From an uncultured Candidatus Saccharibacteria bacterium (GTDB lineage: Bacteria > Patescibacteriota > Minisyncoccia > Phycocordibacterales > UBA918): a stretch of DNA of 64,000 bases. The DNA lies in assembly GCA_964643955.1 (NCBI GenBank), contig CAZXUO010000004.1, forward strand, positions 3,882 to 67,881. Reading direction: 5' to 3'. The translations under genes and the position numbers were made by a program. The stretch's first letter is position 1; each line of letters starts with the position of its first letter. The notes beneath the pieces were generated by a model, which did no database searches, was not told where the DNA came from, and saw only the letters and a program-made list of their open reading frames with translations. Positions 1 to 64,000 of the stretch are shown here, piece after piece.

Positions 1-125
1 ACATGCGCACGGAGCTCTCCGACGAAGATGGTGAAAAACTCGCCAACCTCATTGAGGAGCTTGAAGACAATGATGACGTTCAAGACATCTACACCGCCGC
101 GGACGAAGTTGAAGCAACAGACTAA
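1..125 (+). CDS. yebC: YebC/PmpR-family transcriptional regulator, C-terminal fragment (5' end outside window)
   Basis: Frame from nt 3 translates ...EDGEKLANLIEELEDNDDVQDIYTAADEVEATD*; NDDVQ motif typical of YebC C-terminus; classical yebC-ruvC synteny. Confidence 0.6.
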   Translation, partial: MRTELSDEDGEKLANLIEELEDNDDVQDIYTAADEVEATD

Positions 126-142
126 GACCAGACACCACTCCT

Positions 143-228
143 CGATATCGTTATTTTTTCGTGTCCACGGGGTAATATCATCACCTTCAAAAGCAAACGT
201 CGGAGCGTACGAAAAAATGACGATGTCG
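143..228. repeat. Palindromic intergenic element, copy 1 (arms cgatatcgttattttttcgt / acgaaaaaatgacgatgtcg flanking conserved core)
   Basis: Core about 80% identical to 6506-6573; outer inverted-repeat arms differ from copy 2 but stay complementary. Confidence 0.6.
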
Positions 229-274
229 AGAGGCTCTCATGTGTTAGTGAAAAATTAGTATACTTCTCAGTATT

Positions 275-769
275 ATGCGCGTACTCGCCTGCGACCCTGG
301 ATACGACCGACTTGGTATAGCCGTGCTTGAGAAAATGCACGGAAAAGAGCACCTACTTTTTTCTTCGTGTGTCACCAGCGACAAAAAAGCTGCGATCGCC
401 GATCGTCTTCACACCATCGGCGCAGCGTTCTCTGCACTCATTGAGGAACACGCGCCTACACACATCGCGCTCGAAACGCTTTTCTTTAGTAAGAATGTAA
501 AGACTGCCATGCACGTCGCAGAGACCCGCGGCCTCCTCCTCTATATTGCGCGCGCAAAAGGCTGTACGGTCGTCGAGTACACCCCGCAAGAAGTAAAGGT
601 CGCGGTCACTGGCTACGGAAAGAGCGATAAGACGAGCGTGACCGCGATGGTAAAACGCCTCATCCCTTCGGTACGGCCTGGAGCGCTTGATGATGAGTAC
701 GACGCGGTCGCAGTCGGTATCACGGCACTCGCCTCTATTCGGGACATTTCCCCAACGAGAACGCACTAA
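275..769 (+). CDS. ruvC: Crossover junction endodeoxyribonuclease RuvC
   Basis: MRVLACDPGYDRLGIAVLE... RuvC N-terminal signature; size 164 aa; follows yebC. Confidence 0.85.
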   Translation: MRVLACDPGYDRLGIAVLEKMHGKEHLLFSSCVTSDKKAAIADRLHTIGAAFSALIEEHAPTHIALETLFFSKNVKTAMHVAETRGLLLYIARAKGCTVVEYTPQEVKVAVTGYGKSDKTSVTAMVKRLIPSVRPGALDDEYDAVAVGITALASIRDISPTRTH

Positions 770-772
770 TAT

Positions 773-1030
773 TTGCACAATCGAGTGCACTCTGGTAAAA
801 AAGACGTGTATTCGTTTTTGCATATCATGATTAATTTTTTACACACAGCATTTCCAGACGAAGAAGAGTCGGAAGATGACAAGGACGAAGCAGTCTCTGA
901 CGACGCACTCGATGCGCTCGACGAAGGCTTTGATGATGGACTCGACACCGCAACTGACGCACTCGCTGACGAAGAAGATGACGAAGACGCCGTGATATTT
1001 GACAAGCACGACGACGAAGACGAATTCTAG
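773..1030 (+). CDS. Small extremely acidic hypothetical protein (D/E-rich, low complexity)
   Basis: ORF directly after ruvC stop, followed by perfect terminator; no recognisable domain. Confidence 0.3.
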   Translation: MHNRVHSGKKDVYSFLHIMINFLHTAFPDEEESEDDKDEAVSDDALDALDEGFDDGLDTATDALADEEDDEDAVIFDKHDDEDEF

Positions 1031-1035
1031 CCAAC

Positions 1036-1079
1036 AAAAACTCCTGAGAAAAATCTCAGGAGTTTTTGTTACTTTTTTA
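1036..1079 (+). terminator. Rho-independent terminator
   Basis: aaaaactcctgag-aaaaat-ctcaggagttttt plus T tract. Confidence 0.7.
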
Positions 1080-1120
1080 CACTCACACCACACATTCCCT
1101 CTTTGTGCTAGTATCAGTGT

Positions 1121-3313
1121 ATGAAACGAGCACAGAGACTCTTTAAGAAGTATTACAAGCAAATAGCAGCAGATATCCTTCTCGGATTATTCGTTATTGG
1201 CCTTATTTTAGGCGGTATTTTAATGTTGTGGATCTCGACACTTGAGATTCCTGACCTTCAGGCATTTGAGCAGCGCCGCGTGCTCCAATCGACCAAAATA
1301 TATGACCGAACAGGCGAAGTGCTCCTCTACGACCTCCACCAAGATGTGCGCCGTACGATCGTGCCGTATGAGGAGATCTCTCGCCACATCATCAACGCAA
1401 GCGTTGCAATCGAAGACGACAGCTTCTTCCAGCACGGCGGTATTCGCCCACTCCGTACCTTCCAAGCAGTCTTTCAAAACTTCTTGAGTGGCGATCTCCT
1501 CGGCGGACAAGGTGGTTCGACTATCACGCAGCAGGTTATTAAAAACTCCGTACTCGCCCAAGAAAAGACGATCACTCGAAAAGTGAAGGAGTGGATTCTT
1601 GCGATCAAGCTTGAGCGACAGCTCACCAAGGAGGAAATCCTCGGTCACTACCTCAATGAATCACCGTATGGGGGCACCATCTATGGTGTCGAAGAAGCGA
1701 GTCAATCATTTTTTGGAAAGTCAGCGTCAGAGGTCACGCTTGCTGAAGCTGCGTACATCGCCGCACTTCCCCAGGCACCAACCTACTACTCTCCATACGG
1801 AAACAATCGTGATGAACTCGAGAAACGAAAGAACCTCGTACTCGAACAGATGAAAAAGAATGGATTTATTACGGACGAAGAGTACGAATCAGCAAAGACC
1901 GCGACGGTTGAGTTTCTCCCTCAGGCAACGAGCGGCATCCGCGCACCACACTTCGTCTTTTATGTTCGTGAGTACCTTGCAGAAAAGTATGGCGAGGAGT
2001 CGCTTGCTGAGCGCGGCTTCCGCGTCATCACCACACTCGATGCGAAGCTTCAAGAAAAGGCAGAAGAAGTAGTGAACCGCTATGCACTTACGAACGAGAA
2101 GACGTTCAATGCAAGTAACGCAGCGATGGTGGCGCAAGACCCGAAGACCGGAGAAATCCTCGTCATGGTCGGCTCACGCAATTATTTTGATGAAGATATT
2201 GACGGCAACTTCAACGTTGCTGTTGCTGATCGCCAGCCAGGATCATCCTTTAAGCCCTTTGTGTACGCTGCGGCTTTTGAAAAAGGCTACACGCCAGAGA
2301 CAGTTGTCTTTGATCTTCAGACACAATTCTCAACCGCATGTTCTCCTCAGGACATGACGAGCGAAAATGGTTGCTACTCACCACAAAACTACGACAACGC
2401 CTTCCGCGGACCGGTCTCTCTCCGCAACGCACTCGCACAATCACTCAACATTCCTGCAGTGAAGACGCTCTATCTTGCTGGCATCACTGATTCGATCAAG
2501 CTTGCGCGTGACATGGGCATCACCGGCCTTGCAGATCGCAACCGCTACGGACTCACGCTCGTACTTGGAGGCGGTGAAGTAAAGCTTGTTGATATGGTCA
2601 ATGCGTACGGCGTCTTTGCAAACGAAGGAAAGCGCGCGGAGCAGACACGCATCCTCCGCATTGAAGATGCGAGTGGAAACGTACTTGAGGAACATAAGCC
2701 AAAAGAAGACGAGGTGCTCGACCGCAACGTCGCACTTCAGATTTCTGACATTCTCTCAGACAATGTTGCGCGCGCACCACTCTATGGATCAAACTCGCAG
2801 CTCTACTTCCCCGGCATTGATGTTGCTGCAAAGACTGGTACGACCAACGACTACCGTGACGCATGGGTACTCGGCTATACACCGAACCTCGTCGTAGGTA
2901 CGTGGGCCGGCAACAATATTCCTGAACCAATGAACCAAATTTCAGGTCTTATCGTGACTCCAATGTGGCGTGAATTTATGGACTTTGCCCTCGCCGAGCG
3001 TGAAAAACAATCCTTCCCTGAACCTGCAGACACCCCTACTGACTTAAAGCCCGTACTACGCGGTATTTGGTTTGATCCGAGCTCAATCAGTATTGATCCA
3101 AACGCATCGAGCACCACTGGTGTCGGCAGCGCCATCAGCTCAGCACACGATATTCTCCACTATGTAATAAAAGACAACCCTCGCGGACCATATCCATCAA
3201 ATCCTGCTCAAGACCCACAGTATGCGTATTGGGAGTATCCCGTCACCCTCTGGAAAAACGGACTCACGGGTGGAGCGTCTTCACAAACACAAGATTCAGA
3301 AGACGACGACTAG
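1121..3313 (+). CDS. Class A penicillin-binding protein (transglycosylase + transpeptidase, PBP1A family)
   Basis: GT51 motifs (QHGGIRP, GGSTITQQ); transpeptidase SSFKP (SxxK) and KTGTT motifs; N-terminal TM anchor. Confidence 0.9.
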   Translation: MKRAQRLFKKYYKQIAADILLGLFVIGLILGGILMLWISTLEIPDLQAFEQRRVLQSTKIYDRTGEVLLYDLHQDVRRTIVPYEEISRHIINASVAIEDDSFFQHGGIRPLRTFQAVFQNFLSGDLLGGQGGSTITQQVIKNSVLAQEKTITRKVKEWILAIKLERQLTKEEILGHYLNESPYGGTIYGVEEASQSFFGKSASEVTLAEAAYIAALPQAPTYYSPYGNNRDELEKRKNLVLEQMKKNGFITDEEYESAKTATVEFLPQATSGIRAPHFVFYVREYLAEKYGEESLAERGFRVITTLDAKLQEKAEEVVNRYALTNEKTFNASNAAMVAQDPKTGEILVMVGSRNYFDEDIDGNFNVAVADRQPGSSFKPFVYAAAFEKGYTPETVVFDLQTQFSTACSPQDMTSENGCYSPQNYDNAFRGPVSLRNALAQSLNIPAVKTLYLAGITDSIKLARDMGITGLADRNRYGLTLVLGGGEVKLVDMVNAYGVFANEGKRAEQTRILRIEDASGNVLEEHKPKEDEVLDRNVALQISDILSDNVARAPLYGSNSQLYFPGIDVAAKTGTTNDYRDAWVLGYTPNLVVGTWAGNNIPEPMNQISGLIVTPMWREFMDFALAEREKQSFPEPADTPTDLKPVLRGIWFDPSSISIDPNASSTTGVGSAISSAHDILHYVIKDNPRGPYPSNPAQDPQYAYWEYPVTLWKNGLTGGASSQTQDSEDDD

Positions 3314-3619
3314 CTAGACCACGTGCTCTGGCATACCGTTTCCACCAAGTGTTTCTTTGCAGAGCGTGAGAATCTGTTTTTTGTTAAACATGATTTCGCT
3401 CTTATGTGGACCGGAGACCGCAACTGAGATAGTGCGTGTATGCACGTTATATCGCACCACATCGCGCGAGAGCGCGTGTTTGGTGATATGCTCCACCGCT
3501 GCACAGAACGCCGTCACCACGACGCCCTGAGGGGGTCGTAGGCGTGCCTGATATTTCGCAAAGAGACTACTTATCGGCACCGCGCCCTCATATTTTTCTT
3601 TCGCGCGCCTCCGTACCAT
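3314..3619 (-). CDS. DUF721/DciA-like small protein downstream of dnaN
   Basis: About 100 aa, pattern ...TISVAVSGPHKSEIMFNKKQIL resembles DUF721 core; position after dnaN. Confidence 0.4.
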   Translation of the reverse strand: MVRRRAKEKYEGAVPISSLFAKYQARLRPPQGVVVTAFCAAVEHITKHALSRDVVRYNVHTRTISVAVSGPHKSEIMFNKKQILTLCKETLGGNGMPEHVV

Positions 3620-3628
3620 ACAAAAATG

Positions 3629-4732
3629 CTAACGATTCATCGGCATCACCAGGTACCTGAGTGATTTTTCCGCAACCCCCTCCATCACCATCGGCCGGCC
3701 AACACCCGCAAAACGCAATACGATACTGTCGTCGATAAATGAACCGAGCGGATCATTGAGATAGCGCTGATTGAAACTCAATGCGAGCTCCTCTCCTTCG
3801 ATAGTTGCACTGATACCCTCTTCGGTTTTTCCGAGCTCCCCGTTGTCTGATGAAAAGGTGACGGTATTGCTCTTTGGATCGATAGTTGCGCGCACCTGAA
3901 GAAATGCATTCGTAAAGATGTTTGTCTTTTTGAGTGCGTGCGTGATGTCGCCACGCAATACCGTTGCATTTGTTTTAAATTCTTTTGGAATAATCTGCTG
4001 GTAGTCAGGGAACGACGCTTCAGTGAGTCGTGTTGCCACATAGACTCCCTTTGCAAAACGGAGTGCGAGCTGGTTTTCAGACACGACCATCTGTGGATCT
4101 TCATCTACGAGCTCTATGATCCGTGCAATCTCAAGAGCATTTTTAAACGGCACCAAGAGCGATGTCTCGAGAGTGACTCCCTTTTGTGGTACCACCTTTT
4201 CAATGAGGCGAAATGAGTCAGTTGCGACAAATGTGAGTGAGTGTTCTTTCTGTTGATGAATGAACACACTCCCAAGCTCGGGCTTGATGGATGATTGCGA
4301 CGCAGCAAACGCTGCTGTTTTTATACCAAGCGCAAAGAGTGCGCCGTTGAGTGTTTGTGTATTGCCCGAAAGCTGTTGGATTGCCGGAAACTCTTCTGAC
4401 GGAAGTGTTTTGATTGTTGTTCGAGATTTTCCCGACTCAACCACAAGCATATCTCCCTCTGACTTCAGGGTTACATTGCGATCATTTAAAAGCTGGACCG
4501 TCTGCATCAAGAGCGCTCCCGGCACTGCATGCACTCCCTCGCTTTTTACCACACCCGGAAGAACTACTTCGGCACTTAATTCCAAATTTGTTGCACGGAG
4601 CGTGAGTTGACCTTCGGTGTTTACGCTAAAGAGCACACACTGGAGTACGGGAAGTGTTTGATGCTTCGCACTGATACGTGCGAGTATCTCGAGTGCTTGC
4701 AGTAGTTTCTCCTTTTCAACATTGATGTGCAT
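3629..4732 (-). CDS. dnaN: DNA polymerase III beta subunit (sliding clamp)
   Basis: 367 aa, N-terminal MHINVEKEKLLQALEILARIS..., three-domain clamp architecture; dnaA-dnaN synteny. Confidence 0.9.
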   Translation of the reverse strand: MHINVEKEKLLQALEILARISAKHQTLPVLQCVLFSVNTEGQLTLRATNLELSAEVVLPGVVKSEGVHAVPGALLMQTVQLLNDRNVTLKSEGDMLVVESGKSRTTIKTLPSEEFPAIQQLSGNTQTLNGALFALGIKTAAFAASQSSIKPELGSVFIHQQKEHSLTFVATDSFRLIEKVVPQKGVTLETSLLVPFKNALEIARIIELVDEDPQMVVSENQLALRFAKGVYVATRLTEASFPDYQQIIPKEFKTNATVLRGDITHALKKTNIFTNAFLQVRATIDPKSNTVTFSSDNGELGKTEEGISATIEGEELALSFNQRYLNDPLGSFIDDSIVLRFAGVGRPMVMEGVAEKSLRYLVMPMNR

Positions 4733-4982
4733 AGCCGGTTGATTATTCTTTTTAAAAATCTTCTTATTATTAGGGGTGTTGATGAGGTGTATAACTCATT
4801 TCTATCGAGGTAGTACGGGATATTTCTATAAACAATTCTTCGGATTGCGTGGTGTATAGCGGGTGAATATCTGGGGATAGCTTGTGTGTGAAGTGTATAA
4901 GTGGAAGCTCGATGCTGCCTATTCCGCAGTGTTGTGCGACTCGATGCGCACCACAATACCTCCCCTTTCCACAGCCTATCCA
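4733..4982. promoter_or_regulatory. dnaA-dnaN spacer with DnaA-box-like 9-mers (candidate oriC / DUE region)
   Basis: ggtgtataa (4784-4792), gtgtatag (about 4853), agtgtataa (4902-4910), ctatccact (4970-4978), all one mismatch from TTATCCACA; AT-rich. Confidence 0.45.
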
Positions 4983-6377
4983 CTATTTTAAAAGAGCACG
5001 GATCTGCCCAAGCTCGTCTTCGAGCTCAGAGCTTCCCTTCAGATCATTTCTAATCTTTTCGCAGGAGTGAATGACGGTCGTGTGGTCGCGGCCACCGAGC
5101 TTGAGACCGATTGCGGGATACGACACCTGAAAATCTTCACGGAGGATGTACATAATGAGCTGTCGCGGCTTCACGATCTCTTTACGGCGCGTCTTTTCGT
5201 AGATGCTCGCAGGCTCTATTTCATAGAAACGCGCGACTTTATCCACTACATCAGAAACTGCAAGTGATTTTCGAGGACGGGTGCTGTTTTTGATAAGCAG
5301 CTTTACTTCGTCGAGTGAGAGCGTGCGCCCGAGGAGCTGCGACTGACACATGATGGTATTGAGCGCTCCTTCGAGCTCGCGCACGTTTCCCTCAATGGTT
5401 TGCGAGAGGTGTTCAACGACTGCGTCATCAAGCGTGATGCCGTGCTGTGCAGCTTTTGCCTTGAGAATAGCGCTTCGAGACTCAATATCGGGCGCAGGAA
5501 TATCAACGATCATTCCCTGCGCAAAACGTGAGCGGAGGCGCTCTTCCATGTGTGACATGAGGTGCGGCGCGACATCTGATGAAAAGACAATCTGCTTATT
5601 GTTGTCGTGAAGCGCGTTGAAGAGATGAAAAAGTTCTTCCTGCGTCTTCTCTTTATTTGCGAGAAATTGTACGTCGTCCATGATGAGAGCATCGTACTGT
5701 CGATACTTATCTTTAAAGCTGTTGGCGGTACCGTTTTGAAGCGAATTCATGAAGTCTACGGTGAAACGCTCACTCGTAACGTAGAACACTTTGCGTCCGA
5801 GGCGCTTGAGGTGATTTCCTACTGCTTGAATGAGATGCGTCTTGCCATGACCAGTCTTTCCGTAGATGAAAAGCGGGTTGTATGCGATGCCGGGCTTCTC
5901 TGCAACGGTCTTTGCAGCGGTATGTGCGAGCGCATTGAAGGGGCCGACGACAAAGGTGTCGAAAATATACTTTGGATTGAGGTTGTCGCTCTTGTTTATG
6001 TAATATTCCTCAAGTGGAAGTGCAGTATTGACCGTTTGTTGCTGCACTTTTTCGCTGCGCTTATCGTTTCGTGCTACCACTGCATACTCAACACTGCGCA
6101 CGTGCGGAGAAAGGTCACGGAGGGTCTTTAAAATGACGCTATGAAACTTGTCCGCAAGCCAATCCTTAACAAAGACACTCGGGACACCGACGGTCACCGT
6201 ACCGTCTTCAAGCGCCGTGATGTGTGTGTCCTTGAACCACGTCTTGAAGTTTGCGGGAGTGATGGAGAGTTCGATGTGGATAAGCGCGTCATCCCACAAT
6301 TGCTTCACATTGACGTGCTGTGTTTCAAGAGCAGTTGTCGTATGTGAAAGAGGACTCATACCAAAAGTTATAAGCAT
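4983..6377 (-). CDS. dnaA: Chromosomal replication initiator protein DnaA
   Basis: Walker A GKTGHGKTHL, AAA+ domain, C-terminal DnaA signature ...DHTTVIHSCEKI. Confidence 0.95.
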   Translation of the reverse strand: MLITFGMSPLSHTTTALETQHVNVKQLWDDALIHIELSITPANFKTWFKDTHITALEDGTVTVGVPSVFVKDWLADKFHSVILKTLRDLSPHVRSVEYAVVARNDKRSEKVQQQTVNTALPLEEYYINKSDNLNPKYIFDTFVVGPFNALAHTAAKTVAEKPGIAYNPLFIYGKTGHGKTHLIQAVGNHLKRLGRKVFYVTSERFTVDFMNSLQNGTANSFKDKYRQYDALIMDDVQFLANKEKTQEELFHLFNALHDNNKQIVFSSDVAPHLMSHMEERLRSRFAQGMIVDIPAPDIESRSAILKAKAAQHGITLDDAVVEHLSQTIEGNVRELEGALNTIMCQSQLLGRTLSLDEVKLLIKNSTRPRKSLAVSDVVDKVARFYEIEPASIYEKTRRKEIVKPRQLIMYILREDFQVSYPAIGLKLGGRDHTTVIHSCEKIRNDLKGSSELEDELGQIRALLK

Positions 6378-6680
6378 TATACGCCACCGACAGGGGGTGT
6401 AAACTCAGGCGCGTATTCCGCGCGTTTTATACACGTACTGGCGTCAACTGTGTATAACCTGTTGAAAAGTCGATTTCATATATTCCCTCTTAGCGCCGTA
6501 CTGCATATTTTTCGTATCCGTGGGAGCCATTTTCACCATCTTCAATAACAAACGTCGGAACGTACGAAAAATATGCAGTACGGCGCTGAGGCTGTCTTGT
6601 AGAGTGCCTAAGATTTCTAAGTCGCTACACTCCTAGAAATCTATTGAAAAAATAGGAATATAGTGTATTGTGTTGGGACT
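6378..6680. promoter_or_regulatory. Divergent dnaA / rpmH promoter region with two opposed DnaA-box-like sites
   Basis: ttatacacg (6426-6434) and tgtgtataa (6448-6456); also contains repeat copy 2. Confidence 0.4.
6493..6586. repeat. Palindromic intergenic element, copy 2 (perfect 24-bp inverted repeat gcgccgtactgcatatttttcgta ... tacgaaaaatatgcagtacggcgc)
   Basis: Perfect 24-bp IR around a 46-bp core that matches the copy at 143-228. Confidence 0.65.
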
Positions 6681-6818
6681 ATGTCAAAGCGAACCTACCA
6701 GCCGAAGAAGAAAAAGCGGGCTACAACCCACGGTTTTTTGGTCCGTTCGGCTACTCCGTCAGGAGCCAAAATCCTCCGTGCACGACGCCGTAAGGGCCGC
6801 GCAAAGCTCACGGTCTAA
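6681..6818 (+). CDS. rpmH: 50S ribosomal protein L34
   Basis: [45 protein letters not shown]; below ORF-track size cutoff; rpmH-rnpA-yidC synteny. Confidence 0.9.
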
Positions 6819-6820
6819 GT

Positions 6821-6848
6821 AAAAAGCCCCTTTTGAGGGGCTTTTTAC
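6821..6848 (+). terminator. Rho-independent terminator after rpmH
   Basis: aaaaagcccc-tttt-gaggggcttttt. Confidence 0.7.
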
Positions 6849-6890
6849 TATCTTTCCCTCTCATACACCTTTCGCGTATACTCCATATAT

Positions 6891-7223
6891 ATGTTTCCCC
6901 AGGAAGAACGACTCACCCGAAGCCAGTTTGATGAGGCCTTTAAGCGTGGAATACGGGTCCACACGCCCTCGATGCTTTTTGTGTATGTCGAAGGAGGTAG
7001 TCGGAAAGGCGCCGTCGTTGTGTCAAAAAAAGTGGCAAAAAGTGCCGTGGCGCGCAATCGTTTGCGCCGACAGATCTATACGGTCCTCCGGGCATTAGGT
7101 CCTGCCCTCGGCACCAGTATCGTACTTTTGAAGTCAGCCCCCAAGGGCTCTTTTGGTGAACTACTCCTCGAGCTTGAGAGGGCTGCGTCGCGCGCGGTTG
7201 GTATAAGCGCTCGTTCGCGTTAA
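6891..7223 (+). CDS. rnpA: Ribonuclease P protein component
   Basis: 110 aa basic protein, ...KSAVARNRLRRQIY... RnpA motif; synteny. Confidence 0.85.
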   Translation: MFPQEERLTRSQFDEAFKRGIRVHTPSMLFVYVEGGSRKGAVVVSKKVAKSAVARNRLRRQIYTVLRALGPALGTSIVLLKSAPKGSFGELLLELERAASRAVGISARSR

Positions 7224-7224
7224 A

Positions 7225-7983
7225 ATGGCGGGTATGTTTTCATCCATTTGGCACGGGGTTTTCTTTGATCCTATTTACAACGGCCTTATTTTTATCCTCA
7301 ACCACGTACCGGGTGGCGACGTCGGTGTTGCGATCATTATTCTTACCGTCGTTATCAAGCTCCTCCTCCTTCCCCTTTCAGTACGTGCTACGAAAACACA
7401 GCACGCAATGCGTGAGCTCGAGCCAAAGCTCGCGGAGATAAAGGAGAAACACAAAGATGATCGAGAAAAACTCGCGCGCGAGACTATGGGTGCGTATAAA
7501 GAAGCGGGTGTGAACCCTTTTGCAAGTATCTTACTCATCCTCATCCAGCTGCCCGTCATTATTGCGCTCTATCTCTCGGTGTATCGCGGTGGTGGCGTAG
7601 CGCTCCCTGCTATCAATGTAGATCTTCTCTACTCGTTCGTACCAACACCCGAGACAGCGACGATGATGTTTCTTGGGTTTATGGATATTGCCGCACGGAG
7701 CTTCCCGCTCGCCTTTCTTGCGGGTGTGACGCAGTTTTATCACACACGACTTTCACTTCCCCCGCTTGCTCCTAAAGAAAAAGATGCGAAGCCAAGTTTC
7801 AAGGATGATTTCCAACGCAGCATGCAGATGCAGATGCGGTACGTGATGCCGATCATTATTTTCTTTGTGGCGTACACCATCTCAGCAGCGATTGCGCTCT
7901 ACTTCCTTGTGAGCAACCTGATGGCAATTGCGCAGGAGTATTTCATCAAGTGGCATGTGCCAGCACCGGAGAAAAAGGATTAA
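7225..7983 (+). CDS. yidC: Membrane protein insertase YidC/Oxa1 (short form)
   Basis: Polytopic, conserved YidC core (KLLLLPLSVRATKTQHAMRELEPK..., GVNPFASILLILIQLPVIIAL). Confidence 0.85.
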   Translation: MAGMFSSIWHGVFFDPIYNGLIFILNHVPGGDVGVAIIILTVVIKLLLLPLSVRATKTQHAMRELEPKLAEIKEKHKDDREKLARETMGAYKEAGVNPFASILLILIQLPVIIALYLSVYRGGGVALPAINVDLLYSFVPTPETATMMFLGFMDIAARSFPLAFLAGVTQFYHTRLSLPPLAPKEKDAKPSFKDDFQRSMQMQMRYVMPIIIFFVAYTISAAIALYFLVSNLMAIAQEYFIKWHVPAPEKKD

Positions 7984-8004
7984 ATTTAGAGGTAAATAGA
8001 GTAA

Positions 8005-8044
8005 AACAAAAGCCCGCGCACAAGTGCGCGGGCTTTTGTTTATT
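8005..8044. terminator. Bidirectional rho-independent terminator
   Basis: aaaagcccgcgcac-aagt-gcgcgggcttttg between convergent yidC and 8056-9279 gene. Confidence 0.7.
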
Positions 8045-8055
8045 ATGGACAATGA

Positions 8056-9279
8056 CTATTCTTCTCCCTCGGTCTGCTCGACGTCTTCCATAGAATCGGC
8101 GCTCGGCGTAATACTTTGCGGTAATTCCTGAAGCCACAACAGCCCATCACGCTTGTTGGTAAAGATAAGCATCGTGCTCGACGCATTTACATGCATGTCG
8201 AGAATATCAATTATTTCTCCAACGTCTTCGCTCGGTATGCTGATAAGTGCTGCACTTCCAGTATATGCATCTATTTCCCAAACCATATCATCGAGTGACG
8301 CTACTCCTTGATACCATGCATCAGGGTATTCCCCATTTATAGGAACTACAGATGCTCCGCACCAAAGAATATGTTCACGCTCTCTGTCTGCGGCACATTT
8401 CTCAGGGAAAACGGATACGGTAAGAGGTGTACTTGATGTAGCAGCCCCATAAGAGACAAGCGAGCCTTCGCTGGTAAGGAAAGTAGTTACGAACGAGCTT
8501 TTGGTGGGCGTGAGCATAAGACTCGTAACGCCGCCTGCAATTCTTTCAAACTCACTACCACGATATGCGTAACCAGGCACTCGCGCACTCGGTGTCGTAT
8601 ATGCAAGTATCTCTGGTTCCCAAGAAACTGTAATATCGCGGAGAACAGAATTAAAGAGCTCAATACGTGTGTTTGTTTTAAGATCGTATCGATAACCTGT
8701 GCTTCCAGCGGATGTCGGCATCAGGTAGTAAAGAACATCCCCATTCGATCCAAATGCGATGCTGCGTGATGCTCCGGGTAGTTCGGTGCTCGTAACGACC
8801 GTCTCGCCAGCATCATTTTTTTCGAGTGTATTTACAAATACTCGCTGTGTGACAGGAGATTCTTCTGCAGTAATAACAACTCGGTTTCCTTGCGGCGACC
8901 AGAACGCCTCAGTAGTCCGGGGGATGGTTATGTTTACAAGCCTAACGCCAGTTTGGGTGTCTGTATCTACTTCATATATATGTCCAGTTCCACGTTCGAC
9001 ATAACGTACTTTGGTTGTACCGTCTTGTTCAAAAATAATCGAACCGGCGACAGGTGTGGTGCTTATTTTTTTAAGGGCCGTAGATGTTTGTCTTTCTTCC
9101 TGAGTATCCTCCGTCACGTCCACTGGTACAAATTCATTTGACCCACCAAAAGAACCAAACGGATTTGGAATTCCTGAAAGACTTTCCGGTCGCCCATTCA
9201 TGAGGAGATACCACCAGGCTCCCCCTAATATGAGAATGAGGAGTATGATGCTTCCGATTATGATCCAAATTTTTTTCAT
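8056..9279 (-). CDS. Membrane-anchored beta-propeller-like (TolB/PD40-like) hypothetical protein; last gene of T4SS-like cluster
   Basis: N-terminal TM, repeated YRYD/GxxxY beta-strand-like blocks; no catalytic motif recognised. Confidence 0.35.
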   Translation of the reverse strand: MKKIWIIIGSIILLILILGGAWWYLLMNGRPESLSGIPNPFGSFGGSNEFVPVDVTEDTQEERQTSTALKKISTTPVAGSIIFEQDGTTKVRYVERGTGHIYEVDTDTQTGVRLVNITIPRTTEAFWSPQGNRVVITAEESPVTQRVFVNTLEKNDAGETVVTSTELPGASRSIAFGSNGDVLYYLMPTSAGSTGYRYDLKTNTRIELFNSVLRDITVSWEPEILAYTTPSARVPGYAYRGSEFERIAGGVTSLMLTPTKSSFVTTFLTSEGSLVSYGAATSSTPLTVSVFPEKCAADREREHILWCGASVVPINGEYPDAWYQGVASLDDMVWEIDAYTGSAALISIPSEDVGEIIDILDMHVNASSTMLIFTNKRDGLLWLQELPQSITPSADSMEDVEQTEGEE

Positions 9280-9282
9280 TTG

Positions 9283-10143
9283 TTAATTATTGTACCTAAT
9301 ACAATAGGCGTTTGTACCAATTATGGCTCCGCCGAACTCGTCCCTGATCATTTCTGTTTGTGGAATACCACCAGGCTTTGCTCGACATTCAGTCATGAAA
9401 TAGATGATGTCACTTTGTGGACCTCTTCCTATTGTTGCATTAGGTGCGTGAGTATATTGTCGTGAATCGAGAAGAGTTGTGGGAGCGGCTAGTTTTTCCT
9501 GGAAGGCCGCAGCCTCTTCTTGTGTCGGTTGGGTAATCGTCACCGGATCAGGTCTGGGATTTAAGAGGTCACCAGGACGCTGCTGTGTACTTGTCTCCAC
9601 CACCACCGCCGGCTCCGCAACGCTCTGCAGGGGCGACATTCTTTGCAGGATATCTAGGTTTAAAATATTTCTATTAATGGTCTGCAGTACCACGACTGTT
9701 GAGAGTATGATGAGAAGTCCTAGAAGTGAATTCTGTATATCCTTTTTGGCCTCTTCCTTTGAAAAAACCACATCAGATGACATGTATTTGACACCTGCCA
9801 CGATGATCTTTACAACAGCAATTAACGCCCCAATACCAACAGCGAGCCTGAATAGTACATTTATGTATTCAGGAAGTGTCCTGTTTGCACCATCGAGTCC
9901 CGGAAGATTGACGAGGGGTGTGTACACACCCTTTGCAGCTGGACCTTGCGCTGTATTACTGACAGTCGCTGGCTTGTTTTGGTTGACGTTATTACCCGGC
10001 ACAGTACTTTCGGGTGCTGTGTTCCCTATCGTTCCTTCAGGTCCCATGGGAATATATTCGTTTTCCTGGGCGTGGACAGCTCCGAAGAAAATCAAAAAAA
10101 TGAAGAGTGGACTAAATATTTTTACAAATGATGCTTTAGACAT
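9283..10143 (-). CDS. Pilin-like secreted protein, paralog A (signal peptide, Pro/Asn-rich linker, two hydrophobic helices, variable C-terminal domain)
   Basis: First 165 aa identical to 11303-12145 product; VirB2/TrbC-like hairpin of two hydrophobic helices (LFRLAVGIGALIAVVKIIVAGV / LLGLLIILSTVVVLQTI). Confidence 0.4.
   Translation of the reverse strand: MSKASFVKIFSPLFIFLIFFGAVHAQENEYIPMGPEGTIGNTAPESTVPGNNVNQNKPATVSNTAQGPAAKGVYTPLVNLPGLDGANRTLPEYINVLFRLAVGIGALIAVVKIIVAGVKYMSSDVVFSKEEAKKDIQNSLLGLLIILSTVVVLQTINRNILNLDILQRMSPLQSVAEPAVVVETSTQQRPGDLLNPRPDPVTITQPTQEEAAAFQEKLAAPTTLLDSRQYTHAPNATIGRGPQSDIIYFMTECRAKPGGIPQTEMIRDEFGGAIIGTNAYCIRYNN
9598..10077. repeat. 480-bp direct repeat, copy 1 (identical to 11597-12076)
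   Basis: Apparently 100% nucleotide identity over 5' halves of the two pilin-like genes. Confidence 0.8.
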
Positions 10144-10145
10144 AT

Positions 10146-11192
10146 CTAGTTAAAATGAATGGTGAACCTGCTTGTTGCAGATTGTAGGAGGGACTTAAGG
10201 TTCCGTATAGAGAAATCAATTTGTGTTGACCCAGTTGACCCAGACCTCCTTAGGGTGATTGTTTGGGGATCGTCATTTAGATTTTCAGCGGGCACCCCGT
10301 TTATATTCCATCCATATTGCGCGTTTTCAAATATACTTTTTGACATAAAGTACGGTTCAGCTCGAACACTTATTTCCTCACTGAGGAGCGTGATGTCTGA
10401 CGGTAGTGCATTTCTCGATAGCCCATGGAGAGGATTCTCTTCGTAAAAAATAATCCGAGGTTCTCTTGGAGTTATCTGTAAATAACCTGTATGTCGCGCA
10501 AGTCCGTCCGATGTTTCTGCTGTTAGTTCCACCAATGGTGTATCTGAGCGAGGCATGGTTGTAGTAAGTACGTTCATTCCGACGCCGGATTTAACAACTT
10601 GTGAGTTTATTTTCCAAGTGTAAATAAGGTTTTGTGTGCGAGCCACAGCACCGTTTGAGGTATAGATTGAAGGAAACGCAATGAGTCGAATGGTGCCGCC
10701 AGGACTCGGGAGGGAGCGTCCTCTGTAGAAATTAGGTATTTGTGTTTCACTTTCAACAATAATATCTATTGCACTTGGAATAATTGTCCGAGAAACGGTA
10801 TGGGCTAGACCACTTTGTTCGACTACTCGCACACTAATCTGAAGCGGGGTCCCAAGAGTCGGCGCGGTGAGAGATATTTCTTGCTGTCCAGCGTACTCAG
10901 AGACAGGTGTTCCATCAATGCTCCAAGTAATAGTCGCTCTATTTATGTCATAGGCATACGCTTCAACGCGCGCGACGAAGGGTCGTAACGCCTGTGGTGT
11001 TTCTGGGTTTGTAGTGAGGATTGTTTCACCGCCAGGAATTCCGATCTGTGCCGAGGCAACTGCGGTTGTTCCTATAAAAAAAAGAATCGTAGCAAGTAAG
11101 ACAAAAAATGAACGTATCCAATACACTCTCGATTTGACAGTATGCATACTATTTGAGCTTATTGTATCTTCAACAAATGTTTTTGTCCTCAT
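10146..11192 (-). CDS. Secreted hypothetical protein with Ig-like/beta-sandwich repeats (alternative start 11147)
   Basis: Signal peptide (MHTVKSRVYWIRSFFVLLATILFFIGTTAVASAQ), repetitive beta-rich sequence; lies between the two pilin-like paralogs. Confidence 0.4.
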   Translation of the reverse strand: MRTKTFVEDTISSNSMHTVKSRVYWIRSFFVLLATILFFIGTTAVASAQIGIPGGETILTTNPETPQALRPFVARVEAYAYDINRATITWSIDGTPVSEYAGQQEISLTAPTLGTPLQISVRVVEQSGLAHTVSRTIIPSAIDIIVESETQIPNFYRGRSLPSPGGTIRLIAFPSIYTSNGAVARTQNLIYTWKINSQVVKSGVGMNVLTTTMPRSDTPLVELTAETSDGLARHTGYLQITPREPRIIFYEENPLHGLSRNALPSDITLLSEEISVRAEPYFMSKSIFENAQYGWNINGVPAENLNDDPQTITLRRSGSTGSTQIDFSIRNLKSLLQSATSRFTIHFN

Positions 11193-11302
11193 TGGTTGTC
11201 CTCATAGTTAGCTCCTCGCTCTAGGTAAGTATTATATTTAGTCGTTATATACGTAGATTCGTCGTAAAAAGCATAAATGCCCCCTGCTTGATATCAAGCC
11301 GT

Positions 11303-12145
11303 TTAGGGGTTGAGACCGAGAATCTCTGCACAGCCTGCCTTTAAGGGAGGAGGATTTTTGACAAGATAGTTTGGAATTTCACACTGCATGACAGATCCAT
11401 CAGTTGTTTGTCGTGAGTGCATGGTTCCACCCTTACAAGAGCACTCAGCTCGCTTGTCACGAATGACGGCTGTCTGTCCTGAAGTTGATCCAGAAAGGCC
11501 ACCTGAAAAATCAATGGTGACCCCAGAGGAGGAGGCCATTCTTTGAAGATCTTCGTTTGGGGGCACGTCTACGAAGATTGCTGTCGGCGCCGGTTCCACC
11601 ACCACCGCCGGCTCCGCAACGCTCTGCAGGGGCGACATTCTTTGCAGGATATCTAGGTTTAAAATATTTCTATTAATGGTCTGCAGTACCACGACTGTTG
11701 AGAGTATGATGAGAAGTCCTAGAAGTGAATTCTGTATATCCTTTTTGGCCTCTTCCTTTGAAAAAACCACATCAGATGACATGTATTTGACACCTGCCAC
11801 GATGATCTTTACAACAGCAATTAACGCCCCAATACCAACAGCGAGCCTGAATAGTACATTTATGTATTCAGGAAGTGTCCTGTTTGCACCATCGAGTCCC
11901 GGAAGATTGACGAGGGGTGTGTACACACCCTTTGCAGCTGGACCTTGCGCTGTATTACTGACAGTCGCTGGCTTGTTTTGGTTGACGTTATTACCCGGCA
12001 CAGTACTTTCGGGTGCTGTGTTCCCTATCGTTCCTTCAGGTCCCATGGGAATATATTCGTTTTCCTGGGCGTGGATGGTATTGAATGGAATAAGTAGTGA
12101 AAAAAGAATACCCACTGCAGTAAAAAATTTATAAAGATCTAACAT
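11303..12145 (-). CDS. Pilin-like secreted protein, paralog B (Cys-rich variable C-terminal domain)
   Basis: Same N-terminal module as paralog A, different about 100-aa C-terminus (CSC...C...C); hairpin plus T tract downstream (11250-11300). Confidence 0.4.
   Translation of the reverse strand: MLDLYKFFTAVGILFSLLIPFNTIHAQENEYIPMGPEGTIGNTAPESTVPGNNVNQNKPATVSNTAQGPAAKGVYTPLVNLPGLDGANRTLPEYINVLFRLAVGIGALIAVVKIIVAGVKYMSSDVVFSKEEAKKDIQNSLLGLLIILSTVVVLQTINRNILNLDILQRMSPLQSVAEPAVVVEPAPTAIFVDVPPNEDLQRMASSSGVTIDFSGGLSGSTSGQTAVIRDKRAECSCKGGTMHSRQTTDGSVMQCEIPNYLVKNPPPLKAGCAEILGLNP
11597..12076. repeat. 480-bp direct repeat, copy 2
   Basis: See 9598-10077. Confidence 0.8.
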
Positions 12146-12154
12146 AGTATTAAC

Positions 12155-12643
12155 TCAATCAGAGCGTATGATTCTGCGTCGGAGGCGCATGGTATTTGTA
12201 GGCATACTTTCTTCGCGTTTCTTTTTTTCTTCGGCATCCTCACGCCTGACAATATAAATTTGGACGATGGTCCAGATAGTTATTCCAGGGAGCACATTCA
12301 GAAAGGGCATAAAATCAACAAGGAGCGCAATGAAACTCGTCGTTACTTTTCTTAGCACATATTCCCCCTTCATGAAGGAAACTCCTGAGAGGAGAAACCA
12401 TAAAATGAGGGTGAGGTAGCCCATCCCGATAATAGCCCACGAAAGGACGCTCTGTGTTGCTGTGGCTAAAAACATAAGTGCTGCAGCTGCAAGTCCGCCA
12501 AAAAAAGGGATCCATGATGCAAAAAAGCCCACAACTGACGCCATGAGCAATATAATTCCAGTCGCGAATTGTGCCAGATCAAACCCCAGGGCGATCACAA
12601 TCATGAGAGCAGCCTTTGTTTTGGAGATCCTCTCTTCTCTCAT
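12155..12643 (-). CDS. Small polytopic membrane protein (4 predicted TM) downstream of VirB4
   Basis: Hydrophobic profile; start overlaps the VirB4 stop by 4 nt. Confidence 0.35.
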   Translation of the reverse strand: MREERISKTKAALMIVIALGFDLAQFATGIILLMASVVGFFASWIPFFGGLAAAALMFLATATQSVLSWAIIGMGYLTLILWFLLSGVSFMKGEYVLRKVTTSFIALLVDFMPFLNVLPGITIWTIVQIYIVRREDAEEKKKREESMPTNTMRLRRRIIRSD

Positions 12644-14466
12644 TGTGTGCGATTTAATTCATCCATATCCCTTCGCTCCTTCTTGATCTGGAGAAGTTGG
12701 GATGGATCGGAGGTGATGATTTGGTCTTCGGTGTACGAGGCAATGATTTTAATCGCGACATGCTTAAGCCCTGCAAAGAAGATTCCCTCCCCTACGCCCG
12801 ACTCGAGCAGTAAGAACTTCTCTTCATCAGTGAGATTGAAGGTTTCTTGTACGCGATCGATCGAGGTCGGCGACTGCTTCATGAGGAGTTGGATCGAGGA
12901 GTTCGTCAGCATCGGTACGCCGTATGGAGAGCGGAGGAAGTCGTCGACGTCTTGAGTAATAGTCGAGAGACCGAGATAGTATTTGCGTCCGCGTTTTGCA
13001 ATACCATAGAGGAATGAAGCAGTATCTTCTGATTTCATCATCCACCACGCTTCGTCGATGACGAGGAGGCGCTTCTTGAGTGTGCGACGGATCGCGCTCC
13101 AAATGAAGTGTGTAATGATGTACATCGCGACCGTCTTGAGCTCGTCCTCCATGTCACGAAGCGAAAATACAACAAACTTTTGTTCGATGTCGACATTGGT
13201 CGCTTGGTTCATGAAGCCTGCCCACGTACCCTTTGTGTACTTCGTGAGACGCTGTACAAGTGACTCACTTCCCTCCATACCAGCGAGCACCATCTCAAAA
13301 TCAGAAAGAAGTGGTGGTTCGAGGCTCGAGAAGTCGCTGTCGCCCGTGATGTCTTTGAGTGCGTATGTCTCAGTAATAGCGCGGTCGATGATGGCGTCTT
13401 CTTCAGGTGTGAGCCCTGAAAGCATGATGCGGAAAAGACCGACGAGCGAAATGATGTGTGAGCGAAGGATGTCTTGCGGTGACTCGTCCTGCTGAGGTTT
13501 CGGAAGATCGAACGGATTGATGTGGTGGTTTGATGAGAGAGAAATATTGAAAAAGCGTCCACCGGTCGCTTCGGCAAGATATTCGTATTCTCGTTCAGGG
13601 TCGATGACGATGACTTCTGCACCAAACATGAGTGAGCGAAGAATCTCGAGTTTTGCAGCGTACGACTTACCCGAACCAGAAGTGGCAAAGGTTACGGAGT
13701 TGTAGTTCTCGAGCGAGAAGCGATCAAAGAGAATGAGCGAGGAATTGTGGCGATTGATGCCGTAGAGGATGCCGGTGTCTGCGGTGAGGTCAAATGAAGT
13801 GAATGGGAAGAAGCTCGAAAGCGGTGATGAATTGAGCTTGGTGTGCACCTCGAGTAAGTCGGTTGCAATCGGCATGACGCTTTTGAAGCCTTGTTCTTGT
13901 TGGAAAAGTGCAGGTTTGAGATACACGAGACGTGCGTCGAGCACCGCCTTGATCTCCCCTATCGTCTTTTCGATATCATCGTCAGTGTTTCCGTAGATTG
14001 CAAAATAGAGACCCACATTGAAGAGACGTTCCTCTGCTTGTTGGAGCTTGTCGCGAAGCTCCTCAAGGTTTCTATACGCAGCGTCGAGCTGTGGGTCGCG
14101 CACGAAGCCTTTTTCTGCGCGGACATTAATCTGGCTCTGCACTTCGGCAACCTTCTTTTGGAATTTCTTTAGAACCTCCGCCGTGTCCATAGGGTGGACG
14201 ACGATCGAGACATCAAATACCCGTTCGAGGTTGAGGATCGGCTCGAGCCAGCCGTCGTTGAGGTATCGCGGGAACGAAATTGCAAAGAAGGTACGTACGA
14301 GCTTTCCGCTCAAATTGATTTCTTGTGGCGTGATACCGACTGCCGATGGTGCAATCACGTCTTCAAGCGACATTACGCTCGCGTTTTCAATGTCGCGCGG
14401 AAGCACTGAAGAAAGGATGTTTTCTTCTTCAGGCTCTTTCTTTTTTATAAAATCAAATATTCCCAT
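12640..14466 (-). CDS. virB4: VirB4/TrbE/CagE-type T4SS ATPase (C-terminal 608 aa including ATPase domain)
   Basis: Walker A TSGSGKSYAAK, Walker B LLVIDEAWWMM, conserved VirB4 blocks (FFxxSFPRYL, IITQD). Confidence 0.8.
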   Translation of the reverse strand: MGIFDFIKKKEPEEENILSSVLPRDIENASVMSLEDVIAPSAVGITPQEINLSGKLVRTFFAISFPRYLNDGWLEPILNLERVFDVSIVVHPMDTAEVLKKFQKKVAEVQSQINVRAEKGFVRDPQLDAAYRNLEELRDKLQQAEERLFNVGLYFAIYGNTDDDIEKTIGEIKAVLDARLVYLKPALFQQEQGFKSVMPIATDLLEVHTKLNSSPLSSFFPFTSFDLTADTGILYGINRHNSSLILFDRFSLENYNSVTFATSGSGKSYAAKLEILRSLMFGAEVIVIDPEREYEYLAEATGGRFFNISLSSNHHINPFDLPKPQQDESPQDILRSHIISLVGLFRIMLSGLTPEEDAIIDRAITETYALKDITGDSDFSSLEPPLLSDFEMVLAGMEGSESLVQRLTKYTKGTWAGFMNQATNVDIEQKFVVFSLRDMEDELKTVAMYIITHFIWSAIRRTLKKRLLVIDEAWWMMKSEDTASFLYGIAKRGRKYYLGLSTITQDVDDFLRSPYGVPMLTNSSIQLLMKQSPTSIDRVQETFNLTDEEKFLLLESGVGEGIFFAGLKHVAIKIIASYTEDQIITSDPSQLLQIKKERRDMDELNRTQ

Positions 14467-14468
14467 AG

Positions 14469-15110
14469 TTATACCGGCAATGCCTTGTTACTTTCTGCAG
14501 GGTTGAAGAGGTGATAAAAGAGCTCGATTATTTCGTTGGTGCCGAGGGTGACAGTGCGTACGCCGATGCGGCTAAGTCCTTGCGTAACGACCGCAACGCG
14601 CTGCTCGATCTGAGTGCGGTCTTCATCGAAGCGTGCAAGTGATTCGGTATCTGCCTCGGAAGATGATTTTGTTCGGAAGACGTTTCCGAGTCCGCTAATT
14701 CCCCCACTGAGATTGAGTGTTGAGGGTGTGTATGAAATCACGACAAAGAAACTTTTTGTCATAATTTCGACTTCATTGGTGAGGTTCTCGACAAAGCCAA
14801 TGTATTCACGGAGCTGGACGCGCATGAGGTCATTGTCTTGTGCAGGCTCTCGCTCTCGAAGTAGTGCGAGGTACGGCTGGATATTGAGCCGGCGCGACTG
14901 CACATATATTTGGAGTGAAAAATCGAGTGTGTTGAGGAATGATTGAAATTGCGCAAGGATCGCATGCTGTTCGTCCTGTGATTTAAGCGCGAAGTTGATT
15001 GACGAAACCATGAGTATTGCGCGCATACTGCCATCTTTCAAGATTGCGATATCATCGCGGATCTCCTTTAGTGGTACAAACTCTTGTGCTGCTGGTGTGC
15101 TGCGTGCCAT
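14469..15110 (-). CDS. VirB4 N-terminal domain encoded as separate ORF (split gene or frameshift)
   Basis: PLKEIRDDIAILKDGSMRAILMVSSINFALKSQDEQ pattern typical of the N-terminus of monoderm VirB4/TcpF-like ATPases; stop TAA, 2 nt, then ATG of 12640-14466; combined 821 aa with Walker A near 470. Confidence 0.5.
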   Translation of the reverse strand: MARSTPAAQEFVPLKEIRDDIAILKDGSMRAILMVSSINFALKSQDEQHAILAQFQSFLNTLDFSLQIYVQSRRLNIQPYLALLREREPAQDNDLMRVQLREYIGFVENLTNEVEIMTKSFFVVISYTPSTLNLSGGISGLGNVFRTKSSSEADTESLARFDEDRTQIEQRVAVVTQGLSRIGVRTVTLGTNEIIELFYHLFNPAESNKALPV

Positions 15111-15113
15111 ATG

Positions 15114-15512
15114 TTATTTGTCTTTTTTTAGCGCGTTGAGTTCCAACTTTCGTGACAGCGAGGCGATGTTGTTTGAGGTTGGTGGTGTGTAGAGTGGCGT
15201 ACTACCGGCATACGAAGAAGTTACTGGCTTTTTATCAGTTTTTTTCCAGAGATAAAGTCGTGTTGAGCTAATGTAGCGGATCGCTGATTCAACAAAGACC
15301 GAAAGTGGCCGGTTGTTTACGGGGAAAAATGCAAGACCAGCAGCAAGAGCCATAATAGGCCCGGCAATAACCAAAAAAAGCAAGAACGGCAAGAGTATAT
15401 ACAGCATCACCCCAGCTCCTGCTCCACCTGCGAGGTAGATAAATTGCTTCCACGTAAAGGGACCGAAGATTTTGTCCTCCACTTCAATAAATTGTGGTAC
15501 TTCAAAACGCAT
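15114..15512 (-). CDS. PrgI-family (VirB3-like) small membrane protein
   Basis: MRFEVPQFIEVEDKIFGPFTWKQFIYLAGG... matches PrgI N-terminal motif, two TM helices, immediately upstream of VirB4. Confidence 0.55.
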   Translation of the reverse strand: MRFEVPQFIEVEDKIFGPFTWKQFIYLAGGAGAGVMLYILLPFLLFLVIAGPIMALAAGLAFFPVNNRPLSVFVESAIRYISSTRLYLWKKTDKKPVTSSYAGSTPLYTPPTSNNIASLSRKLELNALKKDK

Positions 15513-15568
15513 AACGATATCTCAAGTATACATCTTCGCACTCCATCGACCGACAAAACACGTGCGGA

Positions 15569-16135
15569 TTACGCGTGCGGCGGCACCGGGGGTGGTGAGG
15601 GTGGTAATGGAGACGAGGTTGGTACTACGGGAGTAGCAGAAGGTACTGGTGTTTGTACGGGAGTGTCTTGATATCGAGGTACGGCCATGAGTGGTTTTTG
15701 GTAACTTGGGACCGCATGCATTGGTTTATGTTGAGTTTCAATCTGAGGAGTAGGTATGCCTGATGCTGATGAATCAGAAGATGGTTTGTTTTCTTCCTCA
15801 AACTTATTGCGTTCTGTATAGACAGCATCAAGGATTGCTCGAATTTCAGGAGTAAAGACTCGCTCTGTAATAGTGGTTGTAACTTTTCGCGCAATCTCAA
15901 CTCGATTCTCGAGGAGAGCAAGGATACGTGTTGGGAAATCTGTGTATTCACGATACGCAAGTAGAACAAACACAATCTCGTCTTCAATCTCTCGAATCTT
16001 TTGTTCAGAAAGGCCGTTTTCCGAACCAACTTCCTGTATCTTTTCAGCGAGATCGGGCGCGAGTAGAGCTTCCTGAAGTACTTCAGGAAGCTCTCTCAAC
16101 CGCTCAGATAATTTTTTTATTGTGTCTTCATTCAT
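15569..16135 (-). CDS. Hypothetical protein with Pro-rich C-terminus
   Basis: ORF only; no recognisable domain. Confidence 0.3.
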   Translation of the reverse strand: MNEDTIKKLSERLRELPEVLQEALLAPDLAEKIQEVGSENGLSEQKIREIEDEIVFVLLAYREYTDFPTRILALLENRVEIARKVTTTITERVFTPEIRAILDAVYTERNKFEEENKPSSDSSASGIPTPQIETQHKPMHAVPSYQKPLMAVPRYQDTPVQTPVPSATPVVPTSSPLPPSPPPVPPHA

Positions 16136-16140
16136 AGGTT

Positions 16141-18171
16141 TTAATCCTCAGAGTCCTTCTTCCTCGCTTCTTTTAGTGCCGCAAGGAGGCTCTCCTCGCG
16201 CTTTTCTTCGGGTGTTTTCTTTCGGTCTTTCTCAATTGCTTCTGCCGCTGCGGCATTTTCTGCTTTCGTTTGTCGCAAGAAGCTTGGCGAGAATGAACCG
16301 CCGCGCTTCAATACCTCCGCATAATTTCTTTGACGCTCACCTTTGACCTTAGCGACTTCAGTTGCACGCTCAGTGAGTAGGCGCTTCTTCTCTTCTTCTC
16401 GCTCGTTTATTTCAACATTATGTTCAGCTTCAACTTGCTCGACCTGTAATTTCTGTGCATCTGCCTGTGCGCGGTATGCAGCACGCTCTCCCTCAGTAAG
16501 GCTTCTATCACCAGCCTGTCTCAAGAGATTTGAAAGTGTTTGTTTTTCTCGTGTCACCGCTTGAGTTTTTGCACGCTGGCGCACTTTAATATCTGCTTCG
16601 AGATTTTCTATCTGCTCTTTATGGAGCACCTCGGCTTTCTTAACTGCCTCTGTATCTTGACCAAGTGATTTTGCAAACTCAGTTTCCTGCTTAATGATAT
16701 CTTTTTGACGCTGCTCGTAGCCTCCCTTCTGAGGTTTTCCAAGATCGAGGCCGCTGAGTTTGGCGAGACCTGTTTTATCGAGCGTGGCGCGTACATCAAA
16801 ACTACTTTTAGCGACATAGCGGCTGCTCTTTAGAGCTGCTTTTGCTGCAAGGCCGCGCACGCCACCTTTGCTGGCAGCGTTATTGAGTGCTTCCGAATTA
16901 TTCGTGATATTTCCCAAGCGCCCAATAGTGTTTCTGCCGAGCGCCCCAACGGTTCCCGCTGCAAGGCGCGCGCCCATGCGAGTTGAAAAGTTGGCACCAT
17001 ATGCTCCCATTTGTTTTGCGACAATAAGTGATGCGACCATGAGGACTATAGTGAGACAAAAGAATGCAGCAGTAGTAAATCCTTTTTGTGCACCATTACC
17101 TACGAAGACCCCATCAAAATTTTGCGTTGCTGCGGTGTAGCCCTCAGCCACTTTCATGGTGAGGTAGAGCATGAAGAAAAGTGCAGGCGCAAAGAAAGCT
17201 TGTTCGAAAAGCGTCTTCCACCACTTTTTTGACCAGCTTTCAAGTGCAGGGAATACGCTTGCAGCAAATGCAATAGGAGAAAGCATCATAATAATGAGGA
17301 GTACCCCGAAGCGTATTGCTATAAGTAATGCAGCTGCAGCAAATACAAACGAAGCTGCGATCACGAATATCGCAATCCCAATAACAAATGGAATCATTGC
17401 GTCCCCGTCCGTGTTCCAACCGCCGACTTTCTTAACCATCGAATCTTTATGATTCGGATCAGGAACGGCAATGAGTCTAATGAGGCCCATTTGCGCCATG
17501 AAGGCTTCTCCGGCGTTAAGACCAGCGAGATTGGTCCCTTGGGCATTTTCGCCGATGCCCATATTATTATAAATTTGGATTGCTGTGACATTTGAGACAT
17601 CGATGACAACCTTTGAAATAAAGAGACTGAAATTGACAAGGAGTGCCCCCATAATTATCGATGTGAGCATTTTTTTGGTATCACTCCCGACATTTAAAAT
17701 AGTTCTGAAACCTACGTATACAAGACCGAATATAAATGTAAGATTGACCAGGTCGCGCACAATACTCCATATAAGATCAACACTTTGAGCAAGAGGGCCT
17801 TGTATCCAATAGCCCATTCCGAGGATGAAGTGTTCGATCGCTGCATTAAATAGGCTAACGGTAATATAGAGAACGTAGCCGACGATACCGATAATAAGTC
17901 CACTAATGCTCCATGATGGAATTATTTCCATTTTTTCGCCGGTTGAGCTCCGAGTTGCTGCGCCTAAAGCGGGATCATTTTTGACTTGCTCTAGCGTGAC
18001 TGCGCTTCCTATATCACCTCGTCCTTGGTTTATACCGATTGGGGAATAGTCAGGAGCCTCACCTGGATCGGGTTGTTGCGCGCGCACTACCAGAGGAGAG
18101 AATAAGGCGAATATTCCTGATATTAAAAGTATCAGGAGAGGTGCACTTATTTTAATAAAAGTGTTATTCAT
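16141..18171 (-). CDS. VirB6/TrbL-like polytopic membrane protein with C-terminal charged coiled-coil extension
   Basis: Signal peptide plus at least 6 TM segments and a long K/E-rich C-terminal tail; position in T4SS-like cluster. Confidence 0.45.
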   Translation of the reverse strand: MNNTFIKISAPLLILLISGIFALFSPLVVRAQQPDPGEAPDYSPIGINQGRGDIGSAVTLEQVKNDPALGAATRSSTGEKMEIIPSWSISGLIIGIVGYVLYITVSLFNAAIEHFILGMGYWIQGPLAQSVDLIWSIVRDLVNLTFIFGLVYVGFRTILNVGSDTKKMLTSIIMGALLVNFSLFISKVVIDVSNVTAIQIYNNMGIGENAQGTNLAGLNAGEAFMAQMGLIRLIAVPDPNHKDSMVKKVGGWNTDGDAMIPFVIGIAIFVIAASFVFAAAALLIAIRFGVLLIIMMLSPIAFAASVFPALESWSKKWWKTLFEQAFFAPALFFMLYLTMKVAEGYTAATQNFDGVFVGNGAQKGFTTAAFFCLTIVLMVASLIVAKQMGAYGANFSTRMGARLAAGTVGALGRNTIGRLGNITNNSEALNNAASKGGVRGLAAKAALKSSRYVAKSSFDVRATLDKTGLAKLSGLDLGKPQKGGYEQRQKDIIKQETEFAKSLGQDTEAVKKAEVLHKEQIENLEADIKVRQRAKTQAVTREKQTLSNLLRQAGDRSLTEGERAAYRAQADAQKLQVEQVEAEHNVEINEREEEKKRLLTERATEVAKVKGERQRNYAEVLKRGGSFSPSFLRQTKAENAAAAEAIEKDRKKTPEEKREESLLAALKEARKKDSED

Positions 18172-18174
18172 AGG

Positions 18175-19623
18175 TTATTCTCCCCCGCTTTGACCGCCTC
18201 CTGGGGTTCCGCAAAGATTATTGAGTTGACTTGCGATCTGACCTAACTGGATGACGAGCTCATCGGTCCGGAACTTTTCTTGTGCGTTTGTGAAGCTGGT
18301 GTGGAGTCGACCGCTTGCACGGAGTTCAGAAAGTTCCTGTACAATATTGATTTTCTCTTCGTCTGATGCGGTGTTGTATTCAGACTGGAGACTTCTTAGG
18401 AGAGAAAGGTTTGCGTCAGCATCGTTTTGCTTCTGGAGAGCTTCGTTAAGAATAGGATTTGTTTGGTTGATGATATTAGTCGCATTGCTGCACGAACTAT
18501 TTGACTGTGCTTGCACAATGATCGCTTGTGCGCGAGAAACTACATTTGCATAGAGTGCACGATATGCATTTTCATCATTGATCGCTGTACCGAAGAGACC
18601 ATCGTCTTCTTCTGTTATTGGAGCGCCTCCAATATATTCGTCAAAGTTGGTGTTTCCCATTCGATCAATATAAGATGTGTTGCCGTAGCTGCCACCGGTA
18701 CTTGTAAGTCCAAGCAGTCCAGCAGCACCCTGAAGTGCTTGTTGTGCAAGTTGTGCAAAGAGTGCGCTTATAATCTCGTTAATTTCGTCAGCATTAAGAA
18801 GTGCGCGTTTGCCAGTTGAGAGCTCGAAAGTAAGCATCTCTGAGATAGCCTTGCCGGGCATGGTGATGGTGCAGTTTTCTTGCTCTCCAACCGCAGTACA
18901 AGCAGCTTTCGACAAGAAACCATTTCCCCAATTGAGTTTACTGAGGTCGAGGGTGATTCGATTGTTGACACGTTCTATGAGAAGACGCTGCGTAGATGCT
19001 TGTACTCCGAAGAAATTGTTATTTGGATTTGTGGTGAGTTCGAGCCATCCTTCCATGCCTCCCGCGAGGAAATTTCCTCCAAGGAATCTGTTGACTGAAT
19101 TTTCTGCGTTTCCAATAGCACTACTGAGGGTACATTGTATGCGGCGCGCAGCACTTGCGCGGTAGTTGAGTTGGAGTCCGAGGCGGATATCAAGCTCAAA
19201 GGGTGAACATAAGAAACCAAGCTCGGTGCCGTAGATAATTTCTCCGGCGGCTTGGTCAGCGACATTTATAAGGAAAGCTTCTAAGTCTGCGACAAACGCA
19301 GGACTTCCTTTAAAACCTGAGTTGATCCAACGAATGAGGCTTCGTTGCATCTGGAGAAGTACCTGTCGTCCAATAAAGAAGAGAATACCATCGAGCGAAA
19401 ACTCTTTCAGCACCAGCGATTCGAGACCGAGTGCCGCGGCAACATCTGCGACAGCAGAGATTGTGCTTTGTATAAGGTTGCCTCCAACCTCCACTACCGG
19501 TTCCGCCGCTACGGTTTTTTTAGGTGTTGCAAGGCCCATCATCGATACGATCATCACGATGAATAGGAATCCAGTAAGTCCTTTCTTTCCAAACTCGACG
19601 ATTTTGTGTAGATGCATCTGCAT
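18175..19623 (-). CDS. Membrane-anchored/secreted hypothetical protein (T4SS-like cluster)
   Basis: N-terminal TM, no catalytic motifs recognised. Confidence 0.35.
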   Translation of the reverse strand: MQMHLHKIVEFGKKGLTGFLFIVMIVSMMGLATPKKTVAAEPVVEVGGNLIQSTISAVADVAAALGLESLVLKEFSLDGILFFIGRQVLLQMQRSLIRWINSGFKGSPAFVADLEAFLINVADQAAGEIIYGTELGFLCSPFELDIRLGLQLNYRASAARRIQCTLSSAIGNAENSVNRFLGGNFLAGGMEGWLELTTNPNNNFFGVQASTQRLLIERVNNRITLDLSKLNWGNGFLSKAACTAVGEQENCTITMPGKAISEMLTFELSTGKRALLNADEINEIISALFAQLAQQALQGAAGLLGLTSTGGSYGNTSYIDRMGNTNFDEYIGGAPITEEDDGLFGTAINDENAYRALYANVVSRAQAIIVQAQSNSSCSNATNIINQTNPILNEALQKQNDADANLSLLRSLQSEYNTASDEEKINIVQELSELRASGRLHTSFTNAQEKFRTDELVIQLGQIASQLNNLCGTPGGGQSGGE

Positions 19624-19624
19624 A

Positions 19625-20527
19625 CTATTGCTTCAGGCTAGAGAAGAAATATCCAGGTTCCTCGGCAGTGTAGACAACGCCGCGTGCCTCAAGTGCATCA
19701 CGAAAATTGAGTAGTGTGAGGGCAAGGCCGCGCACGTCTTCTTGGTATCGCTGTGTGTGCATGAGCGCCGGTATTGGGTCCTCAAACGCTAGTTGCATTG
19801 CTGCAATATCAGCACGAACCATACTTAGTGTATTTACAAAATCCGTATGTTCTTTTGCAAGCACGTTTGGTACTTCTACTTGAAGTAGCTCTTGAATCAT
19901 TGCAGCATAGCCTTGCTCAATAGGAGAAAGTGACTGAAGAATGGCCGAATCTTCGTGTTGAAACGCGCGCTGGAGAATAACCATCTCGTTTTCTTTTGGA
20001 GCTGGATATTTTTCTATGATTGTACTTATTGCATTTCCGTATGCGCGAATTGAGGAAAGGTCATTATTTAAAACAATACGCATCTGCGCCTGGGTATAGA
20101 GCGTGTCTTTGATTTCGCCCTTGATAGTTTGTGCAGCCCGTTGGGCCACTTGAAGTTTTTCTTCTTCACTTATTTCACGTCCCGCTCCAGTGCGAAGCAT
20201 ATCCTCAAGAAATTGTTCGGAGAATTTGCCAGTGAGGGTGGTAGGAGGCGTGTACTCTTCTTCGAGTTCAGTGGCTTGAGTCGTTGATGCAAACGTTGTA
20301 AACGTCAGTGGATCAGTGTTTTGCAGCTCTTCTTCCCAGTCGGGCATGCCGTCGCCGTCAGTATCGGTACTGGTCTGGACTGAGCGTACGGTGTCGTTTG
20401 CGACGACGAGTGCAGGAGAAGTTGCAGCTTGGCTATCAGCGATGCCGTTGTGTTCTATATAAAATGCTCCGCCGATCAATGCGGCTCCAATGAGTAGTGC
20501 GCCTCCTACGCGAAAAATGCTTTCCAC
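19625..20527 (-). CDS. Membrane-anchored hypothetical protein with DTDGDGMPDWEE Ca-binding-like motif
   Basis: N-terminal TM; thrombospondin-type-3-like DxDxDG motif. Confidence 0.35.
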   Translation of the reverse strand: MESIFRVGGALLIGAALIGGAFYIEHNGIADSQAATSPALVVANDTVRSVQTSTDTDGDGMPDWEEELQNTDPLTFTTFASTTQATELEEEYTPPTTLTGKFSEQFLEDMLRTGAGREISEEEKLQVAQRAAQTIKGEIKDTLYTQAQMRIVLNNDLSSIRAYGNAISTIIEKYPAPKENEMVILQRAFQHEDSAILQSLSPIEQGYAAMIQELLQVEVPNVLAKEHTDFVNTLSMVRADIAAMQLAFEDPIPALMHTQRYQEDVRGLALTLLNFRDALEARGVVYTAEEPGYFFSSLKQ

Positions 20528-20626
20528 AGGGAAATTACTTAGTACATTTCAAGTATAGCAAGCACTCCTCTCTTTATATGTAGATGTTCTGTGCAGAAAT
20601 GGGGACACTCGATAGAAAAAGTTTTG

Positions 20627-21424
20627 TTATGAAAGTTCACGTGCGAGTGCGCACCATGTGTCGATAGAAAGATCCTCCCCACGCGCTTTTGGTGAGATGG
20701 AAAGTTTTTCAAATGTTTGTTCGAGGCGACTTTTTTCGCAGATCGTTGAAAGATTCCCGAACAACTGCTTTCGGCGAGCAGCAAATCCTGCGTGCAGCAC
20801 GGTAAAGAACCATTCTTCGGTAAAACCATTAAAACGGCCGCGAGAAATATCAGAAATTGCGAGAATTGCCGAATCGACAGCCGGCGGCGGCGCGAAATTG
20901 CCTCGAGAAACAGTATCTACGTACCGCGGTGTACCAAATACCTTGACGGAGAGAGACAAAAGCGACTCTTTTTCGCTTCGAGCCACCCGGAGCGCGACCT
21001 CTTTTTGGACAAGGAAAACCACGCATTGGGGCTGATGCACGGCACTGAGTGACGTCCGGATGAGCATCCCTGAAAGGTAGTATGGAATGTTGGCAACAAT
21101 AGAATAATCCTTATATTGAGCCATAAAATCGGTGATATCGCGGTCGCGTACGTCGGTGTGGTGGAGTATAAGCCGTCCATCGGCAATCTCCTTTTCAAAG
21201 CGCTCATTAAGCACCTCGATCGCACGAAGGTCAGCCTCAAGCGCCACTACCTGCGCTCCTGCCGCAAGGAGTGCCTCGGTAAGGGCGCCGGTCCCTGGCC
21301 CAACTTCAAGCACGATATCCCCTTTTTTGAGGTTGGCTGCCTCCACAATCTTCAAAACGACCTTTGGATTGGTCAAAAAGTGCTGTCCGAGCGATTTTTT
21401 GGCTTCAATGCTGTGTTTTTTCAT
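20627..21424 (-). CDS. rsmA: 16S rRNA (adenine1518/1519-N6)-dimethyltransferase RsmA/KsgA
   Basis: LGQHFLTNPKVVLKIVEAANLKKGDIVLEVGPGTGALT SAM-binding motif. Confidence 0.9.
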   Translation of the reverse strand: MKKHSIEAKKSLGQHFLTNPKVVLKIVEAANLKKGDIVLEVGPGTGALTEALLAAGAQVVALEADLRAIEVLNERFEKEIADGRLILHHTDVRDRDITDFMAQYKDYSIVANIPYYLSGMLIRTSLSAVHQPQCVVFLVQKEVALRVARSEKESLLSLSVKVFGTPRYVDTVSRGNFAPPPAVDSAILAISDISRGRFNGFTEEWFFTVLHAGFAARRKQLFGNLSTICEKSRLEQTFEKLSISPKARGEDLSIDTWCALARELS

Positions 21425-21426
21425 GG

Positions 21427-23391
21427 TTAGTCGAGGAAAATAGTACGCTCAAAGCCCGATTGTGGTACTGGATTTGCCTGCTCAAGATGCTCTTCTTTAA
21501 GGTCGAGAAGGAATGATGAGGGCACATTCATGCGTTGACTGCCGAAAATAGTGCGCATATTGGCATAGGTGAGGTAGATTTTCTTCTCGGCACGCGTGAG
21601 AGCAACATAAAAGAGACGGCGTTCCTCCTCGGTGTCGACTCGTGGTCCGCTTCCGCCCGCATCGATGCGTTCATGCGGGAAGAGACCTTCCTCAAGGCCG
21701 GTGATAAAGACGTACGGGAATTCAAGTCCTTTTGCCGCATGGATAGTCATGAGCTTCACGGCGTCTTTATCCTCTTCTTTGCTCGCGAGCTCGTCTTGGT
21801 CACTCTGGAGCGCAGCGTCTTCGAGGAAACGTTCGAGCGCCTCCTCGTGTGGAAGTTCATCGTAACGTATCGCAAGTGAGACGAGCTCGCGGAGGTTTTC
21901 AAGTCGCTCAAGCTCTTCTTCCCCACCTTCTTTCAGCTGCGCATCAAGACCGGTACGCGCGATGATGAATTTAAGTGTTGCAGACAGTGGCTTCGTGCGG
22001 GCATGCTCGCCGATTTCGGTAATCATTGCTTCAAACGCAGCGACTTTCTGAAGCGTCGCGCCGGTGATTTCTTCACGACGCTTCTCGATCATCTTGAGCA
22101 AGGTAACTTTTCCAATGCCGCGCGGTGGCACATTGATGATGCGTGCAAGATCACTTGTGCTGTCAGTATTTAATGAGAAGCGGAGAAATGAGAGCACATC
22201 CTTCACTTCTTTTCGTTCAAAGAATTTTGTTCCGAGCATTTGGTACGAAACATTTTGTGTGAGAAATGCTTCTTCGAGCGCGCGTGACTGGAAGTTGGTA
22301 CGGAAGAGTACCGCGATAGATGATGCCGGCGCTCCATCGGCGATGAGTCCGCGCGCAGTCGACGCAATAAAGTTTGCTTCGTCAGTTTCATTGTATGCAG
22401 CGTAGAGTGAGAGCGGTTCCCCTTCAGCATTTGAGGTGAAGACGGTCTTCGGAATACGATTGCGATTTTTCTCGATGATGGTGTTTGACGCGGCAATGAT
22501 GGTCTGTGTTGAGCGGTAGTTTTCTTCGAGTACTACAATGGCCGCCCCAGGGAAATGACGCTCAAACTGCATGATGTTGTTGATGTCCGCACCGCGCCAC
22601 GAGTAGATATTTTGATCGATATCGCCGACGACGCAGAGGTTTGCGTGCTCTCCTGCGAGGAGTCGTGCGATCTCGTACTGCACTTTGTTGGTGTCTTGGT
22701 ACTCGTCGACGTGAATGTACGCAAAGCGTTTTTGGTAGAGCTCGCGAATGTCTGCATGTGTGCGGAGGAGATCAAGTGTCTTAATGAGGAGATCATCAAA
22801 ATCGAGTGCTTGTTCCTCGCGGAGGATGCGATCGTATCGTTCCCATACTTCTGCAGCGACTTCTTCGGGATATGACTGTGCAGCATCACTAAAAGAGAGT
22901 CGTGAATACGCGTCCCCCTTTGCGCGGGAGATCATGCCGAGTATGCGACGCGGCTCAAATTGTTTGATGTTATAGCCGGCTTCTTCAATCGCACGTTTGA
23001 TCGCACGATTTGAATCACTTCGGTCGTAGATGGTGAAATGGCGCTTAAGACCAATGCGCTCGTGCTGTTCGCGGAGGATGCGGACGCCGAGTGCGTGGAA
23101 GGTCGTCGTAAGTGGAAGTGCATCGTAGCTTGCGCGCGTCGCCGCAGCGTGTTCATTTATAAGTGTATGCACGCGCTCGCGCATTTCCTTCGCCGCTTTG
23201 TTGGTAAAGGTGACCGCGAGGATCTGTGCGGGATGCACTCCCTTCTCAATGAGGTGCAAAATACGATGCGTAATGACGCGGGTCTTTCCTGATCCGGCAC
23301 CGGCGAGTACGAGGAGCGCTCCTTCGGTTTTGAGGACCGCTTCTTGCTGCCGAGCGTTCAGTCCGTGAGCTGCTGTGGGGAGATTTTCCAT
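21427..23391 (-). CDS. pcrA: ATP-dependent DNA helicase PcrA/UvrD
   Basis: LNARQQEAV...GAGSGKTRVITHRI Walker A, UvrD motifs; start placed at MENLPTAAHG (ATG 23391). Confidence 0.9.
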   Translation of the reverse strand: MENLPTAAHGLNARQQEAVLKTEGALLVLAGAGSGKTRVITHRILHLIEKGVHPAQILAVTFTNKAAKEMRERVHTLINEHAAATRASYDALPLTTTFHALGVRILREQHERIGLKRHFTIYDRSDSNRAIKRAIEEAGYNIKQFEPRRILGMISRAKGDAYSRLSFSDAAQSYPEEVAAEVWERYDRILREEQALDFDDLLIKTLDLLRTHADIRELYQKRFAYIHVDEYQDTNKVQYEIARLLAGEHANLCVVGDIDQNIYSWRGADINNIMQFERHFPGAAIVVLEENYRSTQTIIAASNTIIEKNRNRIPKTVFTSNAEGEPLSLYAAYNETDEANFIASTARGLIADGAPASSIAVLFRTNFQSRALEEAFLTQNVSYQMLGTKFFERKEVKDVLSFLRFSLNTDSTSDLARIINVPPRGIGKVTLLKMIEKRREEITGATLQKVAAFEAMITEIGEHARTKPLSATLKFIIARTGLDAQLKEGGEEELERLENLRELVSLAIRYDELPHEEALERFLEDAALQSDQDELASKEEDKDAVKLMTIHAAKGLEFPYVFITGLEEGLFPHERIDAGGSGPRVDTEEERRLFYVALTRAEKKIYLTYANMRTIFGSQRMNVPSSFLLDLKEEHLEQANPVPQSGFERTIFLD

Positions 23392-23617
23392 AAAAAGGGG
23401 CTGTATCGGCAAAACTATAGCACGTACCAATACAAAACATACAGAAAGTAATGTCAATGTGCCAAAATAGCCCCAAAATACAGGCTGATATGGGCATGGG
23501 GATACCGTGGGGACAATACTGCATTGACCACTTCGTGGGGTCATCTATAGTGTCTAGGTTGCTTCTGAACGACTGATTGGCAGTACTTGGGCGGGCGGCC
23601 CCGGTGAGTTGCCTCGC

Positions 23618-24757
23618 ATGGATGAACGGGCGGTGCGTCCCATAACACACACGACTATTGAACCCATCTCACAGGAATCTGTACCTCTCTCTGACGGCCC
23701 GATAGCCACACAGAAGGAACCACAGACGACATATACGTTCTCTAAGCGACTCCTCGTCGCAGAGGTCGTCCCTATAGCATTACTGCTCGCCGTCCCTCTT
23801 TTGGCGCATGCAGGTCTTTTTTCTGCGATTTCAGGAATTTTTGAAGAAAAAGTAGAGGCATCTGAGGTAAAAGACGCGCCGAGCGCCCAATCGGTGACTC
23901 TCCTTAAGGCAGCGACCAACATTGATCCCAACCCCTCAAAGGGCGGCGGGGATATTTTAGTTGATGAAGATGGCGCACTTGTGCCTGAGCAAAGTCCTGA
24001 AGGTCTTGCGAGCGACGCATCGGTACTGACAACGAGTGGTGAAATCAGCGTGTACGTCGTCCGCCCCGGCGATTCCCTTTCGCAGATTGCGGAAATGTTT
24101 GGCGTGAGTGCCAATACGATCCTTTGGGCAAACGACATCAAGAGCGCCAACCTCATCCAGCCGGGTGATTCCCTCGTTATCCTCCCGGTTTCGGGCGTCC
24201 GTCATGTCGTGAAGAGCGGCGATACTATTGAATCAATTGCAGAGAAATACAAGGGCAACATCGACGACATCATTGGATACAACGGTCTTTCGTCTGAGGT
24301 TGCGCTTCGTGCAGGGCAAACCGTGGTGATTCCTGGGGGTGAAGTCGCAAATGCGGTGACAAAGACAGCCGCAAAGACCACCTCGCGCGCAACAGGAAGC
24401 GCTTCGTCAGGCGGTACGTCCTTCTCACACCCAGTACCGGGCGCAGTACGCACACAGGGTATCCACGGCTACAACGGCGTTGATCTTGGCGCACCAAATG
24501 GTACGACCGTCCGCGCGGCAGCAGGGGGCGAGGTTATCATCAGTAAGGCATCAGGCTGGAATGGTGGCTATGGTAACTACGTAGTTATTAAGCATGCAAA
24601 TGGTACACAGACGCTCTATGCGCACTTGAGTATCAATAGCGTTGGTGCGGGAGCGTATGTCGAGCAGGGTGAGACAATCGGCGCCGTGGGTTCAACTGGC
24701 CGTTCGACGGGATCCCACCTGCACTTTGAGGTTCGCGGAGACGCAAATCCTTTCTAA
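23618..24757 (+). CDS. LysM-domain M23 family peptidoglycan metalloendopeptidase
   Basis: Two LysM repeats (YVVRPGDSLSQIA, HVVKSGDTIESIA) and M23 motifs (HxxxD-like, HLHFEV). Confidence 0.8.
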   Translation: MDERAVRPITHTTIEPISQESVPLSDGPIATQKEPQTTYTFSKRLLVAEVVPIALLLAVPLLAHAGLFSAISGIFEEKVEASEVKDAPSAQSVTLLKAATNIDPNPSKGGGDILVDEDGALVPEQSPEGLASDASVLTTSGEISVYVVRPGDSLSQIAEMFGVSANTILWANDIKSANLIQPGDSLVILPVSGVRHVVKSGDTIESIAEKYKGNIDDIIGYNGLSSEVALRAGQTVVIPGGEVANAVTKTAAKTTSRATGSASSGGTSFSHPVPGAVRTQGIHGYNGVDLGAPNGTTVRAAAGGEVIISKASGWNGGYGNYVVIKHANGTQTLYAHLSINSVGAGAYVEQGETIGAVGSTGRSTGSHLHFEVRGDANPF

Positions 24758-24764
24758 TATATGA

Positions 24765-24802
24765 AAAAAGCCCCGCGGCTAAAGCCGCGGGGCTTTTTTC
24801 AT
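24765..24802 (+). terminator. Rho-independent terminator
   Basis: aaaaaagccccgcggc-taaa-gccgcggggctttttt. Confidence 0.7.
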
Positions 24803-24821
24803 TGGGACACTCTCCTATATA

Positions 24822-25436
24822 ATGAATCGCATGAAATGGATATATGGAGCAGTAGTGGGTGGACTATGTGCAGTACTTTTTGTCGGAGCGCCCGGGATTG
24901 CGTCAGCACAGGGCGTAAGTGGAGACGTAGATGCTGAGCGAGCTGCGCTCATTGAGCGCGTTGCGCAGCTTACTGAGACGCTCGCAAAACTCAAACAAGC
25001 GCAATCATCAGGTATTCGGGTGGTCATCGTGCCAGTGTGGCAGGGCGAAGAGAGAAATATAAGCATTTCTTCAATACGATTGCTGAGGAAAGACGAGGAG
25101 TCTTCCGGAGAGACCCTTTCGGTATACGCAAAGACAAGTACGCATGGCTTTTCACAAATTGTTGGTGAAAATACGGCATATGAGGTCTACCTTTACGAAC
25201 ATCGCGATGGGCGTACGATAAAGCTCTCGAGTGAGCCGGTTGCAGTGGGTACCTTCTTGGTACCGCCGGCGCGTGGGACGGTTGAGTTCCGGGCTAAACT
25301 CGATGAATCAGTATTTGAAGGACTTGCTGCGGGTACTGAGCTCAAGGCTGAAGTACGTATCGATACCGATCGAAGGATCGATGAGAGAAATGAGCAGGAC
25401 AACAAGAAAATGAGTCTAGTGTGGGTGCTTGAATAA
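24822..25436 (+). CDS. Secreted hypothetical protein
   Basis: Signal peptide ...GIASAQ; no known domain. Confidence 0.4.
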   Translation: MNRMKWIYGAVVGGLCAVLFVGAPGIASAQGVSGDVDAERAALIERVAQLTETLAKLKQAQSSGIRVVIVPVWQGEERNISISSIRLLRKDEESSGETLSVYAKTSTHGFSQIVGENTAYEVYLYEHRDGRTIKLSSEPVAVGTFLVPPARGTVEFRAKLDESVFEGLAAGTELKAEVRIDTDRRIDERNEQDNKKMSLVWVLE

Positions 25437-25451
25437 GTGAAAGATGAAAAG

Positions 25452-25487
25452 AAAAGGCCCGCGGCTATGCCGCGGGCCTTTTCTTTA
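25452..25487. terminator. Bidirectional terminator
   Basis: aaaaggcccgcggc-tat-gccgcgggcctttt. Confidence 0.65.
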
Positions 25488-27002
25488 GAGCTTCACTCGA
25501 TACTGAAGCGCTTCGAGGAGGTGCGGTACAGCAATCTCATCGGACTCACCTAGGTCTGCGATCGTGCGTGCTACTTTTATGACGCGATGGTAGCTTCTTG
25601 GCGAAAGGTTGAGACGCGCGGATGCATCTTTCAGTACCGCACGTACGTCGTCAGTGAGCGCGATGACTTCGTCGATGTCGCGTGCCGTCATCTCGGCATT
25701 TGCGCGCGCTGGTCTCCCTGCGAGGCGTGTGCGTTGACGTGCGCGTGCACGCGCTACCTGCTCACGCGCTCGTTCGGTTTCTTTTTCTACCACTCGTTTA
25801 CCGGTCAGTGTCTCGTGATCGACTGAAAGTACATCGAGCCACAAATCAATACGATCGAGAATCGGTCCTGATATTTTTTGTTTATACGATTCGAGTAGCG
25901 CATCACTCATGTCTGATTGTCCGTCGTGTCCGCCGCGATGTGGATTCATCGCTGCAACAAGAATAAAGTCGGCGGGAAATTGCACTGAACTTTGTACGCG
26001 TGAAATTGAGATGACGCGATCTTCGAGTGGTTGTCGGAGCGCATCGATCGATCGTCGTTCAAATTCAGGAAACTCATCAAGAAAAAGTACGCCGCGATGC
26101 GCGAGTGTCACCTCCCCCGGTCGTGGATGTGAACCGCCGCCGACGAGCGATGTGTGTGATGCGGTGTGATGTGGTGCGCGAAATGGCGGAACAGAAATCA
26201 CGTGACGATCGAGTGTGCCGGCGACCGAATGAATCGCGGTTACGTCGAGCATCTCATCACGTTCAAGTGGTGGCAAAATATTTTTGAATGCGCGCGCGAG
26301 CATTGTCTTACCGGTTCCGGGTGGTCCAATCATGAGTACGTTGTGTCGGCCCGCTGCTGCAATCATGAGTCCGCGCTTCGCACTCTCCTGTCCACGCACA
26401 TCTTCAAAAAGTACATCGTCTACAATTTTTTCTGCGGCGACATCAGTGCACGTCGTTGTCGTGATAGGCGCATGATCCTCGCGCGTGTGATCGAGATGGC
26501 AGACAACTTCTTTCAATGTGTGCGCGGCGACGACGGAGATGTTTGAAATGAGTGCAGCTTCTTCCGCATTTTCTTTTGGAACGACCACCGTATGAAAACC
26601 TGCGTGTGCGCCGGCGCGTACCGATGGCAAGATGCCGCGCACTGGTCGAAGTGTGCCATCGAGTGCAAGCTCGCCGAGAAAAAGAATGTGTTGCACATCT
26701 GATTTTAATTCGCCTGATGCGATGAGATATGCGATCGCAATCGGAAGATCAAACAACGGTCCTTCTTTTTTAAGATCGGCCGGCGCAAGCGAGATCGTGA
26801 TTTTATGGTTCTTACTTTTTGGTGACGGAAATCCAGAGTTTTTAATCGCAGCACTCACGCGGTCGCGCGCTTCTTCTACGGCCTTGCTCGCGAGTCCAAC
26901 CATCGAAAACGAATGCAGACCTCTCGCGAGGTCTGCTTCGATCGTCACAACGTCTCCGTGTAGTACTGATGGCTGTGCTGCAAATACGCGCGCGACGGCC
27001 AT
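25485..27002 (-). CDS. comM: YifB/ComM family Mg-chelatase-like AAA+ ATPase
   Basis: N-terminal Lon-like domain, AAA+ Walker A GPPGTGKTMLA, 505 aa. Confidence 0.85.
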   Translation of the reverse strand: MAVARVFAAQPSVLHGDVVTIEADLARGLHSFSMVGLASKAVEEARDRVSAAIKNSGFPSPKSKNHKITISLAPADLKKEGPLFDLPIAIAYLIASGELKSDVQHILFLGELALDGTLRPVRGILPSVRAGAHAGFHTVVVPKENAEEAALISNISVVAAHTLKEVVCHLDHTREDHAPITTTTCTDVAAEKIVDDVLFEDVRGQESAKRGLMIAAAGRHNVLMIGPPGTGKTMLARAFKNILPPLERDEMLDVTAIHSVAGTLDRHVISVPPFRAPHHTASHTSLVGGGSHPRPGEVTLAHRGVLFLDEFPEFERRSIDALRQPLEDRVISISRVQSSVQFPADFILVAAMNPHRGGHDGQSDMSDALLESYKQKISGPILDRIDLWLDVLSVDHETLTGKRVVEKETERAREQVARARARQRTRLAGRPARANAEMTARDIDEVIALTDDVRAVLKDASARLNLSPRSYHRVIKVARTIADLGESDEIAVPHLLEALQYRVKL

Positions 27003-27009
27003 GGTGTAT

Positions 27010-27405
27010 TTATACTAACGACGACTCTTCGTCCATGTGCGCTTTGCACGTGCGTGCGGCGGGGTTTGCGGCAAGTCGATCTTCATCAATTGTTCCCCCA
27101 CTAATTTCACAAATGCCGTACGTACCGTCTTCGATTTTTCTGAGCGCGCGGTTGATGTCGTTGTACTGTCGCTCAAGTGAGGCGAGTGTCGATGCGCGTT
27201 CATCCCAATCTTCGACGCGATCCGCTGCAACGTTTTCATCGGCCTCACCACTCTCCTCTTTCTCCGGTGTTGCAATCCAGTCTTCTGGATTTTCTGGATT
27301 ATGGATACCGATTTCTTTTAGTTCGCCGGTAATCTTTGCGAGCATTTCTTCAAGTCGTGTTTTGTATGTTGTTGTATCAAGTGCCATATGCGGAGAGTAT
27401 ACCAC
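27010..27405 (-). CDS. DksA/TraR-family C4 zinc-finger protein
   Basis: C-terminal CEISGGTIDEDRLAANPAARTC zinc-finger pattern. Confidence 0.6.
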   Translation of the reverse strand: MVYSPHMALDTTTYKTRLEEMLAKITGELKEIGIHNPENPEDWIATPEKEESGEADENVAADRVEDWDERASTLASLERQYNDINRALRKIEDGTYGICEISGGTIDEDRLAANPAARTCKAHMDEESSLV

Positions 27406-27408
27406 GCA

Positions 27409-29241
27409 CTAGCGCATGCGGCTGATGACCTCGGAAAGCATGGCGCTCGAGGTAGTGATAATCAGGGTTTCACGATCGAGAAACGCATACACAATACGCT
27501 CAGCACCGGTCTCGTCATAGAGGATGCGCGTGTCGATGTTGTTGAAGGTGTCATCGACGAAGAATGCCGAGCGCGACTGTCCGATGGTGCGGAGTGAAAC
27601 GTCGAGCGTATAGTCGACCGGCTCGCCGAAGAGCGGTGTCAGATCGGCGCTCATGTACTGCTCCCAGTCGAGCATGCCAGCAAACGCGGTATCGAATTGT
27701 TTTGTTTTAAAGATAAAGAATGGAACATTTCCCTGGAACGAACCGAACATCATTTGATCATCGAGGTTGCGGAGGAACGAGCTCGGTGCGCGCGGATCAA
27801 GGACAAACATAAATTCACTCGTTGAAACGGCGACGGTATTCCCTTCAGCAATCGGATAAATCTGTGTGACACCACTACCACCCTCGGCTATTGCGCCTGT
27901 GAGTGTATCGAGGAGTGTGGCACGGTTGGTCGAGAAGGCGACCGACTGTTGGCGATCGGTTGTGATAAAGGATGCAAGTCGCACGGTACCGTCGTCGTTG
28001 CGCACGACATCACTCGGTGTGTCTGATCCTGAGTACCAGAAGAATCCAAAGCCGCCGATCGCGATGATAAAAATCATGATAGCGCCAGCGATGACGAATG
28101 GACGTGGTGAGATGCCGCGCGCCTCGGCAGTCGGGCGTTGTGGCACGGGCGCTTGCGCGCGACGCGTTGCTTCGGCTGCTGCGATGTTTTGTACGGAAAG
28201 ATTATTTTCTTGGATGTTGGTGAGCGCGTCGGCGCGGTACGTGCGCACACCCTGCGTCTCTTGTTTTGCAAATTCTGGTTTCTCGAATGCGAGATCGCGT
28301 GACGGAGCTTTTGGTGCGATGTCGTCGGCGCGACCGTATGGAATCGGCTCAGCTTTCTTTTGTTGTGCGCGCTGGAATTTTACGTACGTACTTTCAACCG
28401 ATCCTTGTTGTGTTGTCGGTGCAACATCAGAGGTGAGATTTTTTGAAGTCGGTTCTTTTGCAAACGGATTGCTGAGTGGAATGTGCGGAAGTGCGGTGAG
28501 TGATCCGGCAGTGCGCACGACGGGACGCGCTTGTTTGATGACGGGTGTTTGCGGTTGTGACTGTGATTGGATGACGCTTCGAAGATCTGGTTTCGCGGGC
28601 TGGGTCACCGGTGCAGCAGGCTCTTCCGAAGACCAGCGCGGCGCGAGCTCTTCGGCGGTCGGTGTGCGCGTCGTGATATATTTTCGTCCCGTCGCGCGCT
28701 CAGTGTCGCTCGCAAATGTGCGGAGCTTTTCAACCACGACGCTTCGATCATCTTTCGGTGCAAGCGTACTTTCTTTTTTTGCTTCTCGGATAACATCTTT
28801 GCGAAGTGCTGATGGTGCGACCGTTGGCTTCGGATCTTTCTTTTCGGCAGCTTCGGCGAAGTCTTCCTTTTTTTCATTCACCCACGCGCTCAATGACTCA
28901 CCGAGCGCTTTGCCGAGTGACCACTGTTTGCGTTTGGTATCGCGCACAAACACTCCTTCGGGTGCGATTTTGTTTACCTCGCGCTTGATGTCGATGAATG
29001 CATCATTTTGTACAGGCGCTGCATTTATTTTTTCTGGTGCTGCAGGAATATTTGCTGGCGCAACCGGTGGAGTGATCGGTGCTTGTGGCGGTGGCGGTGG
29101 AGTTGTGGGACGCGGTGGTGGTACGACAATACGCGGCGCAGAAGGCGCGGGTGTGTCGCCGCGCGCTTGCGCGCGGCGAAGATCTTGTGCAAATGTTCGC
29201 ACATTTTGTGCGAGTTTCGTGTCCGACTGCGGAGTGTCCAT
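27409..29241 (-). CDS. Hypothetical membrane protein (Pro-rich N-terminal region, single TM, about 220-aa C-terminal domain)
   Basis: TM PFVIAGAIMIFIIAIGGFGFFWY; opposite-strand ORF is low-complexity. Confidence 0.4.
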   Translation of the reverse strand: MDTPQSDTKLAQNVRTFAQDLRRAQARGDTPAPSAPRIVVPPPRPTTPPPPPQAPITPPVAPANIPAAPEKINAAPVQNDAFIDIKREVNKIAPEGVFVRDTKRKQWSLGKALGESLSAWVNEKKEDFAEAAEKKDPKPTVAPSALRKDVIREAKKESTLAPKDDRSVVVEKLRTFASDTERATGRKYITTRTPTAEELAPRWSSEEPAAPVTQPAKPDLRSVIQSQSQPQTPVIKQARPVVRTAGSLTALPHIPLSNPFAKEPTSKNLTSDVAPTTQQGSVESTYVKFQRAQQKKAEPIPYGRADDIAPKAPSRDLAFEKPEFAKQETQGVRTYRADALTNIQENNLSVQNIAAAEATRRAQAPVPQRPTAEARGISPRPFVIAGAIMIFIIAIGGFGFFWYSGSDTPSDVVRNDDGTVRLASFITTDRQQSVAFSTNRATLLDTLTGAIAEGGSGVTQIYPIAEGNTVAVSTSEFMFVLDPRAPSSFLRNLDDQMMFGSFQGNVPFFIFKTKQFDTAFAGMLDWEQYMSADLTPLFGEPVDYTLDVSLRTIGQSRSAFFVDDTFNNIDTRILYDETGAERIVYAFLDRETLIITTSSAMLSEVISRMR

Positions 29242-29297
29242 TACGTTCTAGTATCGCATAGCGCGCGCTGCTTTTCGATGGACCGCTGTGCCGAAAT

Positions 29298-29337
29298 AAC
29301 AAAACCGCGCGGCCGTAGGCCGCGCGGTTTTGTTATT
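29298..29337. terminator. Rho-independent terminator
   Basis: aacaaaaccgcgcggcc-gta-ggccgcgcggttttgtt. Confidence 0.7.
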
Positions 29338-29921
29338 TATTCAGGCAACACTACTTGTATCTCCCCGTCCTCGTCGTCAGCTGCGGGACGACGACTTCGG
29401 CGTCCGGGCGCGACGCGCTTCCCAATCAAAAACTTCCGTGGTTCTTCATCCATGTCCATGAAGTCATCCGCAATCTCACGCAAGCGCGCCGACGATGAAC
29501 GTCCAAATGCGATGATCTCTACCTGACACCCGTCTGCTTTGATGTATTCGACGAGTGGTACGAAGTCACCGTCGCCGGTTGCGAGCACGACCACATCCAC
29601 TTTCTTCGCGTACTTTACCGCGTCGATCGCCATGCCGACATCCCAGTCAGCTTTCTTTGCGCCGCCAAAAAATATTTGGAGGTCTTTTGTCTTTGTTTCG
29701 ATACCGATTTTACCGAGCGCCTCAAAGAAGGCCTGCTCTTCCCCGCTTTCGGTCGTGACGACGTACGCGAGTGCGCGCACGAGCTTTCGATCGCCGAGTG
29801 CTTTCTTTAAGACTGCATCAAAATTGACCTTTGATCGATAGATATTCTTTGCGCTATGGTAAAGGTTCTGGGTATCGATAAATACCGCAACGCGCTGCTC
29901 CTTGTGTTTAATTGTACTCAT
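29337..29921 (-). CDS. NYN-domain (LabA-like PIN-related) protein
   Basis: VAVFIDTQNLY... and DVVVLATGDGDFVPLV motifs of NYN/COG1432. Confidence 0.7.
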   Translation of the reverse strand: MSTIKHKEQRVAVFIDTQNLYHSAKNIYRSKVNFDAVLKKALGDRKLVRALAYVVTTESGEEQAFFEALGKIGIETKTKDLQIFFGGAKKADWDVGMAIDAVKYAKKVDVVVLATGDGDFVPLVEYIKADGCQVEIIAFGRSSSARLREIADDFMDMDEEPRKFLIGKRVAPGRRSRRPAADDEDGEIQVVLPE

Positions 29922-30073
29922 GAAAATGCAACAAATGTATAAAAAATCCTACTGCGATAGCGCATGCCTACCTCTTTTATAAAAAATAAGAAGAAACGCG
30001 CTCCGTCTTCGAGTATAGCATGAGCCGCGCCTAGGCGCGGCTCATGAGAAAAGGCACGATGCCCCGTAGTGTC

Positions 30074-30340
30074 TTATTTCGTAAGACCAAGCTTCTTTGT
30101 GATGGTTGCGTACGCGCGCTTGTTGTTCTGCTCAAGATACTTGAGGTGCTTGCGACGATTTGAGACCATCTGAAGAAGACCGCGACGCGAGTGAATGTCC
30201 TTCTTGTGTGTTTTGAGGTGTGACGTGAGTGCGTCGATCTGCTTTGAGAGCAGTGCAACTTGCACTTCAGGAGACCCAGTGTCACCTTCGTGACGCTTTC
30301 CCTCGTTTATCGCGTTTTGTTTCTTTCGTTTTGTAAGCAT
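30074..30340 (-). CDS. rpsO: 30S ribosomal protein S15
   Basis: 88 aa, ...GSPEVQVALLSKQIDALTSHLKTHKKDIHSRRGLL... S15 signature. Confidence 0.9.
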   Translation of the reverse strand: MLTKRKKQNAINEGKRHEGDTGSPEVQVALLSKQIDALTSHLKTHKKDIHSRRGLLQMVSNRRKHLKYLEQNNKRAYATITKKLGLTK

Positions 30341-30475
30341 AAATAAAACTACGGTTAGTACGTGCTACTGCTAGACGTAGGTACACTATAACACACATTG
30401 ACAAATAATGCAAGTGTGCCGTAGTAGGAGGTCCTGTGAAGTCGATAATCTCCGCTTACGTGCGGTACAATATAT

Positions 30476-31438
30476 ATGAACGTATCTATGAATCTCTCCG
30501 ACCTCAAACGCGAATTCCTCGAGTATCTTGAGATTGAAAAGGGCCGCTCGCTCAAGACAATTACTAATTATGACCATTATCTGAGCCGTTTTTTGGAATA
30601 TGCGAAGGTAGAACGGCCAAAAGACCTTACTGAGCCCTTGATTCGGGAATTCCGTCTTTGGCTCAACCGACAACCTGGTACCAAGACCGGCCGTACCCAA
30701 GAAACCCTAAAGCGTCGTACCCAAAACTACTACCTCATTGCCCTTAGGGCGTTCCTCAAGTACCTGCGCAAACGCGGCATTGAATCCTTAAGTCCTGAGC
30801 GTATTGAGCTTGCAAAAGTCGGTGAACGTTCGCTCGACTTGATCACTGCAGCGGAGCTTGAGCGCCTCCTTTCTGCGCCGGATACCTCAGGAGAGCGCGG
30901 ACTGCGTGATCGAGCACTCCTTGAGCTCCTTTTCTCTACCGGCCTGCGTGTTTCCGAGCTCTGCGGGCTCTCTATCGATGATGTAGATCTCTCTCGGGAT
31001 GAGTTTTCAGTACGCGGCAAGGGAGACAAGGTGCGCGTCGTGTTTCTCTCTGACGTTGCAAAGGATTGTATTCGTGCGTACCTCAAGGTGCGCAAGGATA
31101 TGGATGACGCACTTTTTGTACAGTGCCGAGCAGATGACGCAAAAAACGAGAAGGAATTGAAAAAAGCTGCAAAGAAGCCACGAGAGCTGCGGCTCTCCCC
31201 TCGCGCAGTCCAGCGTATGGTGAAACACTATGCATCAAAGGCGGGTATCACCCGCAAAGTCACGCCGCACGTCATTCGTCACAGTTTCGCAACCGATCTC
31301 CTTTCAAATGGTGCGGATATTCGCTCAGTACAGACGCTTTTGGGGCATGCCAACATCGTGACGACGCAGATCTATACGCACGTGACCGACAAGCATCTCC
31401 GCGACGTCCATAAACGGTTCCATAGCAGGAAGCGCTAA
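30476..31438 (+). CDS. Tyrosine recombinase XerC/XerD family
   Basis: N-terminal SAM-like core-binding domain; catalytic HVIRHSFATDLL...LLGHANIVTTQIYTHV with tyrosine. Confidence 0.85.
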   Translation: MNVSMNLSDLKREFLEYLEIEKGRSLKTITNYDHYLSRFLEYAKVERPKDLTEPLIREFRLWLNRQPGTKTGRTQETLKRRTQNYYLIALRAFLKYLRKRGIESLSPERIELAKVGERSLDLITAAELERLLSAPDTSGERGLRDRALLELLFSTGLRVSELCGLSIDDVDLSRDEFSVRGKGDKVRVVFLSDVAKDCIRAYLKVRKDMDDALFVQCRADDAKNEKELKKAAKKPRELRLSPRAVQRMVKHYASKAGITRKVTPHVIRHSFATDLLSNGADIRSVQTLLGHANIVTTQIYTHVTDKHLRDVHKRFHSRKR

Positions 31439-31477
31439 AAATAAAAGTGGCCCCGAGCGATGCTCGGGGCCGAAGCG

Positions 31478-32287
31478 TCAGTGAACGGGCGTGTGCGTCG
31501 CCTCGTACGAGGGGAACCGCCCGGTCTTTTCGTTGATAAAGAACACAATCGACCACCGTGCGCAGTCTTCCCGTACCGGAGGTACATCGGCGTGGTGAAC
31601 GACATCGTGCCATGCAGGGATGATCGTGCCGTTTGTGTCCTCAAAGAGCAGTTGGCCCGGCATAAAGACGCAGGTGCCGTCCTCTTGCTCGACTTCATTG
31701 AGTGGGTGCTGGTTGCAGCACCCGATACGCAAGCCCCGAGAACTTTCTGCGAGCGCAAGAGTCCCCGGGCACTTGTCGTAGTGAGCCCGTGCAGAGAAAT
31801 CTTGCGCTTGCGGATCGTACGCGAGGAAGCGAAGCACCGCACTTGCGAGCCGCCCCTTCACTACCGTCTGTTCGACGATATTGCCGGGGAAATAGAGCTC
31901 GAGAAGATTGGCGCACACTTCGTCACCCGCATCGTAGATCTTTGCAGCATGCTCAAAGAAAGTGTGTGCCACTTGGTATTTGCGCCTGACCTCCTGATAC
32001 GCAGGCTGTTTTTCAAGAAGCGGACTCCAGTGGAACAACTGCTTTTTGTCGTGCCGCCTTGAGTCGCGTTTGTCCGTGTAACCGTCTGCCGTACCGTTCT
32101 CAAACGGCGACGGAAAGTGGAGCGAGCGCAACACGTCTGTTGGGAGCGTGAGAAAGTCGAGAAACGCACGTGCAGCTTCTCCGAGCCCTGCTTTGCTGAT
32201 GTTAAACGGCAGCCGTGCGTAGTTCTGCCTCGCGAGTTGTTCGTGAAACCCCATGATGTGCCTCCTCCCGAAACACGTAGGTGACAA
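31478..32287 (-). CDS. 2OG-Fe(II) oxygenase superfamily protein (putative)
   Basis: HYD...H facial triad candidates and RWSIVFF motif; hairpin plus T tract downstream on minus strand (31448-31472). Confidence 0.5.
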   Translation of the reverse strand: MSPTCFGRRHIMGFHEQLARQNYARLPFNISKAGLGEAARAFLDFLTLPTDVLRSLHFPSPFENGTADGYTDKRDSRRHDKKQLFHWSPLLEKQPAYQEVRRKYQVAHTFFEHAAKIYDAGDEVCANLLELYFPGNIVEQTVVKGRLASAVLRFLAYDPQAQDFSARAHYDKCPGTLALAESSRGLRIGCCNQHPLNEVEQEDGTCVFMPGQLLFEDTNGTIIPAWHDVVHHADVPPVREDCARWSIVFFINEKTGRFPSYEATHTPVH

Positions 32288-32337
32288 GTCTGCGCGTATG
32301 ATACAAGAACCGAAGACAATCGTGTACTATGTTTGAT

Positions 32338-33108
32338 ATGAAAATTGTGTCATGGAACGTCAATGGCCTTAGGGCTGTGCATCGCAATGGCTTTTGGGAG
32401 AAGTTTCTCGCGCTTAAGCCTGACATCTTCTGTCTGCAGGAAACCAAAGCACAGCCCGAGCAGCTCCCTGCAGATGTGCGTGAAACAAAGGGATATTTCG
32501 CACACTTCACGCATCCAGTAGTGAAAAAAGGCTATAGCGGCGTGGCACTGTACTCAAAGACAGAGCCTCTCTCGGTAGAGTATGGGCTCGGCGTACCTGA
32601 ATTTGATATGGAAGGACGACAGATCGCGGCTCATTATAAGGATTTTTCTGTCATAGTTTGCTACTTCCCCAATGGAGGCCAAGGTCCTGAGCGCCTTGCA
32701 TTCAAACTTGATTACTATGATGCGTTTCTCGCGTATGTTGAGAAGCTCCGCAAGAAACAGCCGAACATCATTTTTTGTGGGGATGTAAACACCGCACATG
32801 AAGCAATTGACCTCGCTCGCCCAAAAGAAAATGAAGACAATACCGGCTTCTTACCCGAAGAGCGTGCGTGGCTTGATGAAGTAGTGCGACTTGGATATGT
32901 CGATACGTTTCGTCACTTCTTTCCGACAACAGCCGGGGCGTATACCTACTGGGATCAGAAGACACGTGCGCGCGAGCGCAACGTCGGCTGGCGCATTGAT
33001 TATTTTTTTGTATCGCAAGAGATGTTGAAGAAAACAAAAAAAGCGGCTATACACAGCGATGTTTTTGGCTCAGATCACTGCCCTATCTCAATAGAAATAA
33101 GCGAGTAG
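32338..33108 (+). CDS. xth: Exodeoxyribonuclease III (AP endonuclease family)
   Basis: MKIVSWNVNGLRAV..., LQETK, GDVNTAHEAIDL, SDHCP motifs. Confidence 0.85.
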   Translation: MKIVSWNVNGLRAVHRNGFWEKFLALKPDIFCLQETKAQPEQLPADVRETKGYFAHFTHPVVKKGYSGVALYSKTEPLSVEYGLGVPEFDMEGRQIAAHYKDFSVIVCYFPNGGQGPERLAFKLDYYDAFLAYVEKLRKKQPNIIFCGDVNTAHEAIDLARPKENEDNTGFLPEERAWLDEVVRLGYVDTFRHFFPTTAGAYTYWDQKTRARERNVGWRIDYFFVSQEMLKKTKKAAIHSDVFGSDHCPISIEISE

Positions 33109-33115
33109 CGTGTGT

Positions 33116-33131
33116 GTCCTTTATAAAGGAC
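33116..33131 (+). terminator. Palindromic hairpin gtccttta|taaaggac after xth
   Basis: Perfect 16-nt palindrome followed by atttat. Confidence 0.45.
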
Positions 33132-33460
33132 ATTTATCCACACGTATGTCCTTTACCCTTCATCATAAAGGACATACTATACGTGAAGGCCATAAAGGCT
33201 AGGTGTTCGCACCGACTTGTTCTTTCCACAATTAAAAAGTAATACCTCCAAATTACTTTCGTTCTTATATCCCACCCACTTTGAGGACTACATTTTCACG
33301 CGTGAGCCGCCCTCTGATGCGGACCAGAGTCAGCATCTGAAGACGGCTCGCACGGACACATGTAGTACTCCAAAAGAGCAATACCTCTCGAGTCTTACAC
33401 TTTTGTAGACTCACTTGGGCACTTGCCCGCATTGCTCAGAAGGTTCTCCACCCCACTACA

Positions 33461-33520
33461 AAGCCCGAACGATCGGGTGCCGACTAGACTCGGCAATCGA
33501 TCGTTCGGGCTTTATTTTTT
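33461..33520 (+). terminator. Strong rho-independent terminator (14-bp stem + T8)
   Basis: agcccgaacgatcg...cgatcgttcgggct tttatttttt. Confidence 0.75.
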
Positions 33521-33554
33521 GTATAAAACTATAAAACGGCTCAAATGAGCCGTT

Positions 33555-35024
33555 TTATGCTACCCCGTGCTTCTTGTGAATGGCCTCAACAGCACTTTCT
33601 TCCTCCTTATCCTTCTTTTCTTTCCCCTGCTCACCGAGTGTGCGGAGTGTTTCTTCGGGAAGCTGCATGAGTTCTTGTGCGCGTCCTTCGAGGTACTCCG
33701 TAGTATTTTTTGTGGGATCTTCAAGGACTTCCTCGAGAAGTGCATGGAGGGTGTGACCGAGCTTTGGTCCGGGCTTTTCATTCGATATTTCCATGATGCG
33801 CTCCCCGTCTATCTTGAGCATCTTCACTGATATTGGGTCGCGGAGCGCTTCTTCAACCATTGCTTTGTACTTTCGGAAGCGGAATGGCTGTTCTTTAGGA
33901 CGTCCGGTGCCGATACGGTCGCAGATGCGGAGGTTGAGGAGATCAAAAATGTGCTCCTGCCCTACGTTTTGGATGGTGCGGCGTACCGCTGAGAGCGTCA
34001 CAGCGTCAGGATCAGAGAAAAACATGTGCCACCGTACAAGCTTGGTCACCAATTCGACCATATCGCGTGGAAACTTAAGGTCCGTAAGGGCTTTTCGAGC
34101 CACTTTTGCTCCAACAACCTCATGTCCATAGAAAGTCCAGTCATTTTTCTCAGGAGAATGACGGCGAGTTTCTGGTTTTGAAACATCATGAAAGAGTGCG
34201 GCAAGGCGAAGAAAGAGTGGCCAGCCTTTATCTGCTGCATGTTGGAGGGTGCGGAGGTTGTGCTCATATACCGTGTACGCATGCGCTTGGTTTTGGTCTA
34301 CGCCAATACCGCGCAAGAGGTCGGGAGCTATAAATGGAAGCATCCCGAGTTTCTCACAGAGGACAATCCCCTGCATTGGCCGCTCTGACTCGATGATGCG
34401 GATAAATTCATCACGGATACGCTCTTTAGAAATCCGCGCTAGGTTCTCGGCATTCTTCCCAATAGCATCGAGTGTTTCGGCGTCTATGATGAAGTCGAGC
34501 TCTACAGAGAGGCGTACAGCGCGCATCATACGGAGGGCGTCTTCTGCGAAACGTTCCGTTGCATTCCCTACTGCGCGGAGTCGCTTTCCCTTGATATCGT
34601 CCATTCCACCAAAGATATCGACAATCGTTTCACGTGAAATGCTGTACGCGATGGCGTTTACGGTAAAGTCGCGGCGCTTGAGATCTTCATCAAGTGAATC
34701 GCTAAAATCAACCCTATCAGGCCGGCGAGCGTCAGAATACGTTGATTCTACGCGGTATGGCGTCACTTCAATGACTTTGAGTCGCTCATCCTCCGTTTCA
34801 CTGACCACTCCAACGGTACCAAAGTCATTATTTTGAAATGTCTCAGGGAAAGCCGCTGCGATCTGCTCCGGTCGGGCATTTGTCGTAATGTCCCAGTCCT
34901 TTGGCGTGCGTCCTATGAGGAGATCGCGGACGCAACCACCCACGAGGTACGCTTCAAAACCCGCTTTTTCGAGCGTGTCGGCTACCGCTGCAACTTCTTT
35001 TGGTATGTCAGCGCGTACAATCAT
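33555..35024 (-). CDS. cca: CCA-adding tRNA nucleotidyltransferase with HD domain
   Basis: GGCVRDLLIGRTPKDWDITT polymerase-beta head motif; C-terminal HD motif (HD...H); downstream hairpin 33525-33550. Confidence 0.85.
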   Translation of the reverse strand: MIVRADIPKEVAAVADTLEKAGFEAYLVGGCVRDLLIGRTPKDWDITTNARPEQIAAAFPETFQNNDFGTVGVVSETEDERLKVIEVTPYRVESTYSDARRPDRVDFSDSLDEDLKRRDFTVNAIAYSISRETIVDIFGGMDDIKGKRLRAVGNATERFAEDALRMMRAVRLSVELDFIIDAETLDAIGKNAENLARISKERIRDEFIRIIESERPMQGIVLCEKLGMLPFIAPDLLRGIGVDQNQAHAYTVYEHNLRTLQHAADKGWPLFLRLAALFHDVSKPETRRHSPEKNDWTFYGHEVVGAKVARKALTDLKFPRDMVELVTKLVRWHMFFSDPDAVTLSAVRRTIQNVGQEHIFDLLNLRICDRIGTGRPKEQPFRFRKYKAMVEEALRDPISVKMLKIDGERIMEISNEKPGPKLGHTLHALLEEVLEDPTKNTTEYLEGRAQELMQLPEETLRTLGEQGKEKKDKEEESAVEAIHKKHGVA

Positions 35025-35047
35025 ATTCCCCTATTGTAGTACGTTTC

Positions 35048-35072
35048 TGGTGCACCCGGCAGGACTCGAATC
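35048..35072 (-). other. Duplicated 3' end of tRNA-Arg (T-arm 3' half + acceptor 3' strand + ACCA) in cca leader
   Basis: 25/26 nt identical to the 3' end of tRNA-Arg at 35190-35215; no matching 5' half. Confidence 0.6.
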
Positions 35073-35189
35073 TTACAGATTCTGTGCAGGTCGTCGCTCT
35101 CTTGTTTCACTTCGCTCGCAAAACAGCTGACAACCTCTTCTCGTCCTAAAAATCTAACACATCTCTACGGTGGACGTCACCATACATTG

Positions 35190-35261
35190 TGCACCCGGCA
35201 GGACTCGAACCCACAATAACTGATCCGAAGTCAGTTGTGATATCCATTTCACTACGGGTGC
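35190..35261 (-). tRNA. tRNA-Arg (anticodon TCG)
   Basis: Manual fold: acceptor GCACCCG/CGGGTGC, D stem GTGA/TCAC, anticodon stem ACTGA/TCAGT, loop CTTCGGA, T loop TTCGAGT. Confidence 0.8.
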
Positions 35262-35412
35262 AGCTGGATATCGATCATTATGATCGCATTGTCATGATAC
35301 GTATTCCTTTGGGAAAAAGCAAAAGATGTGCAAAAAGACAACCGTTTCCCCCACGTATTTCCCAATGGAAATATTATGTGCATATAGTATACTCATGGTG
35401 TTGCGAAGGTTT

Positions 35413-35483
35413 GCGGCCATGGTTAAGTGGTATAACACGTCCTTGCCAAGGACGATTCGGGAGTTCGATTCTCCCTGGCCGCA
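35413..35483 (+). tRNA. tRNA-Gly (anticodon GCC)
   Basis: Acceptor GCGGCCA/TGGCCGC, anticodon stem CGTCC/GGACG loop TTGCCAA, T arm GGGAG-TTCGATT-CTCCC. Confidence 0.85.
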
Positions 35484-35503
35484 CAAGGTAAGATGCACAA
35501 ATA

Positions 35504-35543
35504 ACAAGAAAGCCGCTCCATCCTGGGGCGGCTTTCTTGTTAG
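35504..35543 (+). terminator. Rho-independent terminator after tRNA-Gly
   Basis: aacaagaaagccgc-tccatcctgg-ggcggctttcttgtt. Confidence 0.6.
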
Positions 35544-35910
35544 CTAATAGGCTCGATAAGGTTCGGTGTCTCAGCTAGAGGTGACTTTCCTGCCCGCAAC
35601 GCTAGATAGGTCGTTCCACATGGAACGAAATCTCCCTTACCTCCCCTGCCAACTACCTCTATCGGACGTATAAAATGGCTTAATATAAGCTTTATATCGT
35701 ATTAGCCACAGGTATTGGACGCACAAAGTGGAAAAGTGGGGACAAATAAGGGGATATGTGTATAAAGGACCTAAAGACACCGCTGTCCTATTTATTATAC
35801 AGCTCAAAATAAGGATATTCTGTATATATTTATAAAAAAGTACCACGTGAAACATAGTTTCATATGGAACATCTGCCCGTCGGTCTTAGTGGCTGTATGG
35901 CATACTTAAA

Positions 35911-36309
35911 GTGAGTATGGAGGCGAAACACATACGCGTAGGGCAGTATGGAGAAACAGTGACCCTTAATCATCTCAAACGAAAGGGTTTCTCGCTCCTT
36001 GGTAGAAATTACCGAAAGAAGTGGGGAGAAATCGATCTGATACTGAATAAGGGAGGCACCGTTCACTTTGTAGAGGTTAAAACCGTTTCATATGGAACAA
36101 AGGGTAGGGGTGTTCCATATGAAACGTGGCTCCCTGAGGAGAATGTAGACCAGAGGAAGCTCGACAAGCTCCTACGGACTATATCTTCTTGGCTTGCGGA
36201 GCATAATTATGAAGGGGAGTGGCAGCTCGACGTCGCTTCTGTACGGGTTGACCTCGAACGGAGGCGTGGACGCATCAAGATACTCGAAAATATTGTATCG
36301 GACACATAA
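35911..36309 (+). CDS. yraN: YraN/UPF0102 family endonuclease-like protein
   Basis: ...GETVTLNHLKRKGFSLLGRNYRKKWGEIDLIL...HFVEVKT... conserved YraN core (GE.D, EVK). Confidence 0.75.
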   Translation: MSMEAKHIRVGQYGETVTLNHLKRKGFSLLGRNYRKKWGEIDLILNKGGTVHFVEVKTVSYGTKGRGVPYETWLPEENVDQRKLDKLLRTISSWLAEHNYEGEWQLDVASVRVDLERRRGRIKILENIVSDT

Positions 36310-36453
36310 AAGACACTAAATGTCCTTTAAATAGAGGGAAAATGGAGTGGCGCTTTGGACCAGTGCGTGATACCATCGCTCGTGTGTGAGGGATGGTGCA
36401 ATGTATTTTTGTAGGGAAGGGTACTTTCAAAAAATAACTGTATTTGGCCCAGT

Positions 36454-36524
36454 CGGGGCGTAGCATAATGGTAGTGTACGCGGTTTGGGACCGTGTGGCC
36501 CGAGTTCGATTCTCGGCGCCCCGA
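36454..36524 (+). tRNA. tRNA-Pro (anticodon TGG)
   Basis: Acceptor CGGGGCG/CGCCCCG, anticodon stem CGCGG/CCGTG loop TTTGGGA, T arm CCGAG-TTCGATT-CTCGG. Confidence 0.8.
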
Positions 36525-36653
36525 CTGGTTTTGCTACAGGGATTTTTTTGAAAAGTGAGGATTAGAGGGGTAGTTTGCTCAATGCTGCCAAGAGGGGAGG
36601 TTTCTCATGAAAGGAGTCGAGGTTTCGTGCGTCTCACTATATAATGGTTTCCA

Positions 36654-37226
36654 ATGGCGAAACGGCCACATCCAATTGTAGAGGAGGGAAACCAGGAGGA
36701 CGCTTTTCTTAAGGCGTTCGATGAGTATGCGGACGCTCTGTTTCGCCATGCGAGCATCCGTCTTTCAGACCGAGAGCGCGCGATAGAGATTGTCCACGAT
36801 ACCTATACCAAGGTATGGGGATATATCCGGGAGGGGCATGAGATCGCCTCGTTCCGTCCATTCCTCTACAAGGTGCTCAATAACCTCATCATCGATGAGT
36901 ATCGGCGCCGCAGAGAGACTTCGCTCGATGCGATCCTTGAAAAGGAAGGGGTTGATGAGGGGATGTTTGAGGGACTCCGTGACGAGCCGGTCGAATCTTT
37001 GATCAACGTGCTCGATGGAAAGCGCGCACTTGCGATTGTCGGCACGTTGCCCGACATCTATCGAGAGGTGATCATTCTGCGATTTGTCGACGGATTGAGT
37101 CCCAAAGAAATTGCCGCACTCATTGAGGAGACTGAAAATGTCGTTTCAGTACGTATTCACAGAGGACTGAAGCTTTTGAAGGAGAAGATCGATACACAAG
37201 AGGGGGCGACGTATGAAAAAGAATAG
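36654..37226 (+). CDS. ECF-type RNA polymerase sigma-70 factor
   Basis: Region 2 (IVHDTYTKVW...FRPFLYKVLNNLIIDEYRRR) and region 4 HTH (EVIILRFVDGLSPKEIAALIEETENVVSVRIHRGL). Confidence 0.85.
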   Translation: MAKRPHPIVEEGNQEDAFLKAFDEYADALFRHASIRLSDRERAIEIVHDTYTKVWGYIREGHEIASFRPFLYKVLNNLIIDEYRRRRETSLDAILEKEGVDEGMFEGLRDEPVESLINVLDGKRALAIVGTLPDIYREVIILRFVDGLSPKEIAALIEETENVVSVRIHRGLKLLKEKIDTQEGATYEKE

Positions 37227-38490
37227 AATCGTGAAAAAAGATACGGTGTTTACAAAAGAGGTAGAAAAAGTACACATGACCGCGCGCGAGCGGGATGTTT
37301 TGCGTGAACGCATTGTTTCATACATGGAGTACCATCCGCTCCATATGCCGGTCGTGCCGAAGGTCCAGTCATTTCAATATTACGCAGCACGCACCATTTC
37401 TTCATTTGGTTCGTGGACGATGCGTGCCCGCTCACTCGCGAGCGCAGCAGCGGTCTTCCTTTTTATCGCTATCCCTGTTGCCGCAGAGCAGGCGCTTCCG
37501 GGCGACGCGCTCTATCCGGTGAAGGTCCGTCTCAATGAGGGTATTCGCGCGCAACTCACGTTTTCTCCGTATGAAAAAATGCAGTGGGAAACCAAGCGTA
37601 TTGAGCGCCGCGTTGCTGAAGCACGACTCCTTGCACAAGAGGGGAATTTGACCGAAGAAAAAGAGGAGGTACTTGAAGCGACGGCTCGTGAGCACGCAAG
37701 CTCGTTTCAGGCACAGCTCGCTGAGATGCGTGTTGATGACGAAGAGGGGGCAGCGCTCGCTGAAGTCGCGCTTGAGTCTGCACTTGAGGTGCAGTCGGCA
37801 GTACTCGCGTCAGATGCAGATGTACAGGCGTTTTCAACAACGACAAATGGAGGAAACGTGAACGGACTTGCAGAGATCGTCCGCACTGCACGCAATGACG
37901 TTGCTTCAAGTGCAACGAGCACGCCTTCGTATGAGCGTCTTATTGGCCGCGTAGAAGAAAACACGACACGAATGTACGTACTTGTTGATTCGCTCAATGG
38001 TGAGCTTACTGAGGCGCAAGAACGAGAGGTTATGGAGCGTACTGCACGCGTTGATGCCGATATCATCGCAGCAAAAGAAGCGTACGTGCGCGGAGAGCAC
38101 GATGCGGCTGTTGCGACACTTCGACACGTACTCGCAACAACGGAGAAACTCATTGCGTTTCTAAATAGCATTGATATTCGTGCGTCAGTCTCACTGCAAG
38201 CGCTCGTACCAAGCACTGAGTCAGCAACCGTACAGATACTGTATGACGAACTTGCAACACTTGCGTCTCGACGCGCCGCTGTTGAGGTGAGTATGATTGC
38301 GCTCGGTGAGACGATAAGCACGGAGCTCGATGCATTTGATGCAGAAATCATGACTGCAGAAGGATCGCTCGCTGCAGACAATGTCGTGGATGGTGAGGCG
38401 GCTATCGATCGCGCAAAAGACATCATGCTCGATCTTGAAGTACGTGTTTCTGTGGGCGAGGGGACTGGCACGACGACGCCTTCAAACTAG
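37213..38490 (+). CDS. Putative anti-sigma factor (membrane-anchored, DUF5667-like coiled-coil domain)
   Basis: Overlaps sigma gene by 14 nt; one TM near residue 90; extracytoplasmic helical domain. Confidence 0.45.
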   Translation: MKKNRIVKKDTVFTKEVEKVHMTARERDVLRERIVSYMEYHPLHMPVVPKVQSFQYYAARTISSFGSWTMRARSLASAAAVFLFIAIPVAAEQALPGDALYPVKVRLNEGIRAQLTFSPYEKMQWETKRIERRVAEARLLAQEGNLTEEKEEVLEATAREHASSFQAQLAEMRVDDEEGAALAEVALESALEVQSAVLASDADVQAFSTTTNGGNVNGLAEIVRTARNDVASSATSTPSYERLIGRVEENTTRMYVLVDSLNGELTEAQEREVMERTARVDADIIAAKEAYVRGEHDAAVATLRHVLATTEKLIAFLNSIDIRASVSLQALVPSTESATVQILYDELATLASRRAAVEVSMIALGETISTELDAFDAEIMTAEGSLAADNVVDGEAAIDRAKDIMLDLEVRVSVGEGTGTTTPSN

Positions 38491-38566
38491 ACCTGCTTTT
38501 TAGTTTTCCACGGGTATAGGTAGTGTTGCTTGACGATTACTCGGTAGGAGGTGTACACTCTTTTTT

Positions 38567-38644
38567 ATGCGTATTGCATACACAGTCTGGGCACTCTTTG
38601 CACTCATTCTTACGATGAATGTGGAGCCGGCTCGTGTTGCATAA
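38567..38644 (+). CDS. Candidate 25-aa hydrophobic peptide MRIAYTVWALFALILTMNVEPARVA
   Basis: Preceded by TTGACG-18-TACACT promoter-like sequence; followed by terminator at about 38655-38700; weak SD spacing. Confidence 0.2.
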   Translation: MRIAYTVWALFALILTMNVEPARVA

Positions 38645-38822
38645 GTAAACACACTCCAAGAACAAAAAACCGGCTCCACACAGGGAGTCGGTTTTTTGTT
38701 CAAGAGGTGATGTGTATCGGAATGTGGTGGAGAATATCGCCACTGCATTCCGGGCCGCATCGTGCGGAGGCCGGACGCAGGGGGAGTCCTGCGAAGATCT
38801 TAGATAAAAGGGGAGAGTGACA

Positions 38823-39032
38823 ATGGCAAAAGGAGACCCGCTGCTTTCAAGAGGTGACTATGGAGTCGTGAACGCGGAATGTCCGCCGGAACCGGTGGAC
38901 ATTCTCGCAGGGCAGAAGTCGGCCGATAGCACGGTTCGGCCGCAGAGCTCGGTGGCAGTCGCAAAGCCTCGTCCTTCCCGGAGATCCAAGGAGATGGGGT
39001 GGATCAGGGGCTGGGAAAGCCGTATGGACTGA
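38823..39032 (+). CDS. Short ORF A in GC-rich island (69 aa)
   Basis: Strong SD aaaggggagag 6 nt upstream; about 65% GC unlike flanking DNA. Confidence 0.25.
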   Translation: MAKGDPLLSRGDYGVVNAECPPEPVDILAGQKSADSTVRPQSSVAVAKPRPSRRSKEMGWIRGWESRMD

Positions 39033-39054
39033 ATTGACCTGAGGAGAGAAGGAT

Positions 39055-39234
39055 ATGGACGACGGATTTGAGGGCGATCGGAGCAGCGATCCGGTCGCGG
39101 GTGTACGGCTCGCATTGCGGGACTTCAAAGGAGTCAGGCGTGGGCCCGATGGGCAGCCGCTTGATCAGGAGGTTCGCCCGACCGGTGGGATTCTCGAAGA
39201 GCTCGAGAAGCATCCCGGCGCAGCAGGAGTGTGA
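39055..39234 (+). CDS. Short ORF B in GC-rich island (59 aa)
   Basis: SD gaggagagaagg upstream of ATG. Confidence 0.25.
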   Translation: MDDGFEGDRSSDPVAGVRLALRDFKGVRRGPDGQPLDQEVRPTGGILEELEKHPGAAGV

Positions 39235-39244
39235 GGAGGGACTC

Positions 39245-39475
39245 ATGTCGGAAGAAAATCGTGGACCGTCGGAGGATACGCTCTCAGGAGCTACCCCGGC
39301 AGAGTCCTTGGAAGAGGGTCCGGATGCGCTGCAGGTTCCGCTGAACGTCGGCGAACGTGAGAGCGTCTACTTTGTTCGCGGAGCCGGTGTTCGGCCGCCG
39401 GTCGGAGGAGGTACTCCTCGGCGCGGCGACGTGTGCTGGGGCGGTCGCCCTGGCGGACATGGTCCGGCACGGTGA
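39245..39475 (+). CDS. Short ORF C in GC-rich island (76 aa)
   Basis: SD gaggaggg upstream of ATG; followed by a stable hairpin and tandem terminators. Confidence 0.25.
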   Translation: MSEENRGPSEDTLSGATPAESLEEGPDALQVPLNVGERESVYFVRGAGVRPPVGGGTPRRGDVCWGGRPGGHGPAR

Positions 39476-39551
39476 TGGCTTGGCGCAGCGTTCCGAAGGA
39501 ACGTTGCGCCACCCCTTCGTTTGCACAAAAACACGACGAGACGATACTGGT

Positions 39552-39630
39552 GCCCGAGCTTCTCGGGCGCTATTTTTATATATACGAAAACCGCGCGGCC
39601 TTTGGCCGCGCGGTTTTCGTTTTTGTCGTG
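39552..39630 (+). terminator. Tandem rho-independent terminators closing the GC-rich island
   Basis: gcccgagc-ttc-tcgggc + T5, then aaaaccgcgcggcc-tttg-gccgcgcggtttt + T tract. Confidence 0.65.
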
Positions 39631-39839
39631 TATCACCGTAGTGAGACACGTTCTCCAAAAAAGAACAGAATCCCCAACACAAGCAGTGGTTCGAGCTCCT
39701 CTGGGGGAGAGGTTCAAACCGCTTCCTGCGGTCTTCCTTCGTATGCAGCATGCGTTCGCATACGAGGGTGACAAGGGTCTATACTACCGCACCATTAAAA
39801 TCAGGCAACCTTTTTGTTGTGGATGACTCTGCGAGTTTG

Positions 39840-40928
39840 CTATTCGTCTAGGTGTTGCATGAGGAAATCACGTAAGTGTGGTGCAAGTGTTTCTTGAAAG
39901 GTCTGTGCGCGGAGCGGTATGTCGCCCGCGAGTGTGTGCGAGAGGTCGAGTCCCGTTTCTGTTTTCAATGTACGGTCGATGTAGGGGAGTGTGAGCGCGC
40001 GAAGACTTTTGATTCCTTCAAGTTCGGGATTGCCGCGTGTGACGATGAGTCCGACCACCGCTCCTTCATCACTCACAATAGGTCCGCCGGATGAGCCTTG
40101 CTGTCCGACGTCTGAAGGCGCAATGCCAACGAGGTCGATTGATCCTGAGTGAAAGGTGAAGAGGCGGGTGATGCTTGTGGTGGCTATCGCGGGAATGAGT
40201 GCACCGTGCGCGTCGCGCTCAGTGAGCATTTCCGCAGGATATCCTGCGACGCGCACGGACGTTGGGTCGAAGGCCTCGTCGAGTACAAGTGGTGGCAACG
40301 CAGGAAATGATGACGGCAATTCACCATCGAGTGATGTGGTCACGTAGAGCAGCGCGAAGTCACGCTCGCCAGTACCTGATGGCTTATCGGCATAGAGTTG
40401 GTGCGCATTTTGTTCAATCCACGTCGGAGAGATGTAGAGGAGTGACGCTTCATATTTTGAGACTGCAGGATTTCCTTGGCGAATAGTACAGGTTGTCTCA
40501 GTATCTTCGACCGTTCCTGCAAGAAGAAGGAATTGCGCGACGTGTGCATTGGTGAGGATGATACCGTCTGAATCAATGAAAACACCGCTGCCGGTCGTTG
40601 CGCGGACTTTCTTTCCGGTATGCGCCGTGCAGAAGATGTTGACGAGCGCATCTTCGATAGAAACGCTCGGTACAGCGCTCGTTGCTGATACCGCGTCGAT
40701 CGTCGAGGCTTGCTGGTAGCGGGTATCGCGCTGGAGCTGTTCGGTAATGAGTGTGTTGATGCCAAGAAGTGGCGAGGTGGTGTCAGAAGGAGCTTCTATG
40801 TACGAAATATCGTAGGGACTTTCGTGCGGCCAGTATTTGGTGAGAAGATTAGCGGCACCATTTGAGAGAGCGATAAATGCAGTGAGGAGCGCGACAATCG
40901 CATCTTTTGCAATGTCCAAGTGGAACAT
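39840..40928 (-). CDS. Trypsin-like serine protease (S1C/HtrA-like, no obvious PDZ)
   Basis: Catalytic-triad context: ...TNAHV (His), D, GSSGGPIV (Ser). Confidence 0.8.
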   Translation of the reverse strand: MFHLDIAKDAIVALLTAFIALSNGAANLLTKYWPHESPYDISYIEAPSDTTSPLLGINTLITEQLQRDTRYQQASTIDAVSATSAVPSVSIEDALVNIFCTAHTGKKVRATTGSGVFIDSDGIILTNAHVAQFLLLAGTVEDTETTCTIRQGNPAVSKYEASLLYISPTWIEQNAHQLYADKPSGTGERDFALLYVTTSLDGELPSSFPALPPLVLDEAFDPTSVRVAGYPAEMLTERDAHGALIPAIATTSITRLFTFHSGSIDLVGIAPSDVGQQGSSGGPIVSDEGAVVGLIVTRGNPELEGIKSLRALTLPYIDRTLKTETGLDLSHTLAGDIPLRAQTFQETLAPHLRDFLMQHLDE

Positions 40929-41120
40929 GGTGCGTCCAGTATAGCATCGGTGCTGTTTCTTTTGACAAAGGAGTGGTCTGTGGACTAATGCATGCTACCC
41001 GTATAAGTAGGGTATACTGTTTGGGTAATACGCATATGGTATGCGTATTTTATTTGTCAGTGCTCTTTTTGAATTTTGTGCGTACTGCGCACATTCTGGA
41101 AGAGATAATCGGAATAAAAT

Positions 41121-41252
41121 ATGATCAATTTCTTTGACGGTGAGGAGCCAGCAATGGATCCAGTTGATGAGCCGGCAGAAGAAGGTGCAGCGCCTACTGA
41201 GGGCGGTGAGGTAGCAATGCCAGCCGAAGACGGGGCGATGCCAGCTGCGTAA
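41121..41252 (+). CDS. Candidate 43-aa acidic peptide
   Basis: ORF with its own downstream terminator (41266-41297); weak SD. Confidence 0.2.
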   Translation: MINFFDGEEPAMDPVDEPAEEGAAPTEGGEVAMPAEDGAMPAA

Positions 41253-41356
41253 GCATGCTATATAAAAGCCGCGCGCCCTTTGGGCGCGCGGCTTTTAGTA
41301 TGCTGTATTTTTTCCCATAAAATGCTAAAATCGTGGTGCTGTAGGAGGAAATATAC

Positions 41357-41427
41357 GCGGGATTAGTTTAATGGTAGAACATCAGTTTTCCAAACTGAGA
41401 GTAGGAGTTCGATTCCCCTATCCCGCA
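41357..41427 (+). tRNA. tRNA-Gly (anticodon TCC; alternative register would give Trp-CCA)
   Basis: Acceptor GCGGGAT/ATCCCGC, anticodon stem TCAGT/ACTGA loop TTTCCAA; T loop TTCGATT. Confidence 0.7.
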
Positions 41428-41432
41428 CAACA

Positions 41433-41478
41433 AAAGAAAAGACCGGCCCTTTGGGCCGGTCTTTTCTTTTGTTGTTAT
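41433..41478 (+). terminator. Rho-independent terminator after tRNA
   Basis: aaaagaaaagaccggccc-tttg-ggccggtcttttctttt. Confidence 0.7.
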
Positions 41479-41945
41479 GAAGGTGGGGGAATCGAAGGCT
41501 GGAGGTGCGCCCGCGTTGCGGGATGAAGCACTGAGGCGGGGTCGCGACCTTTTGCGAAGCAAAAGAGTTGTGACCGATTCACCTAGAAATTATGAAATAT
41601 TCTCGAAGAAGGTTGGCGGTAGGAGACGAAAAAGTTCTAACATCATCCCAGAATGGCCGTTCAAAAAAAAGCCCTGGTCTCCGGGGAGACTGGGCTTTTG
41701 GGGTCTCTATGCTCTTGTAGACGAGTCGGTATGTACACCAGATGTACATCATCCGACACGGACGACACCCAGAGGGCATATTTCGTAGCCATGGATGTAA
41801 TCGCTCACTATGATAGCATATAAGAATATATTGTCAAGTACTTGTAAAAGTTCCAACATCACCCCGGTCGGGCATCTAATTTAAGAACCTCCTACCAACA
41901 AAAAGAGCCGGCATGCCGGCTCTTTTTGTGTGGTGATAGGAAGTC

Positions 41946-42221
41946 CTATCCTTTGACGGCGTCTTTCAATGCCTTTGCTGCGCGGAACTTTGGTACGCGC
42001 ATTGCAGGCACTTCGATCGTTTCGCCAGTGCGCGGATTGCGACCCTGACGTGCTGGGCGCATTTTTGCGGAGAAAATGCCCAAACCAGCGATCGAAACCT
42101 CTTTCCCGTCAGCAAGTGAATCAACAATGCAGGTAAGCATTGTTTCCACGGCGCGCTCAGCATCGGCCTTCGTGCCGGCAAGTGCCTCGTGGACCTTGTT
42201 GATTATTTCTGCCTTGTTCAT
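41946..42221 (-). CDS. hup: DNA-binding protein HU
   Basis: 91 aa, ...GKEVSIAGLGIFSAKMRPARQGRNPRTGETIEVPA... HU arm signature; terminator 41898-41927. Confidence 0.9.
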   Translation of the reverse strand: MNKAEIINKVHEALAGTKADAERAVETMLTCIVDSLADGKEVSIAGLGIFSAKMRPARQGRNPRTGETIEVPAMRVPKFRAAKALKDAVKG

Positions 42222-42416
42222 ATGACCGTATTAAAGGTTTTGGATAATGGTCGAAGCGGCATCTCGTATGTCGCCACTGCCAAAAGTATGGCTAAAAACA
42301 TTATATAGGAGGGGATTTTGCCCGCAAGCAACTTGAACAACCCCTTCTTTGTGTGTCCTAATTTTTCCTGAAATAATCGTGGTGCTCATCGTGTTCGCCG
42401 TGTACAATACCCGCAT

Positions 42417-42974
42417 ATGAAAATTGGAGTTTCAGGCGCGCATGGAAGTTTTTCTGAGGAAGCTGGCGAGCGCTATGCGCGTGAAGCGCATGGTGGTGAA
42501 GCAGAAATTATTCCGCTCGTGAGCGTGGAGAACGTGCTTTCGGCGCTCGAAAAAGGGGAGATTGATCGGGGCGTGTTTCCGATTGAGAATTCAAATGGCG
42601 GTATCGTGATCGAAGCAGTCCATGCGATGGCAAAACATACGTTTACGATCGAAAAGATGTTTGAGATTGATGTACACCACACACTCCTCGTTGCTCCGGG
42701 CGTCAATGTAGATGAGATCACGGCGATCACTTCGCACGATCAAGCGCTCAAGCAGTGCCGGCAGTATTTGAAGCGCAAGTGGCCGGGCGTAGAAATCATT
42801 GAATATCCCGACACCGCAAAGGCAGCAAAAGATATTGCATCAGGTGAATTGCCACGCACGACTGCAGCGATTACGCCGAAGCGATGCGCCGAAATATACG
42901 GTCTCGATATTCTTGAAGAATCGATTCAGGATTTGAAATACAATTACACGATGTTTATCGTGGCAACGAAGTAG
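42417..42974 (+). CDS. Prephenate dehydratase domain protein (no ACT domain)
   Basis: PDT motifs (FPIENSNGGIV, TSHDQAL...); only 185 aa. Confidence 0.7.
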   Translation: MKIGVSGAHGSFSEEAGERYAREAHGGEAEIIPLVSVENVLSALEKGEIDRGVFPIENSNGGIVIEAVHAMAKHTFTIEKMFEIDVHHTLLVAPGVNVDEITAITSHDQALKQCRQYLKRKWPGVEIIEYPDTAKAAKDIASGELPRTTAAITPKRCAEIYGLDILEESIQDLKYNYTMFIVATK

Positions 42975-43090
42975 GCCCGGGCGAATGCCCGGGCCTGGTG
43001 GTATTTCTGCAGGAGGGCTGCAGAATAGATTGCGATGAGTGCGGTCGCGCAGAACCCAGCGTATAGCGCTCCTGCGTAGATAAGAATCAT
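42944..43090 (-). CDS. Candidate 48-aa hydrophobic membrane peptide
   Basis: ATG preceded by GGAGGGG SD at 8 nt; overlaps the pheA 3' end. Confidence 0.25.
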   Translation of the reverse strand: MILIYAGALYAGFCATALIAIYSAALLQKYHQARAFARAYFVATINIV

Positions 43091-43243
43091 CACCAGCCCC
43101 TCCGATGGGTGAAGTACGTCCGCCGGTTGCTGCGCGCAAGGATGTACCACACGGCGAAGATGAGTCCGATAAATCCGTATATGACGAGGAGATCATCGAC
43201 ATTGCTCCTAGCATTTCCTCCTTCTGCGAAAAGCGTACCACTC

Positions 43244-44779
43244 CTATCGCGCGTATTCAATTGCGCGGGATTCGCGAATGACGTTGACTTTAATTTCGCC
43301 CGGATACTTGAGTTCCGCCTCTACTTTGCGCGCGATGCTCTTTGCGACTTCATGTGCCTCGAGGTCGGTCATTGATTCGGGATTGACGAGTACGCGTATC
43401 TCGCGGCCGGCTTGGATTGCAAATGCTTTCTCAACGCCCTTCATGCTCGTGGCGATTGCTTCGAGCTCCTCGAGTCGCTTGATGTAGTTTTCGAGCGAGT
43501 CACGGCGTGCACCGGGGCGTCCGCCCGAGATCGCGTCGGCAACCTGCACGATAATCGACTCAGGTGTTTCGTACGGATACTCTTCGTGGTGCGCCTGCAT
43601 CGCTTTGATGACGTCTTCATGCACGCCGTACTTCTGGAGGATGCGACGGCCGAGCTCGACATGCGTCCCTTCCACCTCGTGACTCACTGCTTTGCCGATG
43701 TCATGCAACAGTGCGCCTGCTTTTGCGACGTCTATGTTTGCGCCGACTTCTGCAGCGATGATTGCCGCGATGTGCGCCATCTCAACCGAGTGCCATAGTA
43801 CATTTTGGCCGTAGCTCGTGCGGTAGTGGAGTCGTCCGAGAATGCGGATGAGATCGGGATGGAGATTTGAAATACCGCATTCAAATGCAGCTTTTTCTCC
43901 CATCTTGCGCATCGTCTCAGATACTTCTGTCTGCGCCTTTTTCACAAATTCCTCAATCTTTGCCGGTTGAATACGGCCATCGGTGATGAGTGCGGCAAGT
44001 GCGGTGCGTGCGATCTCGCGGCGCATCGGATCAAAGGATGAGAGGGTGATGTATCCGGGCTGATCATCGATCAAGACATCAACGCCGGTTGCGCGCTCAA
44101 ACGCACGCACGTTGCGGCCTTCTTTTCCGATGATCTTTCCTTTGACATCGTCTGAGGGAATCTCGAGTGTTGCGGTCATCGTCTCGGGTTTGACTGTATT
44201 GCCGATGCGGTGTATTGCTGACACGATGATGTCGCGCGCTTTTGCTTCGAGCTTGTCCATACCAAAGACTTCGAGCTTCTGCATACGTACGAGTAGGTCG
44301 TCTTCGTACTCGCGCTCGGTGCGCTTCATGATTTCTTCTCGCGCTTCTTCCTGTGTGAGTTTCGCAATTTCAGCAATGCGGGCGTCCACGCTTTCTGCCC
44401 GCTCGTCGAGCCGCGTTTTGATGGTTTTGATTTCTTCGATTTTCGCGCGCACTGACTCGACTTCTGAGTCGAGATCCATCTGGCGCTTGTCGAGCATCTC
44501 TTCTTTCTTCACGAGGCGCTCTTCGGTACGAAGCAAGCGTTCCTCAGTATCTTTGAGGCGCTGTTTCGCGTCGTCTTCAAGCGCGGTTGCGCGTGCGAGC
44601 GCTTCGTCGAGTAGGCGAGTTGTTTCTTCTTTTGTATCGACGAGCTTTTGTTTTATTTCAAGCTCAATCGACCCTTTCTTTCCAAGTGCATGCAGGTATC
44701 GCAGGTAGTACCCGAGTCCGATGCTTGCGATTGCCGTTGCGGCAAATCCAAGCAGTGTAACGATAAACATATGATTCAA
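43244..44779 (-). CDS. rny: Ribonuclease Y
   Basis: N-terminal TM + coiled coil, KH domain (GKIIGKEGRNVRAFE), HD domain (LLHDIGKA). Confidence 0.9.
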   Translation of the reverse strand: MNHMFIVTLLGFAATAIASIGLGYYLRYLHALGKKGSIELEIKQKLVDTKEETTRLLDEALARATALEDDAKQRLKDTEERLLRTEERLVKKEEMLDKRQMDLDSEVESVRAKIEEIKTIKTRLDERAESVDARIAEIAKLTQEEAREEIMKRTEREYEDDLLVRMQKLEVFGMDKLEAKARDIIVSAIHRIGNTVKPETMTATLEIPSDDVKGKIIGKEGRNVRAFERATGVDVLIDDQPGYITLSSFDPMRREIARTALAALITDGRIQPAKIEEFVKKAQTEVSETMRKMGEKAAFECGISNLHPDLIRILGRLHYRTSYGQNVLWHSVEMAHIAAIIAAEVGANIDVAKAGALLHDIGKAVSHEVEGTHVELGRRILQKYGVHEDVIKAMQAHHEEYPYETPESIIVQVADAISGGRPGARRDSLENYIKRLEELEAIATSMKGVEKAFAIQAGREIRVLVNPESMTDLEAHEVAKSIARKVEAELKYPGEIKVNVIRESRAIEYAR

Positions 44780-44968
44780 TGACCGGCGTTCGTATGAGGT
44801 CGAGCAAACGAGAGGAAGGGGGCGTGCGGGTAAGGGCGGTCATTCGGGAGTGGCGGGAGGTCGGCAGTATTCGTCCGAGCGTCGTGTCGATAATTACAAA
44901 TAAATCAGCACCATCACCGTACCACCCATTTTTTCCTGTGTAAATAGAGCGGTATTTCGTGTGCTCGC

Positions 44969-46138
44969 GTGTTTCTGGAAGAGGAATATACTGAGGATAT
45001 GGAACCGCTCGCACACCGACTCCGGCCGAAGACGCTCGATGAATTTGTCGGGCAGACGCACCTCGTAGGCGAGGGCAAGCCGATTCGCGTTGCGATCGAA
45101 GAACAGCACCGCTTCTCGTTTATTCTCTGGGGGCCGCCGGGTGTGGGAAAGACAACGCTCGCGCGCATGTACGCCGACGCGATTGGCGCGCAGTTTTTTG
45201 AGCTCTCCGCGGTGTCTGCAGGGAAGGCCGACGTAAAAAAGATCATTGATACTGAGGGTGGCGAGATGCCGAAGGTACTTTTTCTTGATGAGATTCACCG
45301 TTTCAATAAAGCGCAGCAGGATTTCCTTTTGCCGTATGTCGAGACCGGTGCGCTCACACTCATTGGTGCCACAACTGAGAATCCGAGCTTTGAAGTGATA
45401 CCAGCGCTTCTCTCACGCTGTCGCGTGTTTGTGCTCAATGAGCTCGGCGAAGATGAGATGCGCGCGATTATCAAACGGACGAAGATTAAGCTTGATAAAA
45501 AAGCGGCGGACTGGCTCATCGAGATGGTGCGCGGCGATGCGCGACAAGCGCTCGCGATGCTTGAAAATACCGAGAAGCTCTATGGAAAGGTGACGGTCGA
45601 AACGCTTACGCAGATGCTCCAAAATACGCACCTGCGGTACGACAAGAAAGGCGAAGAACACTACAACACTATTTCTGCATTCATTAAAAGCATGCGCGCA
45701 TCGCAGCCGGATGCCGCGCTCTACTATCTCGCACGCATGGTGGAAGCGGGAGAGGATCCGAAGTTTATTGCGCGGCGCATGGTGATATTCGCGTCAGAAG
45801 ATATCGGACTTGCGCAGCCGACGGCGCTCGTCGTCGCAAACGAGGTGTTTCGTGCGGTTGAGATGATTGGGTATCCAGAGTGCGCGATCAATCTTGCGCA
45901 CGGTGTTTCATACCTTGCGCTCGCAAAGAAAGATCGGAGCTCGTATGACGCATACTTTGCTGCGGTCGATGATGTGAAGCGGCACGGCAATCTCCCGATA
46001 CCAATGGCGGTCCGCAATGCGCCGACGAAACTGATGAAAGAGCTTGGATATCACGAAGGATATGAGATGTATACCGATAAAAGTTACTTACCAGAGAAGT
46101 TGAAAGGGAAGAGGTATTTGAAACGGAAAGAGGATTAA
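44969..46138 (+). CDS. rarA: Replication-associated recombination protein A (AAA+)
   Basis: [13 protein letters not shown] Walker A; MgsA C-terminal domain. Confidence 0.9.
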
Positions 46139-46140
46139 AC

Positions 46141-46171
46141 AAAACCCCCGCGCCGAAGGCGCGGGGGTTTT
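46141..46171. terminator. Bidirectional terminator between rarA and clpP
   Basis: aaacccccgcgcc-gaa-ggcgcgggggttttt. Confidence 0.7.
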
Positions 46172-46183
46172 TAGTTTGTGTTG

Positions 46184-46792
46184 CTATTTATATACTTCGT
46201 CGATGATGCCGTACTTCTTTGCTTCGTCTGCAGTCATGAAGAAGTCGCGGTCAACATCTTTTTCAATCTGAGCGAGGGTCTTACCCGTTGCTTTTGCGAG
46301 CATCTTGTTGAGACGATCGCGCGTTGCGAGGATGTGTCGCGCAGTGATCTCAATGTCAGACGCCTGACCTTGTGCGCCGCCGAGTGGCTGATGGATCATC
46401 ACTTCGGCGTTGGGAAGCGCAAAACGCTTTCCCTTTGCGCCTTGCGAGAGGACGAGCGCTCCGCCTGAGGCAGCCATACCGACTACGACCGTCGCTACGT
46501 CCGGCTTCACGTGATGCATCGTGTCGATCATCGCGAGTGTCGAAGAGACGCTACCTCCAGGAGAGTTGATGTAGAGGAAGATGTCTTTCTTTGGATCCTC
46601 AGCCTCAAGGAAGAGCAGCTGTGCGACTACGAGGTTTGCAATGTGATCGTCGATTGGGCCGGTGAGGAAAATGATGCGTTCTTTGAGGAGGCGCGAGAAG
46701 ATATCGAACGCGCGCTCGCCGAACTGCGTCTTCTCAATGACCATCGGCACTAATTGTGCCGTGATTGGTGTGTGTGTTTCTTGGTTTTTCAT
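46184..46792 (-). CDS. clpP: ATP-dependent Clp protease proteolytic subunit
   Basis: ...[47 protein letters not shown]... ClpP signature. Confidence 0.95.
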
Positions 46793-46880
46793 ACGGCCGC
46801 ATCATAGCAGATTTTTGGATGTTTGTAATATGGATCCCTTTTTGTATACTGCGAGCAGAAACGTTTTTGGGGAGGCATTC

Positions 46881-47198
46881 ATGTCGGCACTTTGGGAGAT
46901 GGTGCTCGCGTTTGGTCTTCTCGCGGCACTCGCGTTGTTCATATATGTTGGGGGCCTTACGCTCCTTCTACTTTTCGGAAATGAATACGCATATCGGCGA
47001 AATTGGGAGCTCTTGAAAATCATCAAGAAACTTCATCAAGGACATGTCGACAGAGATTCTCCGGAATACGCGCAGTTGCTCAATTTTCAGGAAGAAGGTG
47101 TCGTGCGGATGTATCCGCTCATCGATACGAGTACGAATCAGTGGGTCGTACGCGCCTCGCTCACACGGAGCGCGGTAGCAGAGGTCTTTTGGAGGTAG
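46881..47198 (+). CDS. Small hypothetical membrane protein
   Basis: ATG with gggagg SD; one TM; terminator at 47203-47240. Confidence 0.35.
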   Translation: MSALWEMVLAFGLLAALALFIYVGGLTLLLLFGNEYAYRRNWELLKIIKKLHQGHVDRDSPEYAQLLNFQEEGVVRMYPLIDTSTNQWVVRASLTRSAVAEVFWR

Positions 47199-47251
47199 AC
47201 GAAAAACCGGTGGGCGCGCATGCGCGCCCACCGGTTCTTCTGTGTCTGAGT

Positions 47252-48340
47252 TTACGCAGAGAGCTCTTCGAGCATTTTCATCACGGCGTCGTTCGTCATC
47301 ATTGATTCAACGTAGATGCGAACTCGTTCCGGGTCGGCATCTTTGTAGTGTGTCATGAGGTGTCCGACTTCTGCTTGTACTGCCACGTCAGGAACGGTGA
47401 TTTCCTCACGCTTGGCGATTTCTGCGAGGATGAGCTGCAGCTTCGCACGCTTTTCAGCAGATGGCGTCCACTCTTTGATCAAATCCTCACGCGTCTTCTT
47501 GGTGTGCGCGAGATAATCGTCGATCTTGAGGTTTGCACGCACGAGGTCTTGTTCCATTTGTCCAAACATCTGACCGAGCTCAGCATCAATCAATACTTGT
47601 GGAAGATCGATGGCACTCTTTTCGATGACGGCATCGGTAATTGCGGCGCGGTGCTTTGAGGCGACTTCTTTTTTCTTTTCAATTTCAAGATGCTCGCGGA
47701 GCTTCGCTTTGAATGCAGCAACTGAATCAAACTCGCCAAGTGTCTTTACGTACTCGTCAGTGAGCTCAGGAACAGCGGGCTCCTTTTCGTCTTCGACAGT
47801 TTCCGGAGTGGGGAGTCTCTGGCCGTCTTTATTGGCGGCAGCTTTCTTTTGGAGGCGTTCGTATGCGATTTTCTGTCGCTGAATGTTTGCGATCGCTTCG
47901 TCGAGCTCCGTCTCGCTTACGGTCTCTGGATCACGCGCAATGTCTTTGGCGATTTTTTTGTAGTCGGGAAGGGTGATAGTCGGTACGATTGCGACGCGCG
48001 CAGTAAAGGTGAAGGGGTTTTCAGGCGCGAGTTTGGTGATTGAGATTGCGGGGCGGCCGATCGCATCAATCTTATGCTCTTTGATGATCTCCGGATACGC
48101 GACTGCGAGTGCTCGCTCTGCCATTTCGGAGAGGAGGCCCATCTCGCCAATACGTTCAACGAGAACTTTTTCGGAAACATGTCCTTTGCGGAAGCCATCG
48201 ATTGAGACGTCTTTCCCGAGAGCTGCAAGTGCAGCTGCTCGAAATTGGGTAAGTTCTGCAAACGGAATCTCTCCTTCAATGCGCACAACCGAACGCTCTT
48301 CGGGCGTCACGGTGGCGGTATAACGTACTGTTTTAGCCAT
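47252..48340 (-). CDS. tig: Trigger factor
   Basis: MAKTVRYTATVTPEE..., ribosome-binding GFRKGHVSEK motif; tig-clpP synteny. Confidence 0.85.
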   Translation of the reverse strand: MAKTVRYTATVTPEERSVVRIEGEIPFAELTQFRAAALAALGKDVSIDGFRKGHVSEKVLVERIGEMGLLSEMAERALAVAYPEIIKEHKIDAIGRPAISITKLAPENPFTFTARVAIVPTITLPDYKKIAKDIARDPETVSETELDEAIANIQRQKIAYERLQKKAAANKDGQRLPTPETVEDEKEPAVPELTDEYVKTLGEFDSVAAFKAKLREHLEIEKKKEVASKHRAAITDAVIEKSAIDLPQVLIDAELGQMFGQMEQDLVRANLKIDDYLAHTKKTREDLIKEWTPSAEKRAKLQLILAEIAKREEITVPDVAVQAEVGHLMTHYKDADPERVRIYVESMMTNDAVMKMLEELSA

Positions 48341-48420
48341 AGTTTGCCTAGTGTACACGCGATCGGCTGCTTTGCAACAAAAAGACGCGCGCCCTTTGGG
48401 CGCGCGTCTTTTTTATCATC

Positions 48421-48822
48421 TTATTGCGCTTGTGCCTCTGCGCCGATCTCTGTGTCGATGGTATTGAGCTCTTGGTCAAGGGAATTGACGTCGGTCATGT
48501 TGAGCTCAGCTTCGATAGTGTCAATTTCGTCTGGTGGGCTTGGAGGAATCGGTGTCGTTTCTTCGGTTGTCATTGGCGCAGCAACCTCTTCTTGCATCTG
48601 TTCGTCAGAGAGTGATGCTCCCCAAAGGTAGAGTCCGCCAAGGACGAGGGCGACAATTACGATGACAACACCAAGAATAGTACCGAGATGTGAGCGTGGT
48701 GCCGGTGGCATAGCAGGAGGTACGGATGTTTGCGTGGGCGCTGGTGCAGGCGTAGGTGCTGGGGGAGGAGTTTGTGGTGCTCCAGTAACAGGCGGCTGCG
48801 GACTCTGCATGTTTGGTTCCAT
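48421..48822 (-). CDS. Hypothetical membrane protein (Pro-rich, one TM, acidic C-terminus)
   Basis: ORF with start at MEPNMQ; no domain recognised. Confidence 0.3.
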   Translation of the reverse strand: MEPNMQSPQPPVTGAPQTPPPAPTPAPAPTQTSVPPAMPPAPRSHLGTILGVVIVIVALVLGGLYLWGASLSDEQMQEEVAAPMTTEETTPIPPSPPDEIDTIEAELNMTDVNSLDQELNTIDTEIGAEAQAQ

Positions 48823-48832
48823 AGATGATGAA

Positions 48833-49588
48833 TTAGTTAGTTGGCGTAGTAGTTGATGCGTCGTTTGAGACTGCAGCGCTCGCACCACGCTCAAGTCCCG
48901 CTTCCATGACAGCTTCTTTGAGCGCTGCAACCGACGTGCGAAGTAATGCATGCGCTTCCTTGATCAGCGTATGCACGGCAGCAAATTGTGCGCGTGCCTC
49001 TGCCCAGTCTTCTTTTGGAGTTTCTGATGTTGCGGCATACTCCACATCAGTGTCGATGCCGGCAAGTGCGGCAAGTGCTTCTTCAAGCTTGGCGCGCGCT
49101 TCCTCAAGTGCTGCTTCAGCATCGGTCGTGTCGACGCCACGCTCTTCGAGCGTAGCCATGCGTACATCGAGTCGATCAGCGAGGTCTTGGAGTCGGCTGA
49201 TCGTCTTTGTAATACGCTCTTTTACATTTCCGGAAAGCATTTTCATGCGCTCTTGCATCTGGCCGCTCAAAGCCGCGCGCTTTTCAGCGATGCGTGCTTG
49301 TATCTCAGTGCGCTTTTCTTCAATCATTCCTGCGCGCTCGGTTTTGAATGTCTCAAGGCGCGTCTTCCACTCTTCCTTGCGCGCCTCAAGCTGCGCGCGC
49401 ATCTCTGCGGTTGTCGTCGGTCGATTCTCTGGCGGCATCATGCCAGCCTGCCCACGAAACATGCCGGGACGCGCAGGTGGCGTGCTCGTGCTCTGTGCGT
49501 ATGCACTAGTGCTCAATAAAAGCGCACCGAGGCCGAAGAGGGTGGCCGCGATACGCGCGAGTCGGATATTAGTTTTTGTCGATGTCAT
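48833..49588 (-). CDS. Secreted coiled-coil hypothetical protein
   Basis: Signal peptide (start at MTSTKTNIRLARIAATLFGLGALLLSTSAYAQ), long E/R/A-rich helices. Confidence 0.35.
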   Translation of the reverse strand: MTSTKTNIRLARIAATLFGLGALLLSTSAYAQSTSTPPARPGMFRGQAGMMPPENRPTTTAEMRAQLEARKEEWKTRLETFKTERAGMIEEKRTEIQARIAEKRAALSGQMQERMKMLSGNVKERITKTISRLQDLADRLDVRMATLEERGVDTTDAEAALEEARAKLEEALAALAGIDTDVEYAATSETPKEDWAEARAQFAAVHTLIKEAHALLRTSVAALKEAVMEAGLERGASAAVSNDASTTTPTN

Positions 49589-49696
49589 ACAATTAAATTC
49601 GTTCTTACTAAAAATAAGGGCACCACATTCCCTTGTGCATAAAGTATAACCCCGATGCGTTTTGCATCGGGGTGTACTGTACACAGGAGTGGATGA

Positions 49697-49906
49697 TTAT
49701 TGCTGAACGAAAGGTTTTGCGAAGAGTCCTTCTCGGTGTGCTTCAGCGCTTGCGCGCGCAGATCCCCACAAGAAGAGTCCTGCGAGTGCGATGGCGAGCA
49801 GTACCATGACGACGCCGATGAGTGGGCCGAGAAAGACCGGATCTTTTTCGAGTGCTTCGCCTGAGGGAGTGAGGAAATCTTCGTGTCGTTTTGCGTCGTC
49901 TTCCAT
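49697..49906 (-). CDS. Small membrane protein
   Basis: Single TM (LIGVVMVLLAIALAGLFLW); upstream ORF extension overlaps a terminator hairpin, so shorter start chosen. Confidence 0.3.
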   Translation of the reverse strand: MEDDAKRHEDFLTPSGEALEKDPVFLGPLIGVVMVLLAIALAGLFLWGSARASAEAHREGLFAKPFVQQ

Positions 49907-50007
49907 AGAAAATGCGTATGCGGCGATTAAGCGTGTATGAAGGATAGTATAAAACCACCAGCGCATATGCGCTGGTGGTTTTATACACAGCCCCGTACGG
50001 GCCCTTC

Positions 50008-50538
50008 TTAGGCTGTCTTTGGGAATTTACCTGCGTAGAGTGTCTTACTTTCGGCAAATGCAGCATGTGCTGCGGCCTTATCTTCAATACCCGAGACGAT
50101 CACTTCTTTGTTTTGTACTTTCTTGTAGGTGCTGAAGAAATGTTCGAGCTCCTTGAGTGTGTGCGGGTTGATATCGCTCTTATCTTTTACCGTGTCCCAG
50201 CGTGGGTCTTCGGTTGGTACGGCGATGATCTTGTCGTCGCTGTCGCCACCATCAACCATCTTAAGAAGTGCAACGGCGCGTGCGCGAACGAGGATACCGG
50301 GTGCGAGTGGGTGCGTCGTGAGGAGGATTACGTCGAGTGCATCATCGTCATGCCAGAGTGTCTGAGGGACAAAACCATAATCAAAAGGGTAGTCCTGCGA
50401 AGAGTGCATCACGCGGTCGAGCGCGATCATGCCGGTCTCCTTGTCGATCTCGTACTTATTCTTTGAGTACTTTGGAATTTCAATGATGACATTCATCTTG
50501 TCTTCAGTTCCTGGTGCAATATCGTGCCAAAGGTTCAT
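50008..50538 (-). CDS. ppa: Inorganic pyrophosphatase (family I)
   Basis: ...IIEIPKYSKNKYEIDKETG...DYGFVP...DDDALDV... PPase signature. Confidence 0.9.
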   Translation of the reverse strand: MNLWHDIAPGTEDKMNVIIEIPKYSKNKYEIDKETGMIALDRVMHSSQDYPFDYGFVPQTLWHDDDALDVILLTTHPLAPGILVRARAVALLKMVDGGDSDDKIIAVPTEDPRWDTVKDKSDINPHTLKELEHFFSTYKKVQNKEVIVSGIEDKAAAHAAFAESKTLYAGKFPKTA

Positions 50539-50563
50539 GATAGGTGATGATTAGATGTGGTAA

Positions 50564-51841
50564 CTAGTCTTTCTTTTCCTCGCTCTCTTCGCTTGATGCG
50601 GTAAGTACTTCCTCTGGTGCTTTTGGAGCTGCGTCAGCCTTGAGGACTTCAACATTTTCTCCGTCAGCTTCTGCGAGCGTGTCGCCGTGCGCTGAGACGA
50701 TGTCGAGCTTCCAGCCCGTGAGCTTTGCAGCGAGACGTACATTTTGTCCGCCGCGACCGATTGCGAGTGACTGTTGGTCAGGCGCAACTTCAACCGTCGC
50801 GCGTGGGCGCGTATCTTCTGCTGAAGCATCTGCCTCGAGAAGCTTCACCGAGAGTACTTGTGCAGGTGAGAGTGCATCTTCGATAAATTCTGCATCATTG
50901 TTTGACCACTCGATGATGTCGATTTTTTCTCCGCCGAGTTCGCTCATGACGGTTGAGACGCGTACGCCGCGCTGTCCGACGAGTGACCCGACCGGATCAA
51001 TGTGCGAATCGTGTGAGAAGACTGCCACCTTTGAGCGTGAACCTGCTTCACGCGCGACTGCCTTGATCTCGATCGTGCCATTTTGGAGCTCAGGTGCTTC
51101 AATCGCAAAGAGCTTTGCAAGAAATTCTGGATGTGAGCGTGAGAGCTTGAGGAAAATACCGCGTGGTGTTTCCTCTACCTTCACGAGCAGTACGCGAATA
51201 CGCTCTCCGGGGCGATAGCGCTCTCCGGGGATCTGCTCATCGTACGGCATGATGCCGGTTACGCGGCCGAGGTCGATGTAGAGGTTGCCGCGTTCGAAGC
51301 GCTGTACGTGTCCGATGACAATATCGCCTTCTTTTTGGCCATATTCTGAGAGGGCTGATTCTTTTTCAGCCTCGCGAATCTTCTGGATGATGACCTGTTT
51401 TGCGGTCTGGGCAGCGATGCGGCCGAAGTCATCTCGAGAATCGAGGGGGAACACAAGCTCTTCCCCGAGCTGTGCGCCTTTCTTGATGCGCCGAGCATCG
51501 TCGATCATGATGTGCTTTTCAGGGTCAAAGCGCACGCGAACGCCCTCCTTGATAGCAGGTTCGTCGTCGCGCTCCTTGTGGTGGTCGGGTACAACCTCCT
51601 CTTCGCCGTCTTCCTCAAGGCGAACCATGCTCTCATCGACGATGATTTTGATCTGATTAAAGGTGGCCGTACCGGTCGTCATATCAAAATGCGCTCGGAC
51701 TATCTGTCCGCGCTTACCGTACTCTTTCTTATAGGCAGTTGCGAGTGCTTGTTCCACTGCGTCAATCATCTTTTCGCGTGGAATGCCGCGCTCCTGCTCC
51801 ATTTGGTCGAGTACTGAATGTATTACCTTAAGGTCAAACAT
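50564..51841 (-). CDS. nusA: Transcription termination/antitermination factor NusA
   Basis: N-terminal domain, S1 and two KH domains; acidic tail. Confidence 0.9.
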   Translation of the reverse strand: MFDLKVIHSVLDQMEQERGIPREKMIDAVEQALATAYKKEYGKRGQIVRAHFDMTTGTATFNQIKIIVDESMVRLEEDGEEEVVPDHHKERDDEPAIKEGVRVRFDPEKHIMIDDARRIKKGAQLGEELVFPLDSRDDFGRIAAQTAKQVIIQKIREAEKESALSEYGQKEGDIVIGHVQRFERGNLYIDLGRVTGIMPYDEQIPGERYRPGERIRVLLVKVEETPRGIFLKLSRSHPEFLAKLFAIEAPELQNGTIEIKAVAREAGSRSKVAVFSHDSHIDPVGSLVGQRGVRVSTVMSELGGEKIDIIEWSNNDAEFIEDALSPAQVLSVKLLEADASAEDTRPRATVEVAPDQQSLAIGRGGQNVRLAAKLTGWKLDIVSAHGDTLAEADGENVEVLKADAAPKAPEEVLTASSEESEEKKD

Positions 51842-51968
51842 ATATAGGTTTTAAGCCATTTTTTACTAAAAAATGCCGGCTGGGAATGCCGACATCCGTG
51901 GATAAATATGAGTATACGCTAAAAATCAGGGCTGTCAAAAGGGGCTGGGAGGAGTATAGTACTGCCAT

Positions 51969-52595
51969 ATGGATTCCGACCGCACCAAAGCTTTTAAAGA
52001 GCAGCTGCGAAGAGACATGTATCCTGAAACGCTCGGTGATTTTCATCACAATATTATTAAAGAGCGGGCGCCTTATTTTGCGCGTACGTACTGTACGGCA
52101 GGTGGTCGGATCCTCGATGTTGGCTGCGGGACCGGTATTGCGCTTGAGATTTTCCGAGATCTAGGCTTTTCTGCGACTGGAGTCGAGCTTGGTGAAGAGG
52201 ATTATGGGGTGTGCGTACAAAAGGGGTTGTCGGTAGAGCGCGTCGACATGCACGAGATGACGTTTCCTGACGAGTCGTTTGATGCTATTTGGTGTCGGCA
52301 TACCCTTGAGCATAGCTTCATGCCGTTTTTCCTGCTTGCAGAGTTTAATCGGATGCTTCCAGTAGGAGGGGTCGTCTATATAGAAGTGCCGGTGTTTGGA
52401 ACGGATGCTCATCATGAGGATAATCCAAATCACTACTCATGTATGACCCCTGCAGTCCTTGAGAAACTCCTTGGGCGGGCGCATTTTGATATTCTCGAGC
52501 ACAATGCCCTCACTTTTGGCGTTGAGCATGGTGGTATGGACCAGTACCAACTCTTTATTGTTCGAAAGAAAGATAATTTTTACGGCTCAAAATAA
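51969..52595 (+). CDS. Class I SAM-dependent methyltransferase
   Basis: ILDVGCGTGIALE motif I. Confidence 0.7.
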   Translation: MDSDRTKAFKEQLRRDMYPETLGDFHHNIIKERAPYFARTYCTAGGRILDVGCGTGIALEIFRDLGFSATGVELGEEDYGVCVQKGLSVERVDMHEMTFPDESFDAIWCRHTLEHSFMPFFLLAEFNRMLPVGGVVYIEVPVFGTDAHHEDNPNHYSCMTPAVLEKLLGRAHFDILEHNALTFGVEHGGMDQYQLFIVRKKDNFYGSK

Positions 52596-52642
52596 AGCTT
52601 TTATAAGAAAATGCCGGGGAGCGAACGCTCCCCGGCAGGGCC

Positions 52643-53197
52643 TCAGAAGAATTCTTGCCGAATTATTCTTGGGTAGAGTACTTTTTCGGCCTCCTGGATA
52701 CTCCTGCGAAGGCTTTGTACCGTGTCGCTTCTATATATAAGTACATGTTTCTGGGACACTATCTTGCCGGTGTCCATCCCTTCGTCTACGTAGTGGATGG
52801 TGCACCCAGTGTAGTAGTCGTATGCCCTGAGCACTTCCTCAATTGCATTTAGTCCCGGATAGAGGGGAAGAAGCGAAGGATGGACGTTGAGGACGCGACC
52901 ACTCACTGCTTCGAGCGCAGGACGCGCGAGGAGCGTGCGGTAGCCGGCGAGCGCCACGCACGAGATGCCGTACTCGCGGAAGCGTTCAGCGAGCGCGGCG
53001 CTGTGCGCGCGGCGGTCGAACGTCCCTTTTTGGAAGTATCCTTCACGCGGCACGAGTACGACGGGGATACCGAGACTCTTTGCGACGTCCGCCGCGCGAC
53101 AGTATCGATCGATCACCACAAGCGTGATGGTTACCTTTTTGTGTATGTCAGGGATCAATGTCCCTTTTCCTGATGCACACACCGCAAGTTGTTTCAT
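52643..53197 (-). CDS. Formyltransferase family protein (PurN-like)
   Basis: NVHPSLLP and HYVDEGMDTGKII motifs; start at MKQLAV. Confidence 0.7.
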   Translation of the reverse strand: MKQLAVCASGKGTLIPDIHKKVTITLVVIDRYCRAADVAKSLGIPVVLVPREGYFQKGTFDRRAHSAALAERFREYGISCVALAGYRTLLARPALEAVSGRVLNVHPSLLPLYPGLNAIEEVLRAYDYYTGCTIHYVDEGMDTGKIVSQKHVLIYRSDTVQSLRRSIQEAEKVLYPRIIRQEFF

Positions 53198-53349
53198 GTC
53201 GTCCCCCAAGAAGTTCTTTTCCGCGAGAAAGTATGCACGCAGGTGATGCATGATGCAAATTATTTTTATTACACAGCGCGTGTAATAAAAAATGATGCGC
53301 GCGCGCTATACTATGAATACGTTTACCGGAGGTAATAATTTTTTACGCT

Positions 53350-55104
53350 GTGGTGCGCATTCAAGATGCACAACTGAAGCGGTTTGTCATTGATGCGGGT
53401 CTCGTGACTCGCAAGGACATTGATGCGGCTGAAGAAGCTGCAAAGGAAAGTGGTAAGTCACTTGCCGATACGCTCGTCAACAACGGCTCGCTCACTGAAG
53501 ATGATTTGCGCCGCATCGAGTCGTACATTCTCGGCATCCCCTTTATTTCTTTGAAGGACAAGAAGATTGATTTTGATACGCTCGCACTCATCCCTGAGCC
53601 AATTGCGCGTAATCACAACATTATCGCGTTCAAAAAAAGTGCGGATTCTCTCGAGGTCGCCATGCTCGATACCGCCGATCTTTCTGCGATCGACTTTATG
53701 AAGAAGAAGCTTGGTCTCAAGATTCTTCCGCGCCTCACCGACACTGAGTCGATGAAGTCTGCACTCCGTCAGTATCAGAAGACATTGAAGGATGAGTTTG
53801 GTGATCTCATCATCAAAGAATCAGCAGCATTGAAGCTCGTCGATGATGAGAAGGGAGACAACATGTCGAAGGAAGAGCTTGAGAAGATGGCAGAAGATTT
53901 GCCGGTGGTGCGCATCGTCGATACGCTTTTGCGTCACGCGATCATTCAGGGAGCGTCTGACATTCACGTAGAGCCGATGGAAGAAGAGGTGCTCATCAGG
54001 TACCGCATCGACGGCATGCTCCGCGATGCGATGACGCTCCCCAAGCATGCGGCGCCGACGCTTGTTGCGCGCATCAAAGTGCTTTCAAATCTCAAGCTCG
54101 ATGAGAAGCGCTTGCCGCAAGACGGTCGCTTTAAGATGGAGATGGACGGACAAAAAGTTTCGTTTCGTGTGTCGGTGCTTCCGGTCTACAACGGCGAGAA
54201 GATTGTGATGCGTCTCCTTCGCGAGGGTCGCGCAGGGTACACGCTTGAGGGCATTGGTTTTCATGGCGATGGGCTCGAGCGTATCCACGACGCGATGAAC
54301 AAGACAACGGGTATTGTGCTCGTCACCGGTCCGACAGGCTCGGGTAAGACGACGACACTCTACACAATCCTCGATCTCATGAACACGCCCGAGGTCAACA
54401 TCTCGACGATTGAAGATCCGATTGAGTATCAGATTCCGCGCATCAACCAGACGCAGGTGCGTCCGGATATCGGTTTCTCATTTGCAAACGGTTTGCGATC
54501 GCTCATGCGCCAAGACCCTGACATCATCATGGTCGGTGAGATCCGCGACGGAGAGACGGCGTCGCTTGCGATCAACGCGGCGCTTACGGGTCACTCAGTG
54601 CTTGCGACTGTGCACACCAACTCCGCATCAGCGACCGTCGCACGACTCGTCGACATGGGCGTTGAGCCATTCTTGCTTGTGTCGACGCTCTCGGTCGCGA
54701 TCGGCCAGCGTCTCGTACGTAAGCTTTGTGAAAATAAAGAATCATACACGCTCTCCGCAGCAGAGCGTGAAGATCTCGAGAAGCGACTCGATCTCGATCT
54801 CGTACTCAAAGTTTTGAAAGAAGAAAAGAAAGTTCCTGCTGACGCGACGTGGAGCACGGTGCCGTTTTATCGGCCGGTACCAAACGCCGAGTGTGAAGAT
54901 GGATACAAAGGCCGTCTCGGTATTCATGAAATCTTGCCACTCTCTCCCGCAATCAAGGAGATAGTGATCAAGAGCGGTACTGCAGACGACATTGAGAAGC
55001 AGGCGCGCAAGGAGGGGATGATGACAATGATGGAGGACGGTATTTATAAGGCAGCCCTCGGAATAACAACGATCGAGGAAGTGCTGCGTGTTGTATCAGA
55101 ATAA
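53350..55104 (+). CDS. pilB: Type IV pilus assembly ATPase PilB/GspE
   Basis: N-terminal GSPII_E_N domain, Walker A GPTGSGKTTTL, Asp/His boxes, tetracysteine-like C-terminal region. Confidence 0.9.
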   Translation: MVRIQDAQLKRFVIDAGLVTRKDIDAAEEAAKESGKSLADTLVNNGSLTEDDLRRIESYILGIPFISLKDKKIDFDTLALIPEPIARNHNIIAFKKSADSLEVAMLDTADLSAIDFMKKKLGLKILPRLTDTESMKSALRQYQKTLKDEFGDLIIKESAALKLVDDEKGDNMSKEELEKMAEDLPVVRIVDTLLRHAIIQGASDIHVEPMEEEVLIRYRIDGMLRDAMTLPKHAAPTLVARIKVLSNLKLDEKRLPQDGRFKMEMDGQKVSFRVSVLPVYNGEKIVMRLLREGRAGYTLEGIGFHGDGLERIHDAMNKTTGIVLVTGPTGSGKTTTLYTILDLMNTPEVNISTIEDPIEYQIPRINQTQVRPDIGFSFANGLRSLMRQDPDIIMVGEIRDGETASLAINAALTGHSVLATVHTNSASATVARLVDMGVEPFLLVSTLSVAIGQRLVRKLCENKESYTLSAAEREDLEKRLDLDLVLKVLKEEKKVPADATWSTVPFYRPVPNAECEDGYKGRLGIHEILPLSPAIKEIVIKSGTADDIEKQARKEGMMTMMEDGIYKAALGITTIEEVLRVVSE

Positions 55105-55107
55105 TGT

Positions 55108-56334
55108 ATGCCAACATTTATCTATAAAGGGACATTGCCAGACGGAACAGAAGTAACGGAGACCGTCGAAGGGGCAGATCGCTATGCGGCGTACGATCAC
55201 GCGCGTACACTCAACCACACCATCGTCTCGCTCGAAGAAGTGGGTGGCGGCTTCAAGAAGTATTTCAATATGCAGCGCATCAATACGTACCTTGCGCGTG
55301 TGAAGCAGGATGAGGTGGTGATGTTCTCGAGAAATTTGGCTGCAATGCTCCGTGCAGGTCTTGCACTCACGCGCGCACTCTCAGTATCTGAGCGGCAGAC
55401 GAAGAACCTCGCGATGAAAGAAATTCTTCGAAAAGTGCAAAAAGAAATTGAGCAAGGCAAGCAGTTTAATGTTGCGCTCAAAGACTATCCAAAAGCATTT
55501 TCTCCACTCTACGTATCTATGGTGCGCGCGGGTGAGGAGTCAGGAAAGCTCGCTGAAGCACTTGAGACGATCGCGGTACAGCTCCAGCGCGCGTCGACAC
55601 TTCAGAAGAAAGTGCGCGGCGCCATGATGTATCCGGCGATCGTTATACTCGCCATGTTGCTCATCGGTGTGCTCATGATGATCTACGTAGTGCCGACACT
55701 CACTCAGACATTCCGTGAATTAAATGTAGAGCTTCCACTTATTACCAAGATCATCCTCGGCATCAGTGATTTCTTGAGCAACAACACCATCCTCACGTTC
55801 ATCATCATGGCAGCCGCGGTAGGAGGAATTGTCGCGATCTACCGTACACGCATGGGACGTAGGGGATTTGAATGGGCATTTCTCCATATGCCCGTCATTG
55901 GGAATATCGTGAAGGAAACCAATGCAGCACGTACCACACGCACACTCTCGTCGCTCCTCCAGTCAGGCGTGGATGTCGTTTCGGCACTCAAAATCACTGA
56001 GGACGTGGTACAGAACTCGTACTACCGCACAGTGATCGCGAGCGCCGCGCTCAATGTCGAGAAAGGCAAGCCAATGTCAGAAGATTTTTCTGCAAATGAG
56101 CATTTGTATCCGGTACTCGTCGGTGAGATGATGGCAGTGGGCGAGGAGACAGGACAAATCGGCAAGATGCTCCAAGAGATCGCTGACTTTTACGAAGCTG
56201 AGGTGGAGCAGAAGACGAAAGACCTCTCGACCATCATCGAACCGATCCTCATGGTGGTAATCGGTGGCGCAGTCGGCGTATTTGCACTTGCGATGATTTC
56301 ACCAATTTACTCAATATCCGATAGCATCGGGTAA
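55108..56334 (+). CDS. pilC: Type IV pilus platform protein PilC (GspF family)
   Basis: Two GspF repeats, 3 TM; adjacent to pilB. Confidence 0.9.
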   Translation: MPTFIYKGTLPDGTEVTETVEGADRYAAYDHARTLNHTIVSLEEVGGGFKKYFNMQRINTYLARVKQDEVVMFSRNLAAMLRAGLALTRALSVSERQTKNLAMKEILRKVQKEIEQGKQFNVALKDYPKAFSPLYVSMVRAGEESGKLAEALETIAVQLQRASTLQKKVRGAMMYPAIVILAMLLIGVLMMIYVVPTLTQTFRELNVELPLITKIILGISDFLSNNTILTFIIMAAAVGGIVAIYRTRMGRRGFEWAFLHMPVIGNIVKETNAARTTRTLSSLLQSGVDVVSALKITEDVVQNSYYRTVIASAALNVEKGKPMSEDFSANEHLYPVLVGEMMAVGEETGQIGKMLQEIADFYEAEVEQKTKDLSTIIEPILMVVIGGAVGVFALAMISPIYSISDSIG

Positions 56335-56341
56335 TACACCT

Positions 56342-58090
56342 ATGCGCACTCCGCTTCTACGATCGCGCGGTATGACATTCGTCGACGTCGTCGTCGGCAG
56401 TGCACTTATCTTGCTCGTGTTTACGGGCATTATGGCGGGCGTGCGACTCGGAGTCGAACTACTTGGTCTTGCACGCGCAGAACAAGGCGCGCTCTCTATC
56501 GCGACTGAAGAAATCGAATATATTCGTTCGCTTCCGTATGACGACGTCGCAACTTTTGGTGGTATTCCTGCGGGATCCATTCCGCAATCAGAGAGTGTGG
56601 AGCTCAATGGTATTACCTATACAAAGCGCGTGTTCGTGCAGTACATCGATGCGCCGGAAGATGGATCGGGAATCAATGATGAAAATGATATTGTTGCCGA
56701 CTACAAGCGTGTACGTGTGGGTGTCTCATGGGAGACACGCGGGAAGGAGTATGAGACGACACTCGTGACCAATGTCGCGCCGCTCGGTATCGAAACGATT
56801 GTAGGGGGAGGCACGCTCCAGATTCAAGTGTTTGATGCGCTCGTCACTCCCGTTGCAGGAGCAACGGTGCGCGTCACCAACGCCTCGACAAGTCCAGCAA
56901 TCGACGTGACGACCGAAACAGGAGACGATGGACTCGTCTTCTTTCCGGGAGCTCCCACCGCGTCGGGTTATTCAGTGGTCGTCTCAAAAGAGGGATACTC
57001 ATCAGCGCAAACATACGCAGTCTCTGCAGGTAACACGTCTCCAGATCCGGGCTTTGTGACGGTTGCTGAAGGTCAGACGTCCTCGCTCAGTTTTGCAATT
57101 GATCGACTTTCATCGATGGCGATCCGCACACAGCTTCCGGTGGAACCGGCGACAACAACCGATAGCTTCGATGACTCATCACTCGTTGCTGATGTCTCAG
57201 ATGTACAAGTCTCTGGCGGGGAGGCAACCTTGGCTTCAGGAGATCTTGGATACCAGAGCTCGGGAATGCTCTACTCAACAGAAGTTACTGATCCACTCAT
57301 GCATGCATGGACATCACTTTCGTGGACAGATGACGAGGGCGCAGGCACCAGCGCAACGTACCGTCTCTACTACATGGACACCAATGATGTGCGACAGCTC
57401 GTCCCTGATGCTGCGCTTTCAGGAAATGCTGCAGGCTTTACCACATCGCCGGTTGACCTCAGTGCGTTTGATGCGGCACAGTACGACTCGCTCATCGTCG
57501 GTATCGAGTTTGAGACCAATAATCCTGCCGTGACGCCATCGGTCGAGAGTTGGTCGCTTGCATACGAGGTGGGACCAACACCACTTCCTAATATTGATTT
57601 TGACTTACAGGGAGCAAAGACAATCGGATCTGTCGGCGAATTGACTCCGGTATATAAATACCAAGCGTCGCTCGCGACTGACGGTAATGGTGACTACGAT
57701 GCAGATGAACTTGAGTGGGATACGTACGAGCTTACCGTCCCTTCTTCAACCGGCTACGATATTTCTGAATTGTGTCCCGTGCAGCCGATTGTTTTGAATC
57801 CAAATACCGATCTCGATGTGTCGGTCACACTTGAGCCACATACCACACGGTCGCTCCGCGTAGTCGTTGTTGATCCAAGTGGCGTGGCGCTTCCTGATGC
57901 ATCCGTACGACTCTCGGGTACAGGATATGATGAAACAATGGAGACGTCAGATTGCGGACAAGTATTCTTTACCAATCCAGGAGTCGTGCAGTATGCACTC
58001 GACACGACGCTCGCTGGGTACATTGCCGACTTACGCACGCATACAGTCGAAGGCACGGACGTGGTGGTCGTGACACTTTCTCCAAATTAA
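56342..58090 (+). CDS. Minor-pilin-like protein with N-terminal prepilin-type helix and large beta-rich C-terminal domain
   Basis: RGMTFVDVVVGSALILLVF (G-x-T-F-V-D instead of canonical GFTLIE); CarboxypepD_reg-like segment. Confidence 0.45.
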   Translation: MRTPLLRSRGMTFVDVVVGSALILLVFTGIMAGVRLGVELLGLARAEQGALSIATEEIEYIRSLPYDDVATFGGIPAGSIPQSESVELNGITYTKRVFVQYIDAPEDGSGINDENDIVADYKRVRVGVSWETRGKEYETTLVTNVAPLGIETIVGGGTLQIQVFDALVTPVAGATVRVTNASTSPAIDVTTETGDDGLVFFPGAPTASGYSVVVSKEGYSSAQTYAVSAGNTSPDPGFVTVAEGQTSSLSFAIDRLSSMAIRTQLPVEPATTTDSFDDSSLVADVSDVQVSGGEATLASGDLGYQSSGMLYSTEVTDPLMHAWTSLSWTDDEGAGTSATYRLYYMDTNDVRQLVPDAALSGNAAGFTTSPVDLSAFDAAQYDSLIVGIEFETNNPAVTPSVESWSLAYEVGPTPLPNIDFDLQGAKTIGSVGELTPVYKYQASLATDGNGDYDADELEWDTYELTVPSSTGYDISELCPVQPIVLNPNTDLDVSVTLEPHTTRSLRVVVVDPSGVALPDASVRLSGTGYDETMETSDCGQVFFTNPGVVQYALDTTLAGYIADLRTHTVEGTDVVVVTLSPN

Positions 58091-58092
58091 AC

Positions 58093-58704
58093 ATGCGTAT
58101 CTCTTCACAACAAACATTGAGAAAAGGATTTTCCCTCGTCGAAGTAATCATTACGATTTCGATTTTCTCGGTGTTGTCGCTCGCTGTTTCGAGCACGATT
58201 GTACTTTTCTACAAGAGCAACGAAGAGCGTGTCGCGCAGTCAGCAGAAGTGCAGAGCGCTTCGCGCGCGTTGAAGTCAGCTGTCCGCGACTTCCGTGAGG
58301 CGACGTATGCGGACAACGGATCATTTCCGATTACTGAAGCTTCAGCGCACGAGGTGACCTTTTACAGCGATATTGATAAAGACGATAGCGAGGAGCTTGT
58401 CACCTACGTGCTCGATGGCACCAATCTCATGCGCGAGGTGACCAACCCCACCGGAAATCCGCCGACGTACCCGGGTACGCCGAGTGAGACCACACTTATC
58501 TCTGAGTATGTGCGCAACATTGCACAGTCGCAATCCACCTTCGTTTACTACAACAGCGATGGCGATGTGATTAGCGGTTCAGATGTTGCCGAGATCGCTT
58601 CGATTCAATTTCAGGTTATCGTCAACATTGATCCTGATGCTGCTCCTGGTTCGTTTAAGATTTCCTCTCGTGCAACACTCCGCAACCTCAAGACGAACCT
58701 GTAG
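58093..58704 (+). CDS. Type IV pilin / pseudopilin with canonical prepilin cleavage-methylation motif
   Basis: LRKGFSLVEVIITISIFSVLSLA class III signal; 203 aa. Confidence 0.7.
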   Translation: MRISSQQTLRKGFSLVEVIITISIFSVLSLAVSSTIVLFYKSNEERVAQSAEVQSASRALKSAVRDFREATYADNGSFPITEASAHEVTFYSDIDKDDSEELVTYVLDGTNLMREVTNPTGNPPTYPGTPSETTLISEYVRNIAQSQSTFVYYNSDGDVISGSDVAEIASIQFQVIVNIDPDAAPGSFKISSRATLRNLKTNL

Positions 58705-58729
58705 GATAACGAGTCGTTTTGGGTGAAGG

Positions 58730-60154
58730 GTGTTGGGTATACTTACACTATATATGTTTACGCGAGCACAGCGTACAAAAAATCTTTCGAAAGGACAGCT
58801 CGTCATCCTCATTCTTGTATTCGGATCGATTTTTCTTTTGATGCTCGCGTCGTTTCTTGGTTTGTTTATTACACAAAAGCGCTCCTCAGGCACTGCTGTA
58901 GAGCGAGAGCGCGCACTCCATATCGCCGAAGCAGGACTCGAGTACTACCGCTGGTACCTTGCACACAATCCAGGTGATATCACGAATGGTACGACAACAC
59001 CGCAGCCCTACATCCACCGCTACACGGATCCACAAACAGGACAGATCGGGCAGTTTGAGCTTACTGTAGAGGGAGCAAATGCTTCGTGCGGGCAAGTGGG
59101 CGCCATCGACATTACTTCGGTTGGATACACTGATGAAGATCCCGATACGAAACGAACTGTGCGCGGACGCTATGCGCGCCCGCTCGTTTCTGAGTATTCG
59201 TATGTGCTGAATGCGCCGTATACATTGATCGGTGCAGATCATGAGATCACTGGCCCGTATCACTCGAATGGCGATATTGAGATGGACGGCACCAATCATT
59301 CAATCATGACGAGTGCGCTTGAGGATGGTATCTACGGCGATGGCCCCAATGATGATTTGTGGCAGTTTCCGGTGCCGCCAGTTGATTTTGTCGGCATATC
59401 AGTCGATCTTTCGGCGATGAAAACTGCTGCGCAGAGCTCGGGTCTTCATTTTGGTCCGTCAAATAAGAAGGGATATCACGTGCTCTTTAAGTCAAACGGC
59501 ACCATTGAGGTGAGAAAGGTGAAGAGTACGTACAGCATGAATGCATATCGCGTTGATAATAATAACGAACAGACGGAAGATAATTTGATTAAAGAGCTCG
59601 AAAGCGCAACGACATACACTATTCCCAATAATTGCGCAATTTTGTTCTTTGAAGATCGCGTATGGGTAGAGGGGGTAGTCAACAAAAAAGTGACGCTTGT
59701 TGCTGCGCGTCCCGCGCACAGCACCGACCCGTCACTCATTCTCCCGGGAAATATAACCTATACAACCAACGATGGCTCCGCGGGACTTCTCGCGATTGCA
59801 GAAGATGATGTGCTCATCGCGCTCAATTCTCCTGAGGACATGACGATCAATGGTATTTTTGTCGCTCAGAAAGGATATTTTGGAAGAAATGGATATGGTA
59901 CCCGGGATAATGGTGTTCCAACAGGATATTCGAGTTACATAAAACAAGACGAGTTAGAAATTAATGGTACGATCATTTCAAACGGACGATCGGCAACTAA
60001 GTGGGTATCCGGCGGAGGCACGCTCTCTTCTGGGTATAACCATCGTGAAAGTTCTTACAATCGCACCCTTGTAGAAAATCCTCCACCAATGACTCCTGCA
60101 ACATCTGCTGATTACCAATTCATCGAGTGGAGAGAAGAAGTCGAAGCGCCATAG
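58730..60154 (+). CDS. PilX-like minor pilin paralog 1
   Basis: N-terminal hydrophobic helix then ALHIAEAGLEYYRWYL (PilX_N-like); first about 150 aa nearly identical to paralog 2. Confidence 0.45.
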   Translation: MLGILTLYMFTRAQRTKNLSKGQLVILILVFGSIFLLMLASFLGLFITQKRSSGTAVERERALHIAEAGLEYYRWYLAHNPGDITNGTTTPQPYIHRYTDPQTGQIGQFELTVEGANASCGQVGAIDITSVGYTDEDPDTKRTVRGRYARPLVSEYSYVLNAPYTLIGADHEITGPYHSNGDIEMDGTNHSIMTSALEDGIYGDGPNDDLWQFPVPPVDFVGISVDLSAMKTAAQSSGLHFGPSNKKGYHVLFKSNGTIEVRKVKSTYSMNAYRVDNNNEQTEDNLIKELESATTYTIPNNCAILFFEDRVWVEGVVNKKVTLVAARPAHSTDPSLILPGNITYTTNDGSAGLLAIAEDDVLIALNSPEDMTINGIFVAQKGYFGRNGYGTRDNGVPTGYSSYIKQDELEINGTIISNGRSATKWVSGGGTLSSGYNHRESSYNRTLVENPPPMTPATSADYQFIEWREEVEAP

Positions 60155-60157
60155 TGT

Positions 60158-61693
60158 ATGCATTCATCTCAACTAAAGCAGAAAGGATATTTTGTCATCA
60201 TGATTCTGGTCTTCGGATCGGTTTTTCTCCTCATGCTCACGGCCTTTACAGGTCTTCTGGTATCACAAAAGCGCTCCTCAGGCACTGCTGTAGAGCGAGA
60301 GCGTGCACTCCATATCGCCGAAGCAGGTCTCGAGTACTACCGCTGGTACCTCGCACACAATCCAGGTGATATCACGAATGGTACGACAACACCGCAGCCC
60401 TACATCCACCGCTACACGGATCCACAGACCGGGGAGGTGGGGCAATTTGAATTGACGGTAGAAGGTGCGCAGAGTGCGTGCGGATACATTGGTGCAGTCG
60501 ATATCACGTCGGTTGGTCGCCTCGATTCAGATCCCGACAAGCCGCGCGCCATCTTCGGTCGGTACACACGCCCAAACGTTGCTGAGTATGCGGCAATAAA
60601 TAATGTAGGGGTGTGGGTTGGCGGTGGTACCGAGATTAGTGGCCGGTGGCATTCAAATGGTGGCGTGCGCATGCAAGGCTACAACGATTCTGTGCTTACG
60701 AGCGCTGTAGAAACGTGGCTCTGTACCTCTTCGTACGGATGTACCCCAGACAGGACAGTGCCGGGAATTTATGGCTCTGGCGATGATTCTCTTTGGCAAT
60801 ACCCAGTGCCGCCGATAGATTTTGAGGGAATGGCAGTCGATCTTCTTGATATCAAGACGCGCGCGACTTCTGGCGGACGATACTTTGGCTCGGTAAGCGT
60901 GCCTCCACCCTCTTCAAATACCTTTAAAGGGTATCAGGTTATTTTCAAATCGGATGGTACCTTTGATGTATTTAAGGTGAAGAGCAATGCAGTAGATACA
61001 ACATGGGCGTATGACGAAGGTGGTGGAGGTGGTACGGGCTTTTGGTTTACTGATGAGATCCTCAAGTCGTCTCAGACGACGTGTGCAGCATCAAATCCGG
61101 GCAGCTCGAGCTGCACACGTGTTCTTGTGGGCAACTACACAATTCCAGACAACTGCAGTGTGCTCTTTTTTGAAGATCGTGTGTGGCTTGAGGGCGTCAT
61201 TACGAAGAAAGTTACCATGGCGGTTGGTGATCTCGTAAATGCGAATACGGATCGTTCTGCAATCATCCAAAATAACATCACCTATTCTCCTGACGACGGG
61301 ACTGCAGGCTTCTTACTTTTTGCAGAAAACGACGTAGTGATCCCGCTCAATATGCCAAATAATATGACCATCAATGGTATTTTTGTTGCCCAGAAAGGTG
61401 CGTTTGGTCGACACAAGTATTGTCCAGGCAACTGTTCTCCAGATCGTCAGGGTGGTAGTGAAGCAATGAACTCAAGTTATACGTCACATCGTATGAAAGA
61501 TTCCCTTACGATAAATGGAACACGTGTTTCTTACGGCAAGGCTGTCTTTTACTACTCAGAAAGTACTTCAGGCGTTCGAGACCGAACGTATTCATACGAT
61601 ACCGATCTGATCGACGATCCGCCGCCGCTTATTCCATCGACGTCTGAGGATTATCGCTTCACTATTTGGGAGGAAGTGCCGGTCGAGGAGTAG
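60158..61693 (+). CDS. PilX-like minor pilin paralog 2
   Basis: Same N-terminal module (nt about 60264-60434, about 97% identical to about 58863-59033), divergent remainder. Confidence 0.45.
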   Translation: MHSSQLKQKGYFVIMILVFGSVFLLMLTAFTGLLVSQKRSSGTAVERERALHIAEAGLEYYRWYLAHNPGDITNGTTTPQPYIHRYTDPQTGEVGQFELTVEGAQSACGYIGAVDITSVGRLDSDPDKPRAIFGRYTRPNVAEYAAINNVGVWVGGGTEISGRWHSNGGVRMQGYNDSVLTSAVETWLCTSSYGCTPDRTVPGIYGSGDDSLWQYPVPPIDFEGMAVDLLDIKTRATSGGRYFGSVSVPPPSSNTFKGYQVIFKSDGTFDVFKVKSNAVDTTWAYDEGGGGGTGFWFTDEILKSSQTTCAASNPGSSSCTRVLVGNYTIPDNCSVLFFEDRVWLEGVITKKVTMAVGDLVNANTDRSAIIQNNITYSPDDGTAGFLLFAENDVVIPLNMPNNMTINGIFVAQKGAFGRHKYCPGNCSPDRQGGSEAMNSSYTSHRMKDSLTINGTRVSYGKAVFYYSESTSGVRDRTYSYDTDLIDDPPPLIPSTSEDYRFTIWEEVPVEE

Positions 61694-61705
61694 GGGTGAA
61701 CGAGA

Positions 61706-61741
61706 AAAAGAGGTCGCGGGCGTAGCCCGCGGCCTCTTTTT
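61706..61741 (+). terminator. Rho-independent terminator after pilus locus
   Basis: aaaaagaggtcgcgggc-gta-gcccgcggcctcttttt. Confidence 0.7.
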
Positions 61742-61762
61742 CTCCGTGGTACAATCGGAGCA

Positions 61763-62548
61763 ATGAAAGCGAAAACAACACCAAAACGGCTGGTTGTCGG
61801 CAACTGGAAGATGAATCCACTGACGATTGGAAAGGCGAAAGAGCTCTTTATCGACATACGAAAAGAATCGTCGCGTCGCACCGGCGTCGAGACAGTCATC
61901 GCTGCGCCTGCGGTGTATCTTGCAGAATTGCGAAAGCTCACCAATGGTGTAAATACAAAGCTCGGCGCACAAGATGTCTTTTGGGAGAAAGAGGGAACAT
62001 ACACAGGTGAGATTTCAGTACCGATGCTCGAAAGCCTCGGTGTATCACACGTCATCATCGGCCACTCAGAACGCCGCGCACTCGGAGAGACCGATGATCA
62101 CGTACATAAGAAAGTCGCGGCAACGCTGAAGGCAGGACTTACGGCTATTGTATGTGTCGGAGAGTCTGATCGCGATGCGCACGGGAAATATCTTTCAGTT
62201 GTTGAAGATCAACTTCGCAGCGCATGCGCAGAGGTGCCCAAGGCCATGCTCAAGCGTCTGGTTGTCGCCTATGAGCCTGTGTGGGCCATCAGTACTGGAA
62301 ATGGAAAGGGGAAGACCGCGACACCCGCAGATGTGCATGAGATGGCGATTTTTATCCGTCGCATTCTCACCAGTATTCATGATCGTCCATCAGCTGACCG
62401 CGTCCGTATTCTTTATGGTGGCTCAGTGAACGAAGAAAACGCCGCACTGCTTTTTTCTGACGGTATGGTCGACGGTTTCCTCGTCGGCGGCGTAAGTCTC
62501 AAGTCAAAAGCATTTGCTGAAATCCTCTCAATAGCACAGAAGTCCTAG
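61763..62548 (+). CDS. tpiA: Triosephosphate isomerase
   Basis: LVVGNWKMN, ...IGHSERR..., GGSV motifs. Confidence 0.9.
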   Translation: MKAKTTPKRLVVGNWKMNPLTIGKAKELFIDIRKESSRRTGVETVIAAPAVYLAELRKLTNGVNTKLGAQDVFWEKEGTYTGEISVPMLESLGVSHVIIGHSERRALGETDDHVHKKVAATLKAGLTAIVCVGESDRDAHGKYLSVVEDQLRSACAEVPKAMLKRLVVAYEPVWAISTGNGKGKTATPADVHEMAIFIRRILTSIHDRPSADRVRILYGGSVNEENAALLFSDGMVDGFLVGGVSLKSKAFAEILSIAQKS

Positions 62549-62551
62549 TGT

Positions 62552-63676
62552 ATGCCATTTTCTTCTATCGAAGAGGTTAAAGATTTGAAAGGGAAGCGTG
62601 TGATTTTACGTGCTGGTCTCAATGTGCCGCTTGTTGATGGTGTGGTGCGCGATGCATTTCGTCTTACGCAAGCACTCCCGACCATACAGTTTCTGGTTGA
62701 GCGCGGTGCACGCGTGGTGGTGCTTGCCCACATTGGCCGCGAACCGCACGAGACTTTGAAGCCCGTGTATGATGCGCTTACCAAATACATACCTGCTACG
62801 TGGGCAGGAGGCCTGCTTGGTGAAGAGGTGGATCAAAAGGTGGCAGCGCTCAAAGATGGCGAGGTGCTCCTGCTCGAGAATCTTCGCAGTGATGTGCGTG
62901 AAGAAGAAAACAACGAATCGTTTGCCCGCGCACTTGCGCTCCACGGAGATCTCTATGTAAACGATGCATTTGCCGACTCACATCGCGCGCATGCGTCGAT
63001 TGTTGGTATTCCAAAGTATCTCCCTGCATACGCGGGACAACTTTTTGTGAAAGAGTACGAAGCGCTTAAAAAAGCATTTACACCAGCCCATCCCGCACTC
63101 TTTATTCTCGGTGGTGCAAAGTTTGAAACAAAAATGCCGCTCGTCTCGCGTTTTGTAAAGGAATACGATCACGTCTTCATCGGCGGCGCACTTGCAAATG
63201 ATTTTTATAAAGCGCGCGGATACGAAGTGGGGGCATCAAAAGTTTCTGACATCGATCTCTCGGGCTCGCCGCTGCTCAATGACGACCGTGTCATTATCCC
63301 TGCGGATGTTGTGGTTGATGGTCCAGAAGGCCGTCGTACGATAAAGGCGGATGCAGTTGCTCCTGGGGAATCGATCCTCGACGCCGGACCTGAGTCCATG
63401 AAAGTCCTCGAGATACTTATCAAGAATGCGCACACGATTCTTTGGAATGGTCCGCTTGGAAATTTTGAAAAAGGATACAGCGATGCGACGGATGCCGTTG
63501 CACAGATGATTGCAGAATCATCGGCAACATCTATTTTAGGCGGTGGCGATACGGTCGCTGCAATCGAGAAGCTCAAGCTCGATAAGAAATTTTGTTTTGT
63601 CTCGACCGCAGGTGGTGCGATGCTTGTCTTCCTTGAGACCGAGACTCTTCCGGGTATTGAAGCGCTCAAGCGCTAG
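62552..63676 (+). CDS. pgk: Phosphoglycerate kinase
   Basis: N- and C-domain PGK motifs (RAGLNVP, NGPLGNFE, GGGDT). Confidence 0.9.
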   Translation: MPFSSIEEVKDLKGKRVILRAGLNVPLVDGVVRDAFRLTQALPTIQFLVERGARVVVLAHIGREPHETLKPVYDALTKYIPATWAGGLLGEEVDQKVAALKDGEVLLLENLRSDVREEENNESFARALALHGDLYVNDAFADSHRAHASIVGIPKYLPAYAGQLFVKEYEALKKAFTPAHPALFILGGAKFETKMPLVSRFVKEYDHVFIGGALANDFYKARGYEVGASKVSDIDLSGSPLLNDDRVIIPADVVVDGPEGRRTIKADAVAPGESILDAGPESMKVLEILIKNAHTILWNGPLGNFEKGYSDATDAVAQMIAESSATSILGGGDTVAAIEKLKLDKKFCFVSTAGGAMLVFLETETLPGIEALKR

Positions 63677-64000
63677 CTATCCGAGTGCAGTGCGGATTTT
63701 TTCTGCAAACGTATTGATCTCACCCTCCGCATAGGAGGTTTTTTTGAGATTGCCAAAGACGCCATCGTTTTCAAAGCGGGGGATGATATGCATGTGTGCA
63801 TGAAAGACTTCTTGTCCTGCAGCAGGCTCGTTGTTCATGACAATATTCACGCCATCTGCACCGAGTGATTCCTTTAGTGCGCGCGCAATCATGTGCGCGG
63901 TCGCGGCCATTGCGAGAAAGGTCTCTCGATCAAGATCAAAGATATTGCGGAACTTTTGTTTCGGTACGACAAGCACGTGGCCTTTATTGTTTGGGTGGAT
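63677..64000 (-). CDS. HIT-family protein (N-terminus beyond window)
   Basis: Histidine triad HAHMHIIPR; ORF continues past window edge. Confidence 0.7.
   Translation of the reverse strand: MHPNNKGHVLVVPKQKFRNIFDLDRETFLAMAATAHMIARALKESLGADGVNIVMNNEPAAGQEVFHAHMHIIPRFENDGVFGNLKKTSYAEGEINTFAEKIRTALG

Follow-up and report, generated by a model that had tools for sequence, protein, structure and literature searches.

The locus described here contains three consecutive small ORFs on the + strand of a GC-rich island, preceded by a conserved structured leader and followed by a hairpin and two intrinsic terminators (Table 1); coordinates refer to the window, that is, to the whole 64,000-nt stretch of DNA analysed. 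The island adjoins an ECF sigma/anti-sigma pair, and a Trypsin_2 protease gene adjoins it in convergent orientation. Apart from this protease, a Pfam scan of 15 neighbour genes (30.5-48.4 kb) yielded housekeeping functions or no match, the neighbourhood including a CCA-adding enzyme, UPF0102, the ECF sigma factor, DUF5667, prephenate dehydratase, RNase Y, MgsA, ClpP and trigger factor. A preliminary description of this DNA had reported three SD-led ORFs of 69, 59 and 76 aa on the + strand, all of which are present in the sequence, and otherwise only short, mutually overlapping ORFs on both strands; those on the minus strand are indeed short and overlapping in the ORF list. A long antisense ORF called by JGI in relative L002 was considered and rejected, since in the window only short fragments of it remain.

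Table 1. Features of the locus, with positions in the window
Feature	Position	Strand	Remarks
Sigma-70-type promoter	38530-38559	+	TTGACG, 18-nt spacer, TACACT; TG upstream of -10 (extended -10); found by scan
Structured leader, ~250 nt	38552-38800	+	lies upstream of the island as first delimited
Predicted mini-ORF, 25 codons	38567-38644	+	MRIAYTVWALFALILTMNVEPARVA; begins 7 nt past the -10 element
Candidate attenuator segments 1, 2	~38580-38597, 38620-38637	+	both within the mini-ORF; segment 2 = codons 18-24
Candidate alternative (antiterminator) helix	38620-38680	+	TGTGGAGCCGG (38620-38630) with CCGGCTCCACA (38670-38680, terminator 5' arm)
Leader intrinsic terminator	38660-38702	+	18-bp stem between A-tract and U-tract; -29.3 kcal/mol
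Conserved hairpins after leader terminator	38709-38761, 38762-38776, 38776-38793	+	ORF1 5' UTR
ORF1	38823-39032	+	69 aa; SD GGGGAGAG at 38810-38817
ORF2	39055-39234	+	59 aa; SD GAGGAG at 39041-39046; NCBI KBD21_04385, hypothetical protein
ORF3	39245-39475	+	76 aa; SD GAGGAGGG at 39233-39240; NCBI KBD21_04390, hypothetical protein
3' hairpin, 13 bp	39482-39510	+	7 nt past ORF3 stop; followed by conserved ACCCC
Terminator 1, intrinsic	39548-39577	+	scan (39548-39572)
Terminator 2, intrinsic	39584-39626	+	17-bp stem, A-tract and U-tract; scan (39584-39620)

With a GC content of 0.629, 38740-39519 exceeds every other 780-nt window of the 64 kb (next highest 0.578; overall mean 0.503, sd 0.032), and over 38750-39640 the value is 0.614; the island had been put at ~65% GC in a ~50% genome, a figure slightly too high for a region that is indeed GC-rich. 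This richness is mostly a by-product of proteins rich in Gly, Pro, Arg and Ala, together with a mildly raised GC3. The GC predicted from amino-acid composition and the codon usage of the genome (0.58/0.60/0.64) lies close beneath that observed (0.61/0.64/0.66), and Gly, Pro and Arg make up 36% of the residues in the island proteins. The locus is equally GC-rich in relatives (0.60-0.62), and in L002 occupies the same sigma/DUF5667 context. The horizontal acquisition that had been suggested on grounds of atypical composition is hence unsupported, since the GC mostly follows amino-acid content and is common to the relatives; terminator 2, moreover, is of native type.

Coding status of the three ORFs

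Comparisons were made across four lineages, closely related at the locus, drawing on three diverged relatives together with a close strain. The SD, ATG and stop of each cistron are retained in L002, L013 and L016, and indels within the ORFs are multiples of 3, the one exception being an 11-nt indel in the tail of ORF1. None of 2000 dinucleotide-preserving shuffles of the island contained three SD+ATG ORFs that were 50 aa or longer and did not overlap. Synonymous sites of the flanking genes are saturated in the comparison with L002 (pS 0.65-0.69). Taken together with the substitution patterns given below, the comparison of sequences establishes ORF2, ORF3 and the N-terminus of ORF1 as genuinely coding, and the earlier suggestion of a novel small-protein operon is borne out, in that diverged relatives preserve the coding character of all three ORFs, which match no known family. 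The products are acidic to neutral and rich in Gly, Pro and Arg (Gly 8-23%), with GRAVY values of -0.21 to -0.97; paralogy among them was examined and rejected.

ORF1, which the NCBI annotation of the window lineage lacks, is divided in its conservation. Its N-terminal ~34 aa (MAKGDPLLSRGDYG[VI]VN.ECPP...) are kept in L002/L014 (P0019) and L016 (P0021), 18 codon columns vary only synonymously, and the third codon position is the most variable (26/24/45 by position), with an overall omega of 0.62 (NG86, window vs L002). The C-terminal third is poorly conserved and the tail differs in the window lineage, where the 11-nt indel may, rather tentatively, have caused a frameshift. ORF2 is kept in L002, L013 and L016 with the motifs DPVAG, R.GP.GQP and GGI..L and with indels only in multiples of 3; its omega is 0.28 at a pS of 0.60 (NG86, window vs L002), and 17 codon columns show synonymous variation only.

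In ORF3, differences from L002 over the C-terminal 46 codons fall 5/1/16 by codon position (p=3e-4), omega is 0.32 (NG86, window vs L002), 12 codon columns vary only synonymously, and all 8 of 8 SNPs in the close strain L018/L019 (98.65% identical) are third-position and synonymous. Its homologues are limited to P0017 (in L013) and the copies in L002 and L016, among which the N-terminus is variable and the C-terminus, with Cys, Trp and His, conserved; the C-terminal tail differs in L016. The SD of ORF3 overlaps the stop codon of ORF2, and in every lineage that stop lies in or beside the SD, which suggests translational coupling of the two. A selenocysteine reading of the ORF3 UGA, with the hairpin 7 nt on as SECIS element, was considered and rejected: L013 has TGATGA and L016 ends in TAG, L002 carries a 10-nt indel beyond this point, and the continuing frame crosses both terminators. 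Both ORF2 and ORF3 had already been deposited as hypothetical proteins (MBP9749938.1 and MBP9749939.1). Their AF2 models, which rest on 2-sequence alignments and are of low confidence, show two short helices for ORF2 (pLDDT 67) and, for ORF3 (pLDDT 52), only a beta-hairpin at residues 30-43.

RNA features at the two ends

The leader is strongly conserved, on these alignments, between lineages in which synonymous sites are saturated. Its identity amounts to 96.4% with L002 and 93.6% with L016, the tRNAs reaching 100%, and when L002 is compared in 50-nt windows, identity is 96-100% across the leader and 50-90% in its flanks. Both hexamers of the promoter are kept in L002/L014, with a different spacer, and high conservation starts at the -10 element. 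The leader folds with a z-score of -6.3; compensatory pairs number 0 across the 4 lineages, because the sequence is too invariant to show covariation. The predicted mini-ORF may be leaderless, given its start so close to the -10 element; its AUG lies inside a 5' hairpin, by which leaderless initiation would be hindered. Its reading frame persists in L002 and L016, where 4 amino acids differ and 2 codons vary only synonymously, and between the window and L002 none of its ~18 synonymous sites has changed. The encoded peptide is hydrophobic (GRAVY +1.10); neither a regulatory codon run nor a known arrest motif was found in it, and its single Tyr, Trp and Phe codons fall in segment 1.

The layout of the leader, with mini-ORF, terminator and alternative helix, is that of an attenuator, by which mechanism it would presumably act. 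The substitutions in L016 keep the pairing of segments 1 and 2 (C-G to U.G, read by eye), a helix that is also predicted by folding. The antiterminator helix is an 11-bp perfect complement, invariant in 4 lineages, with a predicted energy of -25.3 kcal/mol when segment 4 is withheld, and it also appears in the MFE structure of a nascent transcript that ends with segment 3. One change in the stem of the leader terminator, G.U to G-C, is found in L014. The Rfam Thr_leader model scores 22.6 bits there against a gathering score of 55, which reflects terminator shape only. The hairpins between this terminator and ORF1 fold with a z-score of -3.2 (38709-38793) and are 92-96% identical in L002, L014 and L016, the substitutions being mostly in loops or switches between G.U and Watson-Crick pairs. 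A scan found no promoter-like site between the leader terminator and ORF1, nor any on the minus strand for an antisense RNA.

At the 3' end, sequence comparison likewise establishes the hairpin and the terminators as real features. The hairpin had been described as 13 bp with a GAAG tetraloop; the 13 bp stand, while the loop is a 3-nt GAA (or, with 12 bp, CGAAG). Every cell of it is paired in 3 lineages, with compensatory double changes in 5/13 pairs, a SNP of the close strain (39504 T>C) replaces a G.U pair with G-C, and L016 has a hairpin of different sequence in the same place. The apical TTCC/GGAA pairs and the ACCCC that follows are conserved in sequence in three lineages, which hints at a specific binding partner, and the hairpin is probably a mRNA stability or protein-binding element. 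The two consecutive intrinsic terminators noted previously were both recovered by the scan. In L002 and L013, terminator 1 is retained with changes that affect one side of a pair and remain compatible with it, and the close-strain SNP 39551 T>C converts one of its pairs from U.G to C-G. Terminator 2, probably bidirectional, shows two compensatory pair changes in L013, and its sequence type recurs at 29301-29340, 41259-41301 and 48386-48406, being the stereotyped form of the genome itself.

Family searches and distribution

The preliminary description had named a match to a known structured RNA as one finding that would speak against its reading of the island. Rfam offers none: Rfam 15, with its models for RNase P RNA, tmRNA, SRP RNA, 6S, riboswitches, group I/II introns and large ncRNAs, at gathering score detected only 4 tRNAs in the window, and at E<=10 only low-scoring terminator look-alikes over 38300-40000; no tmRNA was found by ARAGORN. 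The island is to that extent unrefuted. The further statement that the small proteins belong to no recognisable family also agrees with our searches. Pfam-A at E<=0.1 (window ORFs) and NCBIfam, PHROGs and PADLOC at E<=10 gave no family for the three products, and the best PDB match of the ORF3 profile had an E-value of ~1. The three peptides, concatenated, matched nothing at E<=1 among 5.8 billion clusters, a search that apparently missed members of their own families and was repeated with profiles and exhaustive HMMER; these returned only the same narrow family, and no larger homologue was found in the 5.8 billion clusters or in 1.84 billion representatives. Matches to P0016 (a Big_5/RTX giant protein) and P0018 (a repeat protein) were rejected, their scores being summed over 7 repeats and the hhalign probability being 1.3%.

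Genome, metagenome and viral contigs scanned with protease, ORF3 and ORF1 queries and a 23-mer of the leader yielded nothing, as did BLAST against phages and plasmids, and when further copies of the island were sought by way of sigma/DUF5667 variants, most contigs ended at or before the leader. Nothing relevant was found in the literature on DUF5667 or on small proteins and ncRNA in Patescibacteria. Going by these searches, the three products represent unrelated orphan families limited to a narrow group of Paceibacterota (CPR).

The proposed transcription unit and its alternatives

Overall, we consider it probable that one + strand transcription unit of ~1.05 kb (~38566-39625), led by an attenuator, has the island as its coding part, in a Candidatus Paceibacterota genome; the single transcript, the attenuation mechanism and the roles of the hairpins are inferred. 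The sigma-70-type promoter would drive the ~250-nt structured leader, in which segment 2, at the 3' end of the mini-ORF, would have two possible pairing partners, an upstream segment and the terminator's 5' arm, as in ribosome-dependent transcription attenuators with their four segments. Readthrough transcripts would carry three close-spaced, separately initiated cistrons, of which ORF2 and ORF3 would be translationally coupled via the stop/SD overlap, and the mRNA would end with the covarying hairpin right after the last stop and then the two terminators. Our best guess is that the proteins are small binding or regulatory partners acting jointly, made only when the attenuator opens.

Could the island instead be a structured ncRNA, or a long structured 3' or 5' UTR, with ORFs arising as by-products of GC-rich sequence, which is naturally poor in stop codons? 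Both strands do fold better than shuffles (z -4.3 for the + strand, -5.3 for the - strand), there are local hairpins within ORF1 (38877-38904), and the pS of ORF3, at 0.39, falls short of the flanking-gene values, a hint of some constraint at the RNA level in addition to coding. However, much of the folding z-score is supplied by the terminal hairpin and terminators, no Rfam model matches, and the middle of the island (38900-39050) is alignable between lineages only to 36-46%, so that no long conserved RNA resides there. Given also the third-position bias, the synonymous-only SNPs, the indels in threes and the retained SD, ATG and stop codons, such an explanation is largely refuted for ORF2 and ORF3, and for the island as a whole we hold it to be very improbable. 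Scarcely any more credible is the notion of a horizontally acquired GC-rich gene decayed into frameshifted pieces, an option that the preliminary description had also entertained. The succession of the ORFs in frames 0, +1 and +2, the atypical GC and the possibly frameshifted tail of ORF1 in the window lineage would fit it, but each piece has kept its own SD, ATG and stop in every one of the four lineages; no larger homologue exists in the databases, phages or plasmids searched, the weak P0016 and P0018 matches failing on profile comparison; the GC is explained by amino-acid composition; and the terminators are native in type, with purifying selection still acting.

A different division of the locus would make 38566-38702 an independent gene, either a ~135-nt sRNA or the mRNA of a type I toxin-like 25-aa peptide, with the ORFs expressed separately or by chance readthrough. 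This segment is equipped with a promoter and a strong, symmetric terminator of its own, its nucleotide conservation is near that of tRNA genes, the 5' hairpin sequesters the AUG, regulatory codon runs are lacking, and the peptide forms a single hydrophobic helix. On the other hand, the 11-bp helix between the terminator's 5' arm and the end of the mini-ORF suits an attenuator and is unlikely to have arisen by chance, conservation continues unbroken over the 100 nt from the terminator to the SD of ORF1, and the scan gave neither ORF1-3 nor an antisense RNA a promoter-like site of its own; we regard independence as unlikely, at perhaps one chance among several. The small proteins might also be RiPP precursors or secreted signalling peptides processed by the trypsin-like protease nearby. 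The adjacent, convergent Trypsin_2 gene invites this reading, as do the invariant N-terminus and hypervariable C-terminus of ORF1 and the variable N-terminus and conserved Cys/Trp/His-containing C-terminus of ORF3. We consider it distinctly improbable, in that no modifying enzyme, transporter or immunity gene is found by Pfam among the 15 neighbours, the products lack a signal peptide as well as any Gly-Gly leader motif at a conserved position, and the C-terminal tail of ORF3 is lost in L016.

The proposed attenuator-led operon may be set beside known systems. Like the trp, his, leu and thr leaders and the antibiotic-sensing erm/ABC-F attenuators, its leader has an upstream short ORF, a terminator before the structural genes and 1:2, 2:3 and 3:4 helices that exclude one another, segment 2 lying in the end of the mini-ORF. 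Unlike them, the mini-ORF lacks a run of regulatory amino-acid codons and is possibly leaderless, the cargo consists of three orphan small proteins and not of biosynthetic or resistance genes, the terminator is succeeded by hairpins that are equally conserved over ~100 nt, and Rfam leader models remain far below threshold. We can conceive, as a speculation more likely wrong than right, that the leader exemplifies a cis-regulatory RNA class of CPR bacteria hitherto undescribed, a translation-sensing attenuator with downstream hairpins gating three co-working proteins important to the clade; if so, the proteins could, for example, bind conserved hairpins in the mRNA that encodes them.

Bacteria of the CPR have not been brought into culture, and a large share of their small genes lacks annotation or is regarded with doubt. 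The operon resembles other orphan "hypothetical protein" genes in having no recognised domain and a very narrow distribution, the latter limiting its wider impact, but differs from typical ones in its comparative coding evidence, its unannotated ORF1 and its elaborately structured, conserved transcription unit. A region of odd composition "without long ORFs" proves to be an operon of three genuinely coding cistrons, enclosed by conserved RNA signals, and the locus provides a testable example, in Paceibacterota, of candidate leader-mediated control and of orphan small proteins under selection. It also counsels caution, in that high GC need not mean foreign origin when amino-acid composition accounts for it.

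Hydrophilins are defined by a Gly content above 6% and a mean hydrophilicity index above 1. The three proteins resemble these and Gly-rich stress proteins in size, Gly content (8-23%), hydrophilic character, low-confidence and possibly disordered models, and the ECF sigma/anti-sigma pair nearby; they exceed the value for Gly but fall short of that for hydrophilicity (GRAVY -0.21 to -0.97), and show no sequence similarity to hydrophilins. The 3' hairpin, for its part, is comparable to mRNA-stabilising 3' stem-loops in being a long perfect hairpin after the last stop with compensatory changes, but differs in that it stands upstream of two terminators and is not itself a terminator.

The three-cistron operon and evidence for its coding function

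The GC-rich island at 38750-39640, together with its flanks, most likely constitutes a tightly gated operon, in which three small, possibly disordered proteins would act together and control would be exercised at the mRNA level at both ends. The three consecutive SD-led ORFs (69, 59 and 76 aa) claimed in a preliminary description were borne out; a chain of three ORFs of at least 50 aa, each with SD and ATG, occurred in 0 of 2000 dinucleotide-preserving shuffles of the island. Exact-sequence look-ups assign the window to a Candidatus Paceibacterota (CPR) MAG, in which ORF2 and ORF3 correspond to database entries KBD21_04385 and KBD21_04390, both "hypothetical protein"; by exact-sequence look-up ORF1 is not among the deposited proteins of this lineage, and annotation thereby gains a missing gene. 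The wider surroundings are of housekeeping character (CCA-adding enzyme, tRNAs, prephenate dehydratase, RNase Y, MgsA, ClpP and trigger factor).

Features of the operon and its surroundings (window coordinates)
Feature	Position	Strand	Description
ECF sigma factor and DUF5667 protein genes			upstream of island
Promoter			TTGACG-N18-TACACT
Leader	38552-38800		upstream of ORF1
Mini-ORF			starts 7 nt 3' of -10 element; 25 codons, hydrophobic peptide, possibly leaderless
1:2 helix			inside mini-ORF
Alternative (antiterminator) helix	38620-38630 with 38670-38680		mini-ORF end with terminator 5' arm; 11 bp, perfect, -25.3 kcal/mol
Leader terminator	38660-38702		strong, -29.3 kcal/mol
ORF1	38823-39032	+	69 aa; GGAG-type SD 5-8 nt upstream
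ORF2	39055-39234	+	59 aa; GGAG-type SD 5-8 nt upstream
ORF3	39245-39475	+	76 aa; GGAG-type SD 5-8 nt upstream
3' hairpin	39482-39510		13 bp, 3-nt loop GAA
Terminator 1	39548-39572		3' of ORF3
Terminator 2	39584-39620		3' of ORF3; copy of stereotyped terminator
Other stereotyped terminators	29301-29340, 41259-41301, 48386-48406
Trypsin_2 protease gene			downstream of island, convergent

Relatives gathered from cluster and contig look-ups and from profile searches comprise three diverged lineages (contigs L002/L014/L015, L013 and L016) and one close strain (L018/L019), 98.65% identical to the window. Searches of 5.8 billion protein clusters, of 1.84 billion representatives (ORF3 query only) and of genome, metagenome and viral contig collections turned up no others; the small-protein family is restricted to a very narrow clade. 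Contig L003 (1-748, coverage 1.7x) is probably a chimeric assembly, since its match to the window begins only at 39080 and the sequence upstream of that is GC-rich and unrelated.

Comparison of these sequences indicates that all three ORFs are coding, with ORF1 the weakest case. No lineage has lost the SD, ATG or stop codon of any cistron, the ORF2 stop codon always lying within or adjoining the ORF3 SD, and indels within the ORFs are multiples of three, save one of 11 nt in the ORF1 tail. In each ORF, variation among all lineages is highest at the third position, and codon columns with synonymous changes only number 18, 17 and 12 in ORF1, ORF2 and ORF3. The C-terminal 46 codons of ORF3 differ from L002 at 5 first, 1 second and 16 third positions (p=3e-4), and all eight ORF3 SNPs in the close strain are third-position, leaving the protein identical. 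Between the window and L002, omega is 0.28 for ORF2, 0.32 for ORF3 and 0.62 for ORF1; for the flanking sigma factor and DUF5667 genes it is 0.04-0.07, with synonymous sites saturated (pS 0.65-0.69). These orphan small proteins of a CPR lineage are shown to be under purifying selection. The earlier proposal of a novel small-protein operon is supported; that of a decayed foreign gene is not.

The first ~34 residues of ORF1 are near-invariant, and its tail diverges between lineages. At 38950-39035 the window lineage differs from L002 and L016 by the 11-nt indel, despite which an ORF of almost equal length is retained; the homologous nucleotides of the window give GDGVDQGL in the shifted frame versus GRGLDEEL in L002. 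On weak evidence, this indel may have put the ORF1 tail of the window lineage into another frame than in L002 and L016.

The products are hydrophilic, rich in Gly, Pro and Arg, and show no mutual relationship. Low-confidence structural models give one beta-hairpin for ORF3 (pLDDT 52) and two short helices for ORF2 (pLDDT 67). None of the three matched Pfam, NCBIfam, PHROGs, PADLOC or PDB sequences, and BLAST against phages and plasmids gave no match.

Composition and origin of the island

The island is indeed GC-rich (0.614 over 38750-39640) and its + strand has a high content of G and of purines; at 0.629, the segment 38740-39519 exceeds all other 780-nt windows of the 64 kb (runner-up 0.578; mean 0.503, sd 0.032). 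Horizontal acquisition, suggested earlier from this atypical composition, is not supported, because the GC content is largely predicted by the encoded amino acids, relatives are equally GC-rich, the context of the locus in L002 is the same and terminator 2 has the form native to this genome. Amino acid content and the genome's own codon usage predict 0.58, 0.60 and 0.64 for ORF1, ORF2 and ORF3 (observed 0.61, 0.64 and 0.66), modestly raised GC3 making up the rest, and homologous ORF regions of the relatives reach 0.60-0.62. Nor does the island correspond to a known structured RNA, an alternative raised at the outset: Rfam at gathering score returned four tRNAs and no island match, and at E<=10 the island gave only low-scoring terminator look-alikes.

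RNA structures at the 3' end

The RNA structures at the 3' end are borne out by comparison between lineages. The 13-bp hairpin described there was confirmed, with a GAA triloop rather than the GAAG tetraloop assigned to it, and a scan recovered both consecutive intrinsic terminators. The hairpin is fully paired in three lineages, with compensatory double changes in 5 of its 13 pairs, a signal that collapses when the pairing is slid by 1-3 columns; L016 has a hairpin of different sequence at the same position. Terminator 2 shows two compensatory changes in L013, and close-strain SNPs turn G.U into G-C at 39504 (hairpin) and 39551 (terminator 1). The stereotyped terminator of this genome consists of an A-tract, a CGCGCG-rich stem of ~10-12 bp, a 3-nt loop (TTT; GTA at 29301-29340) and a T-tract, and is probably bidirectional. 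In L002 (4390-4420), terminator 2 has a poly-G run where its loop and 3' arm should be, which has the look of an assembly artefact. A SECIS function for the hairpin, acting on the ORF3 UGA, was rejected, since L013 carries TGATGA, L016 has TAG as its stop codon, and the downstream frame is unpreserved and crosses the terminators.

The attenuator-like leader and neighbouring features

Outside the interval first described lies a strongly conserved, attenuator-like leader. In 50-nt windows, identity to L002 rises from ~52% to 96-100% exactly at the -10 element of the promoter, stays at 92-100% to ~38800 and 82-86% to ~38900, then falls to 36-46%. Over its 249 nt, the leader shares 96.4% identity with L002 and 93.6% with L016, versus ~77% for neighbouring genes with saturated synonymous sites; tRNAs are 100% identical. 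Its fold z-score is -6.3, and conserved hairpins occupy the ~90 nt between its terminator and the ORF1 SD. Since a scan found no promoter-like site from this terminator to ORF1, expression of ORF1-3 probably relies on readthrough.

The layout of mini-ORF, alternative helices and terminator is that of a ribosome-dependent attenuator. However, the case is weakened on three counts: the mini-ORF lacks any run of regulatory codons, its AUG lies inside a 5' hairpin, and the leader is too nearly invariant to give covariation. Alternatively, the unit could be a separate gene, either for a ~135-nt small RNA or for a hydrophobic peptide resembling type I toxins. Several independent assemblies are interrupted within the leader or at its edge (ends of L005, L008 and L017; start of L016, equivalent to 38550-38671), a pattern that co-occurring strains with one identical segment between divergent flanks would be expected to produce.

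Between the terminators and the protease gene's 3' end, ~200 non-coding nt (39640-39840) contain two hairpins (~39697-39730 and ~39741-39775) and a stretch conserved in L013, CTCCAAAAAAGAACAGAATCCCCAACAC (39653-39680); this segment is a candidate small RNA or 3' UTR of the protease transcript. The ORFs in the ~500 nt 3' of tRNA-Gly(UCC) (41430-41940) are all short and overlapping, and Rfam gave no match there; the region may be non-coding or carry an undescribed RNA. A very acidic 43-aa ORF at 41121-41252, MINFFDGEEPAMDPVDEPAEEGAAPTEGGEVAMPAEDGAMPAA, called in Logan contig L001 and followed by a stereotyped terminator, is a candidate for a further small protein.
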